The notes below the pieces were generated by a model. The model was given only the letters and a program-made list of their open reading frames with translations, was not told the origin of the DNA and did not search any database. The translations under genes and the position numbers were made by a program. From Chitinophagaceae bacterium (GTDB lineage: Bacteria; Bacteroidota; Bacteroidia; Cytophagales; Cytophagaceae), in contig JAQBNS010000034.1 of assembly GCA_028288405.1 (NCBI GenBank), forward strand, positions 27,221 to 91,220: a DNA stretch of 64,000 nt, read 5' to 3'. Shown here in pieces: positions 1 through 64,000 of the stretch (positions are counted from its first letter, which is position 1; the number at the start of each line of letters is the position of its first letter).

Positions 1-663
1 AGTCAGCATTTCTACGATTCCATGGATGCCAGTGTAGACAATGATAATTTTGGTGCATTGATTAAATCTCCTTTGGATTTAATGTGCGGTACCTTAAATT
101 TCTTTGAATACAGTATGCCTGATTTTGTAAATGACACGCAATCTTTTTACGAGAAGGCGGGCCACCTCGTGATGGCCTTGTCTGACCAGGGAATGAACTT
201 CGTCAATCCATACGACGTGGCGGGCTACGAAGCCTATCACCAATATCCTTTATTCAACAGGCATTGGATCAATACCAATTCCCTGACACAGCGTTATAAA
301 TTTATTCTTGATACCATGACCACCGACAACATGGATGCCGATGCAGTGACTGTTGATTTGTTGGATTTCTATAGCAATCGTTTTGCAGCCAATGCACTCG
401 ATCCGGATGCCCTGGTCAGAGAAGTTGTTTCTTATTTGTTTCCCTTGTCTACAGAAACAACAGAGATCACCACGGCGCGTCTGGGTTGGTTCAAAACACA
501 ATTTCTAAAACTGGGTGATGTACTCAATCAACCGCAACCTGCCTTCTGGCAATTCAGCTGGAACAACCGCAACGCCATACCGGCCAGTAAAGAAGATGCG
601 CGAGGCATGTTGCAAGACAAGATCAATACGCTATTGCAATCACCGGAGTATCAATTGTTCTAA
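1..663 (+). CDS. DUF1800-family protein, C-terminal part (5' end outside window)
   Basis: Frame 1 is open from base 1 to TAA 661-663. It lies directly upstream of a DUF1501 gene, the usual DUF1800/DUF1501 pairing. Family call is from memory of C-terminal sequence character only. Confidence 0.55.
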   Translation, partial: SQHFYDSMDASVDNDNFGALIKSPLDLMCGTLNFFEYSMPDFVNDTQSFYEKAGHLVMALSDQGMNFVNPYDVAGYEAYHQYPLFNRHWINTNSLTQRYKFILDTMTTDNMDADAVTVDLLDFYSNRFAANALDPDALVREVVSYLFPLSTETTEITTARLGWFKTQFLKLGDVLNQPQPAFWQFSWNNRNAIPASKEDARGMLQDKINTLLQSPEYQLF

Positions 664-679
664 CCTAAGACGGCAACTT

Positions 680-2377
680 ATGAAACGTAGAGATTTTATA
701 AAAAACATGTCCATCTTGGGAGCTTCTCAATTTGTACTCAACAGTGTCCCTTTTAAATTACTGGCGGGAGAAAAGGCGCTTTTGGAAATGGCCGCCAACT
801 GCCCGAATGATCGCGTGTTGATCATTTTACAATTGCATGGAGGAAACGATGGATTGAACATGTTGATTCCAACATTTGATTACGACTTGTATCAAAACCG
901 CAGACCTAACATTGCTATTTCCGATACGGGCAATAGAAAATTCATTCCACTGGACGGCACACTCGCTAATGAAAAACAAGTAGGCCTGCATCCGGATATG
1001 ATCGGGATCAAGCAATTGTACGACGAGGGGAAAGTAGCCATGGTGCAAGGTGTTTCCTATGAAAATCACAACCAGTCGCACTTTAGAGGCCGCGATATTT
1101 TGTTCATGGGAGGAGGCGCAAACGATTACCTCAATTCCGGTTGGGTAGGCCGCTACCTTGAACAAGACATCGCTCCTAAAGTATACCCGCAGGATTTTCC
1201 CAATGCAGACATGAAAGATCCTCTTGCCCTGGAATTCGGCAATGAAGTCTCTCTGATTTTTCATCAAGGTGAAAATATTCCCACTTCCATTTCGATCATC
1301 AATCCGCAACAATTCTTTAACCTCGTAGAAACACTTCCCGGCTTCGAAGACGTGGATGGTCTTGATCCAAGAGGTATTCCGCCTGCCGGTATCAACAATT
1401 CTCCTTATGGAAAAGAATTGAACTGGATTTTAAACCTGGAACAAAAAACTGACGATTACGACGATCGATTGTTACAAGTATACAACGCCGGCAAAGCCAT
1501 GGATCCTAATGTAGCGTACCCCACTACTTATCCCTACAACGCGCCGGAACGTTTTAGAAACAATACCTTATCCGGCCAGTTGCAAATCATTGCCAATCTG
1601 ATTCACGGTGGAAGTAAAACCAAAGTGTACATGGTACGTCTGGGTGGCTTCGATACACACGCGCAGCAGGTAGAAAACTTCGATGCTTCCATGGGTTCGC
1701 ATGCAGCGCTCTTATACCACATTTCTTCCGCGATGAAATCCTTTCAGGACGATTTGAAAGCCAGGACTATTGACGATCGCGTGCTGACTGTAACGACTTC
1801 GGAGTTTGGAAGAAGGATACATTCAAACGGCAGCTACGGTACCGATCACGGAATAGGCGCTCCGCTTTTAGTATTTGGAAAAAATGTACAACCCGGTGTA
1901 GTGGGTGTCAATCCCGATTTGAACGACGACAACGTAGCCATGCAATATGACTACAGACAAGTATACTCTACGGTCATGAAAGAATGGATGTGCGTAGATC
2001 CCGCAGTAGTAGACGGTATTAATGGTGTCTTCTATGGAGATTATGTAGGTAAAGGTTCTATACTTCCTTTAATCAACAACAACAGTACGACTTCCATTTC
2101 ACAATTCATCAAGGACCGTTTTAAACTTCACAATTGCTATCCCAATCCGGCATCCAATTCCACTACCTTCTCCTTTTACATCAATGCGCAAACGGATGTA
2201 CAACTGAAGATTACCGATCTCAATGGGAAAGAAGTAAAAACGGTATTGAATAAATCAATGTCGATGGGCGAACATAAAGTCTCTGTTGATCTTCGTGATC
2301 TGTTGCCGGGTACGTATATTTACCACATCAAAACTACCTTGATGAGTGACTCCAATAAATTAATGATTGTTCGCTAG
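680..2377 (+). CDS. DUF1501 (sulfatase-like) protein with twin-arginine signal and T9SS type-A C-terminal sorting domain
   Basis: In-frame ATG at 680 gives MKRRDFIKNMSILGASQF (Tat RRxFxK motif). Body has DUF1501-like GGFDTH and TSEFGR motifs. C-terminus CYPNPASNSTTFSF...GTYIYHIKT...LMIVR is typical of a Por/T9SS CTD. The 515-679 extension in the ORF track overlaps the upstream gene and looks spurious. Confidence 0.8.
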   Translation: MKRRDFIKNMSILGASQFVLNSVPFKLLAGEKALLEMAANCPNDRVLIILQLHGGNDGLNMLIPTFDYDLYQNRRPNIAISDTGNRKFIPLDGTLANEKQVGLHPDMIGIKQLYDEGKVAMVQGVSYENHNQSHFRGRDILFMGGGANDYLNSGWVGRYLEQDIAPKVYPQDFPNADMKDPLALEFGNEVSLIFHQGENIPTSISIINPQQFFNLVETLPGFEDVDGLDPRGIPPAGINNSPYGKELNWILNLEQKTDDYDDRLLQVYNAGKAMDPNVAYPTTYPYNAPERFRNNTLSGQLQIIANLIHGGSKTKVYMVRLGGFDTHAQQVENFDASMGSHAALLYHISSAMKSFQDDLKARTIDDRVLTVTTSEFGRRIHSNGSYGTDHGIGAPLLVFGKNVQPGVVGVNPDLNDDNVAMQYDYRQVYSTVMKEWMCVDPAVVDGINGVFYGDYVGKGSILPLINNNSTTSISQFIKDRFKLHNCYPNPASNSTTFSFYINAQTDVQLKITDLNGKEVKTVLNKSMSMGEHKVSVDLRDLLPGTYIYHIKTTLMSDSNKLMIVR

Positions 2378-2390
2378 GAAGCGTGATAGG

Positions 2391-3275
2391 ATGAACCGTT
2401 TACTCATACATTTCTCTTTTGTTTTACTTCTGATAGTCAGCCATGCCACGTTTGCACAAAACAGACGTTCAGGCGCGCGCGACAGCAGGGTGTCACAAAA
2501 AGATTTTTTAAACAAGCAGTTTTGGATAGGCTTCAAAGGAGGAATCAATTATACCAAAGCAAAACCGATTGATCGCTATTCTGCTTTTTCTTCCATGAAT
2601 GATCCTTCCGGAAATGGTTTTGATAAGCAATATAAAAATTACTCCAACATGTCCGCTCAATTTGCGCTGGTCATAAATTTCCATTATAAAAATTTCGCTT
2701 TGAGTTTTCAACCCGGTATTCGTCGCATGACTTACCAATACAGCAATACCTATAACTGGAGTGATCCTTCAAACCCCAGTGATTATTTACAACAGGAATA
2801 CAAAGCCGTCAACAAACTGGACTACCTGGAATTTCCTTTGCTTTTGAAATACGAACCCTTGCGTCATACTAAACTGATTCCTTTTGTGCAACTCGGTGTC
2901 TATTACAGCAGACTGAATAACGCGTTCAAAGAAACCACATTGAATGTCACCGATGGTGCAAGCGGAGGCGGAAGTTCTTATGAAGCAGAAAAAATTTCTG
3001 TAGGTGCAAAAGACTTGTACATCCGTTCCAATGTCGGATGGACAGCCGGTGCAGGTGTCAGTTACCCTTTAGGCAATGCCCGTTTCGCATTGGAAATAAA
3101 CTACACACACAACACCAACAACATCACCAATACAGCCAACCGCTACGACAACGACCGACTGACAGGATCAGGAGATATTCCGGACAATATTAAACTGAGA
3201 AATATCAGTGTATCATTTTCGATACTGATGCCTTTGCGTTTTATCATTTTGAAAGAAAATTACAAAACAGAATAA
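2391..3275 (+). CDS. outer-membrane beta-barrel protein (porin-family fold)
   Basis: Signal peptide MNRLLIHFSFVLLLIVSHATFAQ. Alternating aromatic/hydrophobic beta-strand pattern (FWIGFKGGINY, LEFPLLLKY, GWTAGAGVSY, ALEINYTH). Confidence 0.6.
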   Translation: MNRLLIHFSFVLLLIVSHATFAQNRRSGARDSRVSQKDFLNKQFWIGFKGGINYTKAKPIDRYSAFSSMNDPSGNGFDKQYKNYSNMSAQFALVINFHYKNFALSFQPGIRRMTYQYSNTYNWSDPSNPSDYLQQEYKAVNKLDYLEFPLLLKYEPLRHTKLIPFVQLGVYYSRLNNAFKETTLNVTDGASGGGSSYEAEKISVGAKDLYIRSNVGWTAGAGVSYPLGNARFALEINYTHNTNNITNTANRYDNDRLTGSGDIPDNIKLRNISVSFSILMPLRFIILKENYKTE

Positions 3276-4519
3276 TGAGGGCGCCGGTTTTACATAGCAT
3301 TTGTTTATTTCGCGTTTGGCTGCTTGGCTTTGCTCTGATGGGCTTGTTGGCCGGCTGCAAAGAAATCAAAGAGAATAATAAGAATACAGACCCTAAAGCA
3401 AACTTTCTGGTCATCTACGAGAACAATGATTTTTCCAAATCATTTATTCCCGTCGACATACAACAAACATCCGACGGTGGTTACCTGATACTGGCCAAGC
3501 GCAGAATTACAGAATCTTCTTTCTATGGGATATACCTTATGAAAGCAGACAATACCGGTAAGTTCGTTTCAGGAGAAGAAGTGATGACCGATATTGTAAA
3601 TCCGATCAACAACCTTATGAAGGTCGGTAATGCGTTTTATTTCTTTGCGATGGACAGACTTTCATTGGAAGCCAAACTGATGAGCGCCAATGAAGATGGA
3701 ACAGCGACAGAAGTCAGCACCATCAGCGGAGTTATTTATCCATTGTATGCTTCGTTAGATGAAAATACAGGTCAATTTTTATTGCAACATTATAACCGCG
3801 ATGAATTAAAAACGGTAGTGAGTAGAATATCAACCGCCGGCGCCGTCACGGCGCAAAGAGAATTTAACATTGGCTTCGGAGATTTTGATGTGGAAGAACC
3901 CATCATTGATCACTTGACTGGCAATGGCAAAAAACTTCCTTTCCTGGTAGGCTCTGCAGGAAGTGGTACTTACTATTTCAATGGTTTTTATAATTATACC
4001 TTGTCTACCGTATTCTTTAGTTTCAACACCGCTACACCAGGATTGCTGCAAGGCTATAAAGATGAAAAATGCATCAGTGCCATGGTCAATCAGGGGAGCA
4101 ATACTTTTGCCACTGCAAAATATGCCTACGGCACGAATACCTTCTCTCCTCATGCCACCATCAATACGGCCTCAGGCAGTATTGCCAGCAATAGTGATTT
4201 AACAGGAAATATTATTCTGGAACTCAAACCCGACGCTCAGGTAGTGCTTAAACAAATCATCGGACAAGGATCGCCAGTCATGGCCTACAACAGCGATACA
4301 AAAAATGCGCAGATCACACTGTATTTTTATGATCCTACATCCGGCAATTTCCGGGGATCAAAACATTTTGGGTACTCGAATCCCTACGAAGCCGGAAACT
4401 TTATTCAAACATCAGACGGAGGATTGGCTTTAGTCGGGACCACTTATGTTGCCGGTAGATTCCCGAGGATTGTCTTGATAAAAATGTCACAAGACGAACT
4501 GAACAAAGACATTCATTAA
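3275..4519 (+). CDS. lipoprotein of unknown function (repeated SDGGY/SDGGL beta-propeller-like motifs)
   Basis: ATG overlaps the upstream TAA (TAATG). Lipobox LLAGC. TSDGGYLILA and TSDGGLALVG motifs near the N and C termini. Confidence 0.6.
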   Translation: MRAPVLHSICLFRVWLLGFALMGLLAGCKEIKENNKNTDPKANFLVIYENNDFSKSFIPVDIQQTSDGGYLILAKRRITESSFYGIYLMKADNTGKFVSGEEVMTDIVNPINNLMKVGNAFYFFAMDRLSLEAKLMSANEDGTATEVSTISGVIYPLYASLDENTGQFLLQHYNRDELKTVVSRISTAGAVTAQREFNIGFGDFDVEEPIIDHLTGNGKKLPFLVGSAGSGTYYFNGFYNYTLSTVFFSFNTATPGLLQGYKDEKCISAMVNQGSNTFATAKYAYGTNTFSPHATINTASGSIASNSDLTGNIILELKPDAQVVLKQIIGQGSPVMAYNSDTKNAQITLYFYDPTSGNFRGSKHFGYSNPYEAGNFIQTSDGGLALVGTTYVAGRFPRIVLIKMSQDELNKDIH

Positions 4520-4584
4520 GGAACGAGCTAGGAGCTAGGAGGGACGTGATTATCGCCGTCCCTCCTAGCTCCTAGCTCGTTTCC
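4520..4584. repeat. R1 palindromic intergenic repeat (heptamer modules GGAACGA-GCTAGGA-GCTAGGA-GGGACG plus complement)
   Basis: About 27 bp arms at 4520-4546 and 4557-4584, complementary except for one extra T, with a 10 nt loop. It fills the gap between two convergent stop codons (4519 and 4589). Confidence 0.85.
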
Positions 4585-4588
4585 AATT

Positions 4589-5131
4589 TTATTTTTTCTC
4601 AAGGATGGCTTTCAAATCATCCAATCCTTTTTGCAAATCCTTGCCCAACATGGCATCCATGTCGCAGAACACTAACATAAGATTTGATGGGTATTTCATT
4701 TTGCCGTCAAAGCCCCATACTACTCTTGTCTGAGTACTGTCTATTGTAGTCAGGTTGAAATAAGCATGATCGTGTCCTTCAAACGGTTCGATGAAGTGAA
4801 GATCGAAATCCACTTGCTCTCCTTCTTTCAGTGCTGTAATCGTCTGCTCTCCCTGGCCTACTTCTTTGTTCTCGCTTTTCCAGGATGCCATGGCACCTAC
4901 TGTTCCGTCTGTACCTTTAAATTCTTTTTTCATAGCCGGATCTTTTCTGTTCCACACACTGAATTCGTCCTGACTCTTCAAGTACTTGACATAATCGTAT
5001 ACTTGTTGTTTGGGTTTGTTAATGGTTACTTCTCTTTTTACAGCGAATTCACTTTTCGTAAATGCTGCGGTAAGCAATGCCAATGCGATGATACCGACAA
5101 TGACAAGTCCGATGATTTTTAAAATTTTCAT
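4589..5131 (-). CDS. SRPBCC (START/polyketide-cyclase-like) family protein with N-terminal membrane anchor
   Basis: Start chosen at MKILKIIGLVIVGIIALALL (TM helix). Remainder resembles SRPBCC/AHSA1-type proteins. Confidence 0.65.
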   Translation of the reverse strand: MKILKIIGLVIVGIIALALLTAAFTKSEFAVKREVTINKPKQQVYDYVKYLKSQDEFSVWNRKDPAMKKEFKGTDGTVGAMASWKSENKEVGQGEQTITALKEGEQVDFDLHFIEPFEGHDHAYFNLTTIDSTQTRVVWGFDGKMKYPSNLMLVFCDMDAMLGKDLQKGLDDLKAILEKK

Positions 5132-5169
5132 AATTGGTTTGTTTAGTTTGTTTGGTGAATAAAAAATAA

Positions 5170-5586
5170 TTATTGAAGCGGATATTTCTTGTCTACCCAA
5201 TCTTTATTGAAATCAGTAGGCAGGTTTAATATTTTATAATGCGTATAGCCAAGACCAGACAATACTTTATCTGCTTCATGGATGTTCCAGCAATCTTCCA
5301 GTTTACAGCATCCGCAATACACCACCACCTCACTGTTCTTTGGAATATTTTTCAGTGTAGATTTTAATTTCTCTCTGTTTGCCGGATCTTCTGCGTTACC
5401 GATCAGCTGAGAACCCGGAATCGGTGCGGAAGGACCAACGTTAAGAATAATAGGTTTCTTAGCTGCAGGTGTTTTTAATCGTTCTGCCAACTGAGCGGGA
5501 TCCATTAATTTTTCAGGTGTATAAGCAAATGCAATGGCGAGTGCCATTGCAACAAGTCCTGTGAAAAAAAATATAGCCTTTCTCAT
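5170..5586 (-). CDS. rhodanese-like domain protein, secreted
   Basis: Signal peptide, then VVVYCGCCKLEDCWN, which resembles the rhodanese-like active-site loop region of Bacteroidota homologs (from memory). Confidence 0.5.
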   Translation of the reverse strand: MRKAIFFFTGLVAMALAIAFAYTPEKLMDPAQLAERLKTPAAKKPIILNVGPSAPIPGSQLIGNAEDPANREKLKSTLKNIPKNSEVVVYCGCCKLEDCWNIHEADKVLSGLGYTHYKILNLPTDFNKDWVDKKYPLQ

Positions 5587-5592
5587 ATACTG

Positions 5593-5997
5593 CTATTTAA
5601 TTGTGCTTAACCATTCTTTTGCGTCCTCTAAACCATCAAAAAAATTAATGGTTAGTTTTTCTTTGTCTACTTTATAAGAGACACTTTCAACAGCCACCTT
5701 ATTAAAATAATGATCAGGTTTGATCATGGCTATCGCTTTAAATCCGAATTTAATCGCTCTTGGTAAAAAATCATTATTCATCCACTCCTGATCTTCTTTC
5801 CCGATCATGATCATGTCTTTTATATCGGCCAGTACTTTAGCGGTACGATTTTGAATTAATAGATTTAACATCAACTCTGTGCCTTCTCTGAATTGTGCGG
5901 TAGTAGCATAGCCATACCATTCCATGACTACAGCGTCCTGCTGTTCGTCAAAATAGATGTTGTAGGTTTTTGTATTTGCTTCCATAGGATTGCTCAT
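5593..5997 (-). CDS. hypothetical protein (possibly STAS/SpoIIAA-like fold)
   Basis: Clean 134 aa ORF, 6 nt upstream of the next gene on the same strand. No diagnostic motif recognised. Confidence 0.45.
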   Translation of the reverse strand: MSNPMEANTKTYNIYFDEQQDAVVMEWYGYATTAQFREGTELMLNLLIQNRTAKVLADIKDMIMIGKEDQEWMNNDFLPRAIKFGFKAIAMIKPDHYFNKVAVESVSYKVDKEKLTINFFDGLEDAKEWLSTIK

Positions 5998-6031
5998 AGG
6001 ACTAAATTAATAAATAACTTATAAAGAGCAA

Positions 6032-6095
6032 GAAGGTACGAGGTACGAGCGAGGATTTATGAAAATTTCCTGGCTCCTCGCTCGTACTTCGTCCC
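6032..6095. repeat. R1 palindromic intergenic repeat (GGTACGA-GGTACGA-GCGAGGA variant)
   Basis: 13 bp perfect stem gtacgagcgagga / tcctcgctcgtac (6043-6055 with 6075-6087). It ends immediately before the rlmF stop codon at 6096. Confidence 0.75.
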
Positions 6096-7121
6096 TTATT
6101 TATTCCATCTCTTCAAAGCCCATTCGCTCTGTTCTTCTTCCGAAAAGAAAGTCCAGGCTACAAATCGGCTGGACTTTTGTCCCTGCGACATATCAATGGT
6201 TTTAACATCCTTTACTTTTATTTGTTTCAATGCCCAATAGATGGCCGGCAGATTTTCTTTTTTAGAAACCAAAGCCGTGAACCACAAACAACGCGTGGAC
6301 ATTTCTACGCTTTGATCAATCATGCGGCGAATAAAAGCCGCTTCTCCTCCTTCACACCACAACTCTGTCTGTTGACCACCAAAATTCAATGCCGGTTTTG
6401 CAGGTTGTTTCGTTCCGAGATTATTCCATTTCCTTCTGGTTCCCGCCAGTGCTTCTTCTTCCGATGCATGAAAAGGAGGATTGCATACGACTAAGTCAAA
6501 TACTTCTCCCGGCCTCATTACTCCTCTGAAAATAGTGGTAGGGAAATCCTGAAAACGGCATTCGAGTACATCCTCTAAATCGCCATTGGATTTTATAATG
6601 CGCTGCGCCGCTTGAATGGCTTCTGAATCAATATCAGAACCAACAAAGCGCCAGCCGTATTCATGATTTCCAATCAAAGGATAAATAAAATTAGCCCCCG
6701 TACCAATGTCCAAAACCCTTACTGACGTACCTTTCGGAACTATACCTCCATTGGCTTCTGCCAGCAGGTCCGCCGCATAATGCATGTAATCTGCGCGACC
6801 CGGAACAGGCGGACAAAGAAAATGCTCAGGAATATCCCAGTAATCTATTTTATAAAAATGCTTCAACAAGGCTTTGTTCAATGCCTTCACCGCTTCAGGA
6901 TTAGAGAAGTCAACGGATTCATCGCCATACGTATTCACAGCGACAAATGCTGACAGCGCCGGATGTGCGGCTATGAGCGCTTTGAAATCATAGCGTGAAC
7001 GATGCTTGTTGCGCGGATGCAAGTTGTTTTTTTCTGTATTTCTTTCTTCAGGAGAGGTAGACAAAGTCTTTCGCTTAACAGTTATGCAGCATGCACAACT
7101 TTTTACACTGAAAGATACCAA
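6096..7121 (-). CDS. rlmF: 23S rRNA (adenine1618-N6)-methyltransferase
   Basis: LHPRNKHRSRYDF..., FLCPPVPGRADYMHY and NPPFH motifs match E. coli RlmF. Start is uncertain; an in-frame TTG at 7061 would give a more typical N-terminus. Confidence 0.8.
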   Translation of the reverse strand: MVSFSVKSCACCITVKRKTLSTSPEERNTEKNNLHPRNKHRSRYDFKALIAAHPALSAFVAVNTYGDESVDFSNPEAVKALNKALLKHFYKIDYWDIPEHFLCPPVPGRADYMHYAADLLAEANGGIVPKGTSVRVLDIGTGANFIYPLIGNHEYGWRFVGSDIDSEAIQAAQRIIKSNGDLEDVLECRFQDFPTTIFRGVMRPGEVFDLVVCNPPFHASEEEALAGTRRKWNNLGTKQPAKPALNFGGQQTELWCEGGEAAFIRRMIDQSVEMSTRCLWFTALVSKKENLPAIYWALKQIKVKDVKTIDMSQGQKSSRFVAWTFFSEEEQSEWALKRWNK

Positions 7122-7183
7122 AAAAATCGGAGCGTTCTCTGAAAACGCTCCGATGCATTATGAGTAGATAAAAAAATAGAAGC

Positions 7184-8512
7184 TCATTGAATAATGAGTT
7201 TTTGAGTGGCCTCCCCAATTTTAACCAGGTATAAACCCGATGGAAAAGTAGAAACATCAACCGTTGTTTTTTGTGTCATCAATTCCTCCTGATACCACAC
7301 TTCTCCGATCATACTTACAATCTGAAGGTAGGGATGAACCTGACCCGTCTTATTATTTTCAATAGTGATTTGGCCCTGAGCCGGGTTAGGGTATACCGTT
7401 AAAGCTTCTATGACGGCCGGTTGCTCTGCTTCTGTAGTGACACAACTAAAGATGGAGGCATAGTTAGTCGCATAGGCATTGCCTCCATCGTAATCGTCAT
7501 TAATCGACCAGGCTGCCATCCCTCTCAAATCCGGATAACCACCGGTTGTCGCTAATGTATAAGTGCCGGGTTTCGCTCCCGTTCCTCTTAAGTAATTGAT
7601 CGCTGATTTCACTACAGCCGGAATAGCGTAACCACTGCCTGCAGAGCTCGACTTAGCCGGTAGCGTAACCACCACCTTGCTGGCCGGTAATCCGGAATAA
7701 ACACCTCTTGAACTTTTACAAGTAAATCCCTTAATGATAGCTTCGGTCTGACTTACAATATAATCCGCCGTACCGTTCGTATAAGAAACGCCATTCAATC
7801 CTGTATTCTGACCGGCATTGTACAATTGCACCATCAACAGATCGATGTCATCATGCAACGCTTCAATGATCGGAAGATAAGCCACCCCATAGGTATCCGT
7901 TTGGTACTGAGAAAGACCTCCCGTTACATATGCGGTTTCAGGAACCAGCGTAAGAATCATCTTTTTGCTGTATGTCGTTTGGTACCAAGTCAACAGTTGC
8001 TGTAACCCGGAAATAAGATTGGCAATGTGTGTGGAAGGATTACTGATGGTGCCTGCCTGATTCAAATAAGAACTTTGCTCTAAGTCTATATCAATACCAT
8101 CTACTCCGTACGTTTGTATAATAGCTTTTACTTTGCTTACGAAAGTATTGACATCCGCAGTAGTATTTAATTTAAACGAGCCGTTTGCACCACCTATACT
8201 CATCAATACTTTTCTTCCTTGTGCCTGAACAACAGGAATATCAGCCAGAAGATTAGCGCTTTGTCTGGCATAAAAACTCAGGTTGCTGACTGTATTGTTC
8301 GTGTAGTCCGCGTCTCCTCCATTGGCTTCAAAAAAAGCGAGGCAAATGACATTATAATTGCTGTTTACATCCTTCAAACGGATATTTGTTCCCCAGGAAG
8401 ATTGGTAATAACCGACTAAAACTTTGCAAGGCAATTGCGCAAAACTACTTTCGCAAACGATAAAAAATCCTAAAATAAAGAGGGTACCTAAATAAACTAT
8501 CTTTCTTTTCAT
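7184..8512 (-). CDS. glycoside hydrolase family 18 chitinase with T9SS type-A C-terminal sorting domain
   Basis: Signal peptide. GH18 catalytic motif DGIDIDLE. C-terminal VYPNPAQGQITIEN...GLYLVKIGEATQKLIIQ sorting domain. Confidence 0.85.
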   Translation of the reverse strand: MKRKIVYLGTLFILGFFIVCESSFAQLPCKVLVGYYQSSWGTNIRLKDVNSNYNVICLAFFEANGGDADYTNNTVSNLSFYARQSANLLADIPVVQAQGRKVLMSIGGANGSFKLNTTADVNTFVSKVKAIIQTYGVDGIDIDLEQSSYLNQAGTISNPSTHIANLISGLQQLLTWYQTTYSKKMILTLVPETAYVTGGLSQYQTDTYGVAYLPIIEALHDDIDLLMVQLYNAGQNTGLNGVSYTNGTADYIVSQTEAIIKGFTCKSSRGVYSGLPASKVVVTLPAKSSSAGSGYAIPAVVKSAINYLRGTGAKPGTYTLATTGGYPDLRGMAAWSINDDYDGGNAYATNYASIFSCVTTEAEQPAVIEALTVYPNPAQGQITIENNKTGQVHPYLQIVSMIGEVWYQEELMTQKTTVDVSTFPSGLYLVKIGEATQKLIIQ

Positions 8513-8711
8513 CTGTCTGGAGTAATAGGATAACCAAAAATATTAGATTTAACCCAGAAAAAATTTGCATATTCCGGCATAACCTTCGCATTTTGCGAAT
8601 AAGTCCCAAACGGTTTATTTAAGCGGTAAAAACTGAATTTGCAAAGTGAAAACCTTATTTTGCAAAGTCGTAAGATGAATACTATTACACTTTTGATTAA
8701 AACTGAAGCAC

Positions 8712-9800
8712 ATGTCGAATAAAAAATTGATTACGATCTGTCTAATCGCAACAGCGGTGGTCGTCTTAATCATTGGCGGCTTCTTATATAGAGAAGACTC
8801 TCTCGTTGTAGTTCCTTTTTCTTCTTCTACCATTGCTCTGGATACTTACCACGAAGAAGGTCCTGTATTTTCTCAAACATCCTGCAAGCACACAGACAAA
8901 GGAATTGTTTTTGACTATACCTTGTCTTCCGCTTTTCCTGAACCTTTTGCTGCCGTCTATTGGGAAGATACCGCTTCTCCGAAGCATCTCTACGATGCCT
9001 CGACTTATGATATGCTGGAAGTGCGCCTGCGCGCTGTCAAAGCGACTCGCATTCCCATTACCTTTAGAGTATCTAAAAATTTGGTGTTTGGTAAAGATAC
9101 CGTGAACATTATACCCTATGTGTTAGTTGTTGATCACACAGGCAGAGACACGACATACAAACTTCGTTTGAGTAATTTCAAAGTGCCTAGCTGGTGGTTG
9201 CGTTTGTATAAAATTCCTGAAACGGATTTTGAAAAAGCTGACCTGGCTCACATCGGGGATTTCGTCATAGGAAGCTGTCAGGCGCTTGGCCCGGATATTC
9301 CGGACACCATGACTATTTCTAATGTACGTTTCGTAGCCTCTAACCGTACTTTAATCATTGTAGTATTCAGCATTTGGGGCGTCTTGCTCGCTGCCGGGCT
9401 ATACATTAATCTGTGGAAGAAAAAACAAATCAGTAGTTTGCAGATCGCTTATACGCCTTTGCCTGTATCTGAAACACAAACAGGCGAGTTTGGGAAAATA
9501 GCAGATTTCATCGCGCAAAATTATCCCAATGCGGAGCTCAGTCTCACGGATGTACAGAACGGCGTAGGCATCAACGGTAAAGCCATTTCCAGACTGATCA
9601 AAGAAAATTTACAGATCTCTTTTACGGATTACCTCAACCAATTGCGCATCACAGAAGTGAAACGTCTATTGAAAGAAACCAAGTTGCCTATTTCCGACAT
9701 CGCTTATAAAGTAGGCTATAACAACATCTCGCATTTCAACAGAGTGTTCAAAGGCATCACCGGTAAGACGCCGAAGGCTTTTAGAGAAGAAGAAGTATAG
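8712..9800 (+). CDS. membrane-anchored AraC-family transcriptional regulator (TM / extracytoplasmic domain / TM / HTH)
   Basis: TM helices near residues 8-27 and about 213-233. C-terminal AraC HTH (ISDIAYKVGYNNISHFNRVFKGITGKTPKAFR). Confidence 0.8.
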   Translation: MSNKKLITICLIATAVVVLIIGGFLYREDSLVVVPFSSSTIALDTYHEEGPVFSQTSCKHTDKGIVFDYTLSSAFPEPFAAVYWEDTASPKHLYDASTYDMLEVRLRAVKATRIPITFRVSKNLVFGKDTVNIIPYVLVVDHTGRDTTYKLRLSNFKVPSWWLRLYKIPETDFEKADLAHIGDFVIGSCQALGPDIPDTMTISNVRFVASNRTLIIVVFSIWGVLLAAGLYINLWKKKQISSLQIAYTPLPVSETQTGEFGKIADFIAQNYPNAELSLTDVQNGVGINGKAISRLIKENLQISFTDYLNQLRITEVKRLLKETKLPISDIAYKVGYNNISHFNRVFKGITGKTPKAFREEEV

Positions 9801-9819
9801 ATATCAATATGTTATTAAC

Positions 9820-9858
9820 AAAAAGAGTCCCGCTAAATAATTAGCGGGACTCTTTTTG
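9820..9858. terminator. bidirectional intrinsic terminator
   Basis: Stem gagtcccgctaa / ttagcgggactc with 4 nt loop, flanked by an A-run and a T-run, between convergent genes. Confidence 0.85.
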
Positions 9859-9877
9859 TTTGTCTTAAATGCTTCGA

Positions 9878-11056
9878 TTAATTCTTATCAATGATAAGTT
9901 TCTCAGAAAACAACAATTGATTATTGGCATCAAATCCCTGAAGGATATACACGCCTTTGTTTACAGCGGATACATCAACGGTTGAGTTTTTTGTACTTTC
10001 ATTCAGTATGTTTTTACCCAATGTATTGTGAAGTTCTACACGTGTTGCAGCAGCATCAACAGTGATCGTTTGATGCGCAGGATTTGGGTAAAAAGCCAAA
10101 TTGCTATTCTGTCCGACACCATTTGATATACCCGTTACTCCTGAATAATCAGTTGCTTTATATATACCGTCACCTAAACCAAGATACATGTTTCCTCCCT
10201 TAGCAGCTATAACCGTTGACATGCTTTCAGACAACCCCGATACAGTCAATGTATTCCAATTGCCCCCTCCAAGCGATCTATATATTCTAACATTATAAGA
10301 AAAATCACCCGTATCAAAAAAGATACCCGTTGCAAAAATATTATCATGATCATCAATGACTACAGACTGCGGAACTATTGAGGGATCAAATCCGGTAGCT
10401 GCTAAACCGAAGTCAGAGTTAGTACCGCTGTTGGCACACTCATAGATACCAGCAGCACCATCTGTTGCCATATACATGGTCGTTCCCACCATTGAGATTA
10501 CGGCATACATACTGTTTGGCAAACCTGTAGTTGTTACTTCAGTCCAAGAACTACCTGCATTGGCAGAAGTATATAACTTAATAGTATAAGTAGAGTTGCC
10601 GCTATCAAAATAAACCGCCGTTACAAAAAGATTATTGTTGTCGTCGACCGATATGGATTGAGGGGCATACGTTGTAGCATAACCCGTTGCAGTCCATGTA
10701 GCACCGGCATCAGTAGATTTGTAAATGCTTGTATTCAGCCCCATAAATAAAACTGATCCATTCACTCCCAAACAAGTACTGACGAAACTGCCATCAGGTG
10801 TTGGAAGTCCGCTCATCGTAACTTCTGCCCAGTTCGCGCCGGCATTTGTAGACTTATACAACTTAGGGGTATAAGTAGGAGTAGGAGTAGCAGTGAAAGC
10901 TACCGTACTTACAAAAACATCGTTATTGTCTGTTATAGCGATACCACTAGGAGTCAATGAGGTATTATAACCGGTAGAAGACAAAGACCAGTTGCTCTGA
11001 GCAAAAGAAAAAAACGGAGCAAGGGCAAGCAATAATAGAATGTAAAGTTTTTTCAT
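9878..11056 (-). CDS. BNR/Asp-box repeat protein with T9SS type-A C-terminal sorting domain
   Basis: Signal peptide. Asp-box-like STNAGANW, STDAGATW and SANAGSSW. C-terminal FYPNPAHQTITV...GVYILQGF...LIIDKN. Confidence 0.75.
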   Translation of the reverse strand: MKKLYILLLLALAPFFSFAQSNWSLSSTGYNTSLTPSGIAITDNNDVFVSTVAFTATPTPTYTPKLYKSTNAGANWAEVTMSGLPTPDGSFVSTCLGVNGSVLFMGLNTSIYKSTDAGATWTATGYATTYAPQSISVDDNNNLFVTAVYFDSGNSTYTIKLYTSANAGSSWTEVTTTGLPNSMYAVISMVGTTMYMATDGAAGIYECANSGTNSDFGLAATGFDPSIVPQSVVIDDHDNIFATGIFFDTGDFSYNVRIYRSLGGGNWNTLTVSGLSESMSTVIAAKGGNMYLGLGDGIYKATDYSGVTGISNGVGQNSNLAFYPNPAHQTITVDAAATRVELHNTLGKNILNESTKNSTVDVSAVNKGVYILQGFDANNQLLFSEKLIIDKN

Positions 11057-11235
11057 AAAACGGGGGCTTAGTTATAGAGTAAGATGATGACATGACCAAA
11101 CTACCGAATAAACGCATCAATGAGAATACCTAAAAATGATGATTCATAAGAGATCAAATAAATTAAAAAAATCAGCTTCTTACCGTCTTTAATGCTTATT
11201 GAAACGTTTCACGCGGCTTTTTCATTTACTCTAAG

Positions 11236-11243
11236 TATCTTTG
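11236..11243 (+). promoter_or_regulatory. Bacteroidota -7 promoter motif TATCTTTG (TAnnTTTG)
   Basis: Exact match to the TAnnTTTG consensus, 18 nt upstream of ATG 11261. Confidence 0.4.
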
Positions 11244-11260
11244 TTTATTATCATGCTTTT

Positions 11261-11908
11261 ATGAAACAAACACTTTTTAAAATTCTGATTTTTTCTCTGT
11301 TGTTTTCTTCTTGTAAGAAAAAAGAAGATGTTCAAGTTGCAGATGAATTAAAATACAAAACTGATTTCTCAGAAGATGACCATACCTGGTATTCTGATGC
11401 AAGTCATCAATTGTTTCCGGTTGATGGATATTACAGAATGTCGCAATCGCAGGAAAACTATCAGAGCTGGGGCATTGCTCCTTATTCAACGATCAATTAT
11501 AATTATTCTATCAGTGCGGATGTAAAGCTTTATGTTACATACCCTCATTACGGAGGAATTGGACTTCTCTTTAACTATATAGATAATAATCATTACTGTG
11601 TTTATTATATTAGGAACGATGGTACTGTATATGTATTTAGAAAGCAAGGATCATCTTTTATCACTTTAGTGAAGCCTACTTATTCCGCAGCCATTAAAAT
11701 TGGTAGTGGACAAACCAATCATGTTGAAGTCAGACAATCCGGCTCTTCAGCCACTTTATATGTGAATGGGACAGGCATAGGCAGCTGCGAAGCACCAAGA
11801 GGGAATGGTTTAATATCTGCAGGTGTTGCTTTAACGACTTCTGCTTCTCCCTACTTTACACCTTTAACAGGTGATTTTGACAATGTCTCAATCAAAAAAA
11901 TTCAATAA
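11261..11908 (+). CDS. lipoprotein, concanavalin/LamG-like fold suspected (paralog 1)
   Basis: Start MKQTLFKILIFSLLFSSC with lipobox, then KKKED after the Cys. C-terminal GDFDNVSIKKIQ. Paralogous to the next gene. Confidence 0.65.
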   Translation: MKQTLFKILIFSLLFSSCKKKEDVQVADELKYKTDFSEDDHTWYSDASHQLFPVDGYYRMSQSQENYQSWGIAPYSTINYNYSISADVKLYVTYPHYGGIGLLFNYIDNNHYCVYYIRNDGTVYVFRKQGSSFITLVKPTYSAAIKIGSGQTNHVEVRQSGSSATLYVNGTGIGSCEAPRGNGLISAGVALTTSASPYFTPLTGDFDNVSIKKIQ

Positions 11909-11925
11909 TACTTATTTTTTAGTTT

Positions 11926-12582
11926 ATGAAATCAAACTTAATCATCCTTATATATTTATTCCTTTTCTTTAGTTGTAAAAAGAAAGAAGACGATCCTCAG
12001 CCGCCAAAGCCTGACGAAATCACTTACCAGACGGATTTTAGTGATCTTTCCTGGAATACGTACTCGAATACGAGGTATACTTCTTCCTATGAATCCGAAT
12101 CATACAAAATCAGATTAGACACTACCAATTGGATGGCTGATGAATTTGCTCCTTATGTAGATCAACTGGACTATACATACTACATGCAAGTAGACGTAAA
12201 GTTTTCTTTAGACAATGACACTAAACTTGCGCATGCTGGATTCAGCTATAATTATGTTGATACCGCTAACTACTGCATCATGAGCATTTGCACTAACGGA
12301 ACTTTCTATGCTTATCAAAAAACAAACAGTCAGTTTAAAATATTATTTTATAACACTGTATCGAAAGATTTGATAAAAGGATCTGAACAAACCAATACTA
12401 TTGCTCTACGGCAATATGAGAATTCTCAGGAAATTTTTTTTAATGGGGTTTCACAAGGCAACTTGCCTTTTGCAAAGGAACGCGGTTATAGAAAAGTAGG
12501 TCTTTGTGTTCTTGCTGATCAACAACTTTATACACCCTTCAGTACTACATTTGACAACTTTGTAATCAAAAAAATCTATTGA
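11926..12582 (+). CDS. lipoprotein, concanavalin/LamG-like fold suspected (paralog 2)
   Basis: MKSNLIILIYLFLFFSC-KKKEDD. Shares Y(K/Q)TDFS, NY(I/V)D..(H/N)YC and FDN(V/F)xIKKI with the upstream gene. Confidence 0.65.
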   Translation: MKSNLIILIYLFLFFSCKKKEDDPQPPKPDEITYQTDFSDLSWNTYSNTRYTSSYESESYKIRLDTTNWMADEFAPYVDQLDYTYYMQVDVKFSLDNDTKLAHAGFSYNYVDTANYCIMSICTNGTFYAYQKTNSQFKILFYNTVSKDLIKGSEQTNTIALRQYENSQEIFFNGVSQGNLPFAKERGYRKVGLCVLADQQLYTPFSTTFDNFVIKKIY

Positions 12583-13238
12583 CACAGAAAAGTTTTTTTA
12601 TACTGTACTTATTGACTGTATCATTTGTCCTGAGAGGTCAAACAGTGAGTGATTCGCTGACTTCCGCGTCTATCGACAGCGTCATCAATCACATCCGTTC
12701 AGATAAAACAAAATTGATTCTGACAAAAACAGGAGGGCTTATCATAGACTCTGCCCTATTCAAGAAAGTATCTTATACTCCGAACAAGAAAAAAGTTAAA
12801 ATCACTTTTGCAGATTATACAAGCATAACCGTAAAGGCCGATGACTTCTGGGGATTAGTGACTGACTTCGGTCAATGCCAGCGTTTTTACAATGGAGAAA
12901 CGTATATCGTCTGGCATACGAAAGCTCCTTATATCTACAGAGACTACGCCGCTTCTGACCGTAAGATCAAATACTTTTACAGTAAAACATTACTCAGTGA
13001 GGTTATTCCTTTGACGAAAGAAAACATATATGAAATCGCGGATGCGAAAACGATAGAGCAATTACAAGCCTATCTAAAAACACACGATATAGAAAAATCA
13101 AAAGATGGTGGGCCTAACCTACCGGCAGAAGTTCATTTTTTCGAAGATGCAGAATGGTTTACGCCTAGTGATTTCTTTATGTTCCACGCGCAAATAGCCT
13201 GGGCGATCTTGGAGATTCTTATGTGTAAGAATAAATAA
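12579..13238 (+). CDS. hypothetical secreted protein
   Basis: TTG start overlapping the upstream stop by 4 nt. N-terminal hydrophobic signal-like segment. No recognised domain. Confidence 0.45.
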   Translation: MTQKSFFILYLLTVSFVLRGQTVSDSLTSASIDSVINHIRSDKTKLILTKTGGLIIDSALFKKVSYTPNKKKVKITFADYTSITVKADDFWGLVTDFGQCQRFYNGETYIVWHTKAPYIYRDYAASDRKIKYFYSKTLLSEVIPLTKENIYEIADAKTIEQLQAYLKTHDIEKSKDGGPNLPAEVHFFEDAEWFTPSDFFMFHAQIAWAILEILMCKNK

Positions 13239-13240
13239 AA

Positions 13241-13963
13241 TTACCTGTTCTCCGAAATAAAATGCTCTAACGCATTTAACGTAATCTGCTCTTCCAACAA
13301 AGCCTTCGCAAACACCGCTCCCTTTAATCCTGCGTCTTGTAACTTTTTAATATCGTCTAATGATTTGATACCCGTGGCAGCAATAAAGTTGATCTCCGGA
13401 TATTGCTCTATCAATGGTTCATAGCGCGTAATCGCTTTATCTACAGACCAGCCGTGCATCGCGCATTTGATGGTTTTTACCCCTTGCTCAGAAAAATAGT
13501 CGACCACCTGTTCCAGTTCTGTTTCCGCAATTTGTCCGTGTTGACGGTACAATACTTTGCCTTCAATAATATCCAGACTCAAGACAATTTTTGCCGGAGT
13601 AAAGGTCACCATCCAGGAACTAAAAATCTCCTGATTAAACTCCATCACAGAAGCAGCCAGTATGCGGTCTGCGCCATGTTCAAAAGCCAGACGCAGATCC
13701 GCTTCTTTTTGTATGCCTCCTCCGAAATCTACTTTAAGAGAAGTGAAACCTGAAATTTTTTCCAATGCATCCGTATCCACTACTTTACGTAGCTCCAGTC
13801 CTTCCACATCCGTCAGCACGATGCGTTGAATGCCTGCATCCTCCAGTTTCATGGCCCAATCCAGGGGATCATGATTGTAAAGCACCAGGTCATTGGGATT
13901 GTATCCATTGATGCGCACTACTTTTTTATACTTTACCGAAATAGCAGGGATGAGCTCTATCAT
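13241..13963 (-). CDS. HisA-like (beta/alpha)8-barrel protein, divergent (His_biosynth fold), last gene of the trp operon
   Basis: Aligns by eye to HisA (IPAI.., DVEG, GGGI, SLDI, ATGI.. phosphate-binding loops). It is 12 nt downstream of trpA. The N-terminal catalytic Asp position reads Ser (IPAISV). Confidence 0.7.
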   Translation of the reverse strand: MIELIPAISVKYKKVVRINGYNPNDLVLYNHDPLDWAMKLEDAGIQRIVLTDVEGLELRKVVDTDALEKISGFTSLKVDFGGGIQKEADLRLAFEHGADRILAASVMEFNQEIFSSWMVTFTPAKIVLSLDIIEGKVLYRQHGQIAETELEQVVDYFSEQGVKTIKCAMHGWSVDKAITRYEPLIEQYPEINFIAATGIKSLDDIKKLQDAGLKGAVFAKALLEEQITLNALEHFISENR

Positions 13964-13975
13964 GGCTTTAGGGTT

Positions 13976-14770
13976 TTATCCTTGTTTCACAAAAGATACA
14001 AATTCTTTGATGTCTTTTTCCAACAAATGGCTATTTCCTAGCATTTTTATAAAGGCACTACCGATAATAGCGCCGTTGGCATATTTACAAGCTTCAGTAT
14101 ACGATGCATGATCTTTGATGTTGAAACCGATCATCGTAGGATTGTTGAATTTTGCTTTTTTGATGCGTTCGAAATATTCTTTTTGCCCATCCAGATCTTT
14201 CGCTTCATTCCCCGTCGTGCTGGCTGTAGAGACTACGTAAATAAAGCCGGAAGAAGCCTCATCAATGTATTTCAAACGTTCTGTAGATGTTTGTGGCGTC
14301 ACCAAAAACACCATCGATAAATTATTCGCTTCAAATAGTTCCTGGTATTTTTCTTTGTATTCGTCTATTGGCAAATCAGGCAAGATCATTCCATCCACAC
14401 CCAGTTCGCCCAAATCTGCTGCCAGTTTTTCTACACCATATTGTAAGGCCGAATTGATATACCCCATCAACAACACAGGAATGTGAATTTCATCACGCAT
14501 ACCGTGCAACTGCTGAATGATTTTCTTCAACGTGATGCCATTCTGTAATGCCGCATCATTGCTTTCCTGTATCGTAGGTCCATCTGCCAGAGGATCAGAA
14601 AATGGAATCCCGATCTCCACCATGTCCGCTCCCCCGTCCTGCAAGGCTTTCAGGATGGTACGTGTGTCTTCCAATTGAGGATATCCAGCGGTGAAGTAAA
14701 TGTTCAACAGCCCTTCCTTCTTTGTCGCAAAAAGCTGCGTCAGTTTGTTGTTAATATTAGTGCTTGTCAT
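13976..14770 (-). CDS. trpA: tryptophan synthase alpha chain
   Basis: Typical TrpA sequence (YFTAGYP, EIGIPFSDPLADGPTIQ, GFGI-like region) in trp operon context. Confidence 0.95.
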   Translation of the reverse strand: MTSTNINNKLTQLFATKKEGLLNIYFTAGYPQLEDTRTILKALQDGGADMVEIGIPFSDPLADGPTIQESNDAALQNGITLKKIIQQLHGMRDEIHIPVLLMGYINSALQYGVEKLAADLGELGVDGMILPDLPIDEYKEKYQELFEANNLSMVFLVTPQTSTERLKYIDEASSGFIYVVSTASTTGNEAKDLDGQKEYFERIKKAKFNNPTMIGFNIKDHASYTEACKYANGAIIGSAFIKMLGNSHLLEKDIKEFVSFVKQG

Positions 14771-14807
14771 GGGTTCAAATTTAATTTCTTTACTTCTTTA
14801 TATTATT

Positions 14808-14866
14808 AGGGACGAGCCAGGAGCTAGGAGGGACGACTAATTGTTCGTACCTCCTAGCTCGTCCCT
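14808..14866. repeat. R1 palindromic repeat inside the trpB-trpA spacer
   Basis: Arm GGGACGA-GCCAGGA-GCTAGGA-GGGACG (14808-14835) and partly complementary arm cgtacctcctagctcgtccct (14846-14866). Confidence 0.8.
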
Positions 14867-14871
14867 CTTAA

Positions 14872-16122
14872 CTATTTAGTGAATTCATCTTTACGTGTGA
14901 TGTACGTCATCATGTCTTTATCTCCTCTGCCTGACAAATTAATGACCACCACATCGTCCTTCTTAATCGGCAGATTTTCCAACACAGCAACTGCATGTGC
15001 TGACTCTAAGGCAGGAATAATGCCTTCTGTGCGACTCAACAACATTGCGGCATTGAAAGCTTCACCATCCGTGATGCTATAAAATTTCGCACGACCGGTT
15101 TCAAATAAGTTCGCATGCATTGGTCCAATACCCGGATAATCCAATCCTGCTGAGATGGAATAAGGTTCTGTAATTTGTCCATCTTCGGTTTGCATCAATA
15201 AAGTCCTGGAGCCATGGATAACACCCGGTTTTCCAAGAAAAGTAGTGGCCGCCGAATGTCCTGAATACACCCCTTGTCCCGCAGCTTCTACGGCGATCAG
15301 ATTAACACTTGCTTCATTCAGATAATGATAAAATGCCCCAGCCGCATTACTTCCTCCTCCTACACAAGCGATCACATAATCCGGATTGGGAGAGCCGGTC
15401 TTATCAATCAGTTGATCCTTGATCTCCTCGGAAATAATGGATTGAAAACGTGCCACCAGATCTGGATATGGATGTGGCCCTACAACAGAACCGATGATGT
15501 AATGAGTATCAACAGGATTATTGATCCAATCGCGGATTGCTTCGTTCGTCGCATCTTTCAATGTCTTACTTCCTGAATTAGCAGGACGAACAGTTGCTCC
15601 TAGCATTTTCATACGCTCGACATTGGGTTTTTGACGTTCCATGTCGATCGCTCCCATGTATACAACACACTCCATACCCATCAAGGCACAAACTGTAGCC
15701 GTAGCTACTCCATGCTGACCGGCACCTGTTTCCGCGATGATGCGCGTTTTGCCTAAACGGCGCGCCAATAAAATTTGTCCAATAGTATTGTTGATCTTGT
15801 GTGCACCGGTATGACACAAATCTTCTCGTTTCAGGTAAATGGTACTCTTATATTTTTCTGACAAACGTTTAGCCAAATATAAAGGTGTTGGACGGCCCAC
15901 ATAGTCGCGCAGCAAGTCCTCCATTTCAGCCTTGAAACCTTCTTCCTGTATAATATCCAGGTAACGGTTTCTCAATTCTTCTACATTAGGAACTAACATT
16001 TCAGGGATATATGCACCACCGAAATTTCCGTAAAATCCTTTTTTGTCTACTTGGTAATTCATATACAGGTATGCTCCTTGACCCAACAGGTCTTTTTTTT
16101 CTTCGTGAATACTCATAGCCAT
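14872..16122 (-). CDS. trpB: tryptophan synthase beta chain
   Basis: [18 protein letters not shown] and GGGSNA motifs. ATG at 16122 overlaps the trpF stop by 1 nt (TAATG). An alternative start MNYQVDKKG at 16062 is also plausible. Confidence 0.95.
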
Positions 16123-16763
16123 TAACTCGTTAGTTTTTCTTTAAATTCTTTTACCTTTTCAATATCCTTTAAGCCCGGACTTATTTCGAAGCGACTGTTG
16201 ACATCGATGGCCCAGAGTGGCTTGTCTAATACAAATTCCGGAATGGGTAATTGTTCGATACCGATTCCTCCGCTTAAGAAAAATGGTTTGCTGGAAGGAT
16301 AGTCTTTCAATAAATTCCAGTCAAACAGCCGGCCCGTTCCTCCCCATGAAGCGTCTGCGGTATCGAAAAGAAAATAATCGCAGACTTCTTCGTAACGCTC
16401 CAATACTTTCCATCCTATTGCAGAGCCTACATGCACTACTTTGATCACCTGCAAACCGAAGGTTTTCAGTTCGGCGCATAACTCAGGCGATTCTTCGCCA
16501 TGTAATTGTACTGCTTTTAAATCATAATGCTGTGTGATTTTCTTGATCTCTTGTACACTTTCATTGACAAAGACACCCGTCTTCATGATGCTCGCCGGTA
16601 ATGATGCCAAAACTTTTGCATCCAGCATCTCACCTGCGTAACGCTTGGAAGGACCATAGAATATAAACCCCATGTAATCGGGCAAAAGCTTCGCCAGCTC
16701 GAGAATGTTTTCACTCTCGCGCATGCCGCAGACTTTTAGCTTTATTTCTCTATTATTTTTCAT
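16122..16763 (-). CDS. trpF: phosphoribosylanthranilate isomerase
   Basis: LKVCGM..., QLHG.E and FLSGGI motifs in operon context. Confidence 0.9.
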
Positions 16764-16776
16764 TCTGTCTTTCTGA

Positions 16777-16952
16777 CCCCTAATCCCCTAAAGGGGACTT
16801 AGGTTATTATTTATTTTTTTTACTACAGAGATTGTGTCCCTACCGGGACACCTACATTATCCGCCCTATGTTCCACTCATCGCAGAGCGATGTAATGTCT
16901 ATAACATTCATCTTTACTCTATTTTTTAAGTCCCCTTTAGGGGATTTAGGGG
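16777..16952. mobile_element. R2 MITE-like element (terminal inverted repeats CCCCTAA(A)TCCCCTAAAGGGGACTT) in the trpC-trpF spacer
   Basis: Inverted repeats at 16777-16800 and 16928-16952. AT-rich interior with small hairpins (gtgtccctaccgggacac). No ORF. Confidence 0.6.
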
Positions 16953-16962
16953 CGAAGGAGTT

Positions 16963-17757
16963 TTACTTCAAAGCTTCGTAACGTTTCACAAACTCCGCCA
17001 TCGCTTTCCCTGGATCTTGTTCTTTCATGAAACGCTCTCCCATCAGAAAGCCCTTGAATCCTGCCTTACCGAGGGTGATCAAATCTTCCGGAGCATCTAA
17101 ACCGCTTTCTGAAATTTTGATGTAACGGTTCGGTATTAATTCTGCCAACTCTAATGAATTATTAATGCTGACTTCAAATGTTTTCAAATTACGGTTGTTG
17201 ACTCCAATCACATCCACTTCATCGATCAGGTTGCTTAACAATTCTTCTTTATTATGAACTTCCAACAAAACTTCAAGATCCAATGAGTGCGCAAACTTTG
17301 CCAATCGTTGCACTTCCTCAGGCGTCAGGCAAGCAGCAATCAATAAGATAATATTCGCTCCCCAGGCTTTGGCTTCCAAAATCTGATACTCATCAATCAT
17401 GAAATCTTTGCGTAACAAAGGAATGTTCACCGCTTGGCGTGCCGCTTTCAAATCTTCTTCCGCTCCAAAAAAGAAATCCTTGTCCGTCAATACCGAACAA
17501 GCAGATGCGCCGGCCAGTTCGTAACCTTTCGTCACGATCTCTGGCTTTACTTTATCATTGATGATTCCTTTAGAAGGAGATCCCTTTTTAAATTCAGCAA
17601 TGATGCCTGTTTTATTCAGAGCCGTCAAATGCTGCTTCAGCGAAAGATTGGCCAATCCCGGATGGATCAATTTCTCCAATTGAGCAGTGCTCACTTTCGT
17701 TTTGGCTTCCGCGACTTCTATTTTTTTGCGGTCAATGATTTTATCGAGTACGCTCAT
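16963..17757 (-). CDS. trpC: indole-3-glycerol phosphate synthase
   Basis: IAEFKKGSPSKG, LRKDF and GVNNRNL motifs. Confidence 0.95.
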   Translation of the reverse strand: MSVLDKIIDRKKIEVAEAKTKVSTAQLEKLIHPGLANLSLKQHLTALNKTGIIAEFKKGSPSKGIINDKVKPEIVTKGYELAGASACSVLTDKDFFFGAEEDLKAARQAVNIPLLRKDFMIDEYQILEAKAWGANIILLIAACLTPEEVQRLAKFAHSLDLEVLLEVHNKEELLSNLIDEVDVIGVNNRNLKTFEVSINNSLELAELIPNRYIKISESGLDAPEDLITLGKAGFKGFLMGERFMKEQDPGKAMAEFVKRYEALK

Positions 17758-17759
17758 GA

Positions 17760-18755
17760 TTATGCGTTGTTGTCCATTAATATTTTGAAAGCTTCGTAGG
17801 CTTTACCTGATTGTATCGATTCGCGGGCAATTTCTACGGCATCCAACATGCTTGTTCCCGGTTTGGCGCACACGATAGCCGCGGCGGCATTGGCCAGCGT
17901 GACGTCGTTTTGTGCTTTCGTTCCCTTATTTTGTATGATGTTCAAGAAAATGTGTGCGCTTTCTTCCACGTTGCTACCACTCTTGATTTCATCGTGTACA
18001 AACGTATTCATACCTAAATCCTGCGGTGTATAAATATGTTCTCCCCGATTCGTAATCAGTTTGAACGGCGCTGTCAATGAAATTTCATCGTAGGTATCCA
18101 ATGAATGGGCGATGCAATATCTTTTATCTGTTTCCGCATAAATATAACCGTACAAACGAGCCAACTCCAGACTGAATACACCCACCATCTGTTTTTTCAC
18201 AAAAGCCGGATTAATCATCGGTCCCAGCATGTTGAAGAATGTTTTTACACCAAGTTCCCTGCGAATCGGAGCCACATTTTTCATGGCCGGATGAAACAAT
18301 GGGGCATGCAGGATACAGACTTTTGACCGCTCGATTTGTTTCTTCAGTACATCGATGTCATTGGTAAACTTATAACCCAGAAATTCCATGACATTCGAAG
18401 AGCCTACCGGAGAAGACACGCCATAATTGCCATGCTTGGCCACATATATACCGGCACCCGCAGCTACAAAAGAAACGGTAGTGGAAATATTGAACGTGCT
18501 TTTTCCATCGCCACCTGTTCCGCACAAATCCATCGGATCAAATTCTGCCACCGGCACAGGAATACACAATTCCAGCATCGCATCACGGAAACCTGCCATT
18601 TCATTTACCGTTACACTGCGCATCATGAAAACGGTCATGAATGCTGTCGTTTGAGAAGGATTGATTTCTCCTCTCGCTATGCGGAGCATGGCTGTCTTCG
18701 CATCTGCTCTGCTCAGTGTTTTATGTTCGATCAGTTGTTGTAAAACCTCTTTCAT
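17760..18755 (-). CDS. trpD: anthranilate phosphoribosyltransferase
   Basis: CGTGGDG..TFNIST and KHGN motifs. Confidence 0.95.
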   Translation of the reverse strand: MKEVLQQLIEHKTLSRADAKTAMLRIARGEINPSQTTAFMTVFMMRSVTVNEMAGFRDAMLELCIPVPVAEFDPMDLCGTGGDGKSTFNISTTVSFVAAGAGIYVAKHGNYGVSSPVGSSNVMEFLGYKFTNDIDVLKKQIERSKVCILHAPLFHPAMKNVAPIRRELGVKTFFNMLGPMINPAFVKKQMVGVFSLELARLYGYIYAETDKRYCIAHSLDTYDEISLTAPFKLITNRGEHIYTPQDLGMNTFVHDEIKSGSNVEESAHIFLNIIQNKGTKAQNDVTLANAAAAIVCAKPGTSMLDAVEIARESIQSGKAYEAFKILMDNNA

Positions 18756-18758
18756 GGC

Positions 18759-19349
18759 TTAATGCTTTAACCAGTTTAAGACCATTTGTTCTCCGTGTTC
18801 TGTCAAAATAGATTCCGGATGAAACTGAACGCCTCTTACATCATATGTTTTATGGCGCAAAGCCATGATCTGATTTTTTTCATCCACCGCAGTAATTTCC
18901 AGATCCGATGGAAAATCTTTGTTAGCCACTGCCCAAGAATGGTAGCGCCCGGCTTTGAACGTCGCAGGCAATCCTTCGAAGGTAAGATCAGAGGGGACCG
19001 TCACTTTAATATCTGTGGCGATACCATGGTATACTTTATCCAAATTGATCAGCGTACCACCGAACACTTCACCGATGGCTTGCAGGCCCAGGCATACACC
19101 GAAAATACTTTTTGTCGGCGCATAGGTACGGATCACTTCATGCAGGATGCCTGCTTCCGAAGGAATACCAGGACCAGGTGACAATAAAATTTTATCGTAA
19201 GCGGCAATGTCAGCCAATGGAATTTGGTCGTTGCGGTATACTTCCAGGTTTTTGTAACCCAATCCTTTTATATAATGTACCAGATTGTAGGTAAAAGAAT
19301 CGTAGTTGTCGAAAACCAATATCTTTGTTTTTGCTTTATCTGTGCTCAT
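18759..19349 (-). CDS. trpG: anthranilate synthase component II (glutamine amidotransferase)
   Basis: Class-I GATase motifs GVCLGLQ and FHPES. Confidence 0.9.
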   Translation of the reverse strand: MSTDKAKTKILVFDNYDSFTYNLVHYIKGLGYKNLEVYRNDQIPLADIAAYDKILLSPGPGIPSEAGILHEVIRTYAPTKSIFGVCLGLQAIGEVFGGTLINLDKVYHGIATDIKVTVPSDLTFEGLPATFKAGRYHSWAVANKDFPSDLEITAVDEKNQIMALRHKTYDVRGVQFHPESILTEHGEQMVLNWLKH

Positions 19350-19362
19350 GATTTTGGATCGA

Positions 19363-20775
19363 TTAAATGGTAACAGCCTTTTCGATGGCTTTTTTTACAG
19401 CAGCCAATTTGTTGTGCACTTCCTGCAATTCGCTTTCTCTGACAGAAAGATCCACTACACCCGCACCGGCCTGATAATATAATTGATTGTATTTGCTTAA
19501 AATGGATCGGATCATGATGGCGTGATTGAATTCACCATTGAAACCGATGTATCCGATGGCTCCGCCGTAAAATCCACGGTTGCCTTTTTCATACTGATCA
19601 ATCAGCTGCATAGCTCTGTGTTTCGGAGCGCCGCTCAAAGTCCCTGCAGGGAACGTATCAGCTACTACTTGTATATAGTCTTCCGGATGTTCCAAAATGC
19701 CTTTTACCTTTGACACCAAATGAATCACGTGTGAATAGTACTGTACTTCTTTGAATGTTTCCACTTTTACCTGTTCACCGTGGCGGCTTAAATCATTTCT
19801 CGCCAGATCCACCAACATCACGTGTTCGGAATTTTCTTTGGGATCGTTCAGTAATTCTTTCGCCAGGTCATAATCTTTCACATCGTCACCTGTTCTGCGG
19901 AAAGTACCGGCAATCGGGAAAATGAATGCGGCATCGTCTTTAATCACGATCTGTGCTTCCGGTGAAGAACCGAAAATGCGGAAACTGCCGTAATCGAAAT
20001 AGAATAAATAAGGAGAAGGATTAATAGAACGTAAACTTCTGTACACATTGAAGTCGTCTCCGGCATAGCCGCGCTGAAATCTTCTGGACAAAACAATTTG
20101 GAAGACATCTCCTCTGCGGCAATGTTGTTTGCCTTTATCGATGATGGCCAGATACTCTTCGTCCGTTAGATTGGAGGTTTCTTCTGTAGTTAAAGAGAAA
20201 TGAAACTCAGGAACATTCTGATTTTGTACCAGTGTTTTTATTTTTTCGATCTGAGAAGGACCGGACAATTGATTCTCCAATTGATTTTCAACAATCGTCA
20301 ATTCGTTGTTAAAATGATTGAAGACTAATAAATAGCGGTAAAACAGATAATACACTTCCGGAATTTTGCGGTCGTCGTTTTCAAATGTGGATATCTCCAC
20401 CTGTTCAAAATAACGCACCGTATCATAAGACATGTAGCCAAACAATCCGGAAGTAATGAAAGGAGACGAAGCCTTTGTGGTATCAAAACTCCCAATGAAA
20501 TCAGAAAGAGCTTCCGTCACGGTCTCGCGACTGGCTGTTTGTGTATGTGGTTTTTGTCCGGGTAAAACGGTTTCGATGATTCCGTTTTCTACTTTAAAAG
20601 AAGCCAAGGGTTCGCAACCTATATAAGAATAGATGTCTTGCGTGCCGTGGTAATCCGAACTTTCCAGCAGACAACTGTAGGGGAAGTGGTCTCTCAGTTT
20701 AAGGTATACCGATACCGGTGTCAGCATATCGGCCAATAGTGATTGAGTGGTAGTGTTTATCTTTATCTTTTTCAT
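19363..20775 (-). CDS. trpE: anthranilate synthase component I
   Basis: LLESS near the N-terminus. C-terminal chorismate-binding motifs (GTLSGAPK, RGFYGGAIGY). Confidence 0.95.
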   Translation of the reverse strand: MKKIKINTTTQSLLADMLTPVSVYLKLRDHFPYSCLLESSDYHGTQDIYSYIGCEPLASFKVENGIIETVLPGQKPHTQTASRETVTEALSDFIGSFDTTKASSPFITSGLFGYMSYDTVRYFEQVEISTFENDDRKIPEVYYLFYRYLLVFNHFNNELTIVENQLENQLSGPSQIEKIKTLVQNQNVPEFHFSLTTEETSNLTDEEYLAIIDKGKQHCRRGDVFQIVLSRRFQRGYAGDDFNVYRSLRSINPSPYLFYFDYGSFRIFGSSPEAQIVIKDDAAFIFPIAGTFRRTGDDVKDYDLAKELLNDPKENSEHVMLVDLARNDLSRHGEQVKVETFKEVQYYSHVIHLVSKVKGILEHPEDYIQVVADTFPAGTLSGAPKHRAMQLIDQYEKGNRGFYGGAIGYIGFNGEFNHAIMIRSILSKYNQLYYQAGAGVVDLSVRESELQEVHNKLAAVKKAIEKAVTI

Positions 20776-20796
20776 GTGATCGAATTCCTTTTAAAT

Positions 20797-20831
20797 AAGT
20801 AAGGCTTGCTGTGGATCAGCAAGCCTTACTT
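20797..20831 (-). terminator. putative trp attenuator hairpin (15 bp stem, 5 nt loop)
   Basis: On the minus strand AAGUAAGGCUUGCUG-AUCCA-CAGCAAGCCUUACUU is followed by AUUUAAAA. It lies between the WWW leader ORF and the trpE ATG. The U-tract is weak. Confidence 0.5.
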
Positions 20832-20879
20832 TTATATCTTAATGTATACAAATAGAGGTCGTGTGTCCACCAACTGGAT

Positions 20880-20921
20880 TTATGATTCCCACCACCAATA
20901 TTTGTTTACGTTGTTTGTCAT
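20880..20921 (-). CDS. trpL: trp operon leader peptide MTNNVNKYWWWES
   Basis: Hand translation of the minus strand: ATG ACA AAC AAC GTA AAC AAA TAT TGG TGG TGG GAA TCA TAA. Three consecutive Trp codons, 104 nt upstream of the trpE start. Confidence 0.65.
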   Translation of the reverse strand: MTNNVNKYWWWES

Positions 20922-20938
20922 GTGCTTTATTATTTTTT

Positions 20939-20946
20939 CAAAAATA
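20939..20946 (-). promoter_or_regulatory. Bacteroidota -7 promoter motif TATTTTTG for the trp leader
   Basis: The minus strand reads TATTTTTG (TAnnTTTG), 17 nt upstream of the leader ATG. Confidence 0.4.
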
Positions 20947-21022
20947 AGCATTATTTGACCATACATACAACAGCCTGACCGAAAATTTTGCTTTAGAGCA
21001 TGGAGTGCGCTGCTTATTCCGC

Positions 21023-21030
21023 TATCTTTG
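21023..21030 (+). promoter_or_regulatory. Bacteroidota -7 promoter motif TATCTTTG for lysA
   Basis: Exact TAnnTTTG match, 25 nt upstream of ATG 21056. Confidence 0.4.
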
Positions 21031-21055
21031 CACAAATTATTCTTTATTACGCATC

Positions 21056-22309
21056 ATGGAATTAACAAACGGCAGTTACGGCATCCAGAGCATAGCACTG
21101 ACTACTCTGGCAGAAAAGTATCAAACTCCTTTATATGTATATGACGGAGAAAAAATCGTGAATCAATACAAACGACTTAAAAATGCGTTTGATGGTACGC
21201 GTGTAAAGATAAAGTACGCCGCAAAAGCTTTGACCAATCAATCGATACTGACTTTGCTTCAGAAAGCAGGATCAGGAGTAGATGTTGTTTCTATAAATGA
21301 ATTACAACTGGCGCTTCGTGCAGGATTTGCTCCGGCTGATATTATGTTTACTCCCAATTGTGTTGATTTTTCTGAAATAGAAGAAGCCATCACGTTGAAT
21401 GTACATATCAACATCGACAATCTTCCCTTCCTGAAAAAGTTTGGAGAGCAGTATGGATCTTCTGTACCGGTATGCATACGCATTAACCCACACATCGATG
21501 CGGGAGGAAATGAGAAGATCATGACCGGACATCGTGAGTCAAAATTTGGCATTTCGATCGAACAAGAGCAAAATATACTGGACATCGTGGCTCAATACAA
21601 GCTCAACGTCGAAGGTATCCATGTACACAGTGGTTCTGATTTCAAATCAGCAGATGCGTTCGTGAGTGCAGCTGAAATCATGTTCAAGGTGGCGAAAGAT
21701 TATCCTTCACTCTCTTTCATCGACTTTGGAAGTGGATTTAAAGTCGCCTACAAAGAAGGAGATCATGCCACAGACATCGAAGAGCTCGGAAAGAAGATGA
21801 GCAGTGCCTTTAAAGCCTTCTGCGCTGCTTATGGAAGGGAATTAGAGCTTTGGTTTGAGCCCGGAAAGTTCTTAGTAAGCGAATCAGGATTGCTTTTGAC
21901 AACCTGTACAGTGATTAAAGAGACTCCCGCCTGTACTTTCATCGGAGTAAACTCCGGATTGAACCATTTGATCCGTCCGATGATGTACGGAGCATACCAT
22001 TCGATCTTTAATGTGAGCAATCCGACCGGAAAACAGAAAAAATATAACGTTGTAGGATACATTTGCGAAACCGACACCTTCGGGAAAGCCCTAGACATCA
22101 GCGAAGCCAAAGAAGGCGATATTATCGCGCTAAAAAATGCCGGCGCTTATGGATTCAGTATGAGCTCGAATTATAACAGTCGTTTTCGCCCCGCGGAGGT
22201 TTTAATCTTGAATGGAAAAGACTTTTTGATCAGGAAAAGAGAAGTTTTTGACGACCTTTTGAAAAATCAGGTAGAAATTTTTTCAGCCGAGACCAGTTTG
22301 CAAGTTTAG
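21056..22309 (+). CDS. lysA: diaminopimelate decarboxylase
   Basis: Start MELTNGSY...TPLYVYD. Orn/DAP/Arg decarboxylase motifs (KYAAKA PLP-lysine region, GSGF, CETDT). Confidence 0.9.
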   Translation: MELTNGSYGIQSIALTTLAEKYQTPLYVYDGEKIVNQYKRLKNAFDGTRVKIKYAAKALTNQSILTLLQKAGSGVDVVSINELQLALRAGFAPADIMFTPNCVDFSEIEEAITLNVHINIDNLPFLKKFGEQYGSSVPVCIRINPHIDAGGNEKIMTGHRESKFGISIEQEQNILDIVAQYKLNVEGIHVHSGSDFKSADAFVSAAEIMFKVAKDYPSLSFIDFGSGFKVAYKEGDHATDIEELGKKMSSAFKAFCAAYGRELELWFEPGKFLVSESGLLLTTCTVIKETPACTFIGVNSGLNHLIRPMMYGAYHSIFNVSNPTGKQKKYNVVGYICETDTFGKALDISEAKEGDIIALKNAGAYGFSMSSNYNSRFRPAEVLILNGKDFLIRKREVFDDLLKNQVEIFSAETSLQV

Positions 22310-22337
22310 GCCCTAAAAAAACCAACTTTATACACAG

Positions 22338-22386
22338 CCTTCTGTAGCCATTGATTTTACTGGTACTACAGAAGGTTTGTTTTTTA
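22338..22386 (+). terminator. intrinsic terminator downstream of lysA
   Basis: Stem ccttctgtag / ctacagaagg followed by TTTGTTTTTT. Confidence 0.6.
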
Positions 22387-22556
22387 GATGAAGAGCTATA
22401 ACCCGTTTAAATCTCATTCTCCCGAAAAAAAAATGGGTGTAGATAATTTTTTGCATAAAGAGTTGTTTGGAAGTTTAAAATAATTTACATATTATTGAAA
22501 TAGATTTAGTCAAGTATTTTTTAACTAATTATTTAATTACAAAAAAGGAGGAGACC

Positions 22557-22850
22557 ATGGCAAAAGCTAAAACTTCTAAGAAATCTGCAGCTAAGAAACC
22601 TGCTGCAAAGAAAAAAGTAGCTGCTAAGAAAAAAGTAGCGAAAAAAGCAACTAAGAAAGTAGCTAAGAAAGCTGCTAAGAAAGTAGCTAAAAAAGCAACT
22701 AAAAAAGTAGCTAAAAAAGCTGCTAAGAAAGTAGCTAAAAAAGCAACTAAAAAAGTAGCTAAGAAAGCTGCTAAGAAAGCTGCTCCAAAGAAAAAAGCTG
22801 CTAAGAAAAAAGCTGCTAAAAAAGTAGCTAGTAGCGCACCACAAGCATAA
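22557..22850 (+). CDS. histone H1-like Lys/Ala-rich repetitive DNA-binding protein
   Basis: 97 aa composed almost entirely of A/K/V/T repeats (AKKATKKVAKKAAKKV x3). Strong SD AAGGAGGAG 22545-22553. Strong terminator follows. Confidence 0.8.
   Translation: MAKAKTSKKSAAKKPAAKKKVAAKKKVAKKATKKVAKKAAKKVAKKATKKVAKKAAKKVAKKATKKVAKKAAKKAAPKKKAAKKKAAKKVASSAPQA
22638..22781 (+). repeat. 48 bp x3 in-frame tandem repeat inside the histone-like gene
   Basis: Units 22638-22685, 22686-22733 and 22734-22781 differ only at synonymous aag/aaa positions and the last codon. Confidence 0.85.
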
Positions 22851-22872
22851 CATCTTTGTGATGTAAAGCTTT

Positions 22873-22903
22873 AAAACACGGACTTCGGTCCGTGTTTTTT
22901 TTT
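22873..22903 (+). terminator. intrinsic terminator
   Basis: acacggac-ttcg-gtccgtgt followed by a run of 9 T. Confidence 0.9.
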
Positions 22904-22926
22904 GCCCCATAGACATAGACATAGAC

Positions 22927-22954
22927 AGGAACGAGCCAGGAGGGACGAGGGACG
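22927..22954. repeat. R1 repeat arm (GGAACGA-GCCAGGA-GGGACGA-GGGACG)
   Basis: Same heptamer modules as the other R1 copies. The partner arm lies about 400 bp away at 23335-23361. Confidence 0.7.
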
Positions 22955-23036
22955 CATAGATTAAAGGGCTCCAACGCTGCTAAGAGCTGTTCATAAGTCA
23001 TTAGTTTTGTCGGGAATACTTCTCCTCTATACTTTT

Positions 23037-23291
23037 CACTAGCTGTCTTGCCCCTAAATCACCTAAAGGGACTTGTCAGTCATGAGTATGTAGCAAGAGC
23101 AACAATTCATTTCTTGCTGTCTAACCCCTAAATCACCTAAAGGGGACCTGATGTTGATGAGTAGGGAGAAAGAGAACCCTTTATAAAGAAGGAGAAACAG
23201 AAAGAGAAAGAGGGGTGAGTGACAGTATTTTTCTTTCTGTTTCTCTTTCTTTAAAGCTCCCTTCAAGGAATTAGGGGCAAGACAGCTAGTG
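23037..23291. mobile_element. R2 MITE-like element (degenerate copy)
   Basis: Ends cactagctgtcttgcccctaa... / ...ttaggggcaagacagctagtg are inverted repeats (first 22 nt perfect). Internal second R2 unit at 23116-23147. The segment gggacttgtcagtcatgagtatgtagcaagagcaaca matches the reverse complement of 60048-60084 with 2 mismatches. Confidence 0.6.
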
Positions 23292-23334
23292 ATCTCACCT
23301 ACGTCTTACGTTCTACTTACTTCTCTTATCAAAT

Positions 23335-23361
23335 CGTTCCTGGTCCCTCCTAGCTCGTCGC
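23335..23361. repeat. R1 repeat arm (complementary orientation)
   Basis: cgttcctggtccctcctagctcgtcgc. About 16 nt are complementary to 22931-22946. Confidence 0.65.
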
Positions 23362-23378
23362 TAACGTCTCTGTATAAA

Positions 23379-23415
23379 CAAAAAAAGTCTCCCGCTAAAC
23401 AGCGGGAGACTTTTA
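23379..23415 (-). terminator. intrinsic terminator of the MFS transporter gene (bidirectional shape)
   Basis: Stem agtctcccgct / agcgggagact with loop aaac. The minus strand is followed by a run of 7 U. Confidence 0.85.
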
Positions 23416-23436
23416 ATCCGTGAGGTATGTATTAAC

Positions 23437-24672
23437 CTAGTACAGGTTGGTTCTTTTCTCGTATCTCGAACCTTTTAGTCCGTAGTAGAAGATGTAAGCG
23501 TAGCAAGCCAGTATGATAGATAAGCCGGCAGCGACAGACATCGAAGGTAGCGTAACAATGTTCATGAACAACAATGGAATTACTGCACCACCTAGAATCA
23601 TCATGATCAAATAAGAAGAACCTTCTTCTGTGAACTTACCCAAGCCGTCAATGGCCAACATAAAGGTACAAGGCCATAGAATAGAGTTAAACAAGCCGAT
23701 CAATACAAGGAACAAGATCGTATGTTCTCCACCGGTAAACATCAGGTAGAACAAGATCATCAAAATTGCTCCAAGTGTATTTACCATGACCAATTTACGC
23801 GGGCTTAATTTAATGAGAGCAGCAGCACCGATGAAACGGCCGATCATAGCCAATCCCCAATAGTGTTGTGAGAAACCAGGATCTTGTCTGTATATAAATT
23901 GTCCTATCGCCACTTCCGCACCTACGTAAGCAAAGATGGCAATCATACCCAATACAAAGTGCTTTACCTGCAATTCGTTCGTAATAGGTTTGTCTGATTT
24001 AATGTTGGGTTCTACTGCTGAAGTCTGAATGCTTGGCAAATTAGCGAAGTATACCAATGCACTAATCAATAACCAAAGTCCGCCAAGGATCAAATAAGGA
24101 ATTTGTACATAGTTGACTTTAGCGCTGTCTATTTCTGCCGGTGACAACAAACCAAAATCGTCAGGATTGAAACCCGCTATGTTATAAAAAACACCCGCAG
24201 CCAATAAAGGAGCAAGGAAAGTACCTAATGAGTTGAATGCACCGATCAAACTTAAACGAGAAGCCGATGTTTGTCTTTCACCTACCAACAATACATATGG
24301 GTTAGCTGAAGTTTGCAAAAGGGTAAAGCCCGTTGCGACAATCACCAATGCAATGATGAAAAGTGGGAAAGACCTAAAACCTGCCGCTGGGTAAAACAAA
24401 AAGCAACCAGTGGCTGCCAATAATGTTCCTGCTAAAAGACCTTTACGAAATCCGATTTTGTCTATGATTTTACCAGAAGGATATCCTGCTATAAAGTACG
24501 TACTGTAAAATGCTACGTGAATGAATAGAGCCTGAAAGGGAGTTAAACGGAAAACATCGCTCAACTCATTTGTCAAAGCAATGTTTAGCACTGTAATAAG
24601 TCCCCACATGAAAAAGAGGATAGACATTACGGAAAGTGCTTTGTTAAGGTTTACTTTTTTGTCGGTGTACAT
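23437..24672 (-). CDS. sugar MFS transporter (FucP / glucose-galactose GluP family)
   Basis: 12-TM pattern. N-terminal FFMWGLITVLN...L...F.L and the PSGKIIDKIGFRKG loop are typical of the FucP/GluP family. Confidence 0.8.
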   Translation of the reverse strand: MYTDKKVNLNKALSVMSILFFMWGLITVLNIALTNELSDVFRLTPFQALFIHVAFYSTYFIAGYPSGKIIDKIGFRKGLLAGTLLAATGCFLFYPAAGFRSFPLFIIALVIVATGFTLLQTSANPYVLLVGERQTSASRLSLIGAFNSLGTFLAPLLAAGVFYNIAGFNPDDFGLLSPAEIDSAKVNYVQIPYLILGGLWLLISALVYFANLPSIQTSAVEPNIKSDKPITNELQVKHFVLGMIAIFAYVGAEVAIGQFIYRQDPGFSQHYWGLAMIGRFIGAAALIKLSPRKLVMVNTLGAILMILFYLMFTGGEHTILFLVLIGLFNSILWPCTFMLAIDGLGKFTEEGSSYLIMMILGGAVIPLLFMNIVTLPSMSVAAGLSIILACYAYIFYYGLKGSRYEKRTNLY

Positions 24673-24796
24673 GTTAAACTAGATTTTAAAAAACCAAATA
24701 CTCGTTGATCGGAGAATATACGTTGTATATTTATATAAAGTTATTTGACAATCCAATTAATTTAACCAATAATGCAAAAAAATGATTTAAGCACCA

Positions 24797-25102
24797 ATGT
24801 TTATTCTCAATACAACCTATATCACTACCAAAAATAACGAGGAGGCCTGGAAGAATTGGTTGAAAGAAGATGCTTTCTCACAAAGCATTGCATTCAGAAC
24901 GCCCGATTTCAGAGTCTACCGGATCAACCATGCCGCCGATGAGGACCAGGTGAGTTTCGCTGTTCAGTTTCCATTTGATAACATGGCCATGCTCGACCTT
25001 TTTCAGGAAGAATTAGAAGGGATTCACCAAAGCAGTCTGGCCAAAAGATTTGGGCCTCAGTGTGTCTTTTTTATGACGGTGCTGAGTCACGAAAAAATAT
25101 AA
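24797..25102 (+). CDS. DUF4286-like small protein
   Basis: 101 aa. The N-terminal MFILNTTY...W..W pattern resembles DUF4286 from memory. Confidence 0.45.
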   Translation: MFILNTTYITTKNNEEAWKNWLKEDAFSQSIAFRTPDFRVYRINHAADEDQVSFAVQFPFDNMAMLDLFQEELEGIHQSSLAKRFGPQCVFFMTVLSHEKI

Positions 25103-25140
25103 AAAGGCCGCATGAGTATTCCTACTATGCGGCCTTTCTC
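25101..25140. terminator. bidirectional intrinsic terminator
   Basis: Stem aaggccgcat / atgcggcctt between convergent genes. Confidence 0.75.
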
Positions 25141-25159
25141 CTTTTGATTTAATATCTTC

Positions 25160-26431
25160 TTAGATTTTTTCAAACCCGGTATAAGTATGCAATACTTTGG
25201 GAAGCTTGATACCATCAGCCGTTTGGTTATTCTCCAATAGTGCTGCTACAATACGAGGTAAGGCCATGGCACTGCCATTCAGCGTGTGCAGCAATTGAAT
25301 TTTTCCTTCTGTATTCTTATAACGCAACTTCAAACGATTGGCTTGATAGACTTCAAAATTACTTACAGAACTCACTTCCAACCATCTTTTCTGTGCCGCT
25401 GAATACACTTCAAAATCAAATGTCAAAGCAGAAGTGAAACTCATATCGCCCCCGCACAATTTCAAAATACGGAAAGGAAGTTCAAGCTTTGTCAACAATG
25501 ACGTGACATGCGCTTTCATTTCTTCCAATATAGCATAAGAATTTTCTGCCTTTGAGATCTGCACAATTTCTACTTTGTCAAACTGATGCAAGCGATTCAA
25601 GCCTCTCACATCTGCACCCCAGGAACCGGCTTCTCTTCTGAAGCATGGTGTATAACCTACATTTTTTACCGGCAACTGATCTTCTTTCAAGATCACATCT
25701 CTGTATAAGTTGGTAATCGGAACTTCCGCCGTTGGAATCAGGTACAAATCATCGGTCGCATCGTGGTACATCTGACCGTCTTTGTCTGGCAATTGTCCGG
25801 TAGCAAAACCCGATGCGGCATTGACCAATATCGGTGGTTGGATCTCTATGTATCCCGCTGCTGTAGCTTCGTCCAAAAAGAAATTGATCAGGGCACGCTG
25901 TAGCTTAGCGCCTTTGTTTTTATAGACAGGAAAACCGGCACCGGCAATTTTATTGCCCAACTCGAAATCGATGATGTCATATTCTTTGATCAGCTCCCAA
26001 TGAGGTTTGGCTTGATCTGACAATACCGGTATGCTGCCCGCTTTATAGACTTCTACATTCTCTTCCGGTGTTCTTCCTTCGGGTACTTCAGGACTCGGCA
26101 CATTGGGAATGCGTACCAGAATAGCCATCACTTCTTCTTCCAGAGCGGTCAATTGATCTTGCAATTCCTTCAGCAAAGATTTGTTCTCTGCCGTCTTGCC
26201 TTTCAATACTTCTGCTTCTTCCTTCTTGCCTGACTTCATCAATTCGCCTATTTGTTTGGCCAAACCATTGGCTTCAGCAGATAAAGCGTCTGTTTTATGT
26301 TGTATCTCCCTGCGCTTCTGATCCAGCAAAATCACACTATCTATGAGCTTTTCGGCATCTTTTAAGTGTTTTTTACGTAAACCAGCAACAACAGCATCTT
26401 TCTGTTCTCTTATAAGATTAATGGGTAACAT
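25160..26431 (-). CDS. serS: serine--tRNA ligase
   Basis: Start MLPINLIREQKD (ATG 26431). N-terminal coiled-coil arm. Class II motifs (FRRE.GS.G.D.RGL.R.HQF.KVE, TLNGSA). Confidence 0.95.
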   Translation of the reverse strand: MLPINLIREQKDAVVAGLRKKHLKDAEKLIDSVILLDQKRREIQHKTDALSAEANGLAKQIGELMKSGKKEEAEVLKGKTAENKSLLKELQDQLTALEEEVMAILVRIPNVPSPEVPEGRTPEENVEVYKAGSIPVLSDQAKPHWELIKEYDIIDFELGNKIAGAGFPVYKNKGAKLQRALINFFLDEATAAGYIEIQPPILVNAASGFATGQLPDKDGQMYHDATDDLYLIPTAEVPITNLYRDVILKEDQLPVKNVGYTPCFRREAGSWGADVRGLNRLHQFDKVEIVQISKAENSYAILEEMKAHVTSLLTKLELPFRILKLCGGDMSFTSALTFDFEVYSAAQKRWLEVSSVSNFEVYQANRLKLRYKNTEGKIQLLHTLNGSAMALPRIVAALLENNQTADGIKLPKVLHTYTGFEKI

Positions 26432-26691
26432 ATCGTATATTTGTATTGTCGGACACAAGTTAGAGAAAATGGCCGAATTTTATAAATAATAACTATTTGC
26501 AGTAATATTACCTAGACTATTGACTTATAGTATAAATCGGTTTATTATTGCAATACCAAATGCAAAGCTGAACATTCTTTGGTTCACACCTCTTAGAATA
26601 CAACTCACTGGATTTATTGATTTATCGCCTTTACACCTCCCGCCAGATTTAAGGCTTCGTCCTGAATCTATTTAATTAATTATTTTATTTT

Positions 26692-28284
26692 ATGTACAAC
26701 ATTGAAGAATTAGACCTCAAGCTACTTTCAGAATTACGAGAAATTGCCGAAAAACTAGAAGTTCCCAACTTCAAAAAACTCCAAAAAGGAGAGCTTATTT
26801 ACAAAATTTTAGACCATCAAGCACTTATGCCAGAAAAGGCCCCCAAACCCACTGAGAGCAAATCTACTTTTAAACGTGCAAACGTTGTTGCCCCTACCGA
26901 AGAAGGCGCAGAGCCGGAAGAGAAAACAGATTTGAAAAAACGTACACGCATGAAACGCGAAAACGTTAAAGATTTACCTGCCGAAACTTTTGCATCCCCT
27001 TCGCAGGACACATTTGAAACTCCAAGCTACGAATCAACTCCCAAACATATTATTTCTGACGAGCCTATTGCTGCGCCGATCAGAGAAACAAGCTTTGAAC
27101 AAGCACGCGAGGAAAGAGAAGGTTTCAAACCTAGAAAACCAAATTTAAATGTAAAGGAATTCGACGGTTTGATTGAAAATACCGGTGTATTGGAAATGAT
27201 GCAGGAAGGCTATGGCTTTCTCCGCTCAGCCGATTACAACTACCTGGCTAGTCCGGACGATATTTACGTTTCGCCTTCACAGGTAAAACTATTCGGTTTA
27301 AAAACGGGTGATACGATTCATGGACACGTTCGTCCTCCGAAAGAAGGTGAAAAATATTTCGCGCTCTTGAAAGTGGAATCAGTAAACGGTAAAACAACCG
27401 ATGAAATCAGAGACCGTATTCCGTTTGAATTTTTAACTCCTTTATTCCCGGACGAAAAATTACACCTGAGCAGCAAACGCGGTGCACCGAACAACATTTC
27501 TACCCGCGTATTGGATTTGTTCGCTCCGATTGGCAAAGGACAAAGAGGTATGATTGTTTCACCACCTAAAAGTGGTAAGACCGTTCTCCTGAAAGAAATT
27601 GCCAATGCCATTGCAGAAAACCATCCGGAAGTTTACCTGATCATCTTGTTGATCGACGAACGTCCGGAAGAAGTAACGGATATGGCAAGAAGCGTGAGAG
27701 GAGAAGTGATTTCTTCTACGTTCGATGAACAAGCTGACCGTCACGTAAAAATCTCCAACATCGTTTTAGAAAAAGCAAAGAGAATGGTAGAGTGTGGTCA
27801 CGATGTAGTGATCCTGTTAGACTCGATCACTCGTCTGGCCAGAGCATACAATACCGTAGTTCCTTCTTCCGGTAAAATATTATCAGGTGGTGTGGATGCT
27901 AACGCCTTACACAGACCGAAGCGTTTCTTCGGAGCAGCACGTAACGTAGAGAACGGTGGTTCATTAACCATCATCGCTACTGCGCTGATTGAAACAGGTT
28001 CTAAAATGGACGAAGTAATCTTTGAAGAATTCAAAGGTACGGGTAACATGGAACTTCAACTGGACAGAAAACTAGCCAACAAACGTGTTTACCCTGCTAT
28101 CGATGTTCCGGCATCCGGTACGCGTCGTGAAGACTTGTTGATGGACAAAGACGAATTGTCTCGTGTGTGGATCCTTCGTAAGTACATGTCTGACATGAAC
28201 TCTATCGAAGCCATGGAATTCCTGATCGACAGAATGGCGAAGACAAAAGACAACAACGAGTTCTTGATCTCGATGAATGGATAA
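26692..28284 (+). CDS. rho: transcription termination factor Rho with a disordered N-terminal insertion
   Basis: Rho N-terminal helix bundle. About 110 aa low-complexity insertion. Then the CSD-like domain, Walker A PPKSGKT and the RecA-type core. Confidence 0.95.
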
Positions 28285-28286
28285 TT

Positions 28287-28415
28287 GAAGGTACGAGCTA
28301 GGAGGTACGAAAAGTCCTCATTTCCTTTTCTGATATAATAAAAAAGCCCCGTCAAATGACAGGGCTTTTTTATTTATAATGATGATTGGAATTATTTAGT
28401 CCTAGCTCGTACCTT
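28287..28415. repeat. R1 repeat arms enclosing the rho terminator
   Basis: aaggtacgagctagga (28288-28303) is perfectly complementary to tcctagctcgtacctt (28400-28415). The right arm overlaps the stop codon of the convergent FKBP gene. Confidence 0.7.
28341..28372. terminator. bidirectional intrinsic terminator
   Basis: aaaaaagccccgtc-aaat-gacagggctttttt. Confidence 0.8.
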
Positions 28416-28845
28416 ATTTTATACTTATCAGCTCCACCTCAAACATCAGCTCCGCATTCGGCGGAATGATGTACTGACCCGGATTCTCTTCGTCCGGAAC
28501 ACCGTGTGAACCGTAGGCAAGATTGGCTGGTATAAATAAAATTCCTTTCTCTCCTACATGCATCAACAGAAATCCTTCGTCCCATCCCGGAATGACTTCC
28601 CGGTTTCCGATCTTAAATTGAAAAGGACCCGATGGACCTTTCAGCGTCGTATCAAATACTTTTCCGTTGGGTAATTTGCCGGTATAATTGACTTTAACCT
28701 TTTGTCCTTTTACCGGTTGAGCTCCTGTGCCTTTTTTGAGTACGACATACTTCAAACCAGACGCTGTCTTCAATGTGTCGTACTGTGCCTGAGCCCAGCC
28801 GATCGAAAAGGTAGTCAGCAATAAAAAGAAGAAAAGCTTGTTCAT
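28414..28845 (-). CDS. FKBP-type peptidyl-prolyl cis-trans isomerase (short, secreted)
   Basis: Signal peptide. FKBP core motifs (V.VNYTGKL.NGKVFD, F.IG...VI.GWDEG, IP..LAYG). Confidence 0.9.
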   Translation of the reverse strand: MNKLFFFLLLTTFSIGWAQAQYDTLKTASGLKYVVLKKGTGAQPVKGQKVKVNYTGKLPNGKVFDTTLKGPSGPFQFKIGNREVIPGWDEGFLLMHVGEKGILFIPANLAYGSHGVPDEENPGQYIIPPNAELMFEVELISIK

Positions 28846-28850
28846 CGTTT

Positions 28851-29708
28851 TTATTTTACGCCCAATAACTCTACGTCAAAAATCAAAATGCTATTTGGAG
28901 GGATAGAACCGCCGGCACCTCTCGTACCATAACCTAAGGCAGAAGGAATAAGCAAGATTCCTTTTTCTCCTACACTCATCAAAGCAATTCCTTCATCCCA
29001 TCCTTTGATCACCTGACCTTGACCCAAGGCAAAATCAAACGGTGCGTTTCTGTCTACCGAACTGTCGAACTTGGTACCGTTCAATAATTTTCCGGTATAG
29101 TGTACCGTTACAGATTTACCTGCTTCCGCTCTTGCACCTGTGCCCGGTTGCGTTTGGACATAGTATAAACCTGAAGGCTGTTTTACACCTTTCAAATTAT
29201 TTTTCGTCATGTAATCCTGAATGGTTTTGTCTTCTTTGCCGACCAATTCTGATTCTTCTTTCTTCACCAATTCTTCGTATTCCGTTTTGGTGTAGACCCC
29301 TTCCATTTTAACGATGAACCTGAAATTGCTTCCTTTTTTAATGAACTCCGGCATTGGCGCACGAATTGCTTTTTCAAACATGGAATCAGCACTCAGCAAA
29401 AATGCGGCACTGTCACCGACAGACATCAGTAGAAATGCTTCTTCCAGACTGCCTTTGTAAGCAGACTTTTGAGCGTATGCTGTGATAGCACCGGATTCTT
29501 TCCATGTATCTCTCAGCAAAGAATCTGTAGACGTATACATTTGGAAATTTACTTTGATCACATTATCAGGCATAGCATTCGTTCCTTTTACATCTTTAAA
29601 GAAATGGTATTGCAAGCCTGTTTCCGGAACCTTCTTGAATTGTTTTGCCGTCTGAGCCATAGCCATAAAAGGCATACAAAGCACCAGGAGAATAAAAAGT
29701 GTTTTCAT
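28851..29708 (-). CDS. FKBP-type peptidyl-prolyl isomerase with N-terminal domain
   Basis: Signal peptide. C-terminal FKBP domain (VTVHYTGKLLNGTKFDSS, VIKGWDEG). Confidence 0.85.
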   Translation of the reverse strand: MKTLFILLVLCMPFMAMAQTAKQFKKVPETGLQYHFFKDVKGTNAMPDNVIKVNFQMYTSTDSLLRDTWKESGAITAYAQKSAYKGSLEEAFLLMSVGDSAAFLLSADSMFEKAIRAPMPEFIKKGSNFRFIVKMEGVYTKTEYEELVKKEESELVGKEDKTIQDYMTKNNLKGVKQPSGLYYVQTQPGTGARAEAGKSVTVHYTGKLLNGTKFDSSVDRNAPFDFALGQGQVIKGWDEGIALMSVGEKGILLIPSALGYGTRGAGGSIPPNSILIFDVELLGVK

Positions 29709-29729
29709 AATAGCTGTATTGTTTTTTGT

Positions 29730-30605
29730 TTAGTCTAATACTTCGATTTCAAATACCAATATCGTGTTGGGAGCAATGCCACGGTTACCGCGTTCACCAT
29801 AAGCCAGCGGACTTGGTATATAAACCACTGCTTTTTCTCCTTTCTTCATTTGTAATAAGGCCTCTTCCCATCCTGGAATCACTTGTCCATAGCCTAATGC
29901 CAACGTGAAAGGATGTCCTTTTGAGTTTTCAATTTCCGTTCCATCCAAAAGCTTCAATACATAATTAACCTGTACAGAATCTCCTTTGATCAGATTGATA
30001 CCTTGCTTATTGACTTTTTTGAAATCAAGGTGTACGCCCTGAGGAGTTCTTTGAGTTTTGATATGGTTTTTAGCTAAGTAATCAGCAATGATCGTAGAAT
30101 CTGTTTTCATTTGAGTCATCGCCATTTCCATGCTTTGCTGATTTTGCATCTCCGCTTTCTTTCTCTCTTCTTCTACCTGCTTTTTACTGTACATTTTGCG
30201 CACCTTGATGGTAAAGTTCAACTGATCTTTAGGATCTACTTTATCCGGTACTTTGTCTCCGCCCATTGTCTTCAAGAAAAACGAATCGGCTTGTACAACG
30301 AAAACTGCACTGTCTCCTTCAGAAAGAACCTGGAATGCTTCGAAGATACATCCTTTGTAAGTCGGTTTGCTAATTGGCGAAGGAACAGGTTGTCCCGCTT
30401 CAAAAGAGCTAAATAAAGTAGAATCTTTTGAAGTCTTGATCAGGTAATCGAACATCACAAAACCTTCCAGTTCTCCGGTAGGACCTACCGAGTCTTTAAT
30501 GATTTTATACTTCAATCCAGAGGGTGTGCTTTTTTTAGAGTCACAAGAGTTCAGCATCCATGCTGCACAAAAAATGGTAAAAATAACTGCGGTGTTTTTT
30601 AACAT
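29730..30605 (-). CDS. FKBP-type peptidyl-prolyl isomerase lipoprotein (GldI-like architecture possible)
   Basis: Lipobox MLNSC. C-terminal FKBP domain (VQVNYVLKLLDGTEIE, VIPGWEEA). The GldI relationship is only architectural. Confidence 0.8.
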   Translation of the reverse strand: MLKNTAVIFTIFCAAWMLNSCDSKKSTPSGLKYKIIKDSVGPTGELEGFVMFDYLIKTSKDSTLFSSFEAGQPVPSPISKPTYKGCIFEAFQVLSEGDSAVFVVQADSFFLKTMGGDKVPDKVDPKDQLNFTIKVRKMYSKKQVEEERKKAEMQNQQSMEMAMTQMKTDSTIIADYLAKNHIKTQRTPQGVHLDFKKVNKQGINLIKGDSVQVNYVLKLLDGTEIENSKGHPFTLALGYGQVIPGWEEALLQMKKGEKAVVYIPSPLAYGERGNRGIAPNTILVFEIEVLD

Positions 30606-31636
30606 ACAAACTTTTCCTTTCTATAGTTTTCTAATAATTGTTCTTTATACGTAGGCAAAATATCCATTAATCTTTTTACTGTTTCTGAAAAACCAACATC
30701 TGAAATACCGCCGGCTGCATTGCGATGTCCTCCTCCGTTGAAATGCCTGCGGGCAAATTCACTCACTGAAAATTCTCCTTTGGAACGGAATGATACTTTT
30801 ACACCATCTTCCCGTTCGATGAGCAAGATTGCTAATACAATGCCTTCCATAGAAAGCGCATAGTTTACCAATCCTTCTGTATCTCCTGTCTGAGAGTGAA
30901 AACGCTCCAGATCCTTTGCTGAAATAGTGAAGAAAGCAGTATAGTATTCATTCAATACATACAATCTTTCCGACAAGGCATAACCTAAGAATCTTAATCT
31001 TTCTTCTGTGCTCGTATCAAAGATCAAACGGTGTATCCTGGCATTATCCAGGTTAAACAACATCAGATCTGCAACGATCAGGTGTACTCTGCGGTCAGCG
31101 GAAGGGTATCGGAAAGATCCGGTATCCGTCATGATTCCGGCATAAATACATTCTGCAATGTAGATGTCGAGAAAAGCTTTGTCGCCCAGGCCGACTATCA
31201 AATCGTAGATCAAAACGGCTGTAGCGGCTGCTTTCGTATCTGAAAAAACAAGATCTGCAAAATTTTCCGGAGCCAGGTGATGATCAATGAGCACTTTTTT
31301 GGCGGAGGCATTTTTTACCAGTTCTCCTAAAGTGCCGATTCTAGCCAAGGCATTAAAATCAAGACAACAAATCACATCGGCTTCTTTGATCAATTCTTCA
31401 GATGCCGCCTCTGTCTTGTCTCCGAATACAATCACATCGTCGTTGCCCTGCATCCATTCCAAAAATTGTGGATAATCAGTAGGGGTAATGACTGTAGCGG
31501 TATGCCCCTTCTTGATCAAATAGCGACACCACGCCAAAGATGAGCCCAGTGCATCCGCATCGGGCTTTTGGTGAGTAGTGATAATTATTTTTTTGGGAGT
31601 AGCCAATAACTGGCCAAGCTCGGACAAATCCTGCAT
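30599..31636 (-). CDS. nrnA: DHH-family phosphoesterase (NrnA-like oligoribonuclease / pAp phosphatase)
   Basis: HQKPDADALGS, DHH (LIDHH) and DHHA1 GGGHRNAAGG motifs. Confidence 0.75.
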   Translation of the reverse strand: MQDLSELGQLLATPKKIIITTHQKPDADALGSSLAWCRYLIKKGHTATVITPTDYPQFLEWMQGNDDVIVFGDKTEAASEELIKEADVICCLDFNALARIGTLGELVKNASAKKVLIDHHLAPENFADLVFSDTKAAATAVLIYDLIVGLGDKAFLDIYIAECIYAGIMTDTGSFRYPSADRRVHLIVADLMLFNLDNARIHRLIFDTSTEERLRFLGYALSERLYVLNEYYTAFFTISAKDLERFHSQTGDTEGLVNYALSMEGIVLAILLIEREDGVKVSFRSKGEFSVSEFARRHFNGGGHRNAAGGISDVGFSETVKRLMDILPTYKEQLLENYRKEKFVC

Positions 31637-31772
31637 GCTGCCTGATAATTAATACAATAACGGATGTTTCAAAATGGCATTGTGGCTTGGCCAGATTGTT
31701 TTATGACCGTTTCGAACTCAATTTATGAATATAATTCTGAAATCTTTTTAATTTGCTACAAAATTAGAAAAA

Positions 31773-32198
31773 ATGACAGGAACATTAACCTTTACAATGA
31801 TCAAGCCCGATGCTGTTGCAAATGGCAATTCAGGAGCCATCCTGAAACAAATTGAAGAAGCGGGATTCGAAATCGTGGCGCTAAAAATGACTCGCTTGTC
31901 TGATGTGTATGCTTCGCAATTTTATGAAATCCATGCGGACAGACCTTTTTACAAGATGCTTGTAGATTTTATGTCTTCAGGAAAAATTATTGCAGCTGTT
32001 TTAAAGAAAAACAATGCAGTTGCTGACTTCCGTACTTTAATTGGAAGCACCAATCCTGAAAATGCAGATGCCGGTACAATTCGTAAGCTGTATGCCAAAT
32101 CTTTGGAATACAATGCGATTCACGGTTCTGACTCCGATGAAAATGCATTGATCGAAGCAGGGTTTTTCTTCTCTAATTTCGAAAGATTTAGTAAGTAA
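31773..32198 (+). CDS. ndk: nucleoside-diphosphate kinase
   Basis: [10 protein letters not shown], active-site region NAIHGSDS. Confidence 0.95.
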
Positions 32199-32218
32199 TC
32201 ACCAGTGGTTAGTTGTAG

Positions 32219-32572
32219 TCATCCGCTCCTCCTTCGGCTAACCACTTTAAATTTTTTTTCAAACCCCGATACACCTTCGGCTTCTCTCGCTTCGATCTCA
32301 TAACGGTTGTTCCGATACCCATTTCGAAGGCTCTCCCAGCCGTATTTTGCTAAAAACAAGAACTTGCCATGCTGTCGGTATTGCTGAACATGCCTGAGTT
32401 CATGCCTTAGCCAGGTGATCGTTGCAAGCAGTTCGACTTCCTTTGTTCCGTGCAAATGAATAGTGTTGCCTATAACAATGGCGACCTTTTGTCCCTTTAG
32501 AAAAAAAGCCGCTGCACGGGCAATCAACGTTTGTTCACGTATGTGAAATTCTATTTCCTCTGCATGATCCAT
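32219..32572 (-). CDS. small DUF4157-like putative zinc metallopeptidase (HExxH)
   Basis: Start MDHAEEIEF at 32572. HELRH motif in the context LRHELRHVQQYR, typical of DUF4157. The 32573-32734 extension overlaps the upstream gene and is probably not coding. Confidence 0.55.
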   Translation of the reverse strand: MDHAEEIEFHIREQTLIARAAAFFLKGQKVAIVIGNTIHLHGTKEVELLATITWLRHELRHVQQYRQHGKFLFLAKYGWESLRNGYRNNRYEIEAREAEGVSGFEKKFKVVSRRRSG

Positions 32573-33591
32573 TTTGATAATTGGGGAGGAAGTAAATTGA
32601 ATAAACGGACAACAATGAATAATGTCAGAAGCGCGCAGACAGGCCTGTACAAAAAGACTACATAACCATTGGCACCTAATGTCATCATCAATAAACTGTC
32701 TTCGATGATGCTGTGACAAATTCCCATTAAACAAAAAGCGTAAAATACATCTTTCGATGCCAGGTTATGTTTACGTGTTTCTTCGATCATCAAAGCACCG
32801 CCATACAAAATACCCAGCGTCATACCCACCACTGTGATCGGAATGACCGACTCATGGATACCTAACCAACGCATGACCGGACGGAGAGACCGGCTAAAAG
32901 CGTCTATGAAACCGGAAGCTTTCAATACGCGCATCAAAGCCATCAAAGCAAAAACTACAAAGAAAACCAGGAGGTAACGCTGCACTTCATTCCATAGCCA
33001 CATCATCCATCCGTCATCCACATTTCCTGGTAAGGCCATCGCTTCAGGCAGTGCAACAGGTTCATTCAATAAATGAAAAGAAGAAAGCAAAAGATAAAGC
33101 ATCCAGGCGGATACAATGGCCATTACAAACCGCCAGGCAAACATGGAGAGTAAAGGAACGCCTGCTTTGCGCGCCACTGAAAGTTCTATCGGAAAAGTAT
33201 GTGCTACTAACATCAATTGCGCCAATACGGTAACCTGCGCCACACTCATGGTATGCCCCAGATCTAATGAATGAAAAGTAATCATTCCTCCATACATATT
33301 GGTGAGCAATGTGTTTACCCATACCATCGCCGCACCGGAAGGCAAGCCTAGTGCAAGAGCAAGAGGCGCAAACCAATTACCCAGTATATCGATGGCATTC
33401 GTTTGCTGTAGCAACCGCACACCAATACTTACCGGGATCATGATCTTTAATAGGTCCAGGTAGACGCGGAAGGCGTCTTTAACTAAAGCAGATAAAAAGG
33501 GATATACTTTGTCTTTCAAAAGAAATGAAGTGGTAAGTGGTAAGTGGTAAGTGGTAAGTAAAAATAAAGAATAATATTCTAAATAGTTCAC
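32551..33591 (-). CDS. nucleoside-recognition (Gate) domain membrane protein
   Basis: Multi-TM protein resembling nucleoside recognition / FeoB-gate domain proteins. Start uncertain: the GTG at 33591 reads through a heptamer repeat, and a TTG at 33519 (LKDKVYPFLS...) is a plausible true start. Confidence 0.6.
   Translation of the reverse strand: MNYLEYYSLFLLTTYHLPLTTSFLLKDKVYPFLSALVKDAFRVYLDLLKIMIPVSIGVRLLQQTNAIDILGNWFAPLALALGLPSGAAMVWVNTLLTNMYGGMITFHSLDLGHTMSVAQVTVLAQLMLVAHTFPIELSVARKAGVPLLSMFAWRFVMAIVSAWMLYLLLSSFHLLNEPVALPEAMALPGNVDDGWMMWLWNEVQRYLLVFFVVFALMALMRVLKASGFIDAFSRSLRPVMRWLGIHESVIPITVVGMTLGILYGGALMIEETRKHNLASKDVFYAFCLMGICHSIIEDSLLMMTLGANGYVVFLYRPVCALLTLFIVVRLFNLLPPQLSKWIMQRK
33530..33560. 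repeat. heptanucleotide tandem repeat GTGGTAA x4 (+3 nt)
   Basis: gtggtaa gtggtaa gtggtaa gtggtaa gta read directly. It is followed by further CTTAC/CTTAT-rich low complexity up to 33625. Confidence 0.85.
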
Positions 33592-33612
33592 TTACTACTT
33601 ATCACTTATTAC

Positions 33613-34419
33613 TTACAACTTATAGTGCTTCACTAATATATTCTCAAAAAACTTACCCCCTATCCAATGCTTCACAGCGACGGATAATTTTTGTTTGAAT
33701 TTGCCGGACATGTACCTTACTTTGGGCTCAGGCGTAGCCATTATTTTTTCAATGAGTAAAGCCACTTCCATCGGATCCGAAGAACTGCTTACATCTTCAT
33801 CGATCATTTTCTCCAGTGCGATCACACTTGATTTGTAAGCAGATTGTTCCGGGATACTTACTTGTCTGTGTTGTGCAATGCTGGTACTGTAGTCTCCCGG
33901 ATCAAGCACACAGGCCTTCACATTATAGGGTCTGAGTTCCATTCTCAGCGCTTCTGTGATCATCCCTAAGGAAGCTTTCGATGCGCTGTATATGCCTCTA
34001 TAAGGTAAACCCATGTATCCTGCTATACTTCCAATGTTGATGATGAGTCCCGATTTTTGTGCACGCATCGTTGGTAATACCGCTTGCATGGTGCGCAAAG
34101 GACCAAATACATTGGTTTCAAAAACTTTTAAACTGTCTTTGGGAATACTGTCTTCGACAGCACCCATCATTCCTATTCCCGCATTATTGATCAATACATC
34201 GATGCGTCCTTCTTTTCTCAACAACTCTTCGATACCCGATTTTACAGACTGATCATCCGTTACATCAATGGATAACAAAGGGAAGTCAAGCCCTTCCTGC
34301 GCTTTGCGGCTTGTACCATAAACCTTGAATCCTTTAGAAGTTAAATGTTGACAAATCGATTTACCGATTCCTGAACTTCCTCCTGTAACTAAAACTACTT
34401 TTTCCTGCCTGTATACCAT
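33613..34419 (-). CDS. SDR-family oxidoreductase
   Basis: TGGSSGIGKS cofactor motif, NNAG, catalytic YSASK. Confidence 0.9.
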   Translation of the reverse strand: MVYRQEKVVLVTGGSSGIGKSICQHLTSKGFKVYGTSRKAQEGLDFPLLSIDVTDDQSVKSGIEELLRKEGRIDVLINNAGIGMMGAVEDSIPKDSLKVFETNVFGPLRTMQAVLPTMRAQKSGLIINIGSIAGYMGLPYRGIYSASKASLGMITEALRMELRPYNVKACVLDPGDYSTSIAQHRQVSIPEQSAYKSSVIALEKMIDEDVSSSSDPMEVALLIEKIMATPEPKVRYMSGKFKQKLSVAVKHWIGGKFFENILVKHYKL

Positions 34420-34439
34420 TATGCTACTATATGTTTTGA

Positions 34440-36797
34440 TTAATCATCCCAACGTTTGTTTCTCAATAAAAATCCGGCATGTACTACAAATCCAAATTTA
34501 GATTTTCCTAACGCTTCAGTATCATAATAAGTGGCCTGTACTGCAATAGGACCAAGCACAAAATGATACACAAATCCTCCGGCTGCTATAAAACGAAACT
34601 CCGGCGTACTATTGAAGTATTGTTTGTCGACTCCTACGCCACCCGATGAGGCATTGAAATCAACAGGACTAAGATTATAAAAAGGATGTATCTCGGCTCT
34701 AAAATCTAAATTTTTTCTCAGTGTAAATATGTTGACCAATCCTCCTGCTATAAAATTGGCAGATCTGAAGTCTTCATAATACAATGTATAACTATCCATG
34801 ATCGGCATAAATGGTTTGGCATAAAATGCCGAGGCTTTATGATTGAAAAACAAAGGCTGCGTAGAGAAATAATTCTTCGAGAACACACCCACTGTATATC
34901 GTTTATGCAAACGAAAATACTTGCCCACCTTGATTTGCAAGGCCACCCAGGTTCTTCCTGCTTCTTCCTTGTGTCCTTTTTCCCAGTTCAAACCGGAGAT
35001 TTGTTTCTCCAATGTTCCCGGTTCGAAGCGTTCAAGTCCGGCATAATAATTCAAATCGATATTGAAAAAATAACCACTCGACGCATATTGAATACGATTG
35101 GTTTTACTGTTTTCATATTCTATACGTCCCTGAAATAAATGGATCTTAGAATAGCTCAGCGTATCGCCTTGATTCAATGCAGAAATAATACTGTAATTAG
35201 ATTCCGAACCAATGTAAGCCGCACTGATACCGGCTATCCCTTTTTTACGTACTGCTTTACGTAAACTGATTTTAGCATTGATCTCATTTTGTTTCAGGAC
35301 AGATTGGTTCTCCGTACGCAGCAACAATAAATTACTGGTTTGATAATAATCCCATTTGTTATAAGTAAATGAGGTTTCCAAAAATGTCGTGCGGTAAGTA
35401 TGGAAATAGATACGTGCACGTGTATGGTTAGAAATATAAAACACACCGATGTAACCATTGGAGTAGAAGTTATGCCTTCTCCTGAAAAAGAAATCCTTCT
35501 CTACACTTAGAAACAAATAGCTGATCGGACGGTTAGAAATCACACCACCCAAGCCAATTTTGAGATCGTTGTTGTGTTTAAGGTTGAGATGAAACTGATA
35601 AGTAGATGTTTTTTTATTATAAGTAAGAGTAGGAGCAAAATGATCGTACGCAGTAGACTGTTCCAATATGAAATATCCATTGCGAATGGATTTCATCGCA
35701 TAATGACCGGATGTATCCGGTTTGAAAAATTTTTCTAATTCTCCGGCGTTTTTAAAACCTCTTACTTCTACTTTATCAATCACATAATCTTTTTCTTCTT
35801 TCAGAAAAGCAGCTCTTCGAGTACCATAATAAAGGCTATCTCTACGTTCGGCAATGGCGGCTTTGATTCGTGGCATCTTCGCCATCGTACTTTTATAACC
35901 CGCGTCAATCAAGCCTTGCGCTTCCGAAAATTCCATAGAACTGTACGCACTCAGTTCCGGTTGAATATAGACATCATTAGAATCCAGCTGGATCGTATCG
36001 CTTCTCGACAACAACAAATAACTGAGTAAACGCGTATCGACAAAACGATCCGCATCCTTGTAGGGGTATTCACTGAAGACTTTATCCGATACGTTAAAAC
36101 CTAAAACAACATCCGGCTTGAAAATATCTTTGGCCGTTTGTACAGGAAAATTATTGTACAAGCCTCCGTCAAAAAGATAAACCGAATCAATTTTTTGCGG
36201 AGAAAAAAACAAAGGCACTGCCATTGTTGCCCGAAGCGCTTCATTGAGATTACCTCTGCTGATGATCACTTCTTTCTGCATGAAAATTTCAGAGGTGACG
36301 CAACGAAAAGGGATTACAAGACTATCAAAATTATTATTGGCTTTGGCTGAAGCTCTGGACAGTTCATCCATCAAAGCCAGCCGCAGGCAATGGTCTTTTA
36401 TAAGTGTATTGGCTTTAATGCTTGTAGACGAAATTGTATCAAAGCCTACCCGAAAATTCACAATGGCTGGATCTTTGTCTTCCTGGTAAATTCTGATCTT
36501 ATCACCTTCTTCCAATTCGCCTTTCACCCAGTTTTGAAAGCGTTGAGATACGACCAGTTCTTCCATTTCCCGGGGGCTGTATCCCGCAGCATAAAAGCCG
36601 CCGACCAATCCGCCCATAGAAGTTCCAACAATGTAGTCAATCGGAATTCCATTTTCTTCTAATGCTTTCAGTGCACCGATGTATGCCAGTCCTTTCGCAC
36701 CGCCTCCGCTCAATACAATAGCTACACGTTGTCCGTACGATATACTGGACAAAAGTACCTGCGTACAAAAAATAAAAAATAAAGCCTGTCTTTTCAC
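34440..36797 (-). CDS. patatin-like phospholipase fused to a C-terminal outer-membrane beta-barrel (type Vd-like architecture)
   Basis: Signal peptide. GGGAKG oxyanion motif, GTSMGG lipase serine motif, DGG. About 450 aa C-terminal region with beta-barrel character, ending in an aromatic-rich terminus. Confidence 0.8.
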   Translation of the reverse strand: MKRQALFFIFCTQVLLSSISYGQRVAIVLSGGGAKGLAYIGALKALEENGIPIDYIVGTSMGGLVGGFYAAGYSPREMEELVVSQRFQNWVKGELEEGDKIRIYQEDKDPAIVNFRVGFDTISSTSIKANTLIKDHCLRLALMDELSRASAKANNNFDSLVIPFRCVTSEIFMQKEVIISRGNLNEALRATMAVPLFFSPQKIDSVYLFDGGLYNNFPVQTAKDIFKPDVVLGFNVSDKVFSEYPYKDADRFVDTRLLSYLLLSRSDTIQLDSNDVYIQPELSAYSSMEFSEAQGLIDAGYKSTMAKMPRIKAAIAERRDSLYYGTRRAAFLKEEKDYVIDKVEVRGFKNAGELEKFFKPDTSGHYAMKSIRNGYFILEQSTAYDHFAPTLTYNKKTSTYQFHLNLKHNNDLKIGLGGVISNRPISYLFLSVEKDFFFRRRHNFYSNGYIGVFYISNHTRARIYFHTYRTTFLETSFTYNKWDYYQTSNLLLLRTENQSVLKQNEINAKISLRKAVRKKGIAGISAAYIGSESNYSIISALNQGDTLSYSKIHLFQGRIEYENSKTNRIQYASSGYFFNIDLNYYAGLERFEPGTLEKQISGLNWEKGHKEEAGRTWVALQIKVGKYFRLHKRYTVGVFSKNYFSTQPLFFNHKASAFYAKPFMPIMDSYTLYYEDFRSANFIAGGLVNIFTLRKNLDFRAEIHPFYNLSPVDFNASSGGVGVDKQYFNSTPEFRFIAAGGFVYHFVLGPIAVQATYYDTEALGKSKFGFVVHAGFLLRNKRWDD

Positions 36798-36850
36798 GCC
36801 CCTAATTTACGGAATGTGAACGACAGGCTTCTATGAAATCTGTTTTTTAC

Positions 36851-37135
36851 TTATGCAAGCATTGTAACTGGTTGAAACTCCTTTTCGAAGTTTTCCAGTT
36901 CCAATCCTGTTGCTTCTTGTATAGAAATCAAATCAATGAGTTTAGCCAATTGCTTGATGGCTTGCTCTTTCTTTTCTTCTTCTCCTTTAACACGGATATT
37001 TAGGAAAGTTCTGCCTTGGGATTCAAACGTTTCCAATGCTTCCAATACAAACCCTCTGCGTTCCAATACCAATCCTGCTCTTAACAATACGCCTTGAGTT
37101 TGGATGATTTCTGCTACAAAATGAATGTTTTTCAT
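36851..37135 (-). CDS. ilvN: acetolactate synthase small (regulatory) subunit, short ACT-only form
   Basis: 94 aa ACT-domain pattern (GVLLRAGLVLERRGFVLEAL...NIRVKGEE...IKQLAKLIDL), 55 nt downstream of ilvB. Confidence 0.65.
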   Translation of the reverse strand: MKNIHFVAEIIQTQGVLLRAGLVLERRGFVLEALETFESQGRTFLNIRVKGEEEKKEQAIKQLAKLIDLISIQEATGLELENFEKEFQPVTMLA

Positions 37136-37190
37136 ATGTTATTTTTAATGTGTGTAATAGATTTAGAGTCGTTACGGGTGTCGAAATATT

Positions 37191-38909
37191 TTAGGTACTA
37201 CCCTCTGGCATTTCCATTTTCACCGTCGGCGGTTCAAGGATCATATTCTCCAGCGACTGACCGGCAGGAACCATTGGGTAAACATTATCTTCTTTCACTA
37301 CTTCAGCATGAATGACACAAGGTCCATCGTTGTATGCTAATGCAGCTTTTAATACCGATTCCAGATTTTCCACTTTGTCGACATGAAATCCTTTCACACC
37401 ATACGCTTCTCCTAATTTTATGAAATCAGGATTGCCTTCTAAGTCAATACCTGAATAGCGCGAATCCAGAAACAACTCCTGCCATTGACGTACCATACCT
37501 AAGTACTTGTTATCAATGACCAATATCTTAACAGGCAATTTGTGAATAGCCGCTGTTGACAATTCCGCTAACGTCATCTGAAAACCGCCGTCTCCAACTA
37601 TGGCAATCACTAAATCATTCGGCTTGCCCAACTGAGCACCCAATGCAGCAGGGAATCCAAAACCCATCGTACCGGCACCACCTGAAGACAACCAGGTATC
37701 TGCTTTATCACTGAGATAAAATTGCGCTGCCCACATTTGGTGCTGACCAACATCTGTTGTCACAATACCCTTACCTTCCGACAAGCGATAGATTTCATCG
37801 ATCACATACTGTGCACGTAATGGATTACTCTTTTGATAATGCAAGGGGAAATTTCTCTTGAACTCGTTGGTACGACTGATCCATTGTTTACCGTCTTTCG
37901 GTTGAATCAATGGTAACAAAGCTTGTAACACTTCCTTCGCATCGCCGATTGCGTATGCATCCGGTATTACTATTTTTCCAATCTCTGCTGGATCAATGTC
38001 TATGTGTAATTTCTTCGCCTGTGGAGCAAATTTTTTCGGGTTGCCATTTATTCTATCGTCCCAACGAGAACCGATCGAAATGATCAAGTCGCATTCCAAT
38101 ACCGCTTTGTTCGCATACGCTGTACCGTGCATGCCCAACATACCCAGCGACAATTCATGCGTTTCAGGAAAACATCCTTTACCTAATAAAGTATTGGTTA
38201 CCGCCGCATTCATTTTTGTTGCCAACTCCATTACTTCTTCCGAAGCGCCGGCAATCATGGCTCCATGTCCAACCAGCAACAAAGGTCTTTGCGAAGCATT
38301 TAAGTATTCTGCTAATTTTTCTACTGACTCTTTATCTACTGCTCTGTGAGCTACATAGCCTGGCGTATAAGGCTTAGCATCAAAATCACCGGTAAAAGGC
38401 GCAGAGGTAATATCTTTTGGAAGGTCTACCAACACAGGTCCCGGTCTACCGGTTGTGCTGATCATAAATGCTTCCCGTACAATGCGAGGAATATCAGCCG
38501 TATTACGAACCAGGTAATTGTGCTTCACCACCGGAAGACTTAAGCCAAACGTATCTGCTTCCTGGAAAGCATCCATACCCAACAAAGGAGTAATGGTTTG
38601 TCCCGTCAATACAATCATTGGAACAGAATCCATTTGAGCAGTCAACATGCCGGTTACAGCATTCGTTGCACCCGGACCACTTGTTACCAGCACCACACCC
38701 GGCTTGCCAGTCACACGAGCATAACCATCTGCCATGTGTGTAGCACCCTGTTCGTGACGAGTGATAATCAATTTGATAGAAGAGTCATACAAAGCATCAA
38801 ACACCGGCAACACTGCACCTCCAATATATCCAAAGACATATTCCACTCCCATGCTTTCCAAGCATTTGACTAAGGCTGCTGCACCGTTCATTTTAACTGC
38901 TGACGACAT
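37191..38909 (-). CDS. ilvB: acetolactate synthase large subunit (biosynthetic type)
   Basis: Start [14 protein letters not shown] at 38909. ThDP enzyme motifs ([21 protein letters not shown]). The 38910-38933 extension would run over the promoter motif. Confidence 0.9.
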
Positions 38910-38930
38910 TTCTTTTAAATTGTTATGAAA

Positions 38931-38938
38931 CAAAGATA
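38931..38938 (-). promoter_or_regulatory. Bacteroidota -7 promoter motif TATCTTTG for ilvB
   Basis: The minus strand reads TATCTTTG, 21 nt upstream of ATG 38909. Confidence 0.4.
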
Positions 38939-39154
38939 TGCGAGTTTCAATGCATTCATAGGGTATTTTTTCTTTTATATACGTTTTTTATCGCCTTAAC
39001 AACAAATATAAATTATTATTAATCAAGTATTTATAATAAATATTGATACGATGGCTAAGCTAAAATACAATAAGGCTATGATATACGGTTTTATAGAACT
39101 ATTTACTATATTTAAACTGTTGAAAAACAGTAGTCTAAAACCAAAAAACTTACG

Positions 39155-40723
39155 GTGTCAAAAAGCAGAAACTTACCGGTTTACGAATTGATTCATTCGC
39201 TCAGCAAAAATGAAAAGCGGCACTTTTCTATGTTGATCGGCAATTCTGGCAATGCAGAAGATAAGAAAGTGGTGAAGCTTTTCAATCATTTGAATAAGGT
39301 AGAGGAGTACGATGAGAGCAAATTGCTGAAGCAAGTTCCCGAAATAAAAGCCGAACAGCTGGCGAATCAGAAAGCTTACCTCTACCAGAAGATTCTTCAA
39401 GCCTTACGTTTATACAATTCACCCAAGATCATTGATTTGCAAATCCGGGAGCAAATTGATTTCGCTCAGATCCTTTTTGAACGCAGACTATACAGTCAAG
39501 GGCTTTCTGCTTTAAAGAAAGCTCGTAAACTGGCAGCCTTACAGGAAAACCTGGAACAACAATTAGAGATTCTTAAAATGGAGCGTGGTGTCTTATTGCA
39601 AACCATCGGTCCTGATTTGGAAGAACGCGTAGATGCGCTGATCCATGATGTGCGCTTACTCAGCCAGCGCATCAACAACATACAAACCTTTGCCAACTTG
39701 TCCATCAAGCTTAACTCTTTCTATACCCGATTAGGGTTTATTCGTGACGAACAAGATTACACCCGTGTAAAAGAATATTTCTACAATAATTTACCGGCCT
39801 ATCAGGAAGAAGATTTATCATTGAGTGAGAAGATTCACTTGTACCGTTTGTTTGCCGGTTATTTTCTTTTCACACAGGATTTTGAAAACGGACACCTTTT
39901 TGCGCATAAACTCGTGCAGTTGTTTGATGAGAACCCTCACATCATCAACTCTTCGCTGGAAGCCTACATTAAAGCATTGAACCAACTGTTGATCGTTGAG
40001 CACCGTTTGTTTCGCTACGTAGAGTTTGTGCAAACCAACCGCAAGCTGCATTCCATCAGCCGCAATCCTTCCTTTCACATCAATGAAAGCATGCGGATCA
40101 CTTTGCTCAAGTACTATTACATGCACGAGATCAATCGCTATTTCATGACAGGCAGGTTCGATGAAGGCTTGACGAAAGTAGTGGATGAACACCAAAAAGA
40201 ATTGAATGAGCTGATTGATTTATTAGACTTACATTCTTCACTCGTATTGACCTATAAGATCGCTTGTATGTACCTCGGTGCTAGTAATTATAAGATGACC
40301 ATCAAATGGCTCAATCGAATTGTGAATCAACCGGTCGTAGATATACGGGAAGACATCCACTCTTTCGCGCGGATTATCAATTTGATTTGTCACTACGAAT
40401 TAGGCAACTATGACATCATCAATCACTACATTATTTCTACCTATCGCTTTTTATTAAAGAAAGACGATTTGCACTTGTTTCAAAAATTCATTTTGAACTT
40501 CTTGAAAAATTTAAGTACAGAAGTAGAAGAAGAAGATTTGATGGAACGTTTCGTAAAACTGAAATCGCAAATGTTGCTACTTGTTAACAGCGCCTACGAA
40601 AAACGTGCTTTCATTTACTTTGACATCATCTCTTGGCTGGAAAGTAAAATCGAAAAACGCCCGGTGCAGGATATTATTCAACAAAAAGCCAATGAAAAAT
40701 TTGGCCGAAAGACTACCAAATAG
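39155..40723 (+). CDS. hypothetical all-helical (TPR-like) protein
   Basis: 522 aa ORF whose only possible start is GTG 39155 (in-frame TAG at 39131). Helical-repeat-like composition; no motif recognised. Confidence 0.55.
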   Translation: MSKSRNLPVYELIHSLSKNEKRHFSMLIGNSGNAEDKKVVKLFNHLNKVEEYDESKLLKQVPEIKAEQLANQKAYLYQKILQALRLYNSPKIIDLQIREQIDFAQILFERRLYSQGLSALKKARKLAALQENLEQQLEILKMERGVLLQTIGPDLEERVDALIHDVRLLSQRINNIQTFANLSIKLNSFYTRLGFIRDEQDYTRVKEYFYNNLPAYQEEDLSLSEKIHLYRLFAGYFLFTQDFENGHLFAHKLVQLFDENPHIINSSLEAYIKALNQLLIVEHRLFRYVEFVQTNRKLHSISRNPSFHINESMRITLLKYYYMHEINRYFMTGRFDEGLTKVVDEHQKELNELIDLLDLHSSLVLTYKIACMYLGASNYKMTIKWLNRIVNQPVVDIREDIHSFARIINLICHYELGNYDIINHYIISTYRFLLKKDDLHLFQKFILNFLKNLSTEVEEEDLMERFVKLKSQMLLLVNSAYEKRAFIYFDIISWLESKIEKRPVQDIIQQKANEKFGRKTTK

Positions 40724-40725
40724 TC

Positions 40726-41781
40726 TTAATTCAAAACCTTTACAGACACGCTCGCATTCTGACCGGTAGTAGAACCGACACCGCCAATAGTGGTGGTAGT
40801 GGCTGTAGAGTTCACTTTGATAAGACCTTTTTTCCCTTGCTGTGTTTGGAAAACATATACGCCATTTGTAAGGGCTTCAATGCTCTTCTTCGTCGGATTA
40901 GGCAACGCAAGAAGTGTTGAAGTCGTGATGCTATCAAACACAGTAGTACCTGAATAGGCATCGAAATAAGTTGTGTTTGGAGTTTCCAGCGTCGGCAATA
41001 CAAAATCGGTTTGCCCGCTCACTGCAGGATTGGCGAGCGTAACATCCGCAGGAGAATACAACCAAAGACTTGTATTGTTATTGTCTTTTTTACCCGAAGT
41101 CAGAGTGACCAATTGGATATCCGCAGATTGGGGAGACTGCGCATAAGCGGTTGAATCCATAGCGACAATCTGAGTACTTGTAGCGATAAAGCTGCCATAG
41201 TTTCTTGACGATTGACTGCCTAAATACGTTGTGCCAATGGTGTAGGTATCCGGAAGAGATACCGGTTTGTAAAGCAAATTAAACGTTGCTGTGCCTAATG
41301 TTCTTTTATAAGTTGGTCTGGTGAATGATCCAATGCTGTCAGTAATCCATACTTTATAAACATCATTCAACGCAACACTGGTATTGCGAACGCTCACAAA
41401 TATATCTATCGTAAAACTGGTAAGATCCGGCACTTTCAAGGAAAAGGTACTTGAATTTCCTCCTGCAAAAGTTCCGAATTCATTGACGGTAGTAGGAACC
41501 GGTAGTGGTAAAAACGCCCCGTTATCTGTAGCGTATACTATGTAAATATACTTAGCTGCTGTGGCTCCTGTCACATCCAATCTTAACTTCACCACTTCAC
41601 TGCCTGCTTTTACAGAATCGACAACATTCACTTTACCCATATTAATTGTGTTGATCACAGAAGTATAAACCTTGGCATTCGGATGCCCGTCGGGTATTGG
41701 ATCTTTAGAAACAGTGCATGCTGTCAACAATGATCCTAAGCAGACCCATAACATAACAAAACCGTTTCCTGATAAACTCAT
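40726..41781 (-). CDS. lipoprotein, distant member of the tandem lipoprotein family
   Basis: Lipobox LLTAC. Shares architecture motifs with the three upstream paralogs (KYIYIVYATDNGAF vs RLYVYVKKDNGAY; NGVYVFQTQQGKKGLIKV vs GDVYIAKLKGGSNYAVLKI). Confidence 0.6.
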   Translation of the reverse strand: MSLSGNGFVMLWVCLGSLLTACTVSKDPIPDGHPNAKVYTSVINTINMGKVNVVDSVKAGSEVVKLRLDVTGATAAKYIYIVYATDNGAFLPLPVPTTVNEFGTFAGGNSSTFSLKVPDLTSFTIDIFVSVRNTSVALNDVYKVWITDSIGSFTRPTYKRTLGTATFNLLYKPVSLPDTYTIGTTYLGSQSSRNYGSFIATSTQIVAMDSTAYAQSPQSADIQLVTLTSGKKDNNNTSLWLYSPADVTLANPAVSGQTDFVLPTLETPNTTYFDAYSGTTVFDSITTSTLLALPNPTKKSIEALTNGVYVFQTQQGKKGLIKVNSTATTTTIGGVGSTTGQNASVSVKVLN

Positions 41782-41844
41782 GATAGTAATTAGTCTAAAA
41801 CATTATAATAGTAAAGATATAAAAAATATGTTTACAAAATTAGC

Positions 41845-41876
41845 CAAAAAAAGGGCCTTCATAAGAAGGCCCTTTC
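41845..41876 (-). terminator. intrinsic terminator
   Basis: aagggccttc-ataa-gaaggccctt. The minus strand is followed by a run of 8 U. Confidence 0.85.
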
Positions 41877-41900
41877 TAACTCATTTATCTGTAGTAGTTG

Positions 41901-42875
41901 TTAGTATTTGTATACTTCAAACTCGATGTAATCATTGTTGCCTGCACCGTCAAAGACGTTTGTTATTTTAAGCACAGCATAATTAGAGCCGCCTTTTAAC
42001 TTAGCGATGTAAACATCACCCGTTGCAACACCTGACACAGTGCTAGTAGAAGAACCGCCGTTATTGTATGCTGTTATCGTACTGTTCATGTTAGCGTTTG
42101 TAAATACAAAAGCATTGCTTTTTATAAACGTCGTGCTGTTTTGACCAATCCATCCGTTGCTGAAAGAACCACTAGAGCCGCAATTAGTAGCAGTACCTAA
42201 CATGTTAACAGCATCTGCATTCGTTCCCGTAACCGTAATAGCGCCGGTGATTGAATTTACGCTTGTTGTTACTCCTGCTAATGCTTCAATGTTATAAGCC
42301 GCATTGTTGCCAGTACTTGCGCATATGCTGTACAGTTTTTGGCCAGACTTCACTAACTCAAGCGGGTTATATCGTACTGTAATTTTACCTGGACCCAGCT
42401 TAACGTTGGTCTGATTGTTTATATCAAAAGCTGAACCTGATGTAAAGAAGAAATAGTACTCATCTGTTACTCTAGAAGTATTCGTTTCAACCGAAGGAGA
42501 CATATCCAATGTAAAGTTATTCCTGTTAGCATTTGGAATGTCGTAGTAATACTGGTCATTGCCATCCGTTGTAAAACCTGTAAATCCAACAGATTGGTAA
42601 GCACCGTTATCTTTCTTTACATAAACATATAAGCGACTCATGTCATTGTTGGTAGCAGTAACGGCTGTTACTTGCATCAAAACCGATCCGCGGTCATTTT
42701 TTACTCCAATTGTATTAGTTGCTCCACCAGTACCATCCGTTTCATTCATGGTTACTTTAACGTCTGGATTAGATGATGGAACAGGATCATCTGATTTTTT
42801 ACAAGAAGACAAAACAACTGTTGCTCCTATAAATAAAAGGGACGCATAATTCATTAGTTTTTTCATTGCTATCAT
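41901..42875 (-). CDS. tandem-family surface-lipoprotein candidate (paralog A)
   Basis: Lipobox LSSC followed by KKSDDPVP. Start may be MKKLMNY at 42866. Confidence 0.65.
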   Translation of the reverse strand: MIAMKKLMNYASLLFIGATVVLSSCKKSDDPVPSSNPDVKVTMNETDGTGGATNTIGVKNDRGSVLMQVTAVTATNNDMSRLYVYVKKDNGAYQSVGFTGFTTDGNDQYYYDIPNANRNNFTLDMSPSVETNTSRVTDEYYFFFTSGSAFDINNQTNVKLGPGKITVRYNPLELVKSGQKLYSICASTGNNAAYNIEALAGVTTSVNSITGAITVTGTNADAVNMLGTATNCGSSGSFSNGWIGQNSTTFIKSNAFVFTNANMNSTITAYNNGGSSTSTVSGVATGDVYIAKLKGGSNYAVLKITNVFDGAGNNDYIEFEVYKY

Positions 42876-42977
42876 TCGTTTAGATTAACATTAAATTAAG
42901 CAGGGAATCAAGATAGCAATTCAGCATTTCACTTTTGAAAAATTGTAGAAAAAAATCCTCTTTATAAAAAGCATAAA

Positions 42978-43022
42978 AACAAAAAGGCCTATCTATCAAT
43001 GAATTGAAGATAGGCCTTTTTG
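42978..43022 (-). terminator. intrinsic terminator (bidirectional shape)
   Basis: aaaggcctatct / agataggccttt with flanking A and T runs. Confidence 0.85.
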
Positions 43023-43033
43023 AAAGTGTGAAC

Positions 43034-43987
43034 TTATTTCTTCACGTCAAATACGTAATTGTCATCATTATCAGATGTTGTGCTATTTACTGCAGTAATT
43101 CTTATTACTGCATAATTACCTGCACCTCTAACGTTCGCAACATAAATATCACCAACTGATACTCCTGTCACAGTAGATACTGCTGTTCCGCTAGTATAGG
43201 TAGTGGTAGCAAGGTTACGTGTAGCATTAGAATAATCAAAGCTAGAACCTGCCTTTACGAAAGTTGTACCATTTTGACCTACCCAGCCATTAAATGTACC
43301 ACAGGCCGCAATACCTGTTTGTTGCGCGAAATCAGCACCACTGCCTACAGTGATTATTCCGGTTCCTTGAGCGGCTGTAGCAGAGACGCCTGATAAAGTT
43401 TGAAGGTTATAAGCAGATGGGAATTGACTTGAACAGATGTTATACAATTTTTGATCTGCTTTGCTGGTTGATAAATCTACATCATAGATCAATGTGATAG
43501 TTCCTGGACCGATAATCACATTAGATCCTGGAGACAAGACGTTGAAATCATTCGCCTTTGTAAAGTAGAATTGATACAAATCAGTAATTCTGTTTGTATT
43601 GGAAGAAACATTTACACGACGTTTAATAGTGAAATTGTTTCTGCTGTCATTCGGAATATCATAATAGTAATTGTTGTTACCATCTTGCTTAAATCCGTCA
43701 AGACCGATGTTTGTTGTTGTTCCACCATCTTCAGTCTTATAAACATACAAGCGTTTCATGTCATTGCTTGTTGTTGTTATAGCAGTCACTTCTAAAACTG
43801 CAGAACCCTGTGTGTTTTTTACAGTCAGGTTTTGATTGGCTGTTCCTGTGCCGTTTGTTTGATTCATCGTCAATGACACATCAGGCGTTAAGTTATCCGG
43901 TGTAGGATCATCGCTTTTCTTACAAGATGACAGGACAACAGTAGTGGCAAGTACAGCCACAGATAGGTAATAAGATAGTTTTCTCAT
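43034..43987 (-). CDS. tandem-family surface-lipoprotein candidate (paralog B)
   Basis: LSSC-KKSDDPTP. Shares NDMKRLYVYKTEDGG, YYYDIPNDSRNNFT, GPGTITLIYD, QKLYNICSS and GDIYVANVRGAGNYAVIRIT with paralogs A and C. Confidence 0.65.
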   Translation of the reverse strand: MRKLSYYLSVAVLATTVVLSSCKKSDDPTPDNLTPDVSLTMNQTNGTGTANQNLTVKNTQGSAVLEVTAITTTSNDMKRLYVYKTEDGGTTTNIGLDGFKQDGNNNYYYDIPNDSRNNFTIKRRVNVSSNTNRITDLYQFYFTKANDFNVLSPGSNVIIGPGTITLIYDVDLSTSKADQKLYNICSSQFPSAYNLQTLSGVSATAAQGTGIITVGSGADFAQQTGIAACGTFNGWVGQNGTTFVKAGSSFDYSNATRNLATTTYTSGTAVSTVTGVSVGDIYVANVRGAGNYAVIRITAVNSTTSDNDDNYVFDVKK

Positions 43988-44027
43988 AGTTGTAGTTTGT
44001 TTATGTAAAAAGGAATTGTTTGTTAAA

Positions 44028-44070
44028 AAGGAAAAGGCTTCAACAGGATCTCGTCACCCTGTTGAAGCCT
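44028..44070 (-). terminator. intrinsic terminator
   Basis: aggcttcaacagg / cctgttgaagcct. The minus strand is followed by UUUUCCUUUUU. Confidence 0.8.
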
Positions 44071-44075
44071 GTATA

Positions 44076-45050
44076 TTATTTTCTCTTTGCGCTAAATTCT
44101 ATGAAGTTATTAGTGCCTTCAGTAATACCGGTTATCTTGATGATGGCATAGTTATTACCACCTCTTAATTTAGCAATGTAAAGATCACCTACGGCGACAT
44201 TGTCCACTGCATTAGGGCTTAGGTTAATGCCACTATTAAATTCTTCGTCCAAATCATTGTGCGTTGCATTGTCATAACCAAAACCGTTGGATGCTTTTTT
44301 GAAGGTTGTACCATTTTCTCTATCCCACCCTTTTCTGAAGGTACCGCAATCTGCCTGGTCACCCTGATCACCTTGGTTTACTAAATCTGCTCCGGTACCG
44401 ATTTGTATTTCATTACTACCGTTCAATGAAGTACTCACTTTACTGAATGTAGTTAAATCATAGGCCGCATCTTGATCGGCGTTACAGATGCTGTATAATT
44501 TTTGCCCATCAGTGCTGTGCGTTAATTTAGAATCATAAATTAAAGTAATTGTACCTGGACCGGTGATGACATCACTTCCCTGATTATTGACATCAAAATC
44601 AACGTCCTTGGTAAAGTAGAAGTAATACACATCTTCGTCACGTGTTTCGTCATTATCAATGTCCACACTAATCTTTAATGAATACTCATTCTTTTTATCG
44701 TCCGAAATAGAGAAGTAATGATTGCCGGCACCATCTGTTGAAGAGCCTGTTACATTTTCATTTTCCGGATCTGATGCTGTTTGGCCTTTTGCTTTTTCTG
44801 TTTTATAAACATAGACCCGCTTCATGTTATTATTAGTAGTTGTAATCGCTTTTACTTCGATTACTTTCCTTGAATCGGAAGTAAACACCGTATAATCCTG
44901 ATTGGTAGTTCCCGGATTATTTTGATCTATTGTTAAACTGGCATCTGCGGATTGTGGTGTCGGAACCGGATCGTCGCTCTTTTTACAAGAAGAGAGGATC
45001 ATGGTAGCCGCAAGAAATGTGGCAGACATGAAGTAGGCTAATTTTTTCAT
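44076..45050 (-). CDS. tandem-family surface-lipoprotein candidate (paralog C)
   Basis: LSSC-KKSDDPVP. NNMKRVYVYKTEK, GPGTITLIYDS, QKLYSICNA, GDLYIAKLRGGNNYAIIKIT. Confidence 0.65.
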   Translation of the reverse strand: MKKLAYFMSATFLAATMILSSCKKSDDPVPTPQSADASLTIDQNNPGTTNQDYTVFTSDSRKVIEVKAITTTNNNMKRVYVYKTEKAKGQTASDPENENVTGSSTDGAGNHYFSISDDKKNEYSLKISVDIDNDETRDEDVYYFYFTKDVDFDVNNQGSDVITGPGTITLIYDSKLTHSTDGQKLYSICNADQDAAYDLTTFSKVSTSLNGSNEIQIGTGADLVNQGDQGDQADCGTFRKGWDRENGTTFKKASNGFGYDNATHNDLDEEFNSGINLSPNAVDNVAVGDLYIAKLRGGNNYAIIKITGITEGTNNFIEFSAKRK

Positions 45051-45171
45051 CGTTTGAATGTTTAGTTGTTGCTGTTTGTTATACCTTTAATTGAAATCAG
45101 GAAGACAAGCCTTATGCCAATCTTTTTCCAAAAAAACTTCCTTCTTCCAATCTTTTCTTAATTTTATAATT

Positions 45172-45693
45172 ATGATGAAACCATTTAACCTCAAATCCTG
45201 GATCGAAACGAACAGGCATTTGCTTAAGCCTCCGGTAGGCAACCAACAGGTGTACAAAGGGAATGACGATTTTATTGTTATGGTTGTTGGAGGTCCTAAT
45301 GCACGCAAAGATTTTCACTACAATGAGAGTGAAGAATTATTTTATCAGTTGGAAGGCAGCATCAATATCCGCATACAGGAAGAAGGGAAATTTGTGGATG
45401 TTCCTCTACACGAAGGTGACCTGTTTTTATTACCGGCAAAAATTCCTCATTGCCCTCAAAGACCCGCCAATACTATAGGTTTGGTGATTGAACGCAATAG
45501 AAAAGCTGGGGAAAAAGATGGCTTTTTTTGGTTCTGTGAAAAATGTGATCATAAATTATACGAAGAGTATATCGACCTTACAGACATCGTGAAGGAATTA
45601 CCCATAGTGATGAATAAGTTTTACAATTCGATAGAACTGCGTACTTGTAAGTCTTGCGGTACGGTAATGGAACCTCCTCAAAAATTAAATTAG
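45172..45693 (+). CDS. nbaC: 3-hydroxyanthranilate 3,4-dioxygenase
   Basis: Start MMKPFNLKSWIE. Cupin core with HYNESEELFYQLEG and PHCPQRP. C-terminal CxxC...CxxC rubredoxin-like site (CEKC, CKSC). Confidence 0.9.
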   Translation: MMKPFNLKSWIETNRHLLKPPVGNQQVYKGNDDFIVMVVGGPNARKDFHYNESEELFYQLEGSINIRIQEEGKFVDVPLHEGDLFLLPAKIPHCPQRPANTIGLVIERNRKAGEKDGFFWFCEKCDHKLYEEYIDLTDIVKELPIVMNKFYNSIELRTCKSCGTVMEPPQKLN

Positions 45694-45694
45694 C

Positions 45695-46993
45695 ATGGCG
45701 CCGTCAATACGTTCTACTGCTTTATCTTTATCCAAAAAAGCATTGGCACTCGATAAGTCCGATGTTTTGGTGGCTTTTAAAAAACAGTTTCATGATCCGA
45801 AAAAACTCGGCAAAGATCGTATCTATTTCTGTGGAAATTCTCTAGGGCTGATGCCTAAAGGCGTGGATCGTGCCTTGCAACAGGAATGCGAAGACTGGGC
45901 AAACTGGGGTGTAGAAGGACATTGGAAAGCTAAAAATCCTTGGATCGATTATCATAAACCTTTCAGTAAACTCCTGGCTCCTTTATGCGGTGCGAAGGCT
46001 TCAGAAGTAGTAGCGATGAACAGCCTTACTGTAAATCTGCACCTGGCACTCGCCAGTTTTTACAGACCCACCAAAAAGCGCTTTGTTATTTTGTACGAAG
46101 CCAATGCTTTCTCTTCTGATTTATATGCGTTGGAATCGCTGATCAAACTTCGTGGCTTGAACCCAAAGCTTTGTCTTTATCCAGTAGATCAATTGGACAG
46201 CAAGAGCGTTATCAAAGCCATTCATGATATAGGAGAGCAACTCGCACTGGTTTGTTTAGGTGGTGTTAATTATTACTCGGGAGAATTGCTTGATCTGAAA
46301 AAAATTACCGCTGCTGCACATCAGGCCGGCGCGCTAGCCGGTTTTGATCTGGCACATGCCATCGGTAATGTACCGCTGAAATTGCACCATTGGAAAGTAG
46401 ACTTTGCGGTATGGTGCACTTATAAATACCTCAACTCAGGACCAGGTGCTGCAGGTGGTTTGTTTGTGCATGAAGTCCATGGCAATGATAAAAATATACC
46501 GCGCATGGCCGGTTGGTGGGGTCATGAACAAAGCGAACGTTTTGGAATGAGGCCCGGTTTCAAACCCATGAATGGCGCAGAAGGATGGCAATTGAGTAAT
46601 GCCCCCGTATTCAATATGGCTGCGCAGCGGGTGGCTCTAACACTCTTTAAAGAAGCTGGTTTAGCGAATGTATACCGCAAAGGAAAAAGTATGGGAGACT
46701 TCTTCTTAGAGTGTCTTACCACATTGGGGACTCCTGAACAAAATGAGAAACGTGTTTATGCTTTCAGCATCATCACTCCATTGGAAAGTACCCGCAGAGG
46801 TTGTCAATTATCTTTGCGTATTCACGATAAAAAAGGCAGGGCACTCTTTACTTTATTGGAGAAGGCCGGTATCATCGGTGACTGGCGCGAACCGGATGTT
46901 ATTCGCTTAACACCTGTTCCTTTATACAACAATTACAAAGAAATATTTCATGTAGCGAAAATACTATGTGAGAAAGCATACCTGATCCGGTGA
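45695..46993 (+). CDS. kynU: kynureninase
   Basis: ATG 1 nt after the upstream TAG. PLP-enzyme pattern (YFCGNSLGLMPK, DFAVWCTYKYLNSGPG, GWWGH). Confidence 0.9.
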   Translation: MAPSIRSTALSLSKKALALDKSDVLVAFKKQFHDPKKLGKDRIYFCGNSLGLMPKGVDRALQQECEDWANWGVEGHWKAKNPWIDYHKPFSKLLAPLCGAKASEVVAMNSLTVNLHLALASFYRPTKKRFVILYEANAFSSDLYALESLIKLRGLNPKLCLYPVDQLDSKSVIKAIHDIGEQLALVCLGGVNYYSGELLDLKKITAAAHQAGALAGFDLAHAIGNVPLKLHHWKVDFAVWCTYKYLNSGPGAAGGLFVHEVHGNDKNIPRMAGWWGHEQSERFGMRPGFKPMNGAEGWQLSNAPVFNMAAQRVALTLFKEAGLANVYRKGKSMGDFFLECLTTLGTPEQNEKRVYAFSIITPLESTRRGCQLSLRIHDKKGRALFTLLEKAGIIGDWREPDVIRLTPVPLYNNYKEIFHVAKILCEKAYLIR

Positions 46994-46994
46994 T

Positions 46995-48347
46995 ATGGAA
47001 GATAGAAGACAAACGGTTTTTATTGCCGGTGCAGGATTAGTCGGTTCTCTGCTGTCCATCTTTCTTGCAAAAAAAGGATTTGCCGTACAGGTATTGGAAA
47101 AAAGAGCCGATCCCCGCCAAAATCTGCGAAACGAAGGCCGATCGATTAACCTCGCTTTGAGTCACCGTGGATTAAGGGCGTTGGAAGCAGCAGATGCTCA
47201 GCTTCCTGAACGCATCTTAGCAGAAGCTGTTCCTATGTATGGCCGGCAAATGCACGATGAACAAGGTCACCTGTCCTTCCAACCTTACAGCAGCACCAAA
47301 GCATGCATTTATTCTGTATCCCGCTCCCAGTTAAATAATTGTCTGATCAATGCGGCAGAGCATCAGGGTGTTTCTTTTTTATTTGAACACAGCATAGAAG
47401 AGACGGACTTTGCGTCGAAAACTATTCTTCTTTCTCATCAAGACAAATCGTTCACTATAGAGGCAACGGTACTTATCGCTGCAGACGGTGTATTTTCTAA
47501 GGTGAGAAGCTCTCTTGAAAAACAAGGTCTCTGTCATTCCCGTCTTGAAAAAATAGATCACGGATACAAAGAACTCGACATTCCTGCCGAGAAAGGTTCG
47601 CTGCTTGCACCACAAACTGCGCTGCACATCTGGCCAAGAGGTGAGTACATGATGATCGCTTTGCCAAATTTTGACAAGAGTTATACCGGCACGTTATTCC
47701 TGCCTTTCAACGATGAAGACCTTTCTTTTCAGGAGTTGCATGACGAAGCATCCGTCATGCGTTTCTTTCATGCACATTTTCCTGATGCTTCAGTTTTATT
47801 TCCTGATTTAGCGAAACAATACTTTTCCAATCCCACTTCGTTTCTTGCCAATGTATTTACAGACCGTTGGGCCTTTGGCGAATGGTTGCTGATTGGAGAC
47901 GCGGCACATGGCATTGTTCCTTTTTACGGACAAGGTATGAATGCAGGCTTTGAAGATTGTCGCCTCCTGGATGAATTACTGACACAACACCATGATCACT
48001 TTGAAGTCGCTTTTCAAACGCTTTGTGACAATAGAAAGAAAGATACGGATGCCATAGCCCGACTGGCCATGGACAACTTCATTGAGATGAGGGATTTGGT
48101 CGCAGACGACCATTTTCTTCTTCAGAAAAAAATAGAAGGCGCATTAAGTAAAGCCTTACCAGAGCAATGGAAAACGTTATACAGTGAAGTAACTTTTTCG
48201 GATACACCATATAGCGAAGCGTTAGCGAGAGGACTGAAAAATCAAGGCATCATGAATGAGATTATGAGTGATCCATCATTAGACCTGAAGCGTTGGGAAG
48301 AAAAAGAAGTATGGGATTTAATCCTTAAAAAAGTAAGTGGCCAGTAA
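46995..48347 (+). CDS. kmo: kynurenine 3-monooxygenase (FAD-dependent)
   Basis: GAGLVGS FAD motif, RSINLALS, GDAAHGIVPFYGQGMN. Confidence 0.9.
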   Translation: MEDRRQTVFIAGAGLVGSLLSIFLAKKGFAVQVLEKRADPRQNLRNEGRSINLALSHRGLRALEAADAQLPERILAEAVPMYGRQMHDEQGHLSFQPYSSTKACIYSVSRSQLNNCLINAAEHQGVSFLFEHSIEETDFASKTILLSHQDKSFTIEATVLIAADGVFSKVRSSLEKQGLCHSRLEKIDHGYKELDIPAEKGSLLAPQTALHIWPRGEYMMIALPNFDKSYTGTLFLPFNDEDLSFQELHDEASVMRFFHAHFPDASVLFPDLAKQYFSNPTSFLANVFTDRWAFGEWLLIGDAAHGIVPFYGQGMNAGFEDCRLLDELLTQHHDHFEVAFQTLCDNRKKDTDAIARLAMDNFIEMRDLVADDHFLLQKKIEGALSKALPEQWKTLYSEVTFSDTPYSEALARGLKNQGIMNEIMSDPSLDLKRWEEKEVWDLILKKVSGQ

Positions 48348-48379
48348 TCGATACTCTAATAAGTATTGATTACTGGCCA
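48338..48379. terminator. hairpin overlapping the kmo stop codon; probable terminator for the convergent minus-strand gene
   Basis: tggccagtaatcgatact / agtattgattactggcca (one mismatch). The minus strand is followed by CUUACUUUUUU. Confidence 0.5.
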
Positions 48380-48400
48380 CTATATGCTAATCGTTATTTT

Positions 48401-48778
48401 CTATTTATTCGGTACCAAGGTGTGGTTCACATCCATGGTAAACGATTTGAAACTCAATACGACTGAATCTTTAGAAACAGACTTCAGATCTTTGGTGTAT
48501 TTTTCTCCGGAAGCCGGTTCGAAAGCAATTTGTTTCTGATCTTCTGATACGGACCATTTACCGGATTCTTTTTTCGCACCTTCTTCGTAGTTATAAGTGC
48601 CATCATCTTTCAAATCATAAACAAAAGGGCCAAATACTTCCGGATCTTGCGAAGAACCGGCTAAAGAAAGCTTGGACACTTTCCATGAACCCTGCAATGT
48701 ATCTTTTGTACTTTTAGAGCAAGCTGTTGTCAAAAGCGCCAGACAAACAACCGTCATCAATACCTGAAAATTTTTCAT
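48401..48778 (-). CDS. small lipoprotein (lipocalin-like suspected)
   Basis: Lipobox LTTAC. 125 aa beta-rich sequence. Confidence 0.5.
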   Translation of the reverse strand: MKNFQVLMTVVCLALLTTACSKSTKDTLQGSWKVSKLSLAGSSQDPEVFGPFVYDLKDDGTYNYEEGAKKESGKWSVSEDQKQIAFEPASGEKYTKDLKSVSKDSVVLSFKSFTMDVNHTLVPNK

Positions 48779-48802
48779 TTATCTTAATTTTTGTTTCTAC
48801 AA

Positions 48803-49630
48803 TTACGCACTTTTTTTCTCACCTAACCAACTAAATGGCAATACATGTTTCTTCTTTTTCAAGCCGAACTTCTTTACAGCGAAAGTTTCCAGGTAATGGA
48901 CCATTTCTTCTACTGAGTCAGTGTATAGAAACAAATCCAGGTCACTCGCAGAAACCGTTCCTTCATCTACCATGTGCAGAATGTGGTCGTACAATTTTTT
49001 ATAGTACTCTTTACCGAATAATACAATCGGGAAACGTTCCATTTTATTAGTCTGCACCAATGTTACAGCTTCAAACATTTCATCCATCGTACCCATTCCA
49101 CCGGGCATACAAACGAAGGCATAAGAATACTTGCTCAACAATACCTTTCTTACAAAGAAGAATTTAATGTCTACACTTTTGTCCAGGTACTTGTTAGAAT
49201 ACTGCTCCATGGGTAAAATAATATTACACCCTACCGAGTATCCTCCTGCTTCCTTCGCACCACGGTTAGCGGCCTCCATGACACCCGGACCACCGCCTGT
49301 CATCACCGTAAAGCCCATCTGTGCCAATGCAGCACCCACTTCCATCGATTGCTTATAGTAAGGATGTTCTTCTTTGAAACGCGCAGATCCAAATACAGTC
49401 ACACAAGGCCCTACAAAATGTAATGCTCTGATGCCTCTTAGGAAATCTTTGAATACTTTAAACAAGAAAAAAAGTTCCTTTCTTCTTGACCTTGGCCCCT
49501 CCAGGAAGTATCGTTCTGCACTTTGTGTGTCTTTAATGACATTGGGGTTCTCGTTATCAACTGCTTCTTTCAATGTAGCGGAATTAAAATGTAATAATCT
49601 AAATGTAGAAATTCTTTCTGTACACGACAA
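48803..49630 (-). CDS. LOG family protein (TIGR00730 Rossmann-fold nucleotide phosphoribohydrolase)
   Basis: GGGPGVMEAANRGA and PGGMGTMDE motifs. Confidence 0.85.
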   Translation of the reverse strand: MSCTERISTFRLLHFNSATLKEAVDNENPNVIKDTQSAERYFLEGPRSRRKELFFLFKVFKDFLRGIRALHFVGPCVTVFGSARFKEEHPYYKQSMEVGAALAQMGFTVMTGGGPGVMEAANRGAKEAGGYSVGCNIILPMEQYSNKYLDKSVDIKFFFVRKVLLSKYSYAFVCMPGGMGTMDEMFEAVTLVQTNKMERFPIVLFGKEYYKKLYDHILHMVDEGTVSASDLDLFLYTDSVEEMVHYLETFAVKKFGLKKKKHVLPFSWLGEKKSA

Positions 49631-49691
49631 AAAGAATTCTTTCTATTTATATTAACGAATCTTTCATGTTTTAGGTTTACAACTAGTCCTT

Positions 49692-49835
49692 ATGATTTCA
49701 TTTCTCACACGAATATGTTTGCTGACGGTGTTTATTTGCTTCTTAAGCTGTAAGGGTGCACCAAGTGAAAAAGAACAAGGGAATGAACCCATTGATAGTA
49801 CTACACACTTCAACGATTCAACGGAAGCGGTTTAA
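49692..49835 (+). CDS. possible 47 aa lipoprotein (below the ORF-track cutoff)
   Basis: Hand translation MISFLTRICLLTVFICFLSCKGAPSEKEQGNEPIDSTTHFNDSTEAV*. Signal peptide plus lipobox FLSC. Confidence 0.35.
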   Translation: MISFLTRICLLTVFICFLSCKGAPSEKEQGNEPIDSTTHFNDSTEAV

Positions 49836-49934
49836 TTAGAAGGCAATAATTCCAATTTATACAGGATATAGTCTAAGAGAGCCTTATTTTGAAGCCTAGA
49901 TCGAAAAAGTCATTTTTGAAAAGTTTCTGAAAAT

Positions 49935-49969
49935 GAAGTGAAGAAAGTAAAGTTTATATTCTTCACTTC
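49935..49969 (-). terminator. hairpin downstream of the CAP-domain gene
   Basis: 11 bp perfect stem gaagtgaagaa / ttcttcacttc. Confidence 0.55.
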
Positions 49970-49976
49970 CTAAAGA

Positions 49977-50603
49977 CTAATTATCTCCACATTTTTTTAC
50001 AACAATATTTTTATCTTCTACAGAAGCCACCCAAACGCAAATGTAGTTTTTGTATACTCCAATGCCGATCGCTTTCCAACTGCGTTGTTTCCATATGCCA
50101 CTATTCACAATCACCGCATGGTGGCCCGGGCTTTTTTTCCAAGCTGCAAGCGCTGCATCCGGTGTAGCTATATAGTTCTCATCCATTGATCCATATACAA
50201 TTTCAAAACCGTCTGCCTGAAAGCCTGCTATTTCTTGGGGTTTACTCCACATGCATTGCGACTGTGCATGCTTGCTGTCATAACAACAAGGCGTCCAGCT
50301 GCCTTTCGAAGACCAGCTGTGCATGTTACATTCATCATTATTGTTCGGCTTGTTCATGCTTAGATCACGTGCATGCACTTGTGCGACTTTTGTAAGAGCT
50401 GCAGAAATGTTGATTGGCGGAAGTTTCTTTTGTTTTCTATAGGCCATGATCAAATCATACATACGCTGTTCTTCTTTCGACAAACAAAGTTCAGGGTCTT
50501 CTTGTAAAACAGAAGATTTGTAAGAAAAGCCAGCAGTCAGCGTGAGTAGCAGAGCACCCGTCAATAGCAGACTGTAGTTTCTTTTGAATAGAGAATGGAG
50601 CAT
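49977..50603 (-). CDS. CAP/SCP (PR-1-like, YkwD-type) domain protein, secreted
   Basis: Signal peptide. ...AQVHARDL... and W..SPGHHA.I.N motifs characteristic of CAP domains. Confidence 0.65.
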   Translation of the reverse strand: MLHSLFKRNYSLLLTGALLLTLTAGFSYKSSVLQEDPELCLSKEEQRMYDLIMAYRKQKKLPPINISAALTKVAQVHARDLSMNKPNNNDECNMHSWSSKGSWTPCCYDSKHAQSQCMWSKPQEIAGFQADGFEIVYGSMDENYIATPDAALAAWKKSPGHHAVIVNSGIWKQRSWKAIGIGVYKNYICVWVASVEDKNIVVKKCGDN

Positions 50604-50660
50604 CTTTTATTTTTTTTAATTAGCTTGATGAATCTTATTCCAATACTAAAACTATAATTT

Positions 50661-51080
50661 ATGATTAATATTTCATTACGGGTTTGTTTACAATTGGTTT
50701 TTATTCTCTTTTCTCTGATCTGTTTCAACCATCAAGCTTTCAGTCAAGTAAAACCTAACACTGTCAATGGCATATGGGCAGACTCCAATAGTGCAGCCTT
50801 CACAAATGGTTATGCGATATTCTCGGTAGACGAACACGGAAAGTTGGCTATGACTCATTATGTTGAATTCAATGGGGTTGCGATGGTAGAAAAAGGAATT
50901 GGATTCTGTTCTCACGGCACCTTGAATTATGACGCCATCGTTACCCAAGGAATACCGGGCTGGTCACTTAAAGGACAGCATGTTTTGACTTTATCGGAAG
51001 ACGGGAATACCTTGCGAGGCTACTACAAAGATGAAAAAGGCAATACAGGACCGTTGGTTTTCAAACGCTTACGCCCATAA
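50661..51080 (+). CDS. hypothetical secreted protein
   Basis: Signal peptide ending AFSQ. No domain recognised. Confidence 0.5.
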   Translation: MINISLRVCLQLVFILFSLICFNHQAFSQVKPNTVNGIWADSNSAAFTNGYAIFSVDEHGKLAMTHYVEFNGVAMVEKGIGFCSHGTLNYDAIVTQGIPGWSLKGQHVLTLSEDGNTLRGYYKDEKGNTGPLVFKRLRP

Positions 51081-51764
51081 ACAAACCATTACTACCACAA
51101 CATGATGATGATTTGTCTTTACAAGACATTTGCTATTCCAATGAGATAAAAGAAAAGCCTTCCGTCCAGCATCTATTCATGCGGAGCGGGAGGCTTTATA
51201 TGTTTTGCTTTGAAAATGCTTAAGCGATGCTTGCGGCAAAAATCAGCACAGACAAGAAAATACTAATGAGTGCACTGACAAGATTCAATTTTTTTTTCAC
51301 GTTGGATAAATTAAGCTGTAAAATTTTGGTTTCGCTCTGCCCCTTCGTTGCCTTTTTCACTTGGAAAGGCCTGCTATACAAGGAGTAGTACTTTGATAAT
51401 ACTCAGATTTAATTTGATTATCCTAAGACTTACCACTACTACAAAAAATAATCTTATTCTTACAAAAAAGTTGGTTTAATAACCCATTCGAGGTTTTTGA
51501 GGGATAAATAGAGAGAGATAAAGGCGTGCAATATTATTCTTTATTGAAAAAAACAAACGATGTGTGTAAGAATTGTTTTTTTTTCTTGTATTACTTTATG
51601 AAAAGCATAAACGATGCTTGAAACCCAGTAGGCGTTGTGCGAACAGAGAGAACAATAAAGCTTGATTGATCATATCAGTTTTTGAATGGAATAGGGGGTT
51701 ATTTGAATTTCATTGGTATTGAAATTGTCCTTGTCTTTAAAAAAATCGTACATTATCGGGTATT

Positions 51765-52358
51765 TTGTCCTCACCCTGTAATACGGATGTTATTTTGAAA
51801 TCTAAAGACCAAGACATATTAAGATCGATCAAGAACGGAGATGACCGTAAAGCACTGGAGCAGATCTATAAATCTATGCTCCCGAAAATCAAAAAGCTGG
51901 TCAACGTCGGAACGGAGCGAGAAGAAGATGCTAAGGATATTCTTCAGGAAGCCTTGCTTGTGTTTTATAAGCAGGTGATGACGAATAAATTTGATGAGAA
52001 ATACGAGATAGCCGGCTTCATTTACACGGTAGCAAAAAATCTGTGGCTCAATCAAATTAAGAAGAACCAGCGATTTGTGCAGCTCAACGAAAGTTCTGTA
52101 GCAGACATCAGGGATACCAATATATTGGACCAAATTTCGTTGGAAGAACGAGAAGCACTGGTCAAAAAATTATTTGATCAATTAGACGATAAATGCAAAC
52201 AGCTTCTTACCTATAGTTTATTCGAGGGATTAAACATGAAGGAAGTCGCCGAAAAAACAGGTCACACCAGTGCCAATGCAGCAACAGTAGCCATGCATCG
52301 GTGCAAGAAGTACCTCATGGAACAGGTAAAGAAGTATAAAACTACTTATGTCATTTAG
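51765..52358 (+). CDS. ECF-type RNA polymerase sigma-70 family factor
   Basis: Region 2 (DAKDILQEALLVFYK, FIYTVAKNLWLN) and region 4 HTH (GLNMKEVAEKTGHTSANAATVAMHRCKKYL). Start uncertain (TTG 51765 or TTG 51795). Confidence 0.85.
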   Translation: MSSPCNTDVILKSKDQDILRSIKNGDDRKALEQIYKSMLPKIKKLVNVGTEREEDAKDILQEALLVFYKQVMTNKFDEKYEIAGFIYTVAKNLWLNQIKKNQRFVQLNESSVADIRDTNILDQISLEEREALVKKLFDQLDDKCKQLLTYSLFEGLNMKEVAEKTGHTSANAATVAMHRCKKYLMEQVKKYKTTYVI

Positions 52359-52361
52359 AAA

Positions 52362-53222
52362 ATGAGACCAGAATTCGAAAAATATAGCCTCATCGATAAT
52401 TACCTTGGCGGTAAGCTTTCAGAGCAGGAGAACAGTGCGTTTGAGCAAAGCATGGCAGAAGATTCTTCTTTACGTGAAGAAGTGTTCGATCGTAAAGTAG
52501 TGAATGAAATCCTTATCGAAAAAAGATTCTTTGATATCACCAGCGGACTTCGTACTCCTGCCGGTGTAACACGCACCTTATTCTCTAATTCTGTAAAACG
52601 TTTTGTAGGTATCGGTGCCGCAGTAGCTGTGATCCTCTTTACTCCTTATTATTTCAGTAAACGCGCTGAACAGCCCGTAGAAAACACCAGCGGTCCGGAA
52701 CAAAAATCAGAAGCGGTTGCTCCTGTTATAAAACAACAAGAAGAGCCTAGTCAGGACGTGGTGTTAGAAGAACAAGTACAAGAAAATACAGAAGCAGTAG
52801 AAACAACTCCGGAAGAACAACCTGTTGTTGCAGAAGAAAAAGTAATTGAAAAAACACCCATTGCGAAAAAAGCGACAACAGTAGCTCCTGCTGCCAAGAA
52901 GAAGAAAAAAGCGAAAAGCTACATCCTTGAAATTCCAATCGATGATCCTTCCGCTAAAGGACATCAGGCCAACTCTTATGTGTTTAACCCTGCTAAAGGT
53001 CAAAGCTGGAAAATTCCTATGCACAATCATAAGGAAGCTACGGTTACGATTTTTAACAAAGAAGGAAATGAAGTTTTCACTTCTTCTGTTGAGCAAGGAA
53101 AAAACAATACCTGGAAGGGTACTTCTACTGATGGAACCAAGCAAAAAGCAGGCAAATACGCTTATTTACTTGATTTTGGAAATGGAAAGATTGAGCACGG
53201 ACATGTTACAATTAATCCGTAA
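52362..53222 (+). CDS. anti-sigma-like membrane protein with E/P/Q-rich linker and C-terminal T9SS type-B-CTD-like domain
   Basis: Starts 3 nt after the sigma gene. N-terminal YLGGKLSEQENSAFEQSMAEDSSLREEV is typical of Bacteroidota anti-sigma N-termini. One TM (FVGIGAAVAVILFTPYYF). The C-terminal approx 85 aa align with the CTD of the next gene. Confidence 0.7.
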   Translation: MRPEFEKYSLIDNYLGGKLSEQENSAFEQSMAEDSSLREEVFDRKVVNEILIEKRFFDITSGLRTPAGVTRTLFSNSVKRFVGIGAAVAVILFTPYYFSKRAEQPVENTSGPEQKSEAVAPVIKQQEEPSQDVVLEEQVQENTEAVETTPEEQPVVAEEKVIEKTPIAKKATTVAPAAKKKKKAKSYILEIPIDDPSAKGHQANSYVFNPAKGQSWKIPMHNHKEATVTIFNKEGNEVFTSSVEQGKNNTWKGTSTDGTKQKAGKYAYLLDFGNGKIEHGHVTINP

Positions 53223-53274
53223 ATAATCCATAAATTAGATCCGGACTCTCAGTCGTTTGTACGACAACCCTTTA

Positions 53275-55077
53275 ATGAGTAAAAGATTTTACCGGATCTT
53301 ATCTTTCATTGTTTTTTTTTCTTTCACGCTAGTTGACTCCACGGCACAGCGATTTGCATCTGTGCCTGATAAAACATATAGCGCGCAAGAGGTTAAATCT
53401 CTTGACGCTCTTTCCTCCTCCAAACGAAGCAGTTCCAGAACGACAGCAACCGCCCTAACAGCAACTGTTACTGATGCCAAATGTTTTGGATCTTCTTTAG
53501 GCAAAATCACTTACAGCATCTCAGGAGGTATTCCTCCCTACCGTTATCAATGGAGCAACGGAATCAACGGATACGTTTATGGTAATTGCTGGTACACTAT
53601 AAAAATCACTAATCCCGGTTCCGCAACGCTTACCGATTATCAGGTCATGGTCTCCGTTCCATATGCTTCTGCAGCAGGGATGAATGCTGACTTCTCCAAT
53701 GTTTCTTTTTCTGACACAACCAATACAGTGTCCTACAATTTTTGGAAAGAAAGTGTAAGCAGTAACATCGGTGTCTTTTGGATCAAGATGCCCTCCTTCC
53801 CTCCGGGTGATTCTTACATTAGAGTTTCTTTCTGTTCCACCAGCTCCACCTCACTAAGCAATGGCTTAGCTACATTTGATTATTTTGATGATTTCGATGA
53901 TCAGGACATCAGCGACTGGACACATACCTGCAACGATGTAAATTATCCGGATGAAGTTTGTGATGCCAGTGTGCAACAAGTCAATGGGTCCGATTATGCC
54001 GCACAGCTCAGCAGCTATGCCCATTGCATTGGTGGCACTCCCCCAACTCCCACTGTAGGAGTCAACGATAAACTCTCTAAAAGTATAAGTCTTCCTAACG
54101 GACAATATTGGGTAGATATCAGTTCTAAGTTTCTAGTTTGCCTTAGAACCATCTGCAGTGATTCTGCCCGCATCTATTCCAGGATTTATCTGGACAATGT
54201 TTTCTACTCCGCTTTTTTCTTAGAAAAAAATACAACATGCGGTTGCGCATTATCAGGCTGGACACAGATCAGGGTCAATGGACCGCATATGAATACAGGC
54301 ATTCCCGTTGCCTATGACCTTCGCACAGAACTTACAGATTGCGGAGAAGGAAATATCCAATACGATAATTTTAGAATACGCAAATGGTATGTTGATCCGG
54401 ATGTAGTGATTGACTATCCTAAAACATTACACATCGACAACTTAGTGGCAGGAGATTATACGCTCACCGTAACAGATGGTGAAGGTACAGTGGCAACGGA
54501 AACCTATACGATCCATGGGCCTGATCTTCCGCAGTCCAGCGATTATATTACATGTGGACAAAGCCCTGCTGTACTTAACGCCATAGGCACTTATACTACT
54601 TTTAAATGGTACGATGTACCGAGTGGTGGAAGCAGTCTTTATACAGGAACTACCTATACAACCGATAGCCTGGAGCATGATCAACTGTTTTATCTCACAG
54701 GTGTCGGTATTGACGGCTGTGAGAGTAGTCCCCGAGTTGCGGTAAAAACTACCGTGCTCAATCCTGCCTCTTCCAATGATTGCCTAATCGTGTATACCGG
54801 CATCTCCCCTAATGGAGATGGATTAAATGAAAGTTGGGAAATCAGAGGCATAGAATCTTATCCTCACAACAAAGTGAAACTCTTCGATCGTTGGGGGAAC
54901 ATCGTATTTGAAAAAGAATTCTATAACAACCAGATGGAGACTACCTGGAAGGGGAAATCCAATAAAGGTCTTTCTAAAGGGCAGGATCTGCCCAATGGAA
55001 CTTATTATTACGAAATCGACATTAGAGGTTTAAACAAACCTTTGTCAGGCTTTGTGATCCTTAACAGAGAACAGTAA
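53275..55077 (+). CDS. T9SS type-B (gliding-motility-associated CHU_C) sorting-domain cargo with SprB repeat and DUF2341-like region
   Basis: Start MSKRFYRILSFIVFF. SprB-type repeat CFGSSLGKITYSISGGIPPYRYQWSNG. C-terminal ISPNGDGLNESWEIRGIESYPHNKVKLFDRWGNIVFE...GTYYYEI...GFVILNR. Confidence 0.85.
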   Translation: MSKRFYRILSFIVFFSFTLVDSTAQRFASVPDKTYSAQEVKSLDALSSSKRSSSRTTATALTATVTDAKCFGSSLGKITYSISGGIPPYRYQWSNGINGYVYGNCWYTIKITNPGSATLTDYQVMVSVPYASAAGMNADFSNVSFSDTTNTVSYNFWKESVSSNIGVFWIKMPSFPPGDSYIRVSFCSTSSTSLSNGLATFDYFDDFDDQDISDWTHTCNDVNYPDEVCDASVQQVNGSDYAAQLSSYAHCIGGTPPTPTVGVNDKLSKSISLPNGQYWVDISSKFLVCLRTICSDSARIYSRIYLDNVFYSAFFLEKNTTCGCALSGWTQIRVNGPHMNTGIPVAYDLRTELTDCGEGNIQYDNFRIRKWYVDPDVVIDYPKTLHIDNLVAGDYTLTVTDGEGTVATETYTIHGPDLPQSSDYITCGQSPAVLNAIGTYTTFKWYDVPSGGSSLYTGTTYTTDSLEHDQLFYLTGVGIDGCESSPRVAVKTTVLNPASSNDCLIVYTGISPNGDGLNESWEIRGIESYPHNKVKLFDRWGNIVFEKEFYNNQMETTWKGKSNKGLSKGQDLPNGTYYYEIDIRGLNKPLSGFVILNREQ

Positions 55078-55078
55078 A

Positions 55079-56005
55079 GTGTATTTATATAAAACGTTTT
55101 CGTTTTTCGCTGTAACGCTCACCTTCTTACTGTTTCAAACCGGATACAGTCAGCAAGGTTCTTTGTACTCGCAATATATGTTTAATGGATTGGTACTTAA
55201 TCCCGCCTATGCAGGAAGTCAGGAGTCAATGAGCATCTCCGCTTTGTTCAGGAAACAATGGACAGCTTTGGACGGAAGTCCTTCTACCGGGATCTTCTCG
55301 GCGCACGCTCCATTGAATAATAAAAAAATAGCCTTGGGGCTGCTCTTTGTAAACGACAACATCGGAGTGACACAACAAACAGGCGGTGATCTTATGTATG
55401 CTTATCGGATTTCTTTTTCGGAAACACGTAAATTATCCTTGGGCTTGCAGGCAGGCTTTGCCAGATTATCCTCTCAATACAGCAGCTTGACAGTGAAAGA
55501 TCCCAATGATCCTTCCTTTTCTTCTTCTGGTGCATACAATTACTTGTATTTTGGAACAGGCATTTACTATTCTTCCAAACGGTTTTATGCCGGACTATCC
55601 GCTCCGCATGCCAATCGCATCACACTGGGACAAACTTTTTCAACGGATGAAAATAGCCAAAGCAGAAATTACTTTCTGACCACAGGCTATGTATTCACCT
55701 TGTCACCTTCCTTCAAGCTCAAACCCAGTACACTTATCAAAGCTACCGATGGCTGGTCTTCTCAAATAGATTTTAATTGCACCTTATTGTACGAAGATGT
55801 ATTTTGGATTGGAGTATCTTATCGCACCTTCTCCGCACTTAGCTTTATGGCAAAAGTTCAACTTACCAATCAACTCAGTGCCGGTTATGCTTACGATAAC
55901 GCGTTGGGCGATTTGAGCGTAATAGGAGGAGGTGGGCATGAGTTCATGTTGACTTATAATTTTTCTTTTTTCAAATCTAATACGGTAACCCCACGCGATT
56001 TCTGA
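55079..56005 (+). CDS. PorP/SprF-family type IX secretion system membrane protein
   Basis: Hallmark N-terminus QQGSLYSQYMFNGLVLNPAYAG. About 300 aa beta-barrel pattern. GTG start 1 nt after the cargo stop. Confidence 0.9.
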   Translation: MYLYKTFSFFAVTLTFLLFQTGYSQQGSLYSQYMFNGLVLNPAYAGSQESMSISALFRKQWTALDGSPSTGIFSAHAPLNNKKIALGLLFVNDNIGVTQQTGGDLMYAYRISFSETRKLSLGLQAGFARLSSQYSSLTVKDPNDPSFSSSGAYNYLYFGTGIYYSSKRFYAGLSAPHANRITLGQTFSTDENSQSRNYFLTTGYVFTLSPSFKLKPSTLIKATDGWSSQIDFNCTLLYEDVFWIGVSYRTFSALSFMAKVQLTNQLSAGYAYDNALGDLSVIGGGGHEFMLTYNFSFFKSNTVTPRDF

Positions 56006-56006
56006 T

Positions 56007-58091
56007 ATGAAAGTTAAAGGGTGTATTGTTCTGCTGTTCTTTATTTCAATGTTGAGTAAGCCTCTGCAGGCTCAACATAAAAATATTTTTACGCTGACCC
56101 AAAGTACTTTTAAACAAGCAGAAAAATACTACAGGCAAAATGATTACATGTCAGCCATTACCTTGTATGAGAAAGCCTTGTTAAAAGACAGACGCAGACA
56201 AGGATTGATCAAATTGCGCCTGGCCAATAGTTACCTGATCCTTCACCATACGAAAGAAGCAGAGTTTTGGTACAAAGACATCATGAATACCAAATCTCTG
56301 ATCGGTAAACAAGATGTCATGAACTATGCGATGATTCTGCTGTCCAACAAAAAATACGAAGCCAGTAAAGCATGGTTTGAGCATTATATTAAAGAATACG
56401 GCACAGATAGTTTAGTCTTGGGTAAAATAAAGGGTATCGATCAAATCGCTTCGTATTATGAAGACTCCTTGAGTAAACCTATTCATGCTTTGTCCATTAA
56501 TACTTCCTATTCTGAATTCAGTCCGGTGTTTTTCGGTAAAGGAATCGTTTTTACTTCCTCCCGGCAGGCAGAAAGCGTCGTAAAATTGAACAACGCCAAA
56601 GACAATAAAGCTTTTCTGGATTTGTACTACAGTGAGTTTAAAAAAGACCAAACATTGTCTGAGCCCAAACCCTGGCATCATGCGATCAATAGTAGCTATC
56701 ACGAAGGGCCCATTGTTTTTTACAGCAACGACACTAAAGCAATCTTCACGCAAAACTTTTCGCTCGAAAAAAAACAAGAGAAAATTGATACGCGTCATTT
56801 AGGATTATTCAGCATAGAGAAGGAAGGTGAAAACAATTGGAGTGAAGCCGTGTCTTTACCTTTTAATAAGGCGAATTATTCCGTGGCACATGCTGCCATC
56901 AGTCAAGACGGCAAGCTGCTTTACTTTGCCTCCAACAAACCCGGAGGCTATGGAGGCACAGACCTTTACACGACACGGTACAACGGTACAGCATGGGATG
57001 AACCCATTAACCTCGGACCATCCATTAACACCTCCGGTAACGAGTTGTTCCCTTATCTTCTTCTGGATAGTATTTTATATTTCTCTTCTACCGGTCATGC
57101 CGGACTGGGAGGACTTGATATCTATCGCACCTCCTCTTGCACAACAGGATTTTGTGAGCCGGAGAATCTTGGTTATCCGATCAACTCCAACCAAGATGAT
57201 TTTGGAATCGTGTTCGCCCCTACTTATAAATCCGGCTACTTCAGCAGCAACAGAATTAACGGAGGCAGCGACGACGACTTGTTTGCTTTTGAAATCATCA
57301 ACGTCTACTTCAAAGGAAACATCAAGGCTAAGTTGAAGAGCGTTCCCCTTGCTGATGTCACGTTGAGCTTTTCATTGAAAGACAAAGAAGTAAAAACAGC
57401 GAAGACCAATGAACGCGGAGAATTTTTAGTCGTGTTAGATCCGAGCGAAGAGTATACGTTGTCAGTCTTTAAAGAAACATTCAAACCATACACTACCAAA
57501 ATTTCCACCAGACACCGCAGCGAGGCGGATAGCATCACACAAGAAATTCTATTGGAAAAAGAAGTGAAGACCTTAGTCAAGGGTGTCGTCAATCAAAACG
57601 ATAGCGTAGTGACTAAATTGAAAATTATCGCACTGGAAACTTCTTCTAAACATCAGGACACGATCTTCTCGGATGAGAAAGGAGAATTTTTTTATGAAGC
57701 AGATCCAGGATTGGAATACTATTTCTATGTAGATACCCGCTATTCGTTTGGAGATGTTTTATTGGAGCCCAGCAAAAAAACGAAAGGAACTTTCCTTTTG
57801 TATACAAAAATAGAATTGCACAACTACGACACCACTTTTGTAAATGTATTGGTAAAAGATAAAAATCTACCGGCTGCTAATGCCTTGGTCGTATTAGAAA
57901 ATACGGTGACGCAGAAAAGAGACTCACTCTATACCAACAAAAAGGGCATGATCCGTTTTGTCGCAAAATCTTATGCGGACTATAACATCAGCAGTCGCTT
58001 AAAAAATAAGCATGCTACACTTTCTGATTTTAATTTGTTGACCAACCGGGTGAGGACATTGGTGCTGCACCTTAAGGAAGAAGAGGAATAA
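56007..58091 (+). CDS. TPR / TolB-like PD40 beta-propeller / carboxypeptidase-regulatory-like domain protein
   Basis: N-terminal TPR-like helices. Repeated PD40-type motifs (SEFSPVFF, HEGPIVFYSND, DGKLLYFASNKPGGYGGTDLY, GLGGLDIYR). The C-terminal beta-sandwich repeats lack an obvious OmpA domain. Confidence 0.7.
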   Translation: MKVKGCIVLLFFISMLSKPLQAQHKNIFTLTQSTFKQAEKYYRQNDYMSAITLYEKALLKDRRRQGLIKLRLANSYLILHHTKEAEFWYKDIMNTKSLIGKQDVMNYAMILLSNKKYEASKAWFEHYIKEYGTDSLVLGKIKGIDQIASYYEDSLSKPIHALSINTSYSEFSPVFFGKGIVFTSSRQAESVVKLNNAKDNKAFLDLYYSEFKKDQTLSEPKPWHHAINSSYHEGPIVFYSNDTKAIFTQNFSLEKKQEKIDTRHLGLFSIEKEGENNWSEAVSLPFNKANYSVAHAAISQDGKLLYFASNKPGGYGGTDLYTTRYNGTAWDEPINLGPSINTSGNELFPYLLLDSILYFSSTGHAGLGGLDIYRTSSCTTGFCEPENLGYPINSNQDDFGIVFAPTYKSGYFSSNRINGGSDDDLFAFEIINVYFKGNIKAKLKSVPLADVTLSFSLKDKEVKTAKTNERGEFLVVLDPSEEYTLSVFKETFKPYTTKISTRHRSEADSITQEILLEKEVKTLVKGVVNQNDSVVTKLKIIALETSSKHQDTIFSDEKGEFFYEADPGLEYYFYVDTRYSFGDVLLEPSKKTKGTFLLYTKIELHNYDTTFVNVLVKDKNLPAANALVVLENTVTQKRDSLYTNKKGMIRFVAKSYADYNISSRLKNKHATLSDFNLLTNRVRTLVLHLKEEEE

Positions 58092-58097
58092 AAAATT

Positions 58098-58157
58098 AGG
58101 GACGAGCCAGAAGCTAGGAGGGACGACTCATTCCCTAGCTCGTCCCTCCTAGCTCCC
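58098..58157. repeat. R1 palindromic intergenic repeat
   Basis: GGGACGA-GCCAGAA-GCTAGGA-GGGACG (58098-58125) with the complementary arm ccctagctcgtccctcctagctccc (58133-58157), between convergent stops 58091 and 58160. Confidence 0.85.
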
Positions 58158-58159
58158 GG

Positions 58160-58948
58160 CTATATACATAGGTCTATAAACGCCTTCACCACCGTCAGGC
58201 ATTCTTCCTTCTCCTCTACCATGCCCATGTGCCCTACGTTATCAAGGAAGTAAACCAAACTCTTTGCGGGAAGATGAAATTGTTCCATGCTTTTTTCCAA
58301 TGGAATAGAAGTGTCTTTTTTACCGGCTATAAACAATACCGGAACTTTACTTTCCTTTAACACCGCCGTGCGATCCACTCTTTCCTTCATGGCTATGGTT
58401 GCAGCAACGGCTCCTTCTTTAGAACTTAGTCTTGCTTGTTGCTTGATCTTACCGATTTCCGCTGCCAGTCTCTGTCTGTTGCCTGCATAAAATAAAGGCT
58501 CCACGAAATTGTCTGTAAATGCAGGAACACCTTTGTCTTGTATGTATTGCGCTACTTTATCGCGGCTTTGTTTTTTCTCTTCGTTATCGGCAAAAGCTGT
58601 AGAATGAAACAAGCCCAAGCCATTGATGCGCTCAGGATATAGTTCGGCAAAAGCCAATCCTACATAGCCACCTAATGAGTGTCCGATAAAAGTAATAGGT
58701 TCTTCTGATGGTACAAGTTGCTCCAATAATTCATGTACCCTGCGCGCGTAATACTCGATACTTACGGCTTCTCCATACTCGGGAGATGAATTCCCAAATC
58801 CAGGAAGGTCAGGTACTATGACACGGTAACGCAATGCGAGGTCCTGGCTATAGTCACTCCAAATGGTATGGTCTTCACAAAACCCATGAACAAGCACTAC
58901 CGTTTTGCCTTTTCCCGCTGTATGATAGGAGAGCGTATCGTTTTTCAT
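58160..58948 (-). CDS. alpha/beta-fold hydrolase
   Basis: HGF oxyanion region, nucleophile elbow GHSLGG, C-terminal His region. Confidence 0.85.
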   Translation of the reverse strand: MKNDTLSYHTAGKGKTVVLVHGFCEDHTIWSDYSQDLALRYRVIVPDLPGFGNSSPEYGEAVSIEYYARRVHELLEQLVPSEEPITFIGHSLGGYVGLAFAELYPERINGLGLFHSTAFADNEEKKQSRDKVAQYIQDKGVPAFTDNFVEPLFYAGNRQRLAAEIGKIKQQARLSSKEGAVAATIAMKERVDRTAVLKESKVPVLFIAGKKDTSIPLEKSMEQFHLPAKSLVYFLDNVGHMGMVEEKEECLTVVKAFIDLCI

Positions 58949-59056
58949 AAAGCAAAGTTAAAATTATTTGGAGGAATACAGTCCCAAATGGATGCCAAAT
59001 AAAAGCCTGTGCATTTGCCGGGGAAATTTGTTAACTTTATGACCTTAAAGCTTTTT

Positions 59057-59827
59057 ATGAAAATTTTACAAACAGCAGAACGCGTTTCTCCTACTGATCT
59101 TTCTGACAACTATGTATTTCAACGTTCCATTCTTGCTTACTATGAAGCAGCAAAGCTGGTACAGGGTGAGGTGTTGGAATTGGGAACAGGAGAAGGCTAT
59201 GGCATTGAATTACTAGCTCCTAAATCTTCACGCTATGTTTGCGCAGATAAACATCAGCCCGGTGTAGATCTTAGCGTTTATCCTAACGTTACGTTTAAGC
59301 AAACGTCTTTCCCTCCATTGGATTTTGCGGACAACACATTTGATTTTGTCATTACCTTTCAGGTGATCGAACATATTCCTAATGACAATTTATACGTGAA
59401 AGAAATTTTCCGTGTATTGAAGCCAGGCGGAAAACTCATTGTAACAACGCCTAATAAAAAAATGTCTATCACCCGCAATCCATGGCACGTGAGGGAGTAT
59501 ACCCTTCAGGAGTTGGAAACACTATTGCTTAAGTCGTTTCAGTCGGTAGAGAAAAAAGGTGTTTCAGGCAATGCAAAGATCATGGAGTATTACAATAAAA
59601 ACAAAGCCTCTGTGCGTAAGATCACGCGCTTTGATGTATTCAATTTGCAATACATGCTTCCCCGCCAATTGCTGCAAATCCCTTATGATTTGTTGAATAG
59701 AATGAACCGTAAAAAATTATTGCAAAACAATACGGGGTTGGTGTCTGATATTAAAATGGAAGACTATACGGTACAGGCTGCGGATGATCAATGTTTTGAC
59801 TGGTTTTATGTGGCGACGAAAAAATAA
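59057..59827 (+). CDS. class I SAM-dependent methyltransferase
   Basis: Start MKILQTAERV. Motif I VLELGTGEGYG. LKPGGKLIVTTPN. Confidence 0.8.
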   Translation: MKILQTAERVSPTDLSDNYVFQRSILAYYEAAKLVQGEVLELGTGEGYGIELLAPKSSRYVCADKHQPGVDLSVYPNVTFKQTSFPPLDFADNTFDFVITFQVIEHIPNDNLYVKEIFRVLKPGGKLIVTTPNKKMSITRNPWHVREYTLQELETLLLKSFQSVEKKGVSGNAKIMEYYNKNKASVRKITRFDVFNLQYMLPRQLLQIPYDLLNRMNRKKLLQNNTGLVSDIKMEDYTVQAADDQCFDWFYVATKK

Positions 59828-59829
59828 GT

Positions 59830-59857
59830 TTAGTTGTTAGTTGTTAGTTGTTAGTTT
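59830..59857. repeat. heptanucleotide tandem repeat TTAGTTG x4
   Basis: ttagttg ttagttg ttagttg ttagttt, read directly, 3 nt after the methyltransferase stop. Confidence 0.85.
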
Positions 59858-59880
59858 AAAAACTAACGTTTTATTTCTGA

Positions 59881-60110
59881 CTGTCTGGCCCCTAAATCCC
59901 CTAAAGGGGACTTTAGTTTGTAGTAAAATAAAGAAGCTCATTGCATACTATATGCGAAGAGCTTTTTTGTTTAGTAAAAGGGAAAGTCCCCTTTAGGGGA
60001 TTTAGGGGTTAGACAGCAAGAGCAACAGCATACAGCAAGAAAAGAGTTGTTGCTCTTGCTACATACTCATTACTGTCAAGTCCCCTTTAGGGGATTTAGG
60101 GGCCAGACAG
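59881..60110. mobile_element. R2 MITE-like element with perfect 31 bp terminal inverted repeats
   Basis: ctgtctggcccctaaatcccctaaaggggac at 59881-59911 is the exact reverse complement of 60080-60110. Third internal unit at 59986-60016. Internal 13 bp hairpin agcaagagcaaca / tgttgctcttgct. No ORF. Confidence 0.7.
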
Positions 60111-62021
60111 TTATTTCAAAACCACACTCACCAACGACTGCACTGCTTTCGCAATACCTTCCGGATCAAAGCCACATTCTTTGTGTAACTGAATTTGTTC
60201 TCCGTGTTCGATGAATTGGTCCGGAATTCCTAAGCGAATCACTTTTGCCGCATAACCATGATCTGCCATGAATTCTAAAATGGCACTTCCGAAGCCACCC
60301 ACAATGGTGCCGTCCTCCAGCGTAATGATTTTCTTAAATTTCTTGAACACCTGATGTAATAATTCTTCATCGAGCGGCTTGACAAAACGCATATCATAAT
60401 GAGCCGGTGATAAATCTGCGGTTTGCAACAATTGGAGTGCTTCCGTGACGTAATTACCAATATGGCCGATGCTAAGAATGGCTACTTCTTCTCCCTCACT
60501 TACTAATCTTCCTTTGCCTACCGGAATCAATTCAAATGGAGTTTCCCATTCCGGCATGACACCTTGTCCGCGTGGGTAGCGGATGGAGAAAGGTCCCATA
60601 TTATCTTGCTGTGCGGTGTACATGAGGTTGCGCAATTCCTGTTCGTTCATTGGTGCAGAAACCACCAGATTGGGAATGCAACGGAAATAAGGAATATCAA
60701 ATGCGCCATGGTGCGTAGGGCCGTCCGCTCCGGCAATACCGGCGCGGTCCAGGCAAAACACGACATTGAGGTTTTGCAAACATACATCGTGAATGACCTG
60801 ATCATAGGCACGCTGCATGAAGCTGGAATAAATATTGCAAAAGGGAATTAAGCCCTGAGTAGCTAATCCGGCAGAGAACGTAACGGCATGCTGCTCTGCG
60901 ATACCCACGTCCATGGCCCGATCCGGCATGGCTTCCATCATGATATTGAGTGAAGACCCGGAAGGCATTGCAGGAGTGATACCCATGATCTTGGGATTCT
61001 TTCTTGCCAGTTCCACAATCGTATGTCCGAATACATCCTGGTATTTGGGAGGCTGAGGTTTATCGTAAACTTTACTTTTAATCTCGCCAGTGATCTTATC
61101 AAATTTTCCGGGTGAATGCCATTTCACCTGATCCTTTTCAGCCAGCGCGTATCCCTTGCCTTTCGTGGTAATGACATGCAATAATTTAGGACCGGGAATG
61201 TTTTTCAAGTCATTGAAGATGTGCACCAAATGGTCTACATCATGTCCGTCTACCGGACCAAAATACCTTAAGTTGAGTGATTCGAATAGATTGCTATGCT
61301 TGAGCATCGCCGCTTTTAGTCCCCCTTCAATTTTTGAAGCGAAAGCCTGCGCATTGCTACCCAAATCACCGAAACGTCCCAGCATCTTCCAGACTTCGTC
61401 GCGAAATTTATTGTAGGTAGAAGAAGTAGTGATGTCTACTAAATAGTCTTTCAAGGCCCCGACATTGGGATCGATGGCCATACAATTGTCGTTGAGTACA
61501 ATGAGCAAATTGCTATTGGTCACGCCGGCATGGTTCATGGCTTCGAAAGCCATACCTGCAGTCAACGCGCCATCGCCGATGACGGCAATGCAATGACGGT
61601 CCTTTTCTTTTTTATACTCTGCTGCCACGGCCATGCCAAGAGCGGCAGATATAGAGGTCGAGGAATGCCCTACACCGAAAGCATCGTATTCGCTTTCCGC
61701 CCGTTTAGGAAAACCGGAAAGTCCTTTGTATACACGGTTGGTATGAAAATCGTCCCTTCGGCCCGTCAGGATCTTATGTCCATAAGCCTGATGACCAACG
61801 TCCCAGATCAATTGATCATAGGGCGTATTAAATACCGCATGCAGCGCTACGGTCAACTCAACAACACCCAAACTAGCGCCAAAGTGACCGCCATACACCG
61901 ATACCTGATCGATGATAAACATGCGCAATTCTTCGCATAAAGCGTGTAATTGCTCAGGAGTTAGAGATTTAAGATCTGCTGGGGAATTGATCTTAGATAG
62001 TATTGGGCCGGGTTGTATCAA
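60111..62021 (-). CDS. dxs: 1-deoxy-D-xylulose-5-phosphate synthase
   Basis: GGHFGASLG, IWDVGHQAY.HK and GDGALTAGMAFEA ThDP motifs. Confidence 0.95.
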   Translation of the reverse strand: MIQPGPILSKINSPADLKSLTPEQLHALCEELRMFIIDQVSVYGGHFGASLGVVELTVALHAVFNTPYDQLIWDVGHQAYGHKILTGRRDDFHTNRVYKGLSGFPKRAESEYDAFGVGHSSTSISAALGMAVAAEYKKEKDRHCIAVIGDGALTAGMAFEAMNHAGVTNSNLLIVLNDNCMAIDPNVGALKDYLVDITTSSTYNKFRDEVWKMLGRFGDLGSNAQAFASKIEGGLKAAMLKHSNLFESLNLRYFGPVDGHDVDHLVHIFNDLKNIPGPKLLHVITTKGKGYALAEKDQVKWHSPGKFDKITGEIKSKVYDKPQPPKYQDVFGHTIVELARKNPKIMGITPAMPSGSSLNIMMEAMPDRAMDVGIAEQHAVTFSAGLATQGLIPFCNIYSSFMQRAYDQVIHDVCLQNLNVVFCLDRAGIAGADGPTHHGAFDIPYFRCIPNLVVSAPMNEQELRNLMYTAQQDNMGPFSIRYPRGQGVMPEWETPFELIPVGKGRLVSEGEEVAILSIGHIGNYVTEALQLLQTADLSPAHYDMRFVKPLDEELLHQVFKKFKKIITLEDGTIVGGFGSAILEFMADHGYAAKVIRLGIPDQFIEHGEQIQLHKECGFDPEGIAKAVQSLVSVVLK

Positions 62022-62180
62022 TTGGTCTTTTACGGAATCAACAAATATAATGAAAATCTATTTTAATACGAGGAGTAAGCCATTTGTAAACATCTTATCT
62101 ACACGTTATCCACCTTCAGGAGTGGAAAAAATAAGCCTTTTGCCCTGAAAACTACGGGTGAATAAGGCTAATTTCGTCCC

Positions 62181-62993
62181 GTGAGTTTCGAAATCAAGCT
62201 GCCTCTTTTTGAAGGTCCCTTTGACCTGTTGTTGTTCTTCATCGAACGGGATGAACTGGATATTTATGATATTCCGATTTCCAAGATAACGAATGATTTC
62301 CTGGAATATATCCACCAGATGGAGCGCATGAATGTGGAAGTGGCCAGCGAATTTATCCTGGTAGCGGCTACATTGATGCGAATCAAGGCTAAAACCCTAT
62401 TGCCTAGACCACAAATCGATCTTTTCGGCAATGAAGTCGATCCAAGGGAAGAGCTGATTGCTCACTTGTTGGAATACAAAAAATACAAATCTGTCATCAG
62501 CGAGCTGGCTCAATTTGAGCAGGATTCATTGCAAAGGGAAAAGCGAGGAAACATTCTCCGCGAGATCAAACAACTTTCGGAAACCAACAATGTGGAAGCC
62601 GAACTACAGGATCTCGATTTGTACAAACTCCTCAAAGTGTATCAAAAAGTACTGGTTCGTTTTGAAGAAGAAAAAAACAAACCGGTTCACCACGTTACGC
62701 AATATCCCTATTCTATAGAAGGACAAAAAGAATATATCCTGAATAGGGTCACGGCCGGTAAAGGGCGCGTTTCTTTTGTGGATGTCATCACCGACAACGC
62801 GACGAAGATTGCCGTAGTTTACAATTTCCTGGCAATTTTGGAGTTGTTGCAACTGAATAAAATTCGCATTTATATCGGAGAAGGTTTTAATAATTTTTGG
62901 GTGGAAGAATCAGATGGCAGCGAGCAGCTGATCACGGATGCGGATGCTAATGGAGAACCGGTACAACCGGAAACGGAACCTGATAATAATTAA
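62181..62993 (+). CDS. scpA: segregation and condensation protein A
   Basis: FEGPFDLLLFFIERDELDIYDIPISKIT N-terminus is typical of ScpA. GTG start. Confidence 0.85.
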   Translation: MSFEIKLPLFEGPFDLLLFFIERDELDIYDIPISKITNDFLEYIHQMERMNVEVASEFILVAATLMRIKAKTLLPRPQIDLFGNEVDPREELIAHLLEYKKYKSVISELAQFEQDSLQREKRGNILREIKQLSETNNVEAELQDLDLYKLLKVYQKVLVRFEEEKNKPVHHVTQYPYSIEGQKEYILNRVTAGKGRVSFVDVITDNATKIAVVYNFLAILELLQLNKIRIYIGEGFNNFWVEESDGSEQLITDADANGEPVQPETEPDNN

Positions 62994-62996
62994 TGG

Positions 62997-63020
62997 AAAG
63001 CCCTGCTGGGGCTTTTTTCT
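62997..63020 (+). terminator. intrinsic terminator
   Basis: aaagccc-tgct-ggggc followed by TTTTTTCTTTT. Confidence 0.7.
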
Positions 63021-63037
63021 TTTAAACAATTCTTGCT

Positions 63038-63616
63038 ATGAAATACAAACAACAACTTTACTTCATCCTGAGTTTTATTGGTCTCCGTCTATTGATGTTG
63101 GTGCTTTATACCTTCTTTAAGCCTGCACAACCGGGCCCTTATACGCCTTACATTTTATTTCTCTATTCTTTATTCGATGTATTGATCCTCTGTTATCTGT
63201 ATCGCTTTGTCAAAGGGATCAAACAGCAACCCTTTAGTTTGATAGCCGTCATACTCATCGTAGCTGCTACGGCTTATAATTTATTGATCGATTTATTTTT
63301 TCCTTTCGACGCCGTTGACTGGACGGAGCTGCAATTGCAATTACTTACGGCTCCCTCTAATATCATTAACTTATTGGCAAGGATCGTACTCATCGTACAA
63401 CTGATCAATAACAAGGCCTCAGACCACTCTAAGAAATTCCTGCGCATGCTGGGTTGGAGTTATGTGGCCACGTTGCTGATCGGTATAGGATTGTCTTTAG
63501 TAGACTCCAACTCCACTGTCTATGCCACACAGCTAACAGCCATGCTTCCCTGGGTAGCTATGCTCTTGCTTTATATAAATGAATTAAAACACTATTCCGA
63601 AGCCGGAATAAAATAG
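63038..63616 (+). CDS. hypothetical integral membrane protein
   Basis: About six hydrophobic segments. No motif recognised. Confidence 0.55.
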   Translation: MKYKQQLYFILSFIGLRLLMLVLYTFFKPAQPGPYTPYILFLYSLFDVLILCYLYRFVKGIKQQPFSLIAVILIVAATAYNLLIDLFFPFDAVDWTELQLQLLTAPSNIINLLARIVLIVQLINNKASDHSKKFLRMLGWSYVATLLIGIGLSLVDSNSTVYATQLTAMLPWVAMLLLYINELKHYSEAGIK

Positions 63617-63679
63617 CTAGGAGCAAGGAGGTACGAGGTATGTATAATCTTCGTACCTCGTACCTCCTTGCTCGTCCCT
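63617..63679. repeat. R1 palindromic intergenic repeat (GCTAGGA-GCAAGGA-GGTACGA-GGTA variant)
   Basis: 20 bp perfect stem gagcaaggaggtacgaggta (63621-63640) with tacctcgtacctccttgctc (63654-63673). Starts 1 nt after the stop codon. Confidence 0.85.
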
Positions 63680-63811
63680 TAATCCTTATGCGGGGTGAAG
63701 GTTACATCGAAGCGTCATAGACAAATAAGCACTTCATAAAGAAGTTTAACCCTCTATTTATTTTGTTGGATCATCGATAAAAAACTACTTATTTGTAGTG
63801 TAAATGAGAGG

Positions 63812-64000
63812 ATGATGCAAGCTGACAAAGATCATGAGGATAAACGGATAAAAATACTTCACGAGTACAAAGTATTGGATACTCTGCCGGAAGAAGAATT
63901 GGATGCCCTCACCAAACTTGCCTCTACTATTTGTGATACTCCTATGGCATTGATCACTCTCATTGATGAAAATCGCCAGTGGTTCAAATCAAAAGTAGGT
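63812..64000 (+). CDS. GAF-domain sensor protein, N-terminal fragment (3' end outside window)
   Basis: Hand translation MMQADKDHEDKRIKILHEYKVLDTLPEEELDALTKLASTICDTPMALITLIDENRQWFKSKVG. The L..Y.[IV]LDT...E..D.[IL]T.LA..IC..P.A.I[ST]L.D..RQWFKS pattern is typical of GAF-domain N-termini. Confidence 0.6.
   Translation, partial: MMQADKDHEDKRIKILHEYKVLDTLPEEELDALTKLASTICDTPMALITLIDENRQWFKSKVG

Follow-up and report, generated by a model that had tools for sequence, protein, structure and literature searches.

A HisA-derived barrel protein without the two catalytic aspartates at the end of a Cytophagaceae trp operon

Introduction

The textbook case of functional change among (beta/alpha)8 enzymes is that of HisA, PriA, and TrpF. 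In the window studied here, i.e., the whole 64,000-nucleotide stretch of DNA that was analysed, a trp operon is followed by one more gene directly behind trpA, which a first-pass annotation read by eye as a 240-amino acid protein of the HisA fold without the N-terminal catalytic aspartate. What can such a barrel still do, and how did it come to stand among the trp genes? Here, we report that the gene descends from an old hisA duplication within Cytophagales, that the ancestral place of its family is near lysA, and that in the sub-lineage holding this genome the paralog changed rapidly over its whole length. Our overall explanation, to which we give a probability of roughly 0.6, is an old Cytophagales hisA duplicate whose barrel was repurposed and whose linkage to trp came through the gene order on the lysA side. 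Full-text literature searches gave no account of a Bacteroidota HisA paralog that is Asp-less or trp-linked.

Results

The gene behind trpA encodes a predicted HisA-type barrel

The reading frame, the Pfam match, and the structural model agree with the fold and position given in the first-pass annotation, and all of the motifs it quoted are present (IPAISV, TDVEG, FGGGI, SLDII, CAMHGWSVD, AATGI..D, and FAKAL). The Pfam family His_biosynth (PF00977) covers residues 4-228 (117 bits, E 8e-34), the AlphaFold2 model has a pLDDT of 92.7 and a pTM of 0.91, and the top Foldseek matches of this model are Salmonella HisA structures (TM 0.83-0.87). The paralog is confidently predicted to be a HisA-type barrel. 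Its scores in the family tests are low, with 107.4 bits against the HisA equivalog TIGR00007 (cut-off 228.95; the genome's own hisA reaches 248.9) and 44 bits against TIGR01919, the bifunctional hisA-trpF family (cut-off 306). The PF00697 (PRAI) profile gave no match to the paralog and is carried by the operon's own trpF, which is the normal trpF that had been recognized there (Table 1). A check for a canonical hisA elsewhere in the genome had been proposed; such a gene is found on a separate contig (C114) in a canonical hisB-hisH-hisA-hisF cluster, and the paralog is distinct from it and is not the sole hisA.

Table 1. Positions of the genes, the leader RNA, and the active-site codons in the window
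Feature	Position	Strand	Evidence or remark
HisA-derived paralog, 240 amino acids, (beta/alpha)8 barrel	13241..13963	-	ORF, profile, alignment, and AlphaFold2 model
Codon 170 (CAC, His170), place of HisA general-acid Asp176 (PriA D175)	13454..13456	-	HMMER, MAFFT
Codon 131 (GAT, Asp131), HisA Asp129 equivalent, beta5	13571..13573	-	HMMER, MAFFT
Codon 9 (TCG, Ser9), place of general-base Asp (S. enterica D7, T. maritima D8, PriA D11)	13937..13939	-	HMMER, MAFFT, structure register
Spacer between trpA and paralog, 12 nt	13964..13975	-	trpA stop at 13976, paralog ATG at 13963
trpA	13976..14770	-	TIGR00262, 207 bits
trpB	14872..16122	-	
trpF (PRA isomerase), catalytic Cys (KVCGM) and Asp (LFDT) present	16122..16763	-	Best NCBIfam equivalog 153 bits, below cut-off 215
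trpC	16963-17757	-	
trpD	17760-18755	-	
trpG	18759-19349	-	
trpE	19363-20775	-	
Bacteroid-trp leader RNA, 5' of trpE	20818..20944	-	RF01692, 53 bits, gathering score 49
lysA (diaminopimelate decarboxylase), divergent from trpE	21005..22309	+	TIGR01048, 396 bits

A terminator-like site was searched for in the spacer between trpA and the paralog and none was found; because of this and of the short gap, the paralog would be co-transcribed with trpA. The leader RNA presumably puts the whole trp operon, the paralog included, under tryptophan control.

Both catalytic aspartates of HisA are replaced

The residue register was taken from three sources, i.e., HMMER against PDB chains, MAFFT with canonical Bacteroidota HisA, and the structure match. 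All three place Ser9 where the general-base aspartate stands in HisA, so the by-eye register behind the claim of a missing N-terminal aspartate held. Ser9 is kept across all orthologs of the paralog, and the sister lineage P0271 has proline there. The beta6 loop is altered as had been noticed, with His170 at the Asp176 place and, beside it, a 3-residue deletion removing "TDI" ("CA---MHGW" is aligned to "CTDISRDGT"). The ortholog in the cultivable Sporocytophaga still has the loop-6 motif. The aspartate of SLDII had been noted as a second catalytic aspartate that appears to be retained. Asp131, the equivalent of Asp129, does not vary among the paralogs or in canonical HisA; Asp52 and the DFGGG loop are invariant too. 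PMC13055916 gives Asp11 and Asp175 as the catalytic pair of PriA, and in PDB entries 5a5w and 5abt the two HisA catalytic aspartates were exchanged so as to trap substrate. Two residues were considered as new catalytic groups and rejected: His170, because one close ortholog (P0010) has tyrosine there, and Ser9 as a nucleophile, because members of the clade have A, S, V, W, T, I, or P there.

Further residues have changed as well. The equivalents of Trp145 and Thr171 are gone; His142 sits at the place of the former, the loop-5 tryptophan that stacks on ProFAR (W145 in S. enterica and in PriA), and position 142 is H, D, G, or E within the genus. Ala104 stands at the S. enterica Gly102 place. Phosphate binding at the HisA sites works via backbone atoms; among the motifs concerned, GGG is kept in the paralog, GGS has become AAS, SGG has become ATG, and GKA has become AKA, and the C-terminal one of the two phosphate sites is the more eroded. 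Residues 1-42 do not differ among the seven close orthologs compared, positions 4 and 18 excepted.

The general base is absent from a Cytophagales-wide clade

The Asp-less paralogs all fall in one clade (support 100/99) nested within Bacteroidota HisA, and the trp-linked members form a single subclade (100/99) inside it. A quick tree of 74 rows has the same topology as the main tree and shows many Asp-less cluster representatives on long branches. In 118 database relatives, the general-base position is alanine in 65, serine in 36, valine in 7, tryptophan in 5, threonine in 3, isoleucine in 2, and aspartate in none. The paralog of the window carries the clade's features, i.e., no aspartate at the end of beta1, alanine at the Gly102 place, and an F(S/A)SW motif. 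Among 387 genomes of other Bacteroidia orders there was no match of at least 290 bits, and the Asp-less clade is confined to Cytophagales among the genomes searched. Because the general-base aspartate is absent clade-wide, we infer from the known mechanism that the clade does not carry out the Amadori rearrangement of the HisA/PriA type; judging from the sequences, a different base could in principle replace the lost residue.

The trp linkage probably follows an older neighborhood with lysA

Most members of the clade are stand-alone genes near lysA. Many of the other Cytophagales families have a second HisA-like gene; the second copies examined lack the aspartate and have no trpA within 1.5 kb, and lysA adjoins the paralog or lies within 4 kb. 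Among the neighbors of the stand-alone relatives, lysA alone recurs; the others, among them TonB receptors, two-component systems, and a tRNA-binding protein, differ from locus to locus. An Rfam scan at seven stand-alone loci gave no riboswitch or leader, and the 330 nt upstream of stand-alone relatives, checked by eye, contained no amino-acid-rich leader peptide.

In Cytophagaceae, the paralog is present in 7 of the 16 genera, each time directly 3' of trpA, and it also stands behind trpA in two further metagenomic lineages; the spacers measure 12-27 nt in several genera. In this family, as in the window, the entire trpEGDCFBA set separates lysA from the paralog, whose orientation it shares, an arrangement found in Cytophagaceae only. 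The lysA-trpE...A part of it also occurs in Cytophagaceae genera without the paralog. Since the lysA synteny is conserved, the trp linkage needs no shared function. In three genomes of genus g26 (98-99% complete), the paralog is the sole HisA/HisF-type barrel, and searches for HisB, HisD, and TrpA gave no match; its retention there implies that the job of the family needs neither the histidine nor the tryptophan pathway.

The first-pass annotation had envisaged a HisA copy recruited into a trp operon and altered in its active site afterward. That order of events is wrong, in that the loss of the general base is already common to the whole clade, mostly stand-alone, the clade is kept in genomes matching no tested his or trp marker, and the trp linkage is confined to Cytophagaceae.

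A burst of change was followed by constraint

At 1.27 substitutions per site, the T1 stem branch is long, and adding P0271 splits it into 0.35 and 0.68. Between this genus and the other genera, the identity of the paralog is 38-43% and that of TrpA 56-62%, whereas among the other genera the two proteins have diverged equally (64-73% and 61-72%, respectively). The catalytic face is not enriched in lineage-fixed changes (9 of its 38 positions versus 18 of 65, Fisher p = 0.82); such a spread fits relaxed selection followed by new constraint and would give no pointer to a new active site. Pairwise dN/dS of the paralog orthologs is 0.03-0.05, the same as for trpA; please note that dS is saturated (>1) in most pairs, which makes these values rough. 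The dN of the paralog is below that of trpF in the same genomes, and none of the orthologs seen has a broken reading frame.

Discussion

How might these observations be put together? We consider that the paralog probably became the final trp cistron via an accident of gene order. The trp operon would have been set between lysA and the paralog, leaving the latter as a promoter-less last cistron under the Trp leader; in the sub-lineage of this genome the burst stripped the general-acid aspartate, the loop-6 TDxxxDG motif, the stacking tryptophan, and the SGG phosphate loop, after which the paralog came under purifying selection as strong as that on TrpA. The product today would be a stable (beta/alpha)8 barrel made under tryptophan scarcity, which may act non-catalytically, by binding a partner protein or a small phosphorylated ligand, or may perform some chemistry besides aldose-ketose isomerization. 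From the residues at the two catalytic places, the paralog is very probably neither a ProFAR nor a PRA isomerase. Among the readings that remain, a new catalytic activity is a fair way from certain, and we would put it a little under even odds; a non-catalytic binder is a tentative reading that we hold with similar reserve, slightly further below even.

The least probable account, which we hardly credit, is a decaying functionless relic carried along by read-through from trpA. A relic would explain the long stem branch, the substitutions scattered over the whole protein, and the loss of the gene in many sister genera, but hardly the intact frame in all orthologs seen, a dN under that of trpF, the low dN/dS (with its saturated dS), or a model of such high pLDDT. 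Nearly as improbable is a second working ProFAR isomerase, i.e., a HisA isozyme, or a PriA-like bifunctional HisA/TrpF. The His_biosynth fold and the HisA structures among the top matches speak for it, and JGI labels relatives of the paralog ProFAR isomerase; nevertheless, Ser9 and His170 stand instead of the two catalytic aspartates, the scores are far under the TIGR00007 and TIGR01919 cut-offs, the genome already has a canonical hisA and trpF, and the family survives where the tested his markers give no match. The PriA- or TrpF-like isomerase raised in the first-pass annotation is unlikely for the same loss of both aspartates.

Two other accounts weigh more. A pseudoenzyme, i.e., a barrel kept for non-catalytic metabolite or partner binding with a regulatory or scaffolding purpose, comparable to what HisZ does for HisG, is a tentative alternative that we take seriously at well under even odds. 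The catalytic Asp pair, the stacking tryptophan, and the phosphate-loop glycines are all lost, the base position is free to vary in the family, and many Asp-less representatives are on long branches, while the fold is still confidently predicted and under purifying selection. However, lysA and the trp genes are the only consistently co-occurring partners, no domain has been added, and Asp131, Asp52, and the DFGGG loop are invariant, as they would be in an enzyme too. It is unlikely, in our estimate, that the paralog is a neofunctionalised enzyme of tryptophan metabolism which, via other residues, acts on or protects PRA, CdRP, or indole-glycerol phosphate or salvages a related phosphoribosyl-amine. 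Its place as last cistron of a Trp-leader operon, its retention behind trpA in seven genera and two metagenomic lineages, the strong purifying selection with a nearly invariant loop 1, the match of Ala104 to the G102A of laboratory-evolved HisA variants (PDB entry titles), and the loss of Trp145 and Thr171, whose equivalents are also lost in the TrpF-only PriA paralog SubTrpF2 (PMC13055916), would all suit such an enzyme. Against it, the older lysA synteny accounts for the trp linkage, 9 of the 16 Cytophagaceae genera keep the operon and have lost the paralog, the family persists where no TrpA was found, neither catalytic place has a conserved acid or base (His/Tyr at 170, Ser/Pro at 9), and erosion has gone further at the C-terminal phosphate site, the one used by PRA in PriA, than at the other. 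The short spacers and the retention behind trpA could still reflect a real tie to tryptophan metabolism. A doubtful extension of our preferred reading is that, after capture by the operon, the barrel took a new role in tryptophan starvation, binding or stabilising a labile intermediate or modulating a Trp enzyme; if this were true, it would be a natural instance of an enzyme scaffold that, inside a single bacterial family, lost all of its catalytic machinery and was selected anew for a different role.

With the repurposed duplicate as the preferred reading, the case offers an order-wide natural clade without the general base, retained even where the tested his and trp markers are missing, and within it a sub-lineage that lost the general acid too after joining the trp operon and then came again under strong purifying selection. 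Both catalytic aspartates are retained in the natural and laboratory variants used for comparison. The ligand or reaction, once found, would show what a HisA barrel is capable of without its catalytic machinery and would correct the ProFAR isomerase labels on its relatives in public records. The locus also calls for caution when function is read from gene order: the arrival of an operon next to an older gene is the best explanation for the trp linkage.

Compared with HisA itself (EC 5.3.1.16; TIGR00007; S. enterica PDB 5ahe/5a5w, T. maritima 1qo2), the paralog shares fold and length, branches from within Bacteroidota HisA, and still has the DFGGG loop, an Asp129 equivalent, and the loop-1 arginine; it differs in Asp7 (Ser), Asp176 (His, with the deletion), Trp145, Thr171, Gly102 (Ala), and the SGG and GKA loops (ATG and AKA) and lies outside the his cluster. 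The stand-alone Asp-less paralogs (PGAP "HisA/HisF-related TIM barrel protein," e.g., in Fulvivirga) are of the same clade, with 33-38% identity to the paralog, and share with it the missing beta1-end aspartate, the alanine at the Gly102 place, F(S/A)SW, and a nearby lysA. Unlike the paralog, which lost them all, they keep the TDxxxDG loop, the stacking tryptophan, and the SGG loop, and most also keep the GKA loop; they are monocistronic, whereas the paralog is the last trp operon gene.

The PriA sub-families SubHisA, SubTrpF/SubTrpF2, PriB, and AdeK of Actinomycetota are natural homologs whose function shifted when a second isomerase co-occurs. SubTrpF2 lacks the equivalents of Trp145 and Thr170, like the paralog (PMC13055916). 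These sub-families belong to another phylum and arose by independent duplications; all of them retain Asp11 and Asp175 and remain isomerases, whereas the paralog retains neither aspartate. The best PDB matches of the paralog in both sequence and structure are laboratory-evolved S. enterica HisA variants (dup13-15, D10G, G102A, Q24L; PDB 5ab3, 5ac6). In the work attributed to Nasvall in 2012 and Newton in 2017, these variants reportedly gained TrpF activity. They share the alanine at position 102 with the paralog; the active ones, e.g., 5ac6, keep Asp7 and Asp176, and the D7N change was introduced for certain crystal constructs only, e.g., 5ab3. The variants gained a 3-residue duplication in loop 1, in contrast to the paralog, whose loop 1 carries no such duplication.

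The HisA-like paralog and the trp operon

The gene behind trpA encodes a HisA-derived barrel that falls within a clade of Asp-less paralogs, i.e., HisA-like proteins without the Asp at the end of β1 (Asp7 of S. enterica HisA, Asp11 of PriA; hereafter the Asp place). Pfam His_biosynth matches residues 4-228 with 117 bits, and the HisA equivalog TIGR00007 gives 107 bits, below its cut-off of 229. The AlphaFold2 model of the paralog (44 aligned sequences) is a full (beta/alpha)8 barrel (pLDDT 92.7, pTM 0.91), and Foldseek against the PDB placed S. enterica HisA as the best match (TM 0.83-0.87), followed by PriA and HisF.

Active-site residues were mapped using HMMER alignments with S. enterica HisA chains, MAFFT with canonical Bacteroidota HisA, and the structural match; since all three are concordant, the register read by eye in the first-pass annotation was right on all points. 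S. enterica HisA Asp7, Gly102, Trp145, and Thr171 correspond to Ser9, Ala104, His142, and Ala168 of the paralog, Asp129 is kept as Asp131, and Asp176 is replaced by His170, with three residues of the adjoining 'TDI' motif deleted. In its C-terminal phosphate loops the paralog carries AATG and FAKA in place of the ASGG and VGKA of HisA. ProFAR was trapped by mutating Asp7 and Asp176 (entry titles of PDB 5a5w and 5abt), and PMC13055916 identifies their PriA equivalents, Asp11 and Asp175, as catalytic. Both catalytic Asp residues are gone from the paralog, which would then be inactive as an Amadori isomerase of ProFAR and PRA. His170 was considered as a conserved replacement catalyst and rejected, because the close ortholog P0010 carries Tyr there.

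The paralog is the operon's last gene; trpB, trpF, trpC, trpD, trpG, and trpE lie on the same strand upstream of trpA, and the operon is preceded by a Trp leader (RF01692, 53 bits against a gathering score of 49). A scan of the trpA-paralog interval gave no terminator-like site, and the paralog is probably co-transcribed with the trp genes. On its other side, the stop codons of the paralog and a convergent 219-aa gene are 2 nt apart, leaving no space for a terminator between them. The operon's trpF, earlier described as normal, does keep its catalytic Cys and Asp, though its best score is 153 bits against a cut-off of 215 and it is under every NCBIfam PRA-isomerase equivalog cut-off; TrpF is also the fastest-evolving trp protein of the genus (dN 0.22-0.26).

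A canonical hisA elsewhere in the genome, whose existence had been left as a point to be checked, was found: contig C114 carries hisB-hisH-hisA-hisF (assembly 88% complete), and this HisA, reading 'IPAIDIIDGKCVRL', scores 249 bits on TIGR00007. Contig C36 of the same assembly holds a further HisF-like gene adjoining a HisH-like gene (locus L003), amid sugar-modification-type genes; this second pair looks like a WbuZ/HisF2-type amidotransfer module, unrelated to the paralog.

Coordinates of the features discussed
Feature	Sequence	Position	Strand	Remark
Convergent gene	window	12579-13238	+	219 aa
Paralog ORF	window	13241..13963	-	240 aa; begins 12 nt past trpA stop
trpA	window	13976..14770	-	directly 5' of paralog
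trpF	window	16122-16763	-	
Bacteroid-trp leader RNA	window	20818-20944		ahead of trpE
lysA-paralog interval	window	13241-22309		
lysA-paralog interval	L116	3229-6729		
lysA-paralog interval	L117	2279-6732		
lysA-paralog interval	L118	707-6729		
Split lysA match	L023	1710-2934		Sporocytophaga MAG
g26 paralog	L055	9462-10184		monocistronic
HisH-like/HisF-like pair	L003	888-2238		contig C36

Relatives, phylogeny, and rates

The relatives fall into three tiers. Tier 1, the close orthologs, comes from a single genus of uncultured Cytophagaceae MAGs, with 68-94% identity to the paralog (19 clusters among the matches listed in the big database, then a drop to 38%). All seven tier-1 orthologs read retain IPAISVKYKKVVR, CAM(H/Y)G, AATG, and FAK(A/S)L, and their residues 1-42 are identical except at positions 4 and 18; in two of the orthologs (78% and 73% identity) the paralog is 11 nt behind trpA in the layout lysA<->trpEGDCFBA-paralog. 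Tier 2 is a second HisA-like gene (38-42% identity) in six more Cytophagaceae genera, including Sporocytophaga (GTDB family), directly behind trpA in 9/10 loci, i.e., in all whose contig extends upstream. The tier-2 proteins have IPAIS and FAKA as in the paralog, but keep CTDIxxDG, the Trp, and ASGG. Tier 3 is a second HisA-like gene in many other Cytophagales families; the twelve copies examined share 33-38% identity with the paralog, carry the hallmark F(S/A)SW...SYGR and read IPS(I/L)(S/A/T)I (IPAISV in one), are mostly monocistronic, and have no trpA within 1.5 kb. On TIGR00007, tier 2 reaches 208 bits and tier 3 204 bits, both under the cut-off.

A big-database search with one tier-3 protein returned 998 matches at E <= 1e-30, named at source as ProFAR isomerase or, in NCBI Fulvivirga records, 'HisA/HisF-related TIM barrel protein'. 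Among the matches listed, 118 were scorable at the Asp place, with A in 65, S in 36, V in 7, W in 5, T in 3, I in 2, and D in none. Across 387 genomes from Bacteroidia orders other than Cytophagales, the paralog profile gave no score >= 290 bits, a threshold that more divergent relatives would escape. Among the best 150 matches when 1.84 billion cluster representatives were searched with a profile, about 20 were Asp-less and the remainder canonical HisA. Some representatives of ~490 aa (P0242, P0243, P0257, P0283, and others) matched the HisA profile twice; they probably carry the canonical Asp and represent fusions, either of HisA with HisF or of tandem barrels.

In a maximum-likelihood tree of 60 sequences rooted on HisF, every Asp-less paralog is in one clade (100/99) nested in Bacteroidota HisA, within which the trp-linked proteins are again one clade (100/99). 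The stem to the window's genus measures 1.27 substitutions per site vs 0.03-0.3 on other internal branches. The metagenomic protein P0271, with 42% identity to the paralog, the window's layout lysA<->trpEGDCFBA-paralog, Pro at the Asp place, and neither the loop-6 motif nor the Trp, is sister to the window's genus in a 74-row quick tree (SH-aLRT 96) and divides the stem into 0.35 + 0.68. Identity among tier-2 genera is 64-73% for the paralog and 61-72% for TrpA, and between the window's genus and tier-2 genera 38-43% and 56-62%, respectively, indicating that the acceleration is specific to the window's lineage. Within the genus, the paralog has lower dN than trpF, and its pairwise dN/dS is 0.03-0.05, equal to that of trpA, the ratios being rough because dS is saturated. 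A lineage-specific burst of change has been followed by strong constraint.

Possible roles of the paralog

The role of the family lies outside the histidine and tryptophan biosynthetic pathways. In three Cytophagales genomes of genus g26, family f11 (G086, G101, G069; 98-99% complete, two single-contig), the paralog is the sole full-length His_biosynth protein, i.e., HisA and HisF are both missing, and searches for imidazoleglycerol-phosphate dehydratase (HisB), histidinol dehydrogenase (HisD), and TrpA gave no match; the three are therefore probably His and Trp auxotrophs. The g26 paralog reads 'IPAIAV' and, in the 60-row tree, is placed nearer to the trp-linked clade than any other stand-alone relative (94/90), a placement absent from the 74-row quick tree. 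Separately, the 97%-complete assembly G065 (family f6; loci L103, L114, L115) has hisB, hisD, and trpA, with genes downstream of hisB that are not hisH-A-F; its only full-length His_biosynth protein is the Asp-less paralog, and the absence of canonical hisA and hisF could be a genuine anomaly or stem from a gap in the assembly.

The paralog may be either a new enzyme or a binder without catalysis, and the burst of change may reflect a new tryptophan-tied role. At sites that tiers 2 and 3 conserve, the substitutions fixed in the window's lineage show no enrichment on the catalytic face (9/38 vs 18/65, p = 0.82). A full-text literature search found no paper on this Asp-less HisA paralog clade; the nearest described proteins, the PriA sub-families SubHisA, SubTrpF2, and AdeK, keep both catalytic Asp residues, unlike the paralog (PMC13055916).

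lysA synteny and origin of the trp linkage

In the window, lysA (TIGR01048, 396 bits) is the divergent neighbor of trpE. In other families, lysA directly adjoins the paralog, divergently, in 3/10 loci and is within 4 kb in two more; in Fulvivirga-type genomes, the two are separated by a two-component system or a hypothetical gene. Within Cytophagaceae, lysA<->trpEGDCFBA occurs with and without the terminal paralog. The first-pass annotation had a HisA copy recruited into the trp operon; it seems instead that lysA...paralog is the older arrangement and that the linkage arose via rearrangement beside an older gene. In the simplest reading, the ancestral order would be lysA...paralog; the trp operon would have come between the two in Cytophagaceae, making the paralog its last cistron, and the paralog would afterwards have been lost from 9/16 Cytophagaceae genera sampled. 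The lysA-paralog interval differs by family: it can be empty, or it can contain the entire trp operon, a histidine kinase plus response regulator, or a hypothetical gene. It behaves like a recurrent insertion site. In one Sporocytophaga MAG (locus L023), the lysA match is in two pieces in different frames, pointing to a frameshift or to misassembly.

Follow-up and report, generated by a model that had tools for sequence, protein, structure and literature searches.

The trpL leader of Escherichia coli works according to the Yanofsky model, where a short ORF with tandem Trp codons is combined with 1:2, 2:3, and 3:4 RNA pairings and an intrinsic terminator. Other phyla have TRAP or T-box elements for trp genes. 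At trpE(G) of Sinorhizobium meliloti, the upstream trpL serves as a Trp attenuator that depends on the ribosome, and it releases a short terminated leader RNA (rnTrpL) and a peptide of ~14 aa (peTrpL) that act in trans. For Bacteroidetes, the described element is the Rfam family RF01692 (Bacteroid-trp, "Bacteroidete tryptophan peptide leader RNA"), in which its authors presume a peptide leader that senses Trp and precedes trpB or trpE (Weinberg 2010, Genome Biol 11:R31; PMC2864571). The published account gives a "loosely conserved hairpin" and no anti-terminator (PMC2864571), and the seed alignment already contains Cytophaga hutchinsonii (NC_008255). The nearest to a demonstration in the searchable literature is a statement of "strong clues" in a transcriptome study of Flavobacterium psychrophilum. 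An earlier reading of the present DNA from sequence alone (the sequence-only reading) had called attenuation predicted but little studied in Bacteroidetes, and this agrees with the searchable literature, where we found only predictions (Bacteroidetes, Cytophaga, Flavobacterium), along with the curated family, and no experiment showing that Trp attenuation operates in Bacteroidota.

The window analyzed here is the whole 64-kb stretch of DNA, and it carries a complete trp operon directly downstream of a leader on the minus strand. We observed the sequence elements of this leader, their conservation among relatives, and alternative RNA pairings with their statistics. That a Bacteroid-trp leader lies upstream of trpE is real, but the family is already catalogued. 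The leader upstream of trpEGDCFBA is a member of Bacteroid-trp, and from the combined evidence, we consider it very probable that it acts as a ribosome-mediated transcription attenuator in a Cytophagaceae-like host.

The leader and its family

The RF01692 covariance model matched the leader over model positions 1–131 of 131 with 53.0 bits, above the gathering score of 49 (E = 9.6e-5 when 4 kb are searched and 0.0015 when all 64 kb are), and this is the sole Rfam match at gathering score in the whole 64-kb window. The trpE ATG is at 20775, and across the operon we obtained Pfam matches to Chorismate_bind/Anth_synt_I_N, GATase, Glycos_transf_3, IGPS, PRAI, PALP, and Trp_syntA, so that the leader lies 5′ of a trpE-led operon, as members of RF01692 lie 5′ of operons led by trpE or trpB. 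The family has at least two consecutive UGG codons in a short ORF, and the window has three. The region of the Trp codons pairs with downstream leader sequence in a hairpin (P1), and a GGCUUG-type terminator 5′ arm stands at the 3′ end of the model. A Bacteroidota host, also a trait of the family, is indicated by a Bacteroidetes-type promoter motif and by the closest relatives of TrpE, which are from a Cytophagaceae MAG (95% aa), Cytophaga aurantiaca (65%), Roseivirga, and Flavobacterium. We found no essential difference from RF01692. The gene adjoining the leader on its other side is divergent, and thus the leader hairpin is not the terminator of a neighboring gene, a candidate identity that is ruled out.

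The promoter motif and the leader ORF proved to be as the sequence-only reading had described them. On the minus strand, TAttTTTG (20946–20939), an instance of TAnnTTTG, precedes the leader ATG by a spacing of exactly 17 nt counted from its final G, and the 13 codons from ATG 20921 and their stop read ATG (20921–20919) ACA AAC AAC GTA AAC AAA TAT TGG TGG TGG GAA TCA TAA, with TAA at 20882–20880. The usual layout of Bacteroidetes promoters would place the transcription start at ~20933, 5–7 nt past the motif, which would give the leader ORF a 5′ UTR of ~12 nt. Among 43 non-redundant relatives, 31 have TAnnTTTG within the 45 nt that precede their leader ATG, with 2% expected. In-frame ATGs at 20966 and 20951, which are within or upstream of the promoter motif, could lengthen the ORF, and because leader peptides of relatives begin 5–13 codons before the Trp run (typically about 8), ATG 20921 is favored over both. 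The TGGTGGTGG run occurs once in the 64-kb window, both strands counted. By itself this run of trinucleotides is not decisive, since 21 shuffled windows out of 100 contain at least one copy somewhere. In a scan of the window for short ORFs with amino-acid runs, no further leader-peptide attenuator was convincing; one ORF ending in TITTTT (51031–51105) was dropped as overlapping the end of a longer ORF.

Table 1. Features of the trp leader and operon, in positions of the window.
Feature	Positions	Strand	Basis
TAttTTTG, Bacteroidetes-type −7 promoter motif	20939..20946	minus	read from sequence
Rfam RF01692 match	20818..20944	minus	covariance model, full length
Leader ORF MTNNVNKYWWWES + TAA stop, trpL-like	20880..20921	minus	translation, 13 codons
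Hairpin P1, regions 1:2, Rfam consensus hairpin	20844..20909	minus	folding + Rfam structure line
UGG UGG UGG, proposed stalling site	20889..20897	minus	three consecutive Trp codons
Region 2, anti-terminator 5′ strand GUUGGUGGACACACGACCUCUAUUUGUAUA	20845..20874	minus	ribosome-masked folds, duplex test
Region 3, anti-terminator 3′ strand	20808..20836	minus	ribosome-masked folds
Predicted terminator (attenuator) hairpin, regions 3:4	20797..20831	minus	15 bp
Interrupted U-rich tract, UUACUU followed by AUUUAAAAGG	20787..20802	minus	U count
Operon trpE-trpG-trpD-trpC-trpF-trpB-trpA	13976..20775	minus	Pfam matches

The sequence-only reading had made its case depend on close relatives having the mini-ORF, and close relatives do have it. 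Upstream of trpE, ~70 of 80 more distant Cytophagales and Flavobacteriales loci have a WW(W) mini-ORF and then a strong hairpin with a U-tract (the hairpins being located by a simple stem finder), and the close metagenomic relatives L082 (MTNSVNKYWWWES) and L081 (MKNRVNKYWWWES) retain the leader ORF. The closest genome representative, L001, does not have it, and a 218-bp deletion covers the ORF there. The leader core (20909–20797) is 100% identical to the window in L082 and ~97% identical in L081, whereas the first 600 nt of trpE are 87.5% and 84% identical, a gap that points to purifying selection on the leader. A 44-sequence alignment has a single block upstream of the terminator that is wholly or almost invariant, namely the second and third Trp codons; the first Trp codon is replaced in a few relatives that have only WW. 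The gathering score of RF01692 is passed by 5 of 18 scanned loci and most Cytophagales examples are missed, so the element is more widespread than the database suggests.

The predicted terminator hairpin and its U-tract

The sequence-only reading had reported a perfect 15-bp hairpin 21 nt before trpE, and we find the same structure at 20797–20831. It consists of AAGUAAGGCUUGCUG-AUCCA-CAGCAAGCCUUACUU, with 15 perfect pairs at −23.8 kcal/mol, where a G+C-rich core (GGCUUGCUG/CAGCAAGCC) is extended by AAGUAA/UUACUU, and it is followed by the tail AUUUAAAAGG within the 21-nt gap to the trpE ATG. Compared with other Bacteroid-trp members, the stem is unusually long and stable, about −17 kcal/mol being typical, and the U-tract is interrupted. 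The weakness of the U-tract, already conceded in the sequence-only reading, is real: over the 10 nt that follow the last G-C pair, the leader has 5 U and its 44 relatives have a median of 8, and CCUUACUUAUUUAAAA is among the poorest of the 44. At one Cytophaga aurantiaca locus (L035), the U-tract is interrupted much as it is in the window. A consensus terminator scan called no terminator on the minus strand at the leader.

The poor U-tract, the silence of the consensus scan, and the unusual length and stability of the stem would all suit a post-transcriptional role, which implies inefficient termination at the weak U-tract and in which the hairpin would be an mRNA processing or stability element, or translation of the leader would tune translation of trpE by hand-over or re-initiation. 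A short distance from leader ORF to gene is preferred in Bacteroidetes and has been read as re-initiation (PMC4833913). However, simple re-initiation would have to span the 104 nt between the leader stop and trpE, which is too far. Nor does the hairpin occlude the trpE start, as it is 21 nt from the ATG in the window and anywhere from 11 to 188 nt from it in relatives. The homologous hairpin of relatives is a canonical terminator with 8–9 U of 10, and this, together with the variable distance to trpE, argues that the conserved function is transcription termination. A post-transcriptional role would also leave the conserved anti-terminator complementarity described below with nothing to do, and we regard it as unlikely.

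Conservation of the terminator itself is apparent from the alignment of leaders. The sequence-only reading had proposed looking for compensatory changes upstream of trpE in related genomes, and such changes are present at 9 of 10 pairs of the homologous terminator of relatives. When RNAalifold was run on a MAFFT alignment of 44 leaders, the terminator alone was recovered.

Alternative pairings and the proposed switch

The free leader RNA folds as P1 plus the terminator, and the fold of the 181-nt leader has a z of −6.1 against dinucleotide shuffles. The 5′ arm of P1 consists of codons 5–11, including WWW, and the 3′ arm is ACACGACCUCUAUUUGUAUAC. The folded energy of P1 is −18.5 kcal/mol, and the duplex of its two arms reaches −19.3 kcal/mol (z −3.0, with 0 of 200 shuffles as good). 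This structure follows the structure line given by Rfam, several positions being non-canonical. Family-wide, P1 is loosely conserved (mean z −1.4), and because it is out of register between lineages, its pairs were not counted on the 44-leader alignment. Region 2 starts 6 nt past the leader stop codon, and its overlap with the 3′ arm of P1 amounts to 16 nt in the window; 98% of loci have such an overlap of at least 4 nt. As long as no ribosome is stalled, the anti-terminator strand is thus tied up in the 1:2 pairing, and in the folding model P1 would act as an anti-antiterminator.

The sequence-only reading could not convincingly identify an anti-terminator by eye, and here that reading is superseded, since folds with a masked ribosome yield one (20874–20845 paired with 20836–20808). 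This 2:3 pairing excludes both the terminator and P1 (20909–20844), and these are the kind of mutually exclusive structures that a folding of the leader had been suggested to look for. Region 3 runs from the end of the spacer across the entire 5′ arm and the AUCCA loop of the terminator and takes in 4 nt at the start of its 3′ arm. The 2:3 fold has an energy of −13.9 kcal/mol alone and −15.4 kcal/mol in context. With a ribosome mask placed on any of the Trp codons, the growing transcript adopts the 2:3 fold (−15.4 kcal/mol), so a ribosome stalled at these codons would free an anti-terminator that excludes the terminator. If the ribosome is masked at the stop codon, the top of the 2:3 structure is blocked and the terminator nucleates. 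A 5-bp GUGGA/UCCAC pairing was rejected as the entire anti-terminator, as the masked folds give an imperfect helix of ~26 pairs that contains it.

By itself, the anti-terminator of the window is marginal (z −1.66, p 0.05 versus shuffles), and the window's own terminator ranks 11th of 44 as its pairing partner. Across 70 loci, the complementarity of segments 2 and 3 exceeds that of dinucleotide shuffles with a mean z of −3.3 and p ≤ 0.05 in 90%, and pairing with the own terminator gives −15.3 kcal/mol versus −10.9 kcal/mol with foreign terminators, a value as low being reached in 0 of 10,000 permutations (p < 1e-4). The two strands vary in a matched way, with GUGAAC/GUUCAC, GGGAG/CUCCC (L053), GGAUGA/UCAUCC (L038), and, in the window, GUGGA/UCCAC. 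The columns of region 3 are homologous to those at which relatives form the GUGAAC/GUUCAC pairing. Covariation measured on the alignment is modest because loop and spacer lengths differ among lineages: 62% of cells pair versus 32–44% with slid partners, and 37 of 500 shuffles attain the covariation score. Support for the anti-terminator therefore comes from the alignment-free duplex tests rather than from the MAFFT alignment of 44 leaders.

In most lineages, the anti-terminator 5′ strand begins between −5 and +2 relative to the leader stop. In a Cytophagaceae group to which the window belongs, it begins at +7 to +9; in the window, it thus starts past the stop, whereas in other Bacteroid-trp members it starts across it. 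Judged from these positions, the strand would be within reach of a ribosome terminating at the leader stop. The peptide tail after WWW is shorter than in Flavobacterium, 2 codons versus about 7. In every full-length fold, the terminator (−23.8 kcal/mol) beats the anti-terminator (−13.9 kcal/mol), and thus the attenuation model depends on kinetics.

Leader-peptide attenuation upstream of the trp operon, as the sequence-only reading had proposed, gains support at the sequence level from the RF01692 match, the conserved ORF, and the alternative pairings. The model supposes a transcription start, ribosome footprints, coupling of transcription to translation, and a Trp dependence that would combine as follows. 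Transcription probably begins just past TAttTTTG, and the 13-codon ORF would be translated while the RNA is still being made. The leader RNA has four segments that would be able to form three mutually exclusive pairings: 1:2 (P1), 2:3 (the anti-terminator), and 3:4 (the terminator). When charged tRNA-Trp is scarce, the ribosome would stall at UGG UGG UGG, where it would cover segment 1 and end before segment 2, leaving segment 2 free to pair with the terminator 5′ arm and loop while they are being synthesized. Once 2:3 had formed, the terminator would be blocked and RNA polymerase would continue into trpE. With ample tryptophan, the ribosome would reach the UAA two codons past WWW, and its footprint would cover GUUGGUGGA, which is the G+C-rich start of segment 2 (20874–20866); upon release of the ribosome, segment 1 would recapture segment 2. 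With segment 2 either covered or recaptured, the 15-bp terminator would form and transcription would end about 21 nt before trpE.

This logic would be the same as that of E. coli trpL, including a stop codon placed so that the terminating ribosome covers segment 2. The likeness would be one of working, not of membership, as there is no detectable homology of sequence or structure to E. coli trpL, and its family (Trp_leader, RF00513) was absent among matches at E ≤ 10 in a 4-kb scan with all 4227 Rfam families. The window leader has three Trp codons where E. coli trpL has two, it has a Bacteroidetes-type promoter and no Shine-Dalgarno-dependent initiation, and its anti-terminator goes beyond the 5′ arm of the terminator to take in the loop and the beginning of the 3′ arm. 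The 2:3 pairing found here also exceeds the published description of RF01692 (PMC2864571).

Two departures from this model were considered, a function of the leader RNA or peptide in trans, because the leader core is so much more alike among close relatives than trpE is (97–100% versus 84–88%), and a non-canonical, factor-assisted termination in this Cytophagaceae lineage, because its U-tract is degenerate and its anti-terminator weak. Taken together, we hold them to be quite improbable. Candidates for action in trans would be the terminated leader RNA of ~140 nt or the 13-aa peptide, comparable to rnTrpL and peTrpL of Sinorhizobium. Such trans functions have their evidence in S. meliloti, which belongs to a different phylum and whose trpL has no sequence similarity to the window leader.

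The ribosome as the probable sensor and the meaning of the leader

Alternative structures by themselves are no proof of sensing by the ribosome. A trans-acting factor (a TRAP-like protein, uncharged tRNA-Trp acting on a T-box, or a small molecule) could instead set the switch, with the WWW ORF being incidental or auxiliary. However, the 4-kb scan with all Rfam families gave zero matches to T-box, TRAP-site, or riboswitch families even at E ≤ 10, by which a T-box, TRAP site, or riboswitch identity is ruled out, and no arrays of (G/U)AG repeats were found in the leader sequence. In addition, in-frame tandem Trp codons are the most conserved feature at ~70 loci, always in a short start-to-stop ORF, and the position of the stop codon is tied to the anti-terminator strand, which makes sense only if a ribosome reads the leader. 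We therefore find control by a trans-acting factor very hard to credit.

The idea of a chance short ORF that happens to lie beside an ordinary hairpin, with regulation playing no part, could cite the recurrence of the Trp run in shuffled windows, but it is effectively refuted already by the comparative data, namely a layout of ORF and hairpin kept at the same place at ~70 loci in several families and a leader better conserved than the adjacent coding DNA, along with the Rfam score above gathering and the fold z of the leader.

For annotation, which is routine here, the region is a Bacteroid-trp leader (a trpL-like ORF plus attenuator) that very likely controls trpEGDCFBA. For the family, which was published with a presumed mechanism, the comparative analysis yields a complete 1:2 / 2:3 / 3:4 model, in which the leader stop would lie in or just before the anti-terminator strand and this strand would pair with the terminator loop and upper stem. 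Leader-peptide attenuation would further imply that transcription and translation are coupled in this phylum, where translation starts without Shine-Dalgarno pairing.

Leader elements and gene setting upstream of trpE

The sequence-only reading had described a leader ORF with three TGG codons, a promoter motif 17 nt upstream of its ATG and a perfect 15-bp hairpin ending 21 nt before trpE, and we find each of them exactly as described, all on the minus strand (see the table). After its ATG the ORF reads ACA AAC AAC GUA AAC AAA UAU UGG UGG UGG GAA UCA UAA. A trp operon does lie directly downstream, as that reading held, with Pfam assigning the ORF at 20775 and the six behind it to trpE, trpG, trpD, trpC, trpF, trpB and trpA in that order. 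The neighbor on the other side is an Orn/DAP-type decarboxylase gene, and because it is divergent, the hairpin cannot be the terminator of another gene. The sequence TGGTGGTGG occurs a single time in the 64 kb when both strands are scanned, and the predicted folding energy of the 181-nt leader is -48.9 kcal/mol, with z = -6.1 relative to dinucleotide shuffles.

Features of the trp leader region and its surroundings, by position in the window
Feature	Position	Strand	Details
Promoter motif TAttTTTG	20946-20939	minus	read from sequence
Leader ORF	ATG 20921; stop UAA 20882-20880	minus	peptide MTNNVNKYWWWES; read from sequence
RF01692 match	20944-20818	minus	model 1-131 of 131
Hairpin P1 (1:2)	20909-20844	minus	arms GUAAACAAAUAUUGGUGGUGG and ACACGACCUCUAUUUGUAUAC
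Anti-terminator (2:3), 5′ strand	20874-20845	minus	GUUGGUGGACACACGACCUCUAUUUGUAUA
Anti-terminator (2:3), 3′ strand	20836-20808	minus	spacer end, complete terminator 5′ arm, loop AUCCA, first four 3′-arm bases CAGC
Candidate terminator hairpin (3:4)	20831-20797	minus	AAGUAAGGCUUGCUG/AUCCA/CAGCAAGCCUUACUU, 15 bp, perfect; then AUUUAAAAGG
trpE	ATG 20775	minus	470 aa
Decarboxylase ORF as listed	21005-22309	plus	from GTG 21005
Promoter motif TATCTTTG	21023-21030	plus	~25 nt upstream of ATG 21056
HisA/HisF-like gene (His_biosynth family)	13241-13963	minus	240 aa; 12 nt after trpA
Repeat AAGTCCCCTTTAGGGGATT	16777-16951 (trpC-trpF spacer); 23131-23149; 59895-59913; 59984-60002; 60078-60096		

Several features of the surroundings were observed in passing. 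Two in-frame ATGs within 20951-20966 (minus strand) would extend the leader ORF to 23 or 28 codons; both are located inside the promoter motif or further upstream, the metagenome contig L081 has ATC in place of the first, and they are probably unused as leader starts. The decarboxylase more probably starts at ATG 21056 than at GTG 21005, and the 134-bp intergenic region appears to hold two back-to-back Bacteroidetes-type promoters. The HisA/HisF-like gene, on the same strand as trpA, may be cotranscribed with the operon. The dispersed repeat has six copies in the window where none is expected, and two of these form 25-nt inverted arms around 125 nt within the ~200-bp trpC-trpF gap, an arrangement that resembles the insertion of a REP- or MITE-like element into the operon.

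To place the leader among known RNAs, we compared positions 19000-23000 with the whole of Rfam. A score of 53.0 bits, above the gathering score of 49, was obtained for RF01692 Bacteroid-trp ("Bacteroidete tryptophan peptide leader RNA"), the sole gathering-score hit across the whole window, and every defining feature of the family that we tested is present. In the same scan the proteobacterial Trp_leader gave no match even at E<=10, and no RNA family other than Bacteroid-trp matched. The RF01692 seed alignment includes Cytophaga hutchinsonii NC_008255, Flavobacterium and Bacteroides. The family was first described by Weinberg et al. 2010 (PMC2864571), who omitted a consensus diagram, giving as the reason "a loosely conserved hairpin".

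Conservation of the leader among relatives

We searched the window TrpE against one genome per species and obtained 80 loci. The best relative is a Cytophagaceae MAG (L001, 95% amino acid identity), followed by other Cytophagales (Cytophaga aurantiaca, 65%) and, at 57-62%, by Roseivirga, Cyclobacteriaceae, Fibrella, Rufibacter and many Flavobacterium, which places the window in a Cytophagaceae-like member of Bacteroidota and not in Bacteroides. The sequence-only reading had looked to the upstream regions of related trpE genes for a conserved ORF and for compensatory changes, and both are seen. About 70 of the 80 loci carry a short ORF containing WW or WWW no more than 450 nt upstream of trpE, for example MTGTKQWWWYVN in C. 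aurantiaca, MNFQLHNIWWWQIS, MRNNALHTAWWWHVTELR in Roseivirga and MKTILNNTWWWNNLRQSS in Flavobacterium, and a strong hairpin follows the ORF in all of these loci except one (L022). The hairpin has the consensus AAAAGGCUUGyyr-loop-yrrCAAGCCUUUU in most loci, with a U-tract in nearly all, and ends 11 to 188 nt before trpE; in a nonredundant alignment of 44 sequences, its pairing is kept through two-sided changes at 9 of 10 pairs. Of 43 relatives, 31 have TAnnTTTG in the 45 nt before the leader ATG (about 2% expected), and this enrichment supports the promoter assignment.

The spacing from TAnnTTTG to the leader ATG in relatives is bimodal, at 4-9 nt or 14-20 nt (e.g., L009, L010, L031 and L008), classes to be read with the caveat that some leader start codons may be misassigned. 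Translation of the ORF in the short-spacing class would start on an mRNA that is leaderless or nearly so. Upstream of trpE in Rufibacter latericius (L032:2190-2500), and also at L036, two Trp leader units stand in tandem (MNKTQFTHNAWWHTRQN and MKKVKESGMICWWHQSEDS), each with its own GUGAAC-type element and terminator, and this looks like a double attenuator. A minority of relatives (L012, L021, L023, L027, L028 and L029) lack any short ORF containing WW in the 450 nt before trpE; several are Flavobacteriales or Bacteroidia MAGs, and the explanation is either that another gene precedes trpE or that regulation is different.

Absence of the mini-ORF from close relatives would have counted against the attenuator. 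In L001 the ORF is missing: window positions 20889-21106 (218 bp) are replaced by 3 nt (L001:2384-2386), a loss that takes the decarboxylase 5′ end, the two promoters and the leader ORF up to and including its Trp codons. We then scanned metagenomes with a 30-mer common to the window and L001 and recovered two more contigs of the same clade, L081 and L082, both of which are intact at this region and keep the ORF (MKNRVNKYWWWES and MTNSVNKYWWWES, respectively). The L001 gap reflects a MAG assembly fault or a genuine promoter/leader deletion in that population, and not an ancestral absence. Identity to the window over the first 600 nt of trpE is 87.5% in L082 and 84% in L081, while over the leader core (20909-20797) it is 100% and about 97%, respectively, so constraint is stronger on the leader than on the coding DNA beside it; variation is seen in the leader N-terminal codons and in the 21 nt preceding trpE.

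Alternative folds and a probable anti-terminator pairing

The sequence-only reading had been unable to see an anti-terminator by eye, and folding the leader revealed a candidate. We folded the nascent transcript (from about 20935) ending at the terminator loop or mid 3′ arm, with the ~29 nt that a ribosome covers when a given codon is in the A site forced to be unpaired. With no ribosome, P1 forms (-18.5 kcal/mol on its own), and it is the Rfam hairpin. With a ribosome masked at the first, second or third UGG codon, P1 cannot form and the anti-terminator pairing takes its place (-15.4 kcal/mol in context, -13.9 kcal/mol alone). A ribosome at UAA hides the G+C-rich top of that helix (GUUG, UGGA), and it is the upper terminator stem that nucleates. 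Because 16 nt belong both to the 3′ arm of P1 and to the 5′ strand of the anti-terminator, P1, anti-terminator and terminator are mutually exclusive in the classical 1:2, 2:3, 3:4 manner. In full-length folds, the terminator always wins (-23.8 kcal/mol), as would be expected if the anti-terminator acts kinetically.

We compared segment 2 with the terminator 5′ arm, loop and 4 nt, using 200 dinucleotide shuffles of segment 2. The window duplex (-13.8 kcal/mol, whereas the shuffles average -9.5; z -1.66, p 0.05) is marginal, so the case for the anti-terminator rests on the family, where 70 loci give a mean z of -3.3 with p<=0.05 in 90%. In a 44 x 44 cross-test, segment 2 pairs with its own terminator at -15.3 kcal/mol versus -10.9 with those of other loci, and 0 of 10,000 permutations reach the observed mean; the window itself is unremarkable (-11.4 vs -9.9 +/- 2.0, rank 11 of 44). 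A MAFFT alignment gives 62% paired cells versus 32-44% with partners slid 1-3 columns and a covariation score matched by 37 of 500 shuffles, a weak test, since the loops are out of register in the alignment. P1 is loosely conserved (mean z -1.4; p<=0.05 in 39%) and strong in the window (z -3.0).

The pairing can be read directly in relatives, where a (c)GUGAAC(a) motif recurs on the leader stop codon or immediately 3′ of it and complements (u)GUUCAC(g), made up of the terminator loop and the bases flanking it, and a second short stretch (AGCU or similar) pairs with GGCUU of the terminator 5′ arm. Loop variants are matched upstream: GGGAG/CUCCC in Cyclobacterium (L053), GGAUGA/UCAUCC in Fibrella and relatives (L038) and GUGGA/UCCAC in the window. 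Measured from the leader stop, the 5′ strand begins at -5 to +2 in most lineages, with the UGA often inside GUCGUGAAC; the values are +7 to +9 for the Cytophagaceae group, which takes in the window, C. aurantiaca, L004 and L019, as well as for Cyclobacterium (L053 and L064). Given a start so near the stop, a terminating ribosome would cover the strand and a Trp-stalled one would not, a placement that would be unexplained unless a ribosome reads the ORF.

The U-tract is poor, as first noted, with 5 U in the 10 nt after the last G-C pair against a median of 8 in 44 relatives, just one of which is poorer. If the stem is counted as its 9-bp G+C-rich core, the next bases are UUACUUAUUU, 7/10 U; a consensus terminator scan called none on the leader strand. 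The C. aurantiaca U-tract is similarly interrupted (CCUCAUUUGUUUU), so the trait looks like one of the lineage. The window stem is unusually long (-23.8 kcal/mol, with about -17 kcal/mol in typical relatives), and on these energies it would compensate for the poor U-tract of the candidate terminator.

Mechanism and place in the family

The feature is real, and the attenuator reading is supported by the RF01692 match, by conservation and by the anti-terminator pairing; judged from sequence and predicted folds, classical ribosome-mediated transcription attenuation is the best explanation. Its rivals are a post-transcriptional role of the hairpin or of leader translation and a sensor acting in trans (TRAP, a T-box or a ligand, for instance). 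Jointly against these, and against chance, are the varying hairpin-to-trpE distance with canonical terminators in relatives, the lack of any other RNA family match, Trp codons that stay in frame with a stop position tied to the anti-terminator, and strong comparative conservation.

Such attenuators were reportedly predicted in Bacteroidetes/Chlorobi too by Vitreschak et al. in 2004, and for Trp attenuation in this phylum the searchable literature yields predictions alone. The window leader would share its working logic with E. coli trpL but falls outside that Rfam family; it is an already known kind of element, correctly recognized. The additions are incremental: an explicit anti-terminator model, and the finding that the Rfam gathering score is reached in 5 of 18 scanned relatives, though all 18 have the WW(W) leader ORF and terminator. 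The relatives named for this (upstream of trpE) are L002, L004, L009, L016, L019, L025, L026, L031, L032, L038, L053, L061 and L069. The curated Bacteroid-trp model under-detects the element in Cytophagales, e.g., in Roseivirga, Cyclobacteriaceae, Fibrella and Rufibacter.

Follow-up and report, generated by a model that had tools for sequence, protein, structure and literature searches.

Type-B cargo, PorP/SprF and PorE-like proteins are encoded together in operons of F. johnsoniae (Fjoh_3952-3951-3950 and four others), and a PG1035-PorP-PorE complex is known from P. gingivalis; the triplet is made up of a protein with a type-B CTD, the PorP/SprF shuttle cognate to it and a protein with TPR, propeller and CRD regions (PMC12618676, PMC9143113, PMC12635249). 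A T9SS CTD can also act as a signal. In the PorA-PorY/PorX-SigP pathway of P. gingivalis, the type-A CTD of a secreted protein is a periplasmic signalling element that activates a histidine kinase, the pathway ends in an ECF sigma factor and controls core T9SS genes, and PorA-PorY shows that inner-membrane tethering does not keep a CTD from serving as periplasmic ligand (PMC12152298). In FecA-FecR-FecI and the Bacteroides SusC-like/anti-sigma/ECF systems, a single-pass anti-sigma factor has a periplasmic domain long enough to reach an outer-membrane beta-barrel encoded by a neighbouring gene, and the sigma factor controls adjacent surface-function genes. In the flagellar checkpoint of FlgM and sigma-28, the anti-sigma factor bears the export-signal class of the substrates whose genes it controls, and FlgM itself is soluble and fully exported through the type III system.

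The locus described here would share features with each of these systems. In the 64-kb window, the whole stretch of DNA that was analysed, five ORFs lie on the plus strand with intergenic gaps of 3, 52, 1 and 1 nt (the second measured to the cargo ATG at 53275), preceded by 684 nt of non-coding sequence (Table 1). Genes 3-5 repeat the triplet of the known operons with its gene order unchanged, but the unit here includes a dedicated ECF sigma/anti-sigma pair. This one-strand layout, its gaps and the joining of the pair to the triplet had been proposed in an initial annotation of the sequence; the ORFs and gaps were found again at the same coordinates, profile matches agreed with the domains assigned to the sigma factor, cargo, PorP/SprF and TPR/PD40 proteins, and the pair proved to be a conserved, dedicated part of the unit across related loci. 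Synteny, which had been named as a check, was compared among relatives: the same five genes recur in identical order where the anti-sigma protein is only 48% identical and the flanking genes differ (locus L001), and the cassette is therefore real and conserved, not a chance arrangement. A single transcript for the five genes would fit their tight spacing, the lack of any convincing internal terminator within the cassette and the strong terminal hairpin (-37.5 kcal/mol, z -6.1, with none of 200 shuffles as good), which probably is a bidirectional terminator closing the operon.

Table 1. Features of the five-gene cassette and its borders (nucleotide positions in the window).
Feature	Position	Strand	Remarks
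Conserved upstream block	51562..51625	+	includes 6-bp hairpin AAGCAT (51603-51608) / ATGCTT (51614-51619)
Candidate ECF-type promoter	51724..51751	+	TTGTCC-N16-TCGTAC; ends 44 nt before probable sigma start
ECF sigma factor, 187 aa	51795..52358	+	longest ORF 51765-52358, from TTG 51765; probable start TTG 51795
Putative membrane anti-sigma factor, 286 aa	52362..53222	+	helices, TM, linker, CHU_C CTD
Anti-sigma cytoplasmic helices	52368-52550	+	residues 3-63; three helices; AlphaFold2 pLDDT 82-96
Anti-sigma TM helix	52587-52664	+	residues 76-101; sole hydrophobic segment
Anti-sigma linker, about 100 aa	52665-52961	+	residues 102-200; disordered, acidic/Pro/Lys
Anti-sigma CHU_C type-B-like CTD	52962-53219	+	residues about 201-286; beta-sandwich; PF13585; pLDDT above 90
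Type-B T9SS cargo, 600 aa	53275..55077	+	ORF 53257/53275-55077; putative lectin-like adhesin; signal peptide, SprB, DUF2341, Ig_7, CTD
Cargo SprB repeat	53458-53562	+
Cargo DUF2341	53689-53922	+
Cargo Ig_7	54520-54756	+
Cargo canonical type-B CTD	54787-55059	+
PorP/SprF-family outer-membrane shuttle/anchor protein, 308 aa	55079..56005	+	PF11751, TIGR03519
PorE-like periplasmic protein, 694 aa	56007..58091	+	signal peptide, TPR, beta-propeller, three beta-sandwiches
PorE-like TPR	56085-56459	+
PorE-like beta-propeller	56481-57293	+
PorE-like beta-sandwiches	57303-58076	+	three, CarboxypepD_reg/CnaB-like
Terminal hairpin	58105..58161	.	between convergent genes; probable bidirectional terminator

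The cargo is a type-B protein by its CTD, its Sec signal and the adjacent PorP gene, which begins 1 nt past the cargo stop codon. Its CTD scores 82.7 bits with CHU_C (PF13585) and 49.8 bits with TIGR04131 (cut-off 35) and contains the canonical motif SPNGDGLN, the N-terminus read from the sequence is MSKRFYRILSFIVFFSFTLVDSTAQ, and orthologues are 597-601 aa long. The next protein belongs to the PorP/SprF family: it covers profile positions 3-273 of 273 in PF11751 with 260.7 bits and scores 263.2 bits with TIGR03519, for which the cut-off is 90.55. SprF-type carriers of gliding adhesins have a Cys-x-Cys in their periplasmic C-tail that is disulfide-bonded to GldK (PMC12635249). The tail of the window protein (...FFKSNTVTPRDF) has no Cys and no Cys-x-Cys tail was found in the linked PorP-like proteins, so it was not classed as an SprF-type carrier; this fits the static class and not the gliding one (PMC12618676, PMC9143113, PMC12635249).

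The last protein is a PorE-like paralogue and, as the initial annotation had stated, has no OmpA domain. It has the TPR, beta-propeller and CRD regions of PorE (PG1058), with profile matches to TPR, PD40 and CarboxypepD_reg, but the PorE and CHU_0125 models match it only from position 19 to about 510 of about 640. The match to the PorE model itself reaches no further than position 499 of 648 and scores 244.8 bits where the cut-off is 600, PF00691 (OmpA) gave no match, and the protein was accordingly not accepted as PorE. The AlphaFold2 model agrees (pLDDT 85.7), as residues 433-690 are all beta-sandwich, and Foldseek matched it to a TolB-like propeller and pilin/CnaB-like sandwiches. PF00691 is likewise absent from the close homologues and present in most distant ones. 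Compared with PorE of P. gingivalis, in which the OmpA_C peptidoglycan-binding domain is essential (PMC12773672), the protein lacks that domain as well as a lipobox, and has two extra beta-sandwiches at its end.

The first gene encodes an ECF (group 4) sigma-70 factor, a group defined here by having only regions 2 and 4, a length of about 170-200 aa and a score over the family cut-off. The match to TIGR02937 is 66.3 bits (cut-off 42.9, residues 30-184), that to PF04542 (Sigma70_r2) 34 bits (cut-off 24) and that to PF07638 (Sigma70_ECF) 27.6 bits (cut-off 21.1). Models of region 4 taken by themselves score under their cut-off (17.9 vs 25.7). Membership as an equivalog of the PG0214/GFO_1088 family or in the Sig70_bacteroi1 subfamily was ruled out by scores of 62-65 bits vs 126-130. 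Its most likely start codon is the TTG at 51795 rather than that at 51765, because the resulting 187 aa is the length of most homologues (187-197 aa in 14 of 15, mostly 187-191 aa).

An ECF-type promoter had been expected in the upstream region, and a conserved candidate does precede the sigma gene. Its motif, TTGTCC-N16-TCGTAC, is kept at four related loci (L004, L005, L011 and L012), is poorly conserved in L001, and has one further match in the rest of the window, a number compatible with chance. It deviates from the consensus of a far clade of related loci, in which GTTTAC(T)n...(T)CGTA stands at the corresponding position in 18 of 22 unique upstream regions vs 3% of random windows. Where the far-clade genes are divergent, that promoter was found on the sigma-side strand only, and no motif was found toward the PorP gene. 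Further upstream, a conserved block is near-identical at the same four loci and partly kept in L016. Its small hairpin remains base-paired in L004 despite substitutions, the fold energy of the block is not significant (z -1.1) and it has no Rfam match.

The second protein had been described as anti-sigma-like, which is probable for its N-terminal part; what had been overlooked is that it ends in a type-B-like CTD of its own, a CHU_C domain (PF13585, E 1.4e-10, residues 213-283, 41.6 bits, above the cut-off of 27). A single TM helix with a linker and then a beta-sandwich behind it, and a co-oriented gene directly downstream of the sigma gene, are the architecture and placement of a class I-like anti-sigma factor, and the gene is adjacent to or overlaps the sigma gene in 26 of 26 related loci reaching that far. 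We infer that it is a membrane anti-sigma factor, which would bind and inhibit the sigma factor, with an N-in/C-out topology. The N-terminal domain lacks zinc ligands and matches the anti-sigma model NF052375 weakly (E 0.005, 16.8 bits, cut-off 100). An HMM built on it matches the partners of related sigma factors (E down to 9e-17), the module being common to proteins directly downstream of more distant sigma relatives, and these distant partners carry TPR, cytochrome c or trypsin-like C-termini. Such modular design, with an N-terminal module and varying C-termini, is usual among anti-sigma factors. As no FecR-family match was found in this protein or in 39 family members and the neighbouring barrel is a PorP/SprF protein, it was not assigned to the FecR-type trans-envelope anti-sigma factors. 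It was also rejected as T9SS cargo, since it has no N-terminal Sec signal peptide and since the anti-sigma CTDs have, family-wide, F-x-P-x-x-G-E-x-W in place of the canonical PNGDGxND loop.

The architecture of helices, TM segment, linker and CHU_C domain defines a largely unannotated family. It was found in all 150 listed representatives, each standing for one 50%-identity cluster, which are 205-413 aa long and nearly all match at both ends. In the source annotations members appear as 'hypothetical' or 'gliding motility-associated C-terminal domain-containing protein'. Their CTDs form a clade of their own, separate from the copy at locus L034.

The initial annotation saw a regulator beside a secretion triplet and asked whether such pairs are linked to T9SS components elsewhere. 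The pair is indeed conserved with the triplet, and what had been missed is a wide family always linked to PorP/SprF and type-B cargo. The closest sigma relatives lie at 28 loci, of which 26 have a CTD-bearing anti-sigma gene and 24 a PorP/SprF gene, whereas PorP, CHU_C or PorE-like genes were found at none of 52 loci with more distant sigma relatives. The CTD-bearing sigma/anti-sigma clade is thus linked exclusively to PorP and type-B cargo genes. Sigma factor, CTD-bearing anti-sigma factor, PorP and type-B cargo stay together even as their order varies between clades: sigma-anti-sigma-cargo-PorP-PorE in the clade of the window, PorP divergent from sigma-anti-sigma-LRR cargo in the far clade, and cargo-PorP divergent from sigma-anti-sigma in L090 and L092. 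When distance matrices were compared among sigma, anti-sigma CTD, cargo CTD and PorP, the correlations were r 0.8-0.93, values confounded by shared descent; given sigma, the partial correlation of PorP with the anti-sigma CTD (0.55) is as high as that with the cargo CTD (0.52), again with shared descent as a confounder.

Our preferred explanation, to which we give about an even chance, is an ECF switch coupled through the anti-sigma CTD to the T9SS shuttle or translocon. The sigma factor would transcribe its own operon from the candidate promoter at about 51724-51751, and the N-terminal helices of the anti-sigma factor would hold it at the inner membrane, while the degenerate type-B CTD would project into the periplasm on its flexible tether of about 100 residues. 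There the PorP/SprF shuttle of the cassette might recognise it, as might a PorP-PorE-like complex or the T9SS translocon served by PorP; type-B CTDs do bind cognate PorP/SprF proteins (PMC9143113, PMC12618676). The amount of sigma released would then depend on whether the CTD is engaged, competes with the true CTD of the cargo or is later cleaved, and surface adhesin output would thereby be matched to how available or how occupied its export and anchoring apparatus is. In F. johnsoniae, secretion needs each of five type-B motifs (PMC12618676), and if the PNGDGxND loop is one of these, the anti-sigma CTD may engage the T9SS non-canonically. In contrast to PorA-PorY/PorX-SigP, the anti-sigma factor carries the type-B-like CTD on its own chain, there is no need for a two-component system, and a single cargo operon is the likely output. 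Unlike in FecA-FecR-FecI, the barrel is PorP/SprF and not a TonB-dependent transducer, its contact is putative, and the anti-sigma factor lacks a FecR/DUF4974 domain.

This explanation has to be weighed against an ordinary envelope-signal ECF pair on an adhesin operon, whose CHU_C-like domain would be a generic Ig-like or FlgD-like sensor for polysaccharide, peptidoglycan or a surface cue without T9SS contact. FlgD_ig is also matched by 34 of 39 aligned family members, and a Foldseek search with the CTD model gave many unrelated Ig-like sandwiches in addition to the T9SS CTDs of PorZ and PorU and the NucA CTD in the translocon. The CTD also falls below the NCBIfam type-B cut-off (TIGR04131, 20.2 bits vs 35) and lacks the PNGDG loop, and many different sensor domains occur on related anti-sigma factors. 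However, CHU_C is matched by all 39 of those members, their most conserved CTD residues (G235, W251, G253, G264, Y266 and G280) fall in blocks also conserved by cargo type-B CTDs, and the CTD-bearing clade is linked exclusively to PorP/SprF and type-B cargo (24/28 vs 0/52) across three gene orders. We regard it as possible but doubtful, and the regulator probably reads the secretion apparatus.

The same architecture would suit a sensor of secretion stress, in which the CTD mimics unsecreted cargo and, once type-B cargo builds up, is attacked by a quality-control protease or chaperone of the periplasm or titrates it, after the logic of RseA/DegS; periplasmic CTD accumulation may likewise raise PorXY-SigP signalling (PMC12152298). 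This is unlikely, as the cassettes at related loci have no conserved protease gene and the constant adjacency of the PorP gene, beyond cargo alone, is left unexplained. Least probable, and by our estimate quite improbable, is a role of the second protein as a membrane-anchored T9SS accessory or cargo, merely co-transcribed with sigma, instead of as an anti-sigma factor. Its weak match to NF052375, matches to zf-HC2 in just 3 of 39 family members (E 0.06 or worse) and the names in the source annotations agree with such a role. It is, however, always encoded directly downstream of sigma, the two genes lying a few nt apart or overlapping by as little, has one hydrophobic segment and no Sec signal peptide, and shares its N-terminal module with partners of related sigma factors that do match NF052375 (E down to 1.5e-7).

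Since this membrane regulator ends in a type IX tag of the adhesin's own kind, expression of the adhesin may follow the state of the secretion machinery. As an anti-sigma factor with the export signal of its substrate class, it could make expression depend on whether the secretion apparatus is competent. A more specific and tentative version of the T9SS-coupled switch is a checkpoint, in which a decoy type-B signal on a periplasm-spanning tether is captured or pulled by the cognate PorP/SprF at the translocon, and sigma is released and the adhesin genes are transcribed only when a free functional export and anchoring site exists. Unlike FlgM, the anti-sigma factor here has an anchor in the inner membrane and a degenerate signal, and release would need binding or cleavage, not export. 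No description of a CTD-bearing anti-sigma factor coupled to T9SS was found in the searchable literature. If true, the checkpoint would parallel FlgM export in membrane-tethered form, and a secretion-signal domain would for the first time be seen serving as an anti-sigma sensor.

Our analysis of the cassette centered on its second protein, which combines a probable anti-sigma N-terminal module with a C-terminal domain resembling those of type-B T9SS substrates. The five plus-strand open reading frames are separated by gaps of 3, 52, 1 and 1 nt and preceded by 684 nt of non-coding sequence, as the initial annotation had described, and profile searches upheld the domains it had assigned to the sigma factor, cargo, PorP/SprF protein and last, PorE-like protein. 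The C-terminal T9SS domain (CTD) of the cargo scored 83 bits with PF13585 (CHU_C, a type-B-like CTD profile) and 49.8 bits with the type-B model TIGR04131 (cut-off 35). As most sigma homologues have 187–191 aa, translation of sigma probably begins at the TTG at 51795, and cargo orthologues of 597–601 aa support a cargo start at ATG 53275.

Coordinates of the cassette genes and of predicted domains in two of their products
Feature	Position	Strand	Description and basis
Sigma ORF	51765-52358	+	ECF sigma factor; TIGR02937 66 bits, cut-off 43
Anti-sigma ORF	52362-53222	+	CHU_C at C-terminus; PF13585 E 1.4e-10, residues 213-283
Cargo ORF (600 aa)	53257/53275-55077	+	SprB repeat, DUF2341, Ig_7, canonical type-B CTD
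PorP/SprF ORF	55079-56005	+	Family profile match, 261-263 bits
PorE-like ORF	56007-58091	+	PorE and CHU_0125 models matched over first ~500 of ~640 positions only
Anti-sigma, three helices	residues 3-15, 21-33, 35-63		AlphaFold2, pLDDT 82-96
Anti-sigma, single hydrophobic helix	residues 76-101		AlphaFold2 and hydrophobicity
Anti-sigma, disordered region	residues 102-200		AlphaFold2
Anti-sigma, beta-sandwich	residues 204-284		AlphaFold2, pLDDT above 90
PorE-like, TPR	residues 27-151		AlphaFold2
PorE-like, beta-propeller	residues 159-429		AlphaFold2
PorE-like, three beta-sandwiches	residues 433-690		AlphaFold2

A hairpin at 58105–58161 (−37.5 kcal/mol, z −6.1) parts the PorE-like gene from a convergent alpha/beta-hydrolase gene and is probably a bidirectional terminator; the sole Rfam match in the locus scan, to the miRNA mir-641, falls on this hairpin and is spurious. 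No convincing terminator was found inside the five-gene unit, and neither the terminator scan nor a sigma-70-type promoter scan of the locus rose above shuffled expectation. The fold of the 684-nt leader was likewise no better than shuffles. A small inverted repeat in the 52-nt anti-sigma/cargo gap (GTCGT-ttgt-ACGAC, 53254–53267), with no T-run after it, is a possible site of processing or attenuation. Further upstream, three plus-strand genes at 45091–48347 can be tentatively assigned, from synteny with the annotated loci L005 and L006, to 3-hydroxyanthranilate dioxygenase, kynureninase and a kynurenine-monooxygenase-like flavoprotein, which would be part of a kynurenine route to NAD.

The second protein had been called anti-sigma-like in the initial annotation, an identity made probable by homology of its N-terminal module; the CHU_C domain at its C-terminus had been overlooked. 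Compared directly with anti-sigma models, the protein scores weakly (NF052375, E 0.005). However, an HMM of the N-terminal module matched the protein directly downstream of sigma for the majority of more distant relatives retrieved from genomes, and many of those partners match NF052375, NF010501 and zf-HC2 with E-values down to 1.5e-7. The distant partners bear unrelated domains on the periplasmic side (TPR, cytochrome c, trypsin-like protease); for example, the partner at locus L038 (8547–9674) joins the same N-module to a DegS/HtrA-like trypsin protease domain and that at L073 (8583–10331) to a c-type cytochrome domain. Membrane anti-sigma factors are normally built in this modular way, one N-terminal module being joined to varied periplasmic domains, and we accept the second protein as one on this homology, its binding of sigma being putative. 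In an alignment of 28 close homologues the N-terminal ~100 residues are highly conserved and the C-terminal ~100 conserved, with a variable acidic/Pro/Lys linker between them. The protein lacks a Sec signal peptide and is therefore no ordinary cargo; it should be an inner-membrane protein with the CTD-like domain hanging in the periplasm. A Foldseek search with the whole model was dominated by the beta-sandwich, and hence uninformative on the N-terminal helices, and placed the sandwich among Ig-like domains that include the CTDs of PorZ and PorU and that of NucA as caught in the T9SS translocon. In sequence-profile comparison the domain further matched the C-terminal end of GhpA, the grappling-hook protein of T9SS. 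The anti-sigma N-terminus, the cargo and PorP all lacked a match in PDB sequence searches.

This architecture defines a large family. When 1.84 billion representative proteins were searched with a profile, 1546 matched, and among the 150 listed the lengths are 205–413 aa, nearly all match at both ends and many carry an additional SprB-like repeat ahead of the CTD. CHU_C is matched by each of the 39 aligned members, and sources that name members call them “hypothetical” or “gliding motility-associated C-terminal domain-containing”. The genomic linkage of the family was assessed from a scan with the sigma alignment that took one genome per species and yielded 80 loci; in these, iterated HMMs were used to look for the anti-sigma N-module, CHU_C, PorP/SprF and PorE-like domains. 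The 28 closest sigma relatives (≥32% identity) have an anti-sigma protein with a CTD in 26 cases and a PorP/SprF gene in 24, although independent cases are somewhat fewer than 28 owing to near-duplicates (L021–23, L026/28) and three repeats of loci already fetched. The two loci lacking a CTD-bearing anti-sigma protein comprise one cut by a contig end and one with the N-terminal module only. None of the 52 more distant relatives has a CTD-bearing anti-sigma protein, or PorP, CHU_C or PorE-like domains within ±8 kb. The closest 28 loci are mostly from MAGs labeled Cytophagales, Cytophagaceae or Sporocytophaga. Linkage of the sigma/anti-sigma pair to T9SS components thus extends well beyond the window, and the five-gene synteny, whose comparison the initial annotation had proposed, recurs in relatives down to 48% anti-sigma identity with differing flanks.

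Three gene orders exist among these relatives. In the window clade the order is sigma, anti-sigma, DUF2341 cargo, PorP and a PorE-like protein without OmpA (L001, L004–6, L012, L015), and L009 has a rearranged copy of this unit. At L009 (identical to L014; 1397–3998) there are two tandem copies of the sigma gene; behind copy 1 lies a 73-aa anti-sigma N-module remnant, and behind copy 2 a full anti-sigma gene with its CTD, then a PorE-like gene, an astacin-family protease and a DUF2341 cargo. In the far clade (L017–L037) PorP is divergent and directly upstream of sigma in 18 of 21 loci, the anti-sigma gene follows sigma, and in most loci it is followed by that of a protein with a CHU_C-like end, which where tested has ~550 aa with LRR and Ig domains. 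A third order has a cargo-PorP operon divergent from the sigma–anti-sigma pair (L090, L092). Cargo-PorP-PorE triplets are already known, and triplets without the sigma pair occur here as well (L007, L008), so the pair is an add-on to a known unit. In two cases a sigma-less triplet of DUF2341-type cargo, PorP and PorE-like protein (L008, 2–5460; L035, 2–5296) lies ~3 kb from a far-clade module of sigma, anti-sigma, LRR cargo and PorP; some genomes thus have the two type-B units clustered.

The anti-sigma CTD is not a recent copy of the CTD of its own cargo, an origin ruled out by their ~30% identity and by a tree of 56 CTDs in which the anti-sigma copies, except that of L034, form one clade apart from both cargo clades. 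Its most conserved residues (G235, W251, G253, G264, Y266 and G280) fall in blocks that are also kept in cargo type-B CTDs, and F-x-P-x-x-G-E-x-W takes the place of the PNGDGxND loop found in true cargoes. In Flavobacterium johnsoniae, secretion is reported to depend on each of five type-B motifs, and cargo-shuttle pairs to be specific (PMC12618676). With its strands kept and the canonical loop lost, the anti-sigma CTD could be competent for binding but not for export. The distance matrices (sigma, anti-sigma CTD, cargo CTD, PorP) all correlate with one another (r 0.8–0.93), and with sigma controlled for PorP correlates similarly with the anti-sigma CTD (0.55) and the cargo CTD (0.52), a mirror-tree signal that is suggestive only, because all components co-diversify.

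The best-supported reading is that the pair forms an ECF switch, with the tethered CTD of the anti-sigma factor as the part that would read the apparatus for type-B export and anchoring. The partner of that CTD may be PorP, the translocon or the cargo CTD, and engagement could be activating or repressing, with or without subsequent proteolysis. ECF/anti-sigma signaling across the envelope is itself well known. What makes a T9SS-reading switch plausible is that PorP/SprF proteins are bound by type-B CTDs (PMC9143113, PMC12618676) and that periplasmic signaling by a CTD is possible also in a form anchored to the inner membrane, as from PorA to PorY (PMC12152298). The chief alternative sees in the sandwich a generic sensor fold with no relation to T9SS; against it counts the exclusive genomic linkage, PorP/SprF accompanying the closest sigma relatives (24/28) and never the distant ones (0/52). 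In the openly searchable literature, that is, outside subscription-only papers, we found no anti-sigma factor with a T9SS CTD and no dedicated sigma pair on a type-B module.

Candidate promoters were found in both clades. A motif, GTTTAC(T)n...(T)CGTA, lies ~20–70 nt upstream of sigma in 18 of 22 unique far-clade regions versus 3% of random windows. Where PorP is divergent the motif is on the sigma-side strand only, which suggests that the shuttle is expressed independently and that sigma, anti-sigma and cargo are the regulated unit. The window clade has a candidate promoter in the equivalent position (TTGTCC-N16-TCGTAC, 51724–51751) that is kept in four relatives and poorly in L001. One other match in the window, at 17771, is compatible with chance; no wider regulon was definable within these 64 kb, and no second copy of the motif was seen in the anti-sigma/cargo gap. 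Two extra far-clade motifs lie beside the L008 module (11180 and 11791, plus strand), one of them just upstream of a gene for a PL11 rhamnogalacturonan lyase with CBM6, which hints at a sigma regulon reaching polysaccharide-degrading enzymes. A block ~170–230 nt before the sigma start (51562–51625) is near-identical in four relatives and partly kept in L016, and contains a hairpin (AAGCAT/ATGCTT) whose base-pairing is retained in L004 despite substitutions; it could be a second promoter, operator or leader element.

The absence of an OmpA end from the PorE-like protein, remarked upon in the initial annotation, was borne out by its AlphaFold2 model (pLDDT 85.7), which has an N-terminal signal peptide and no alpha/beta OmpA fold, and by the early end of its PorE-model match. 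Foldseek identified a TolB propeller and CnaB/pilin-like sandwiches, and a PDB sequence search returned TPR noise only. PF00691 is absent from all close homologues (≥40% identity) and present in most more distant ones. In Porphyromonas gingivalis PorP is probably bound through the propeller, and OmpA_C is an essential domain (PMC12773672); by analogy, the paralogue probably still binds PorP, without a peptidoglycan tether. The cassette PorP has no Cys-x-Cys tail, the element through which SprF is linked to the gliding track (PMC12635249), so the complex would be neither track-driven nor wall-anchored in known ways. The OmpA-less protein indicates that PorP-PorE-type modules need not be peptidoglycan-tethered.

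Cargo-level regulation of T9SS and periplasmic CTD recognition are largely unknown outside the P. gingivalis PorXY-SigP system. The large family, its clean linkage and a hypothesis open to direct test make the cassette of interest in this respect, as a sigma-dependent reporter could serve as a handle on CTD-shuttle recognition and the pair may be of use as an orthogonal sigma/anti-sigma pair for Bacteroidota engineering. If the reading is true, at least 150 protein clusters (50% identity) would be re-annotated as anti-sigma factors, and an anti-sigma factor with a type-B-like CTD sensor, encoded with PorP/SprF and a type-B cargo, would tie secretion state to expression.
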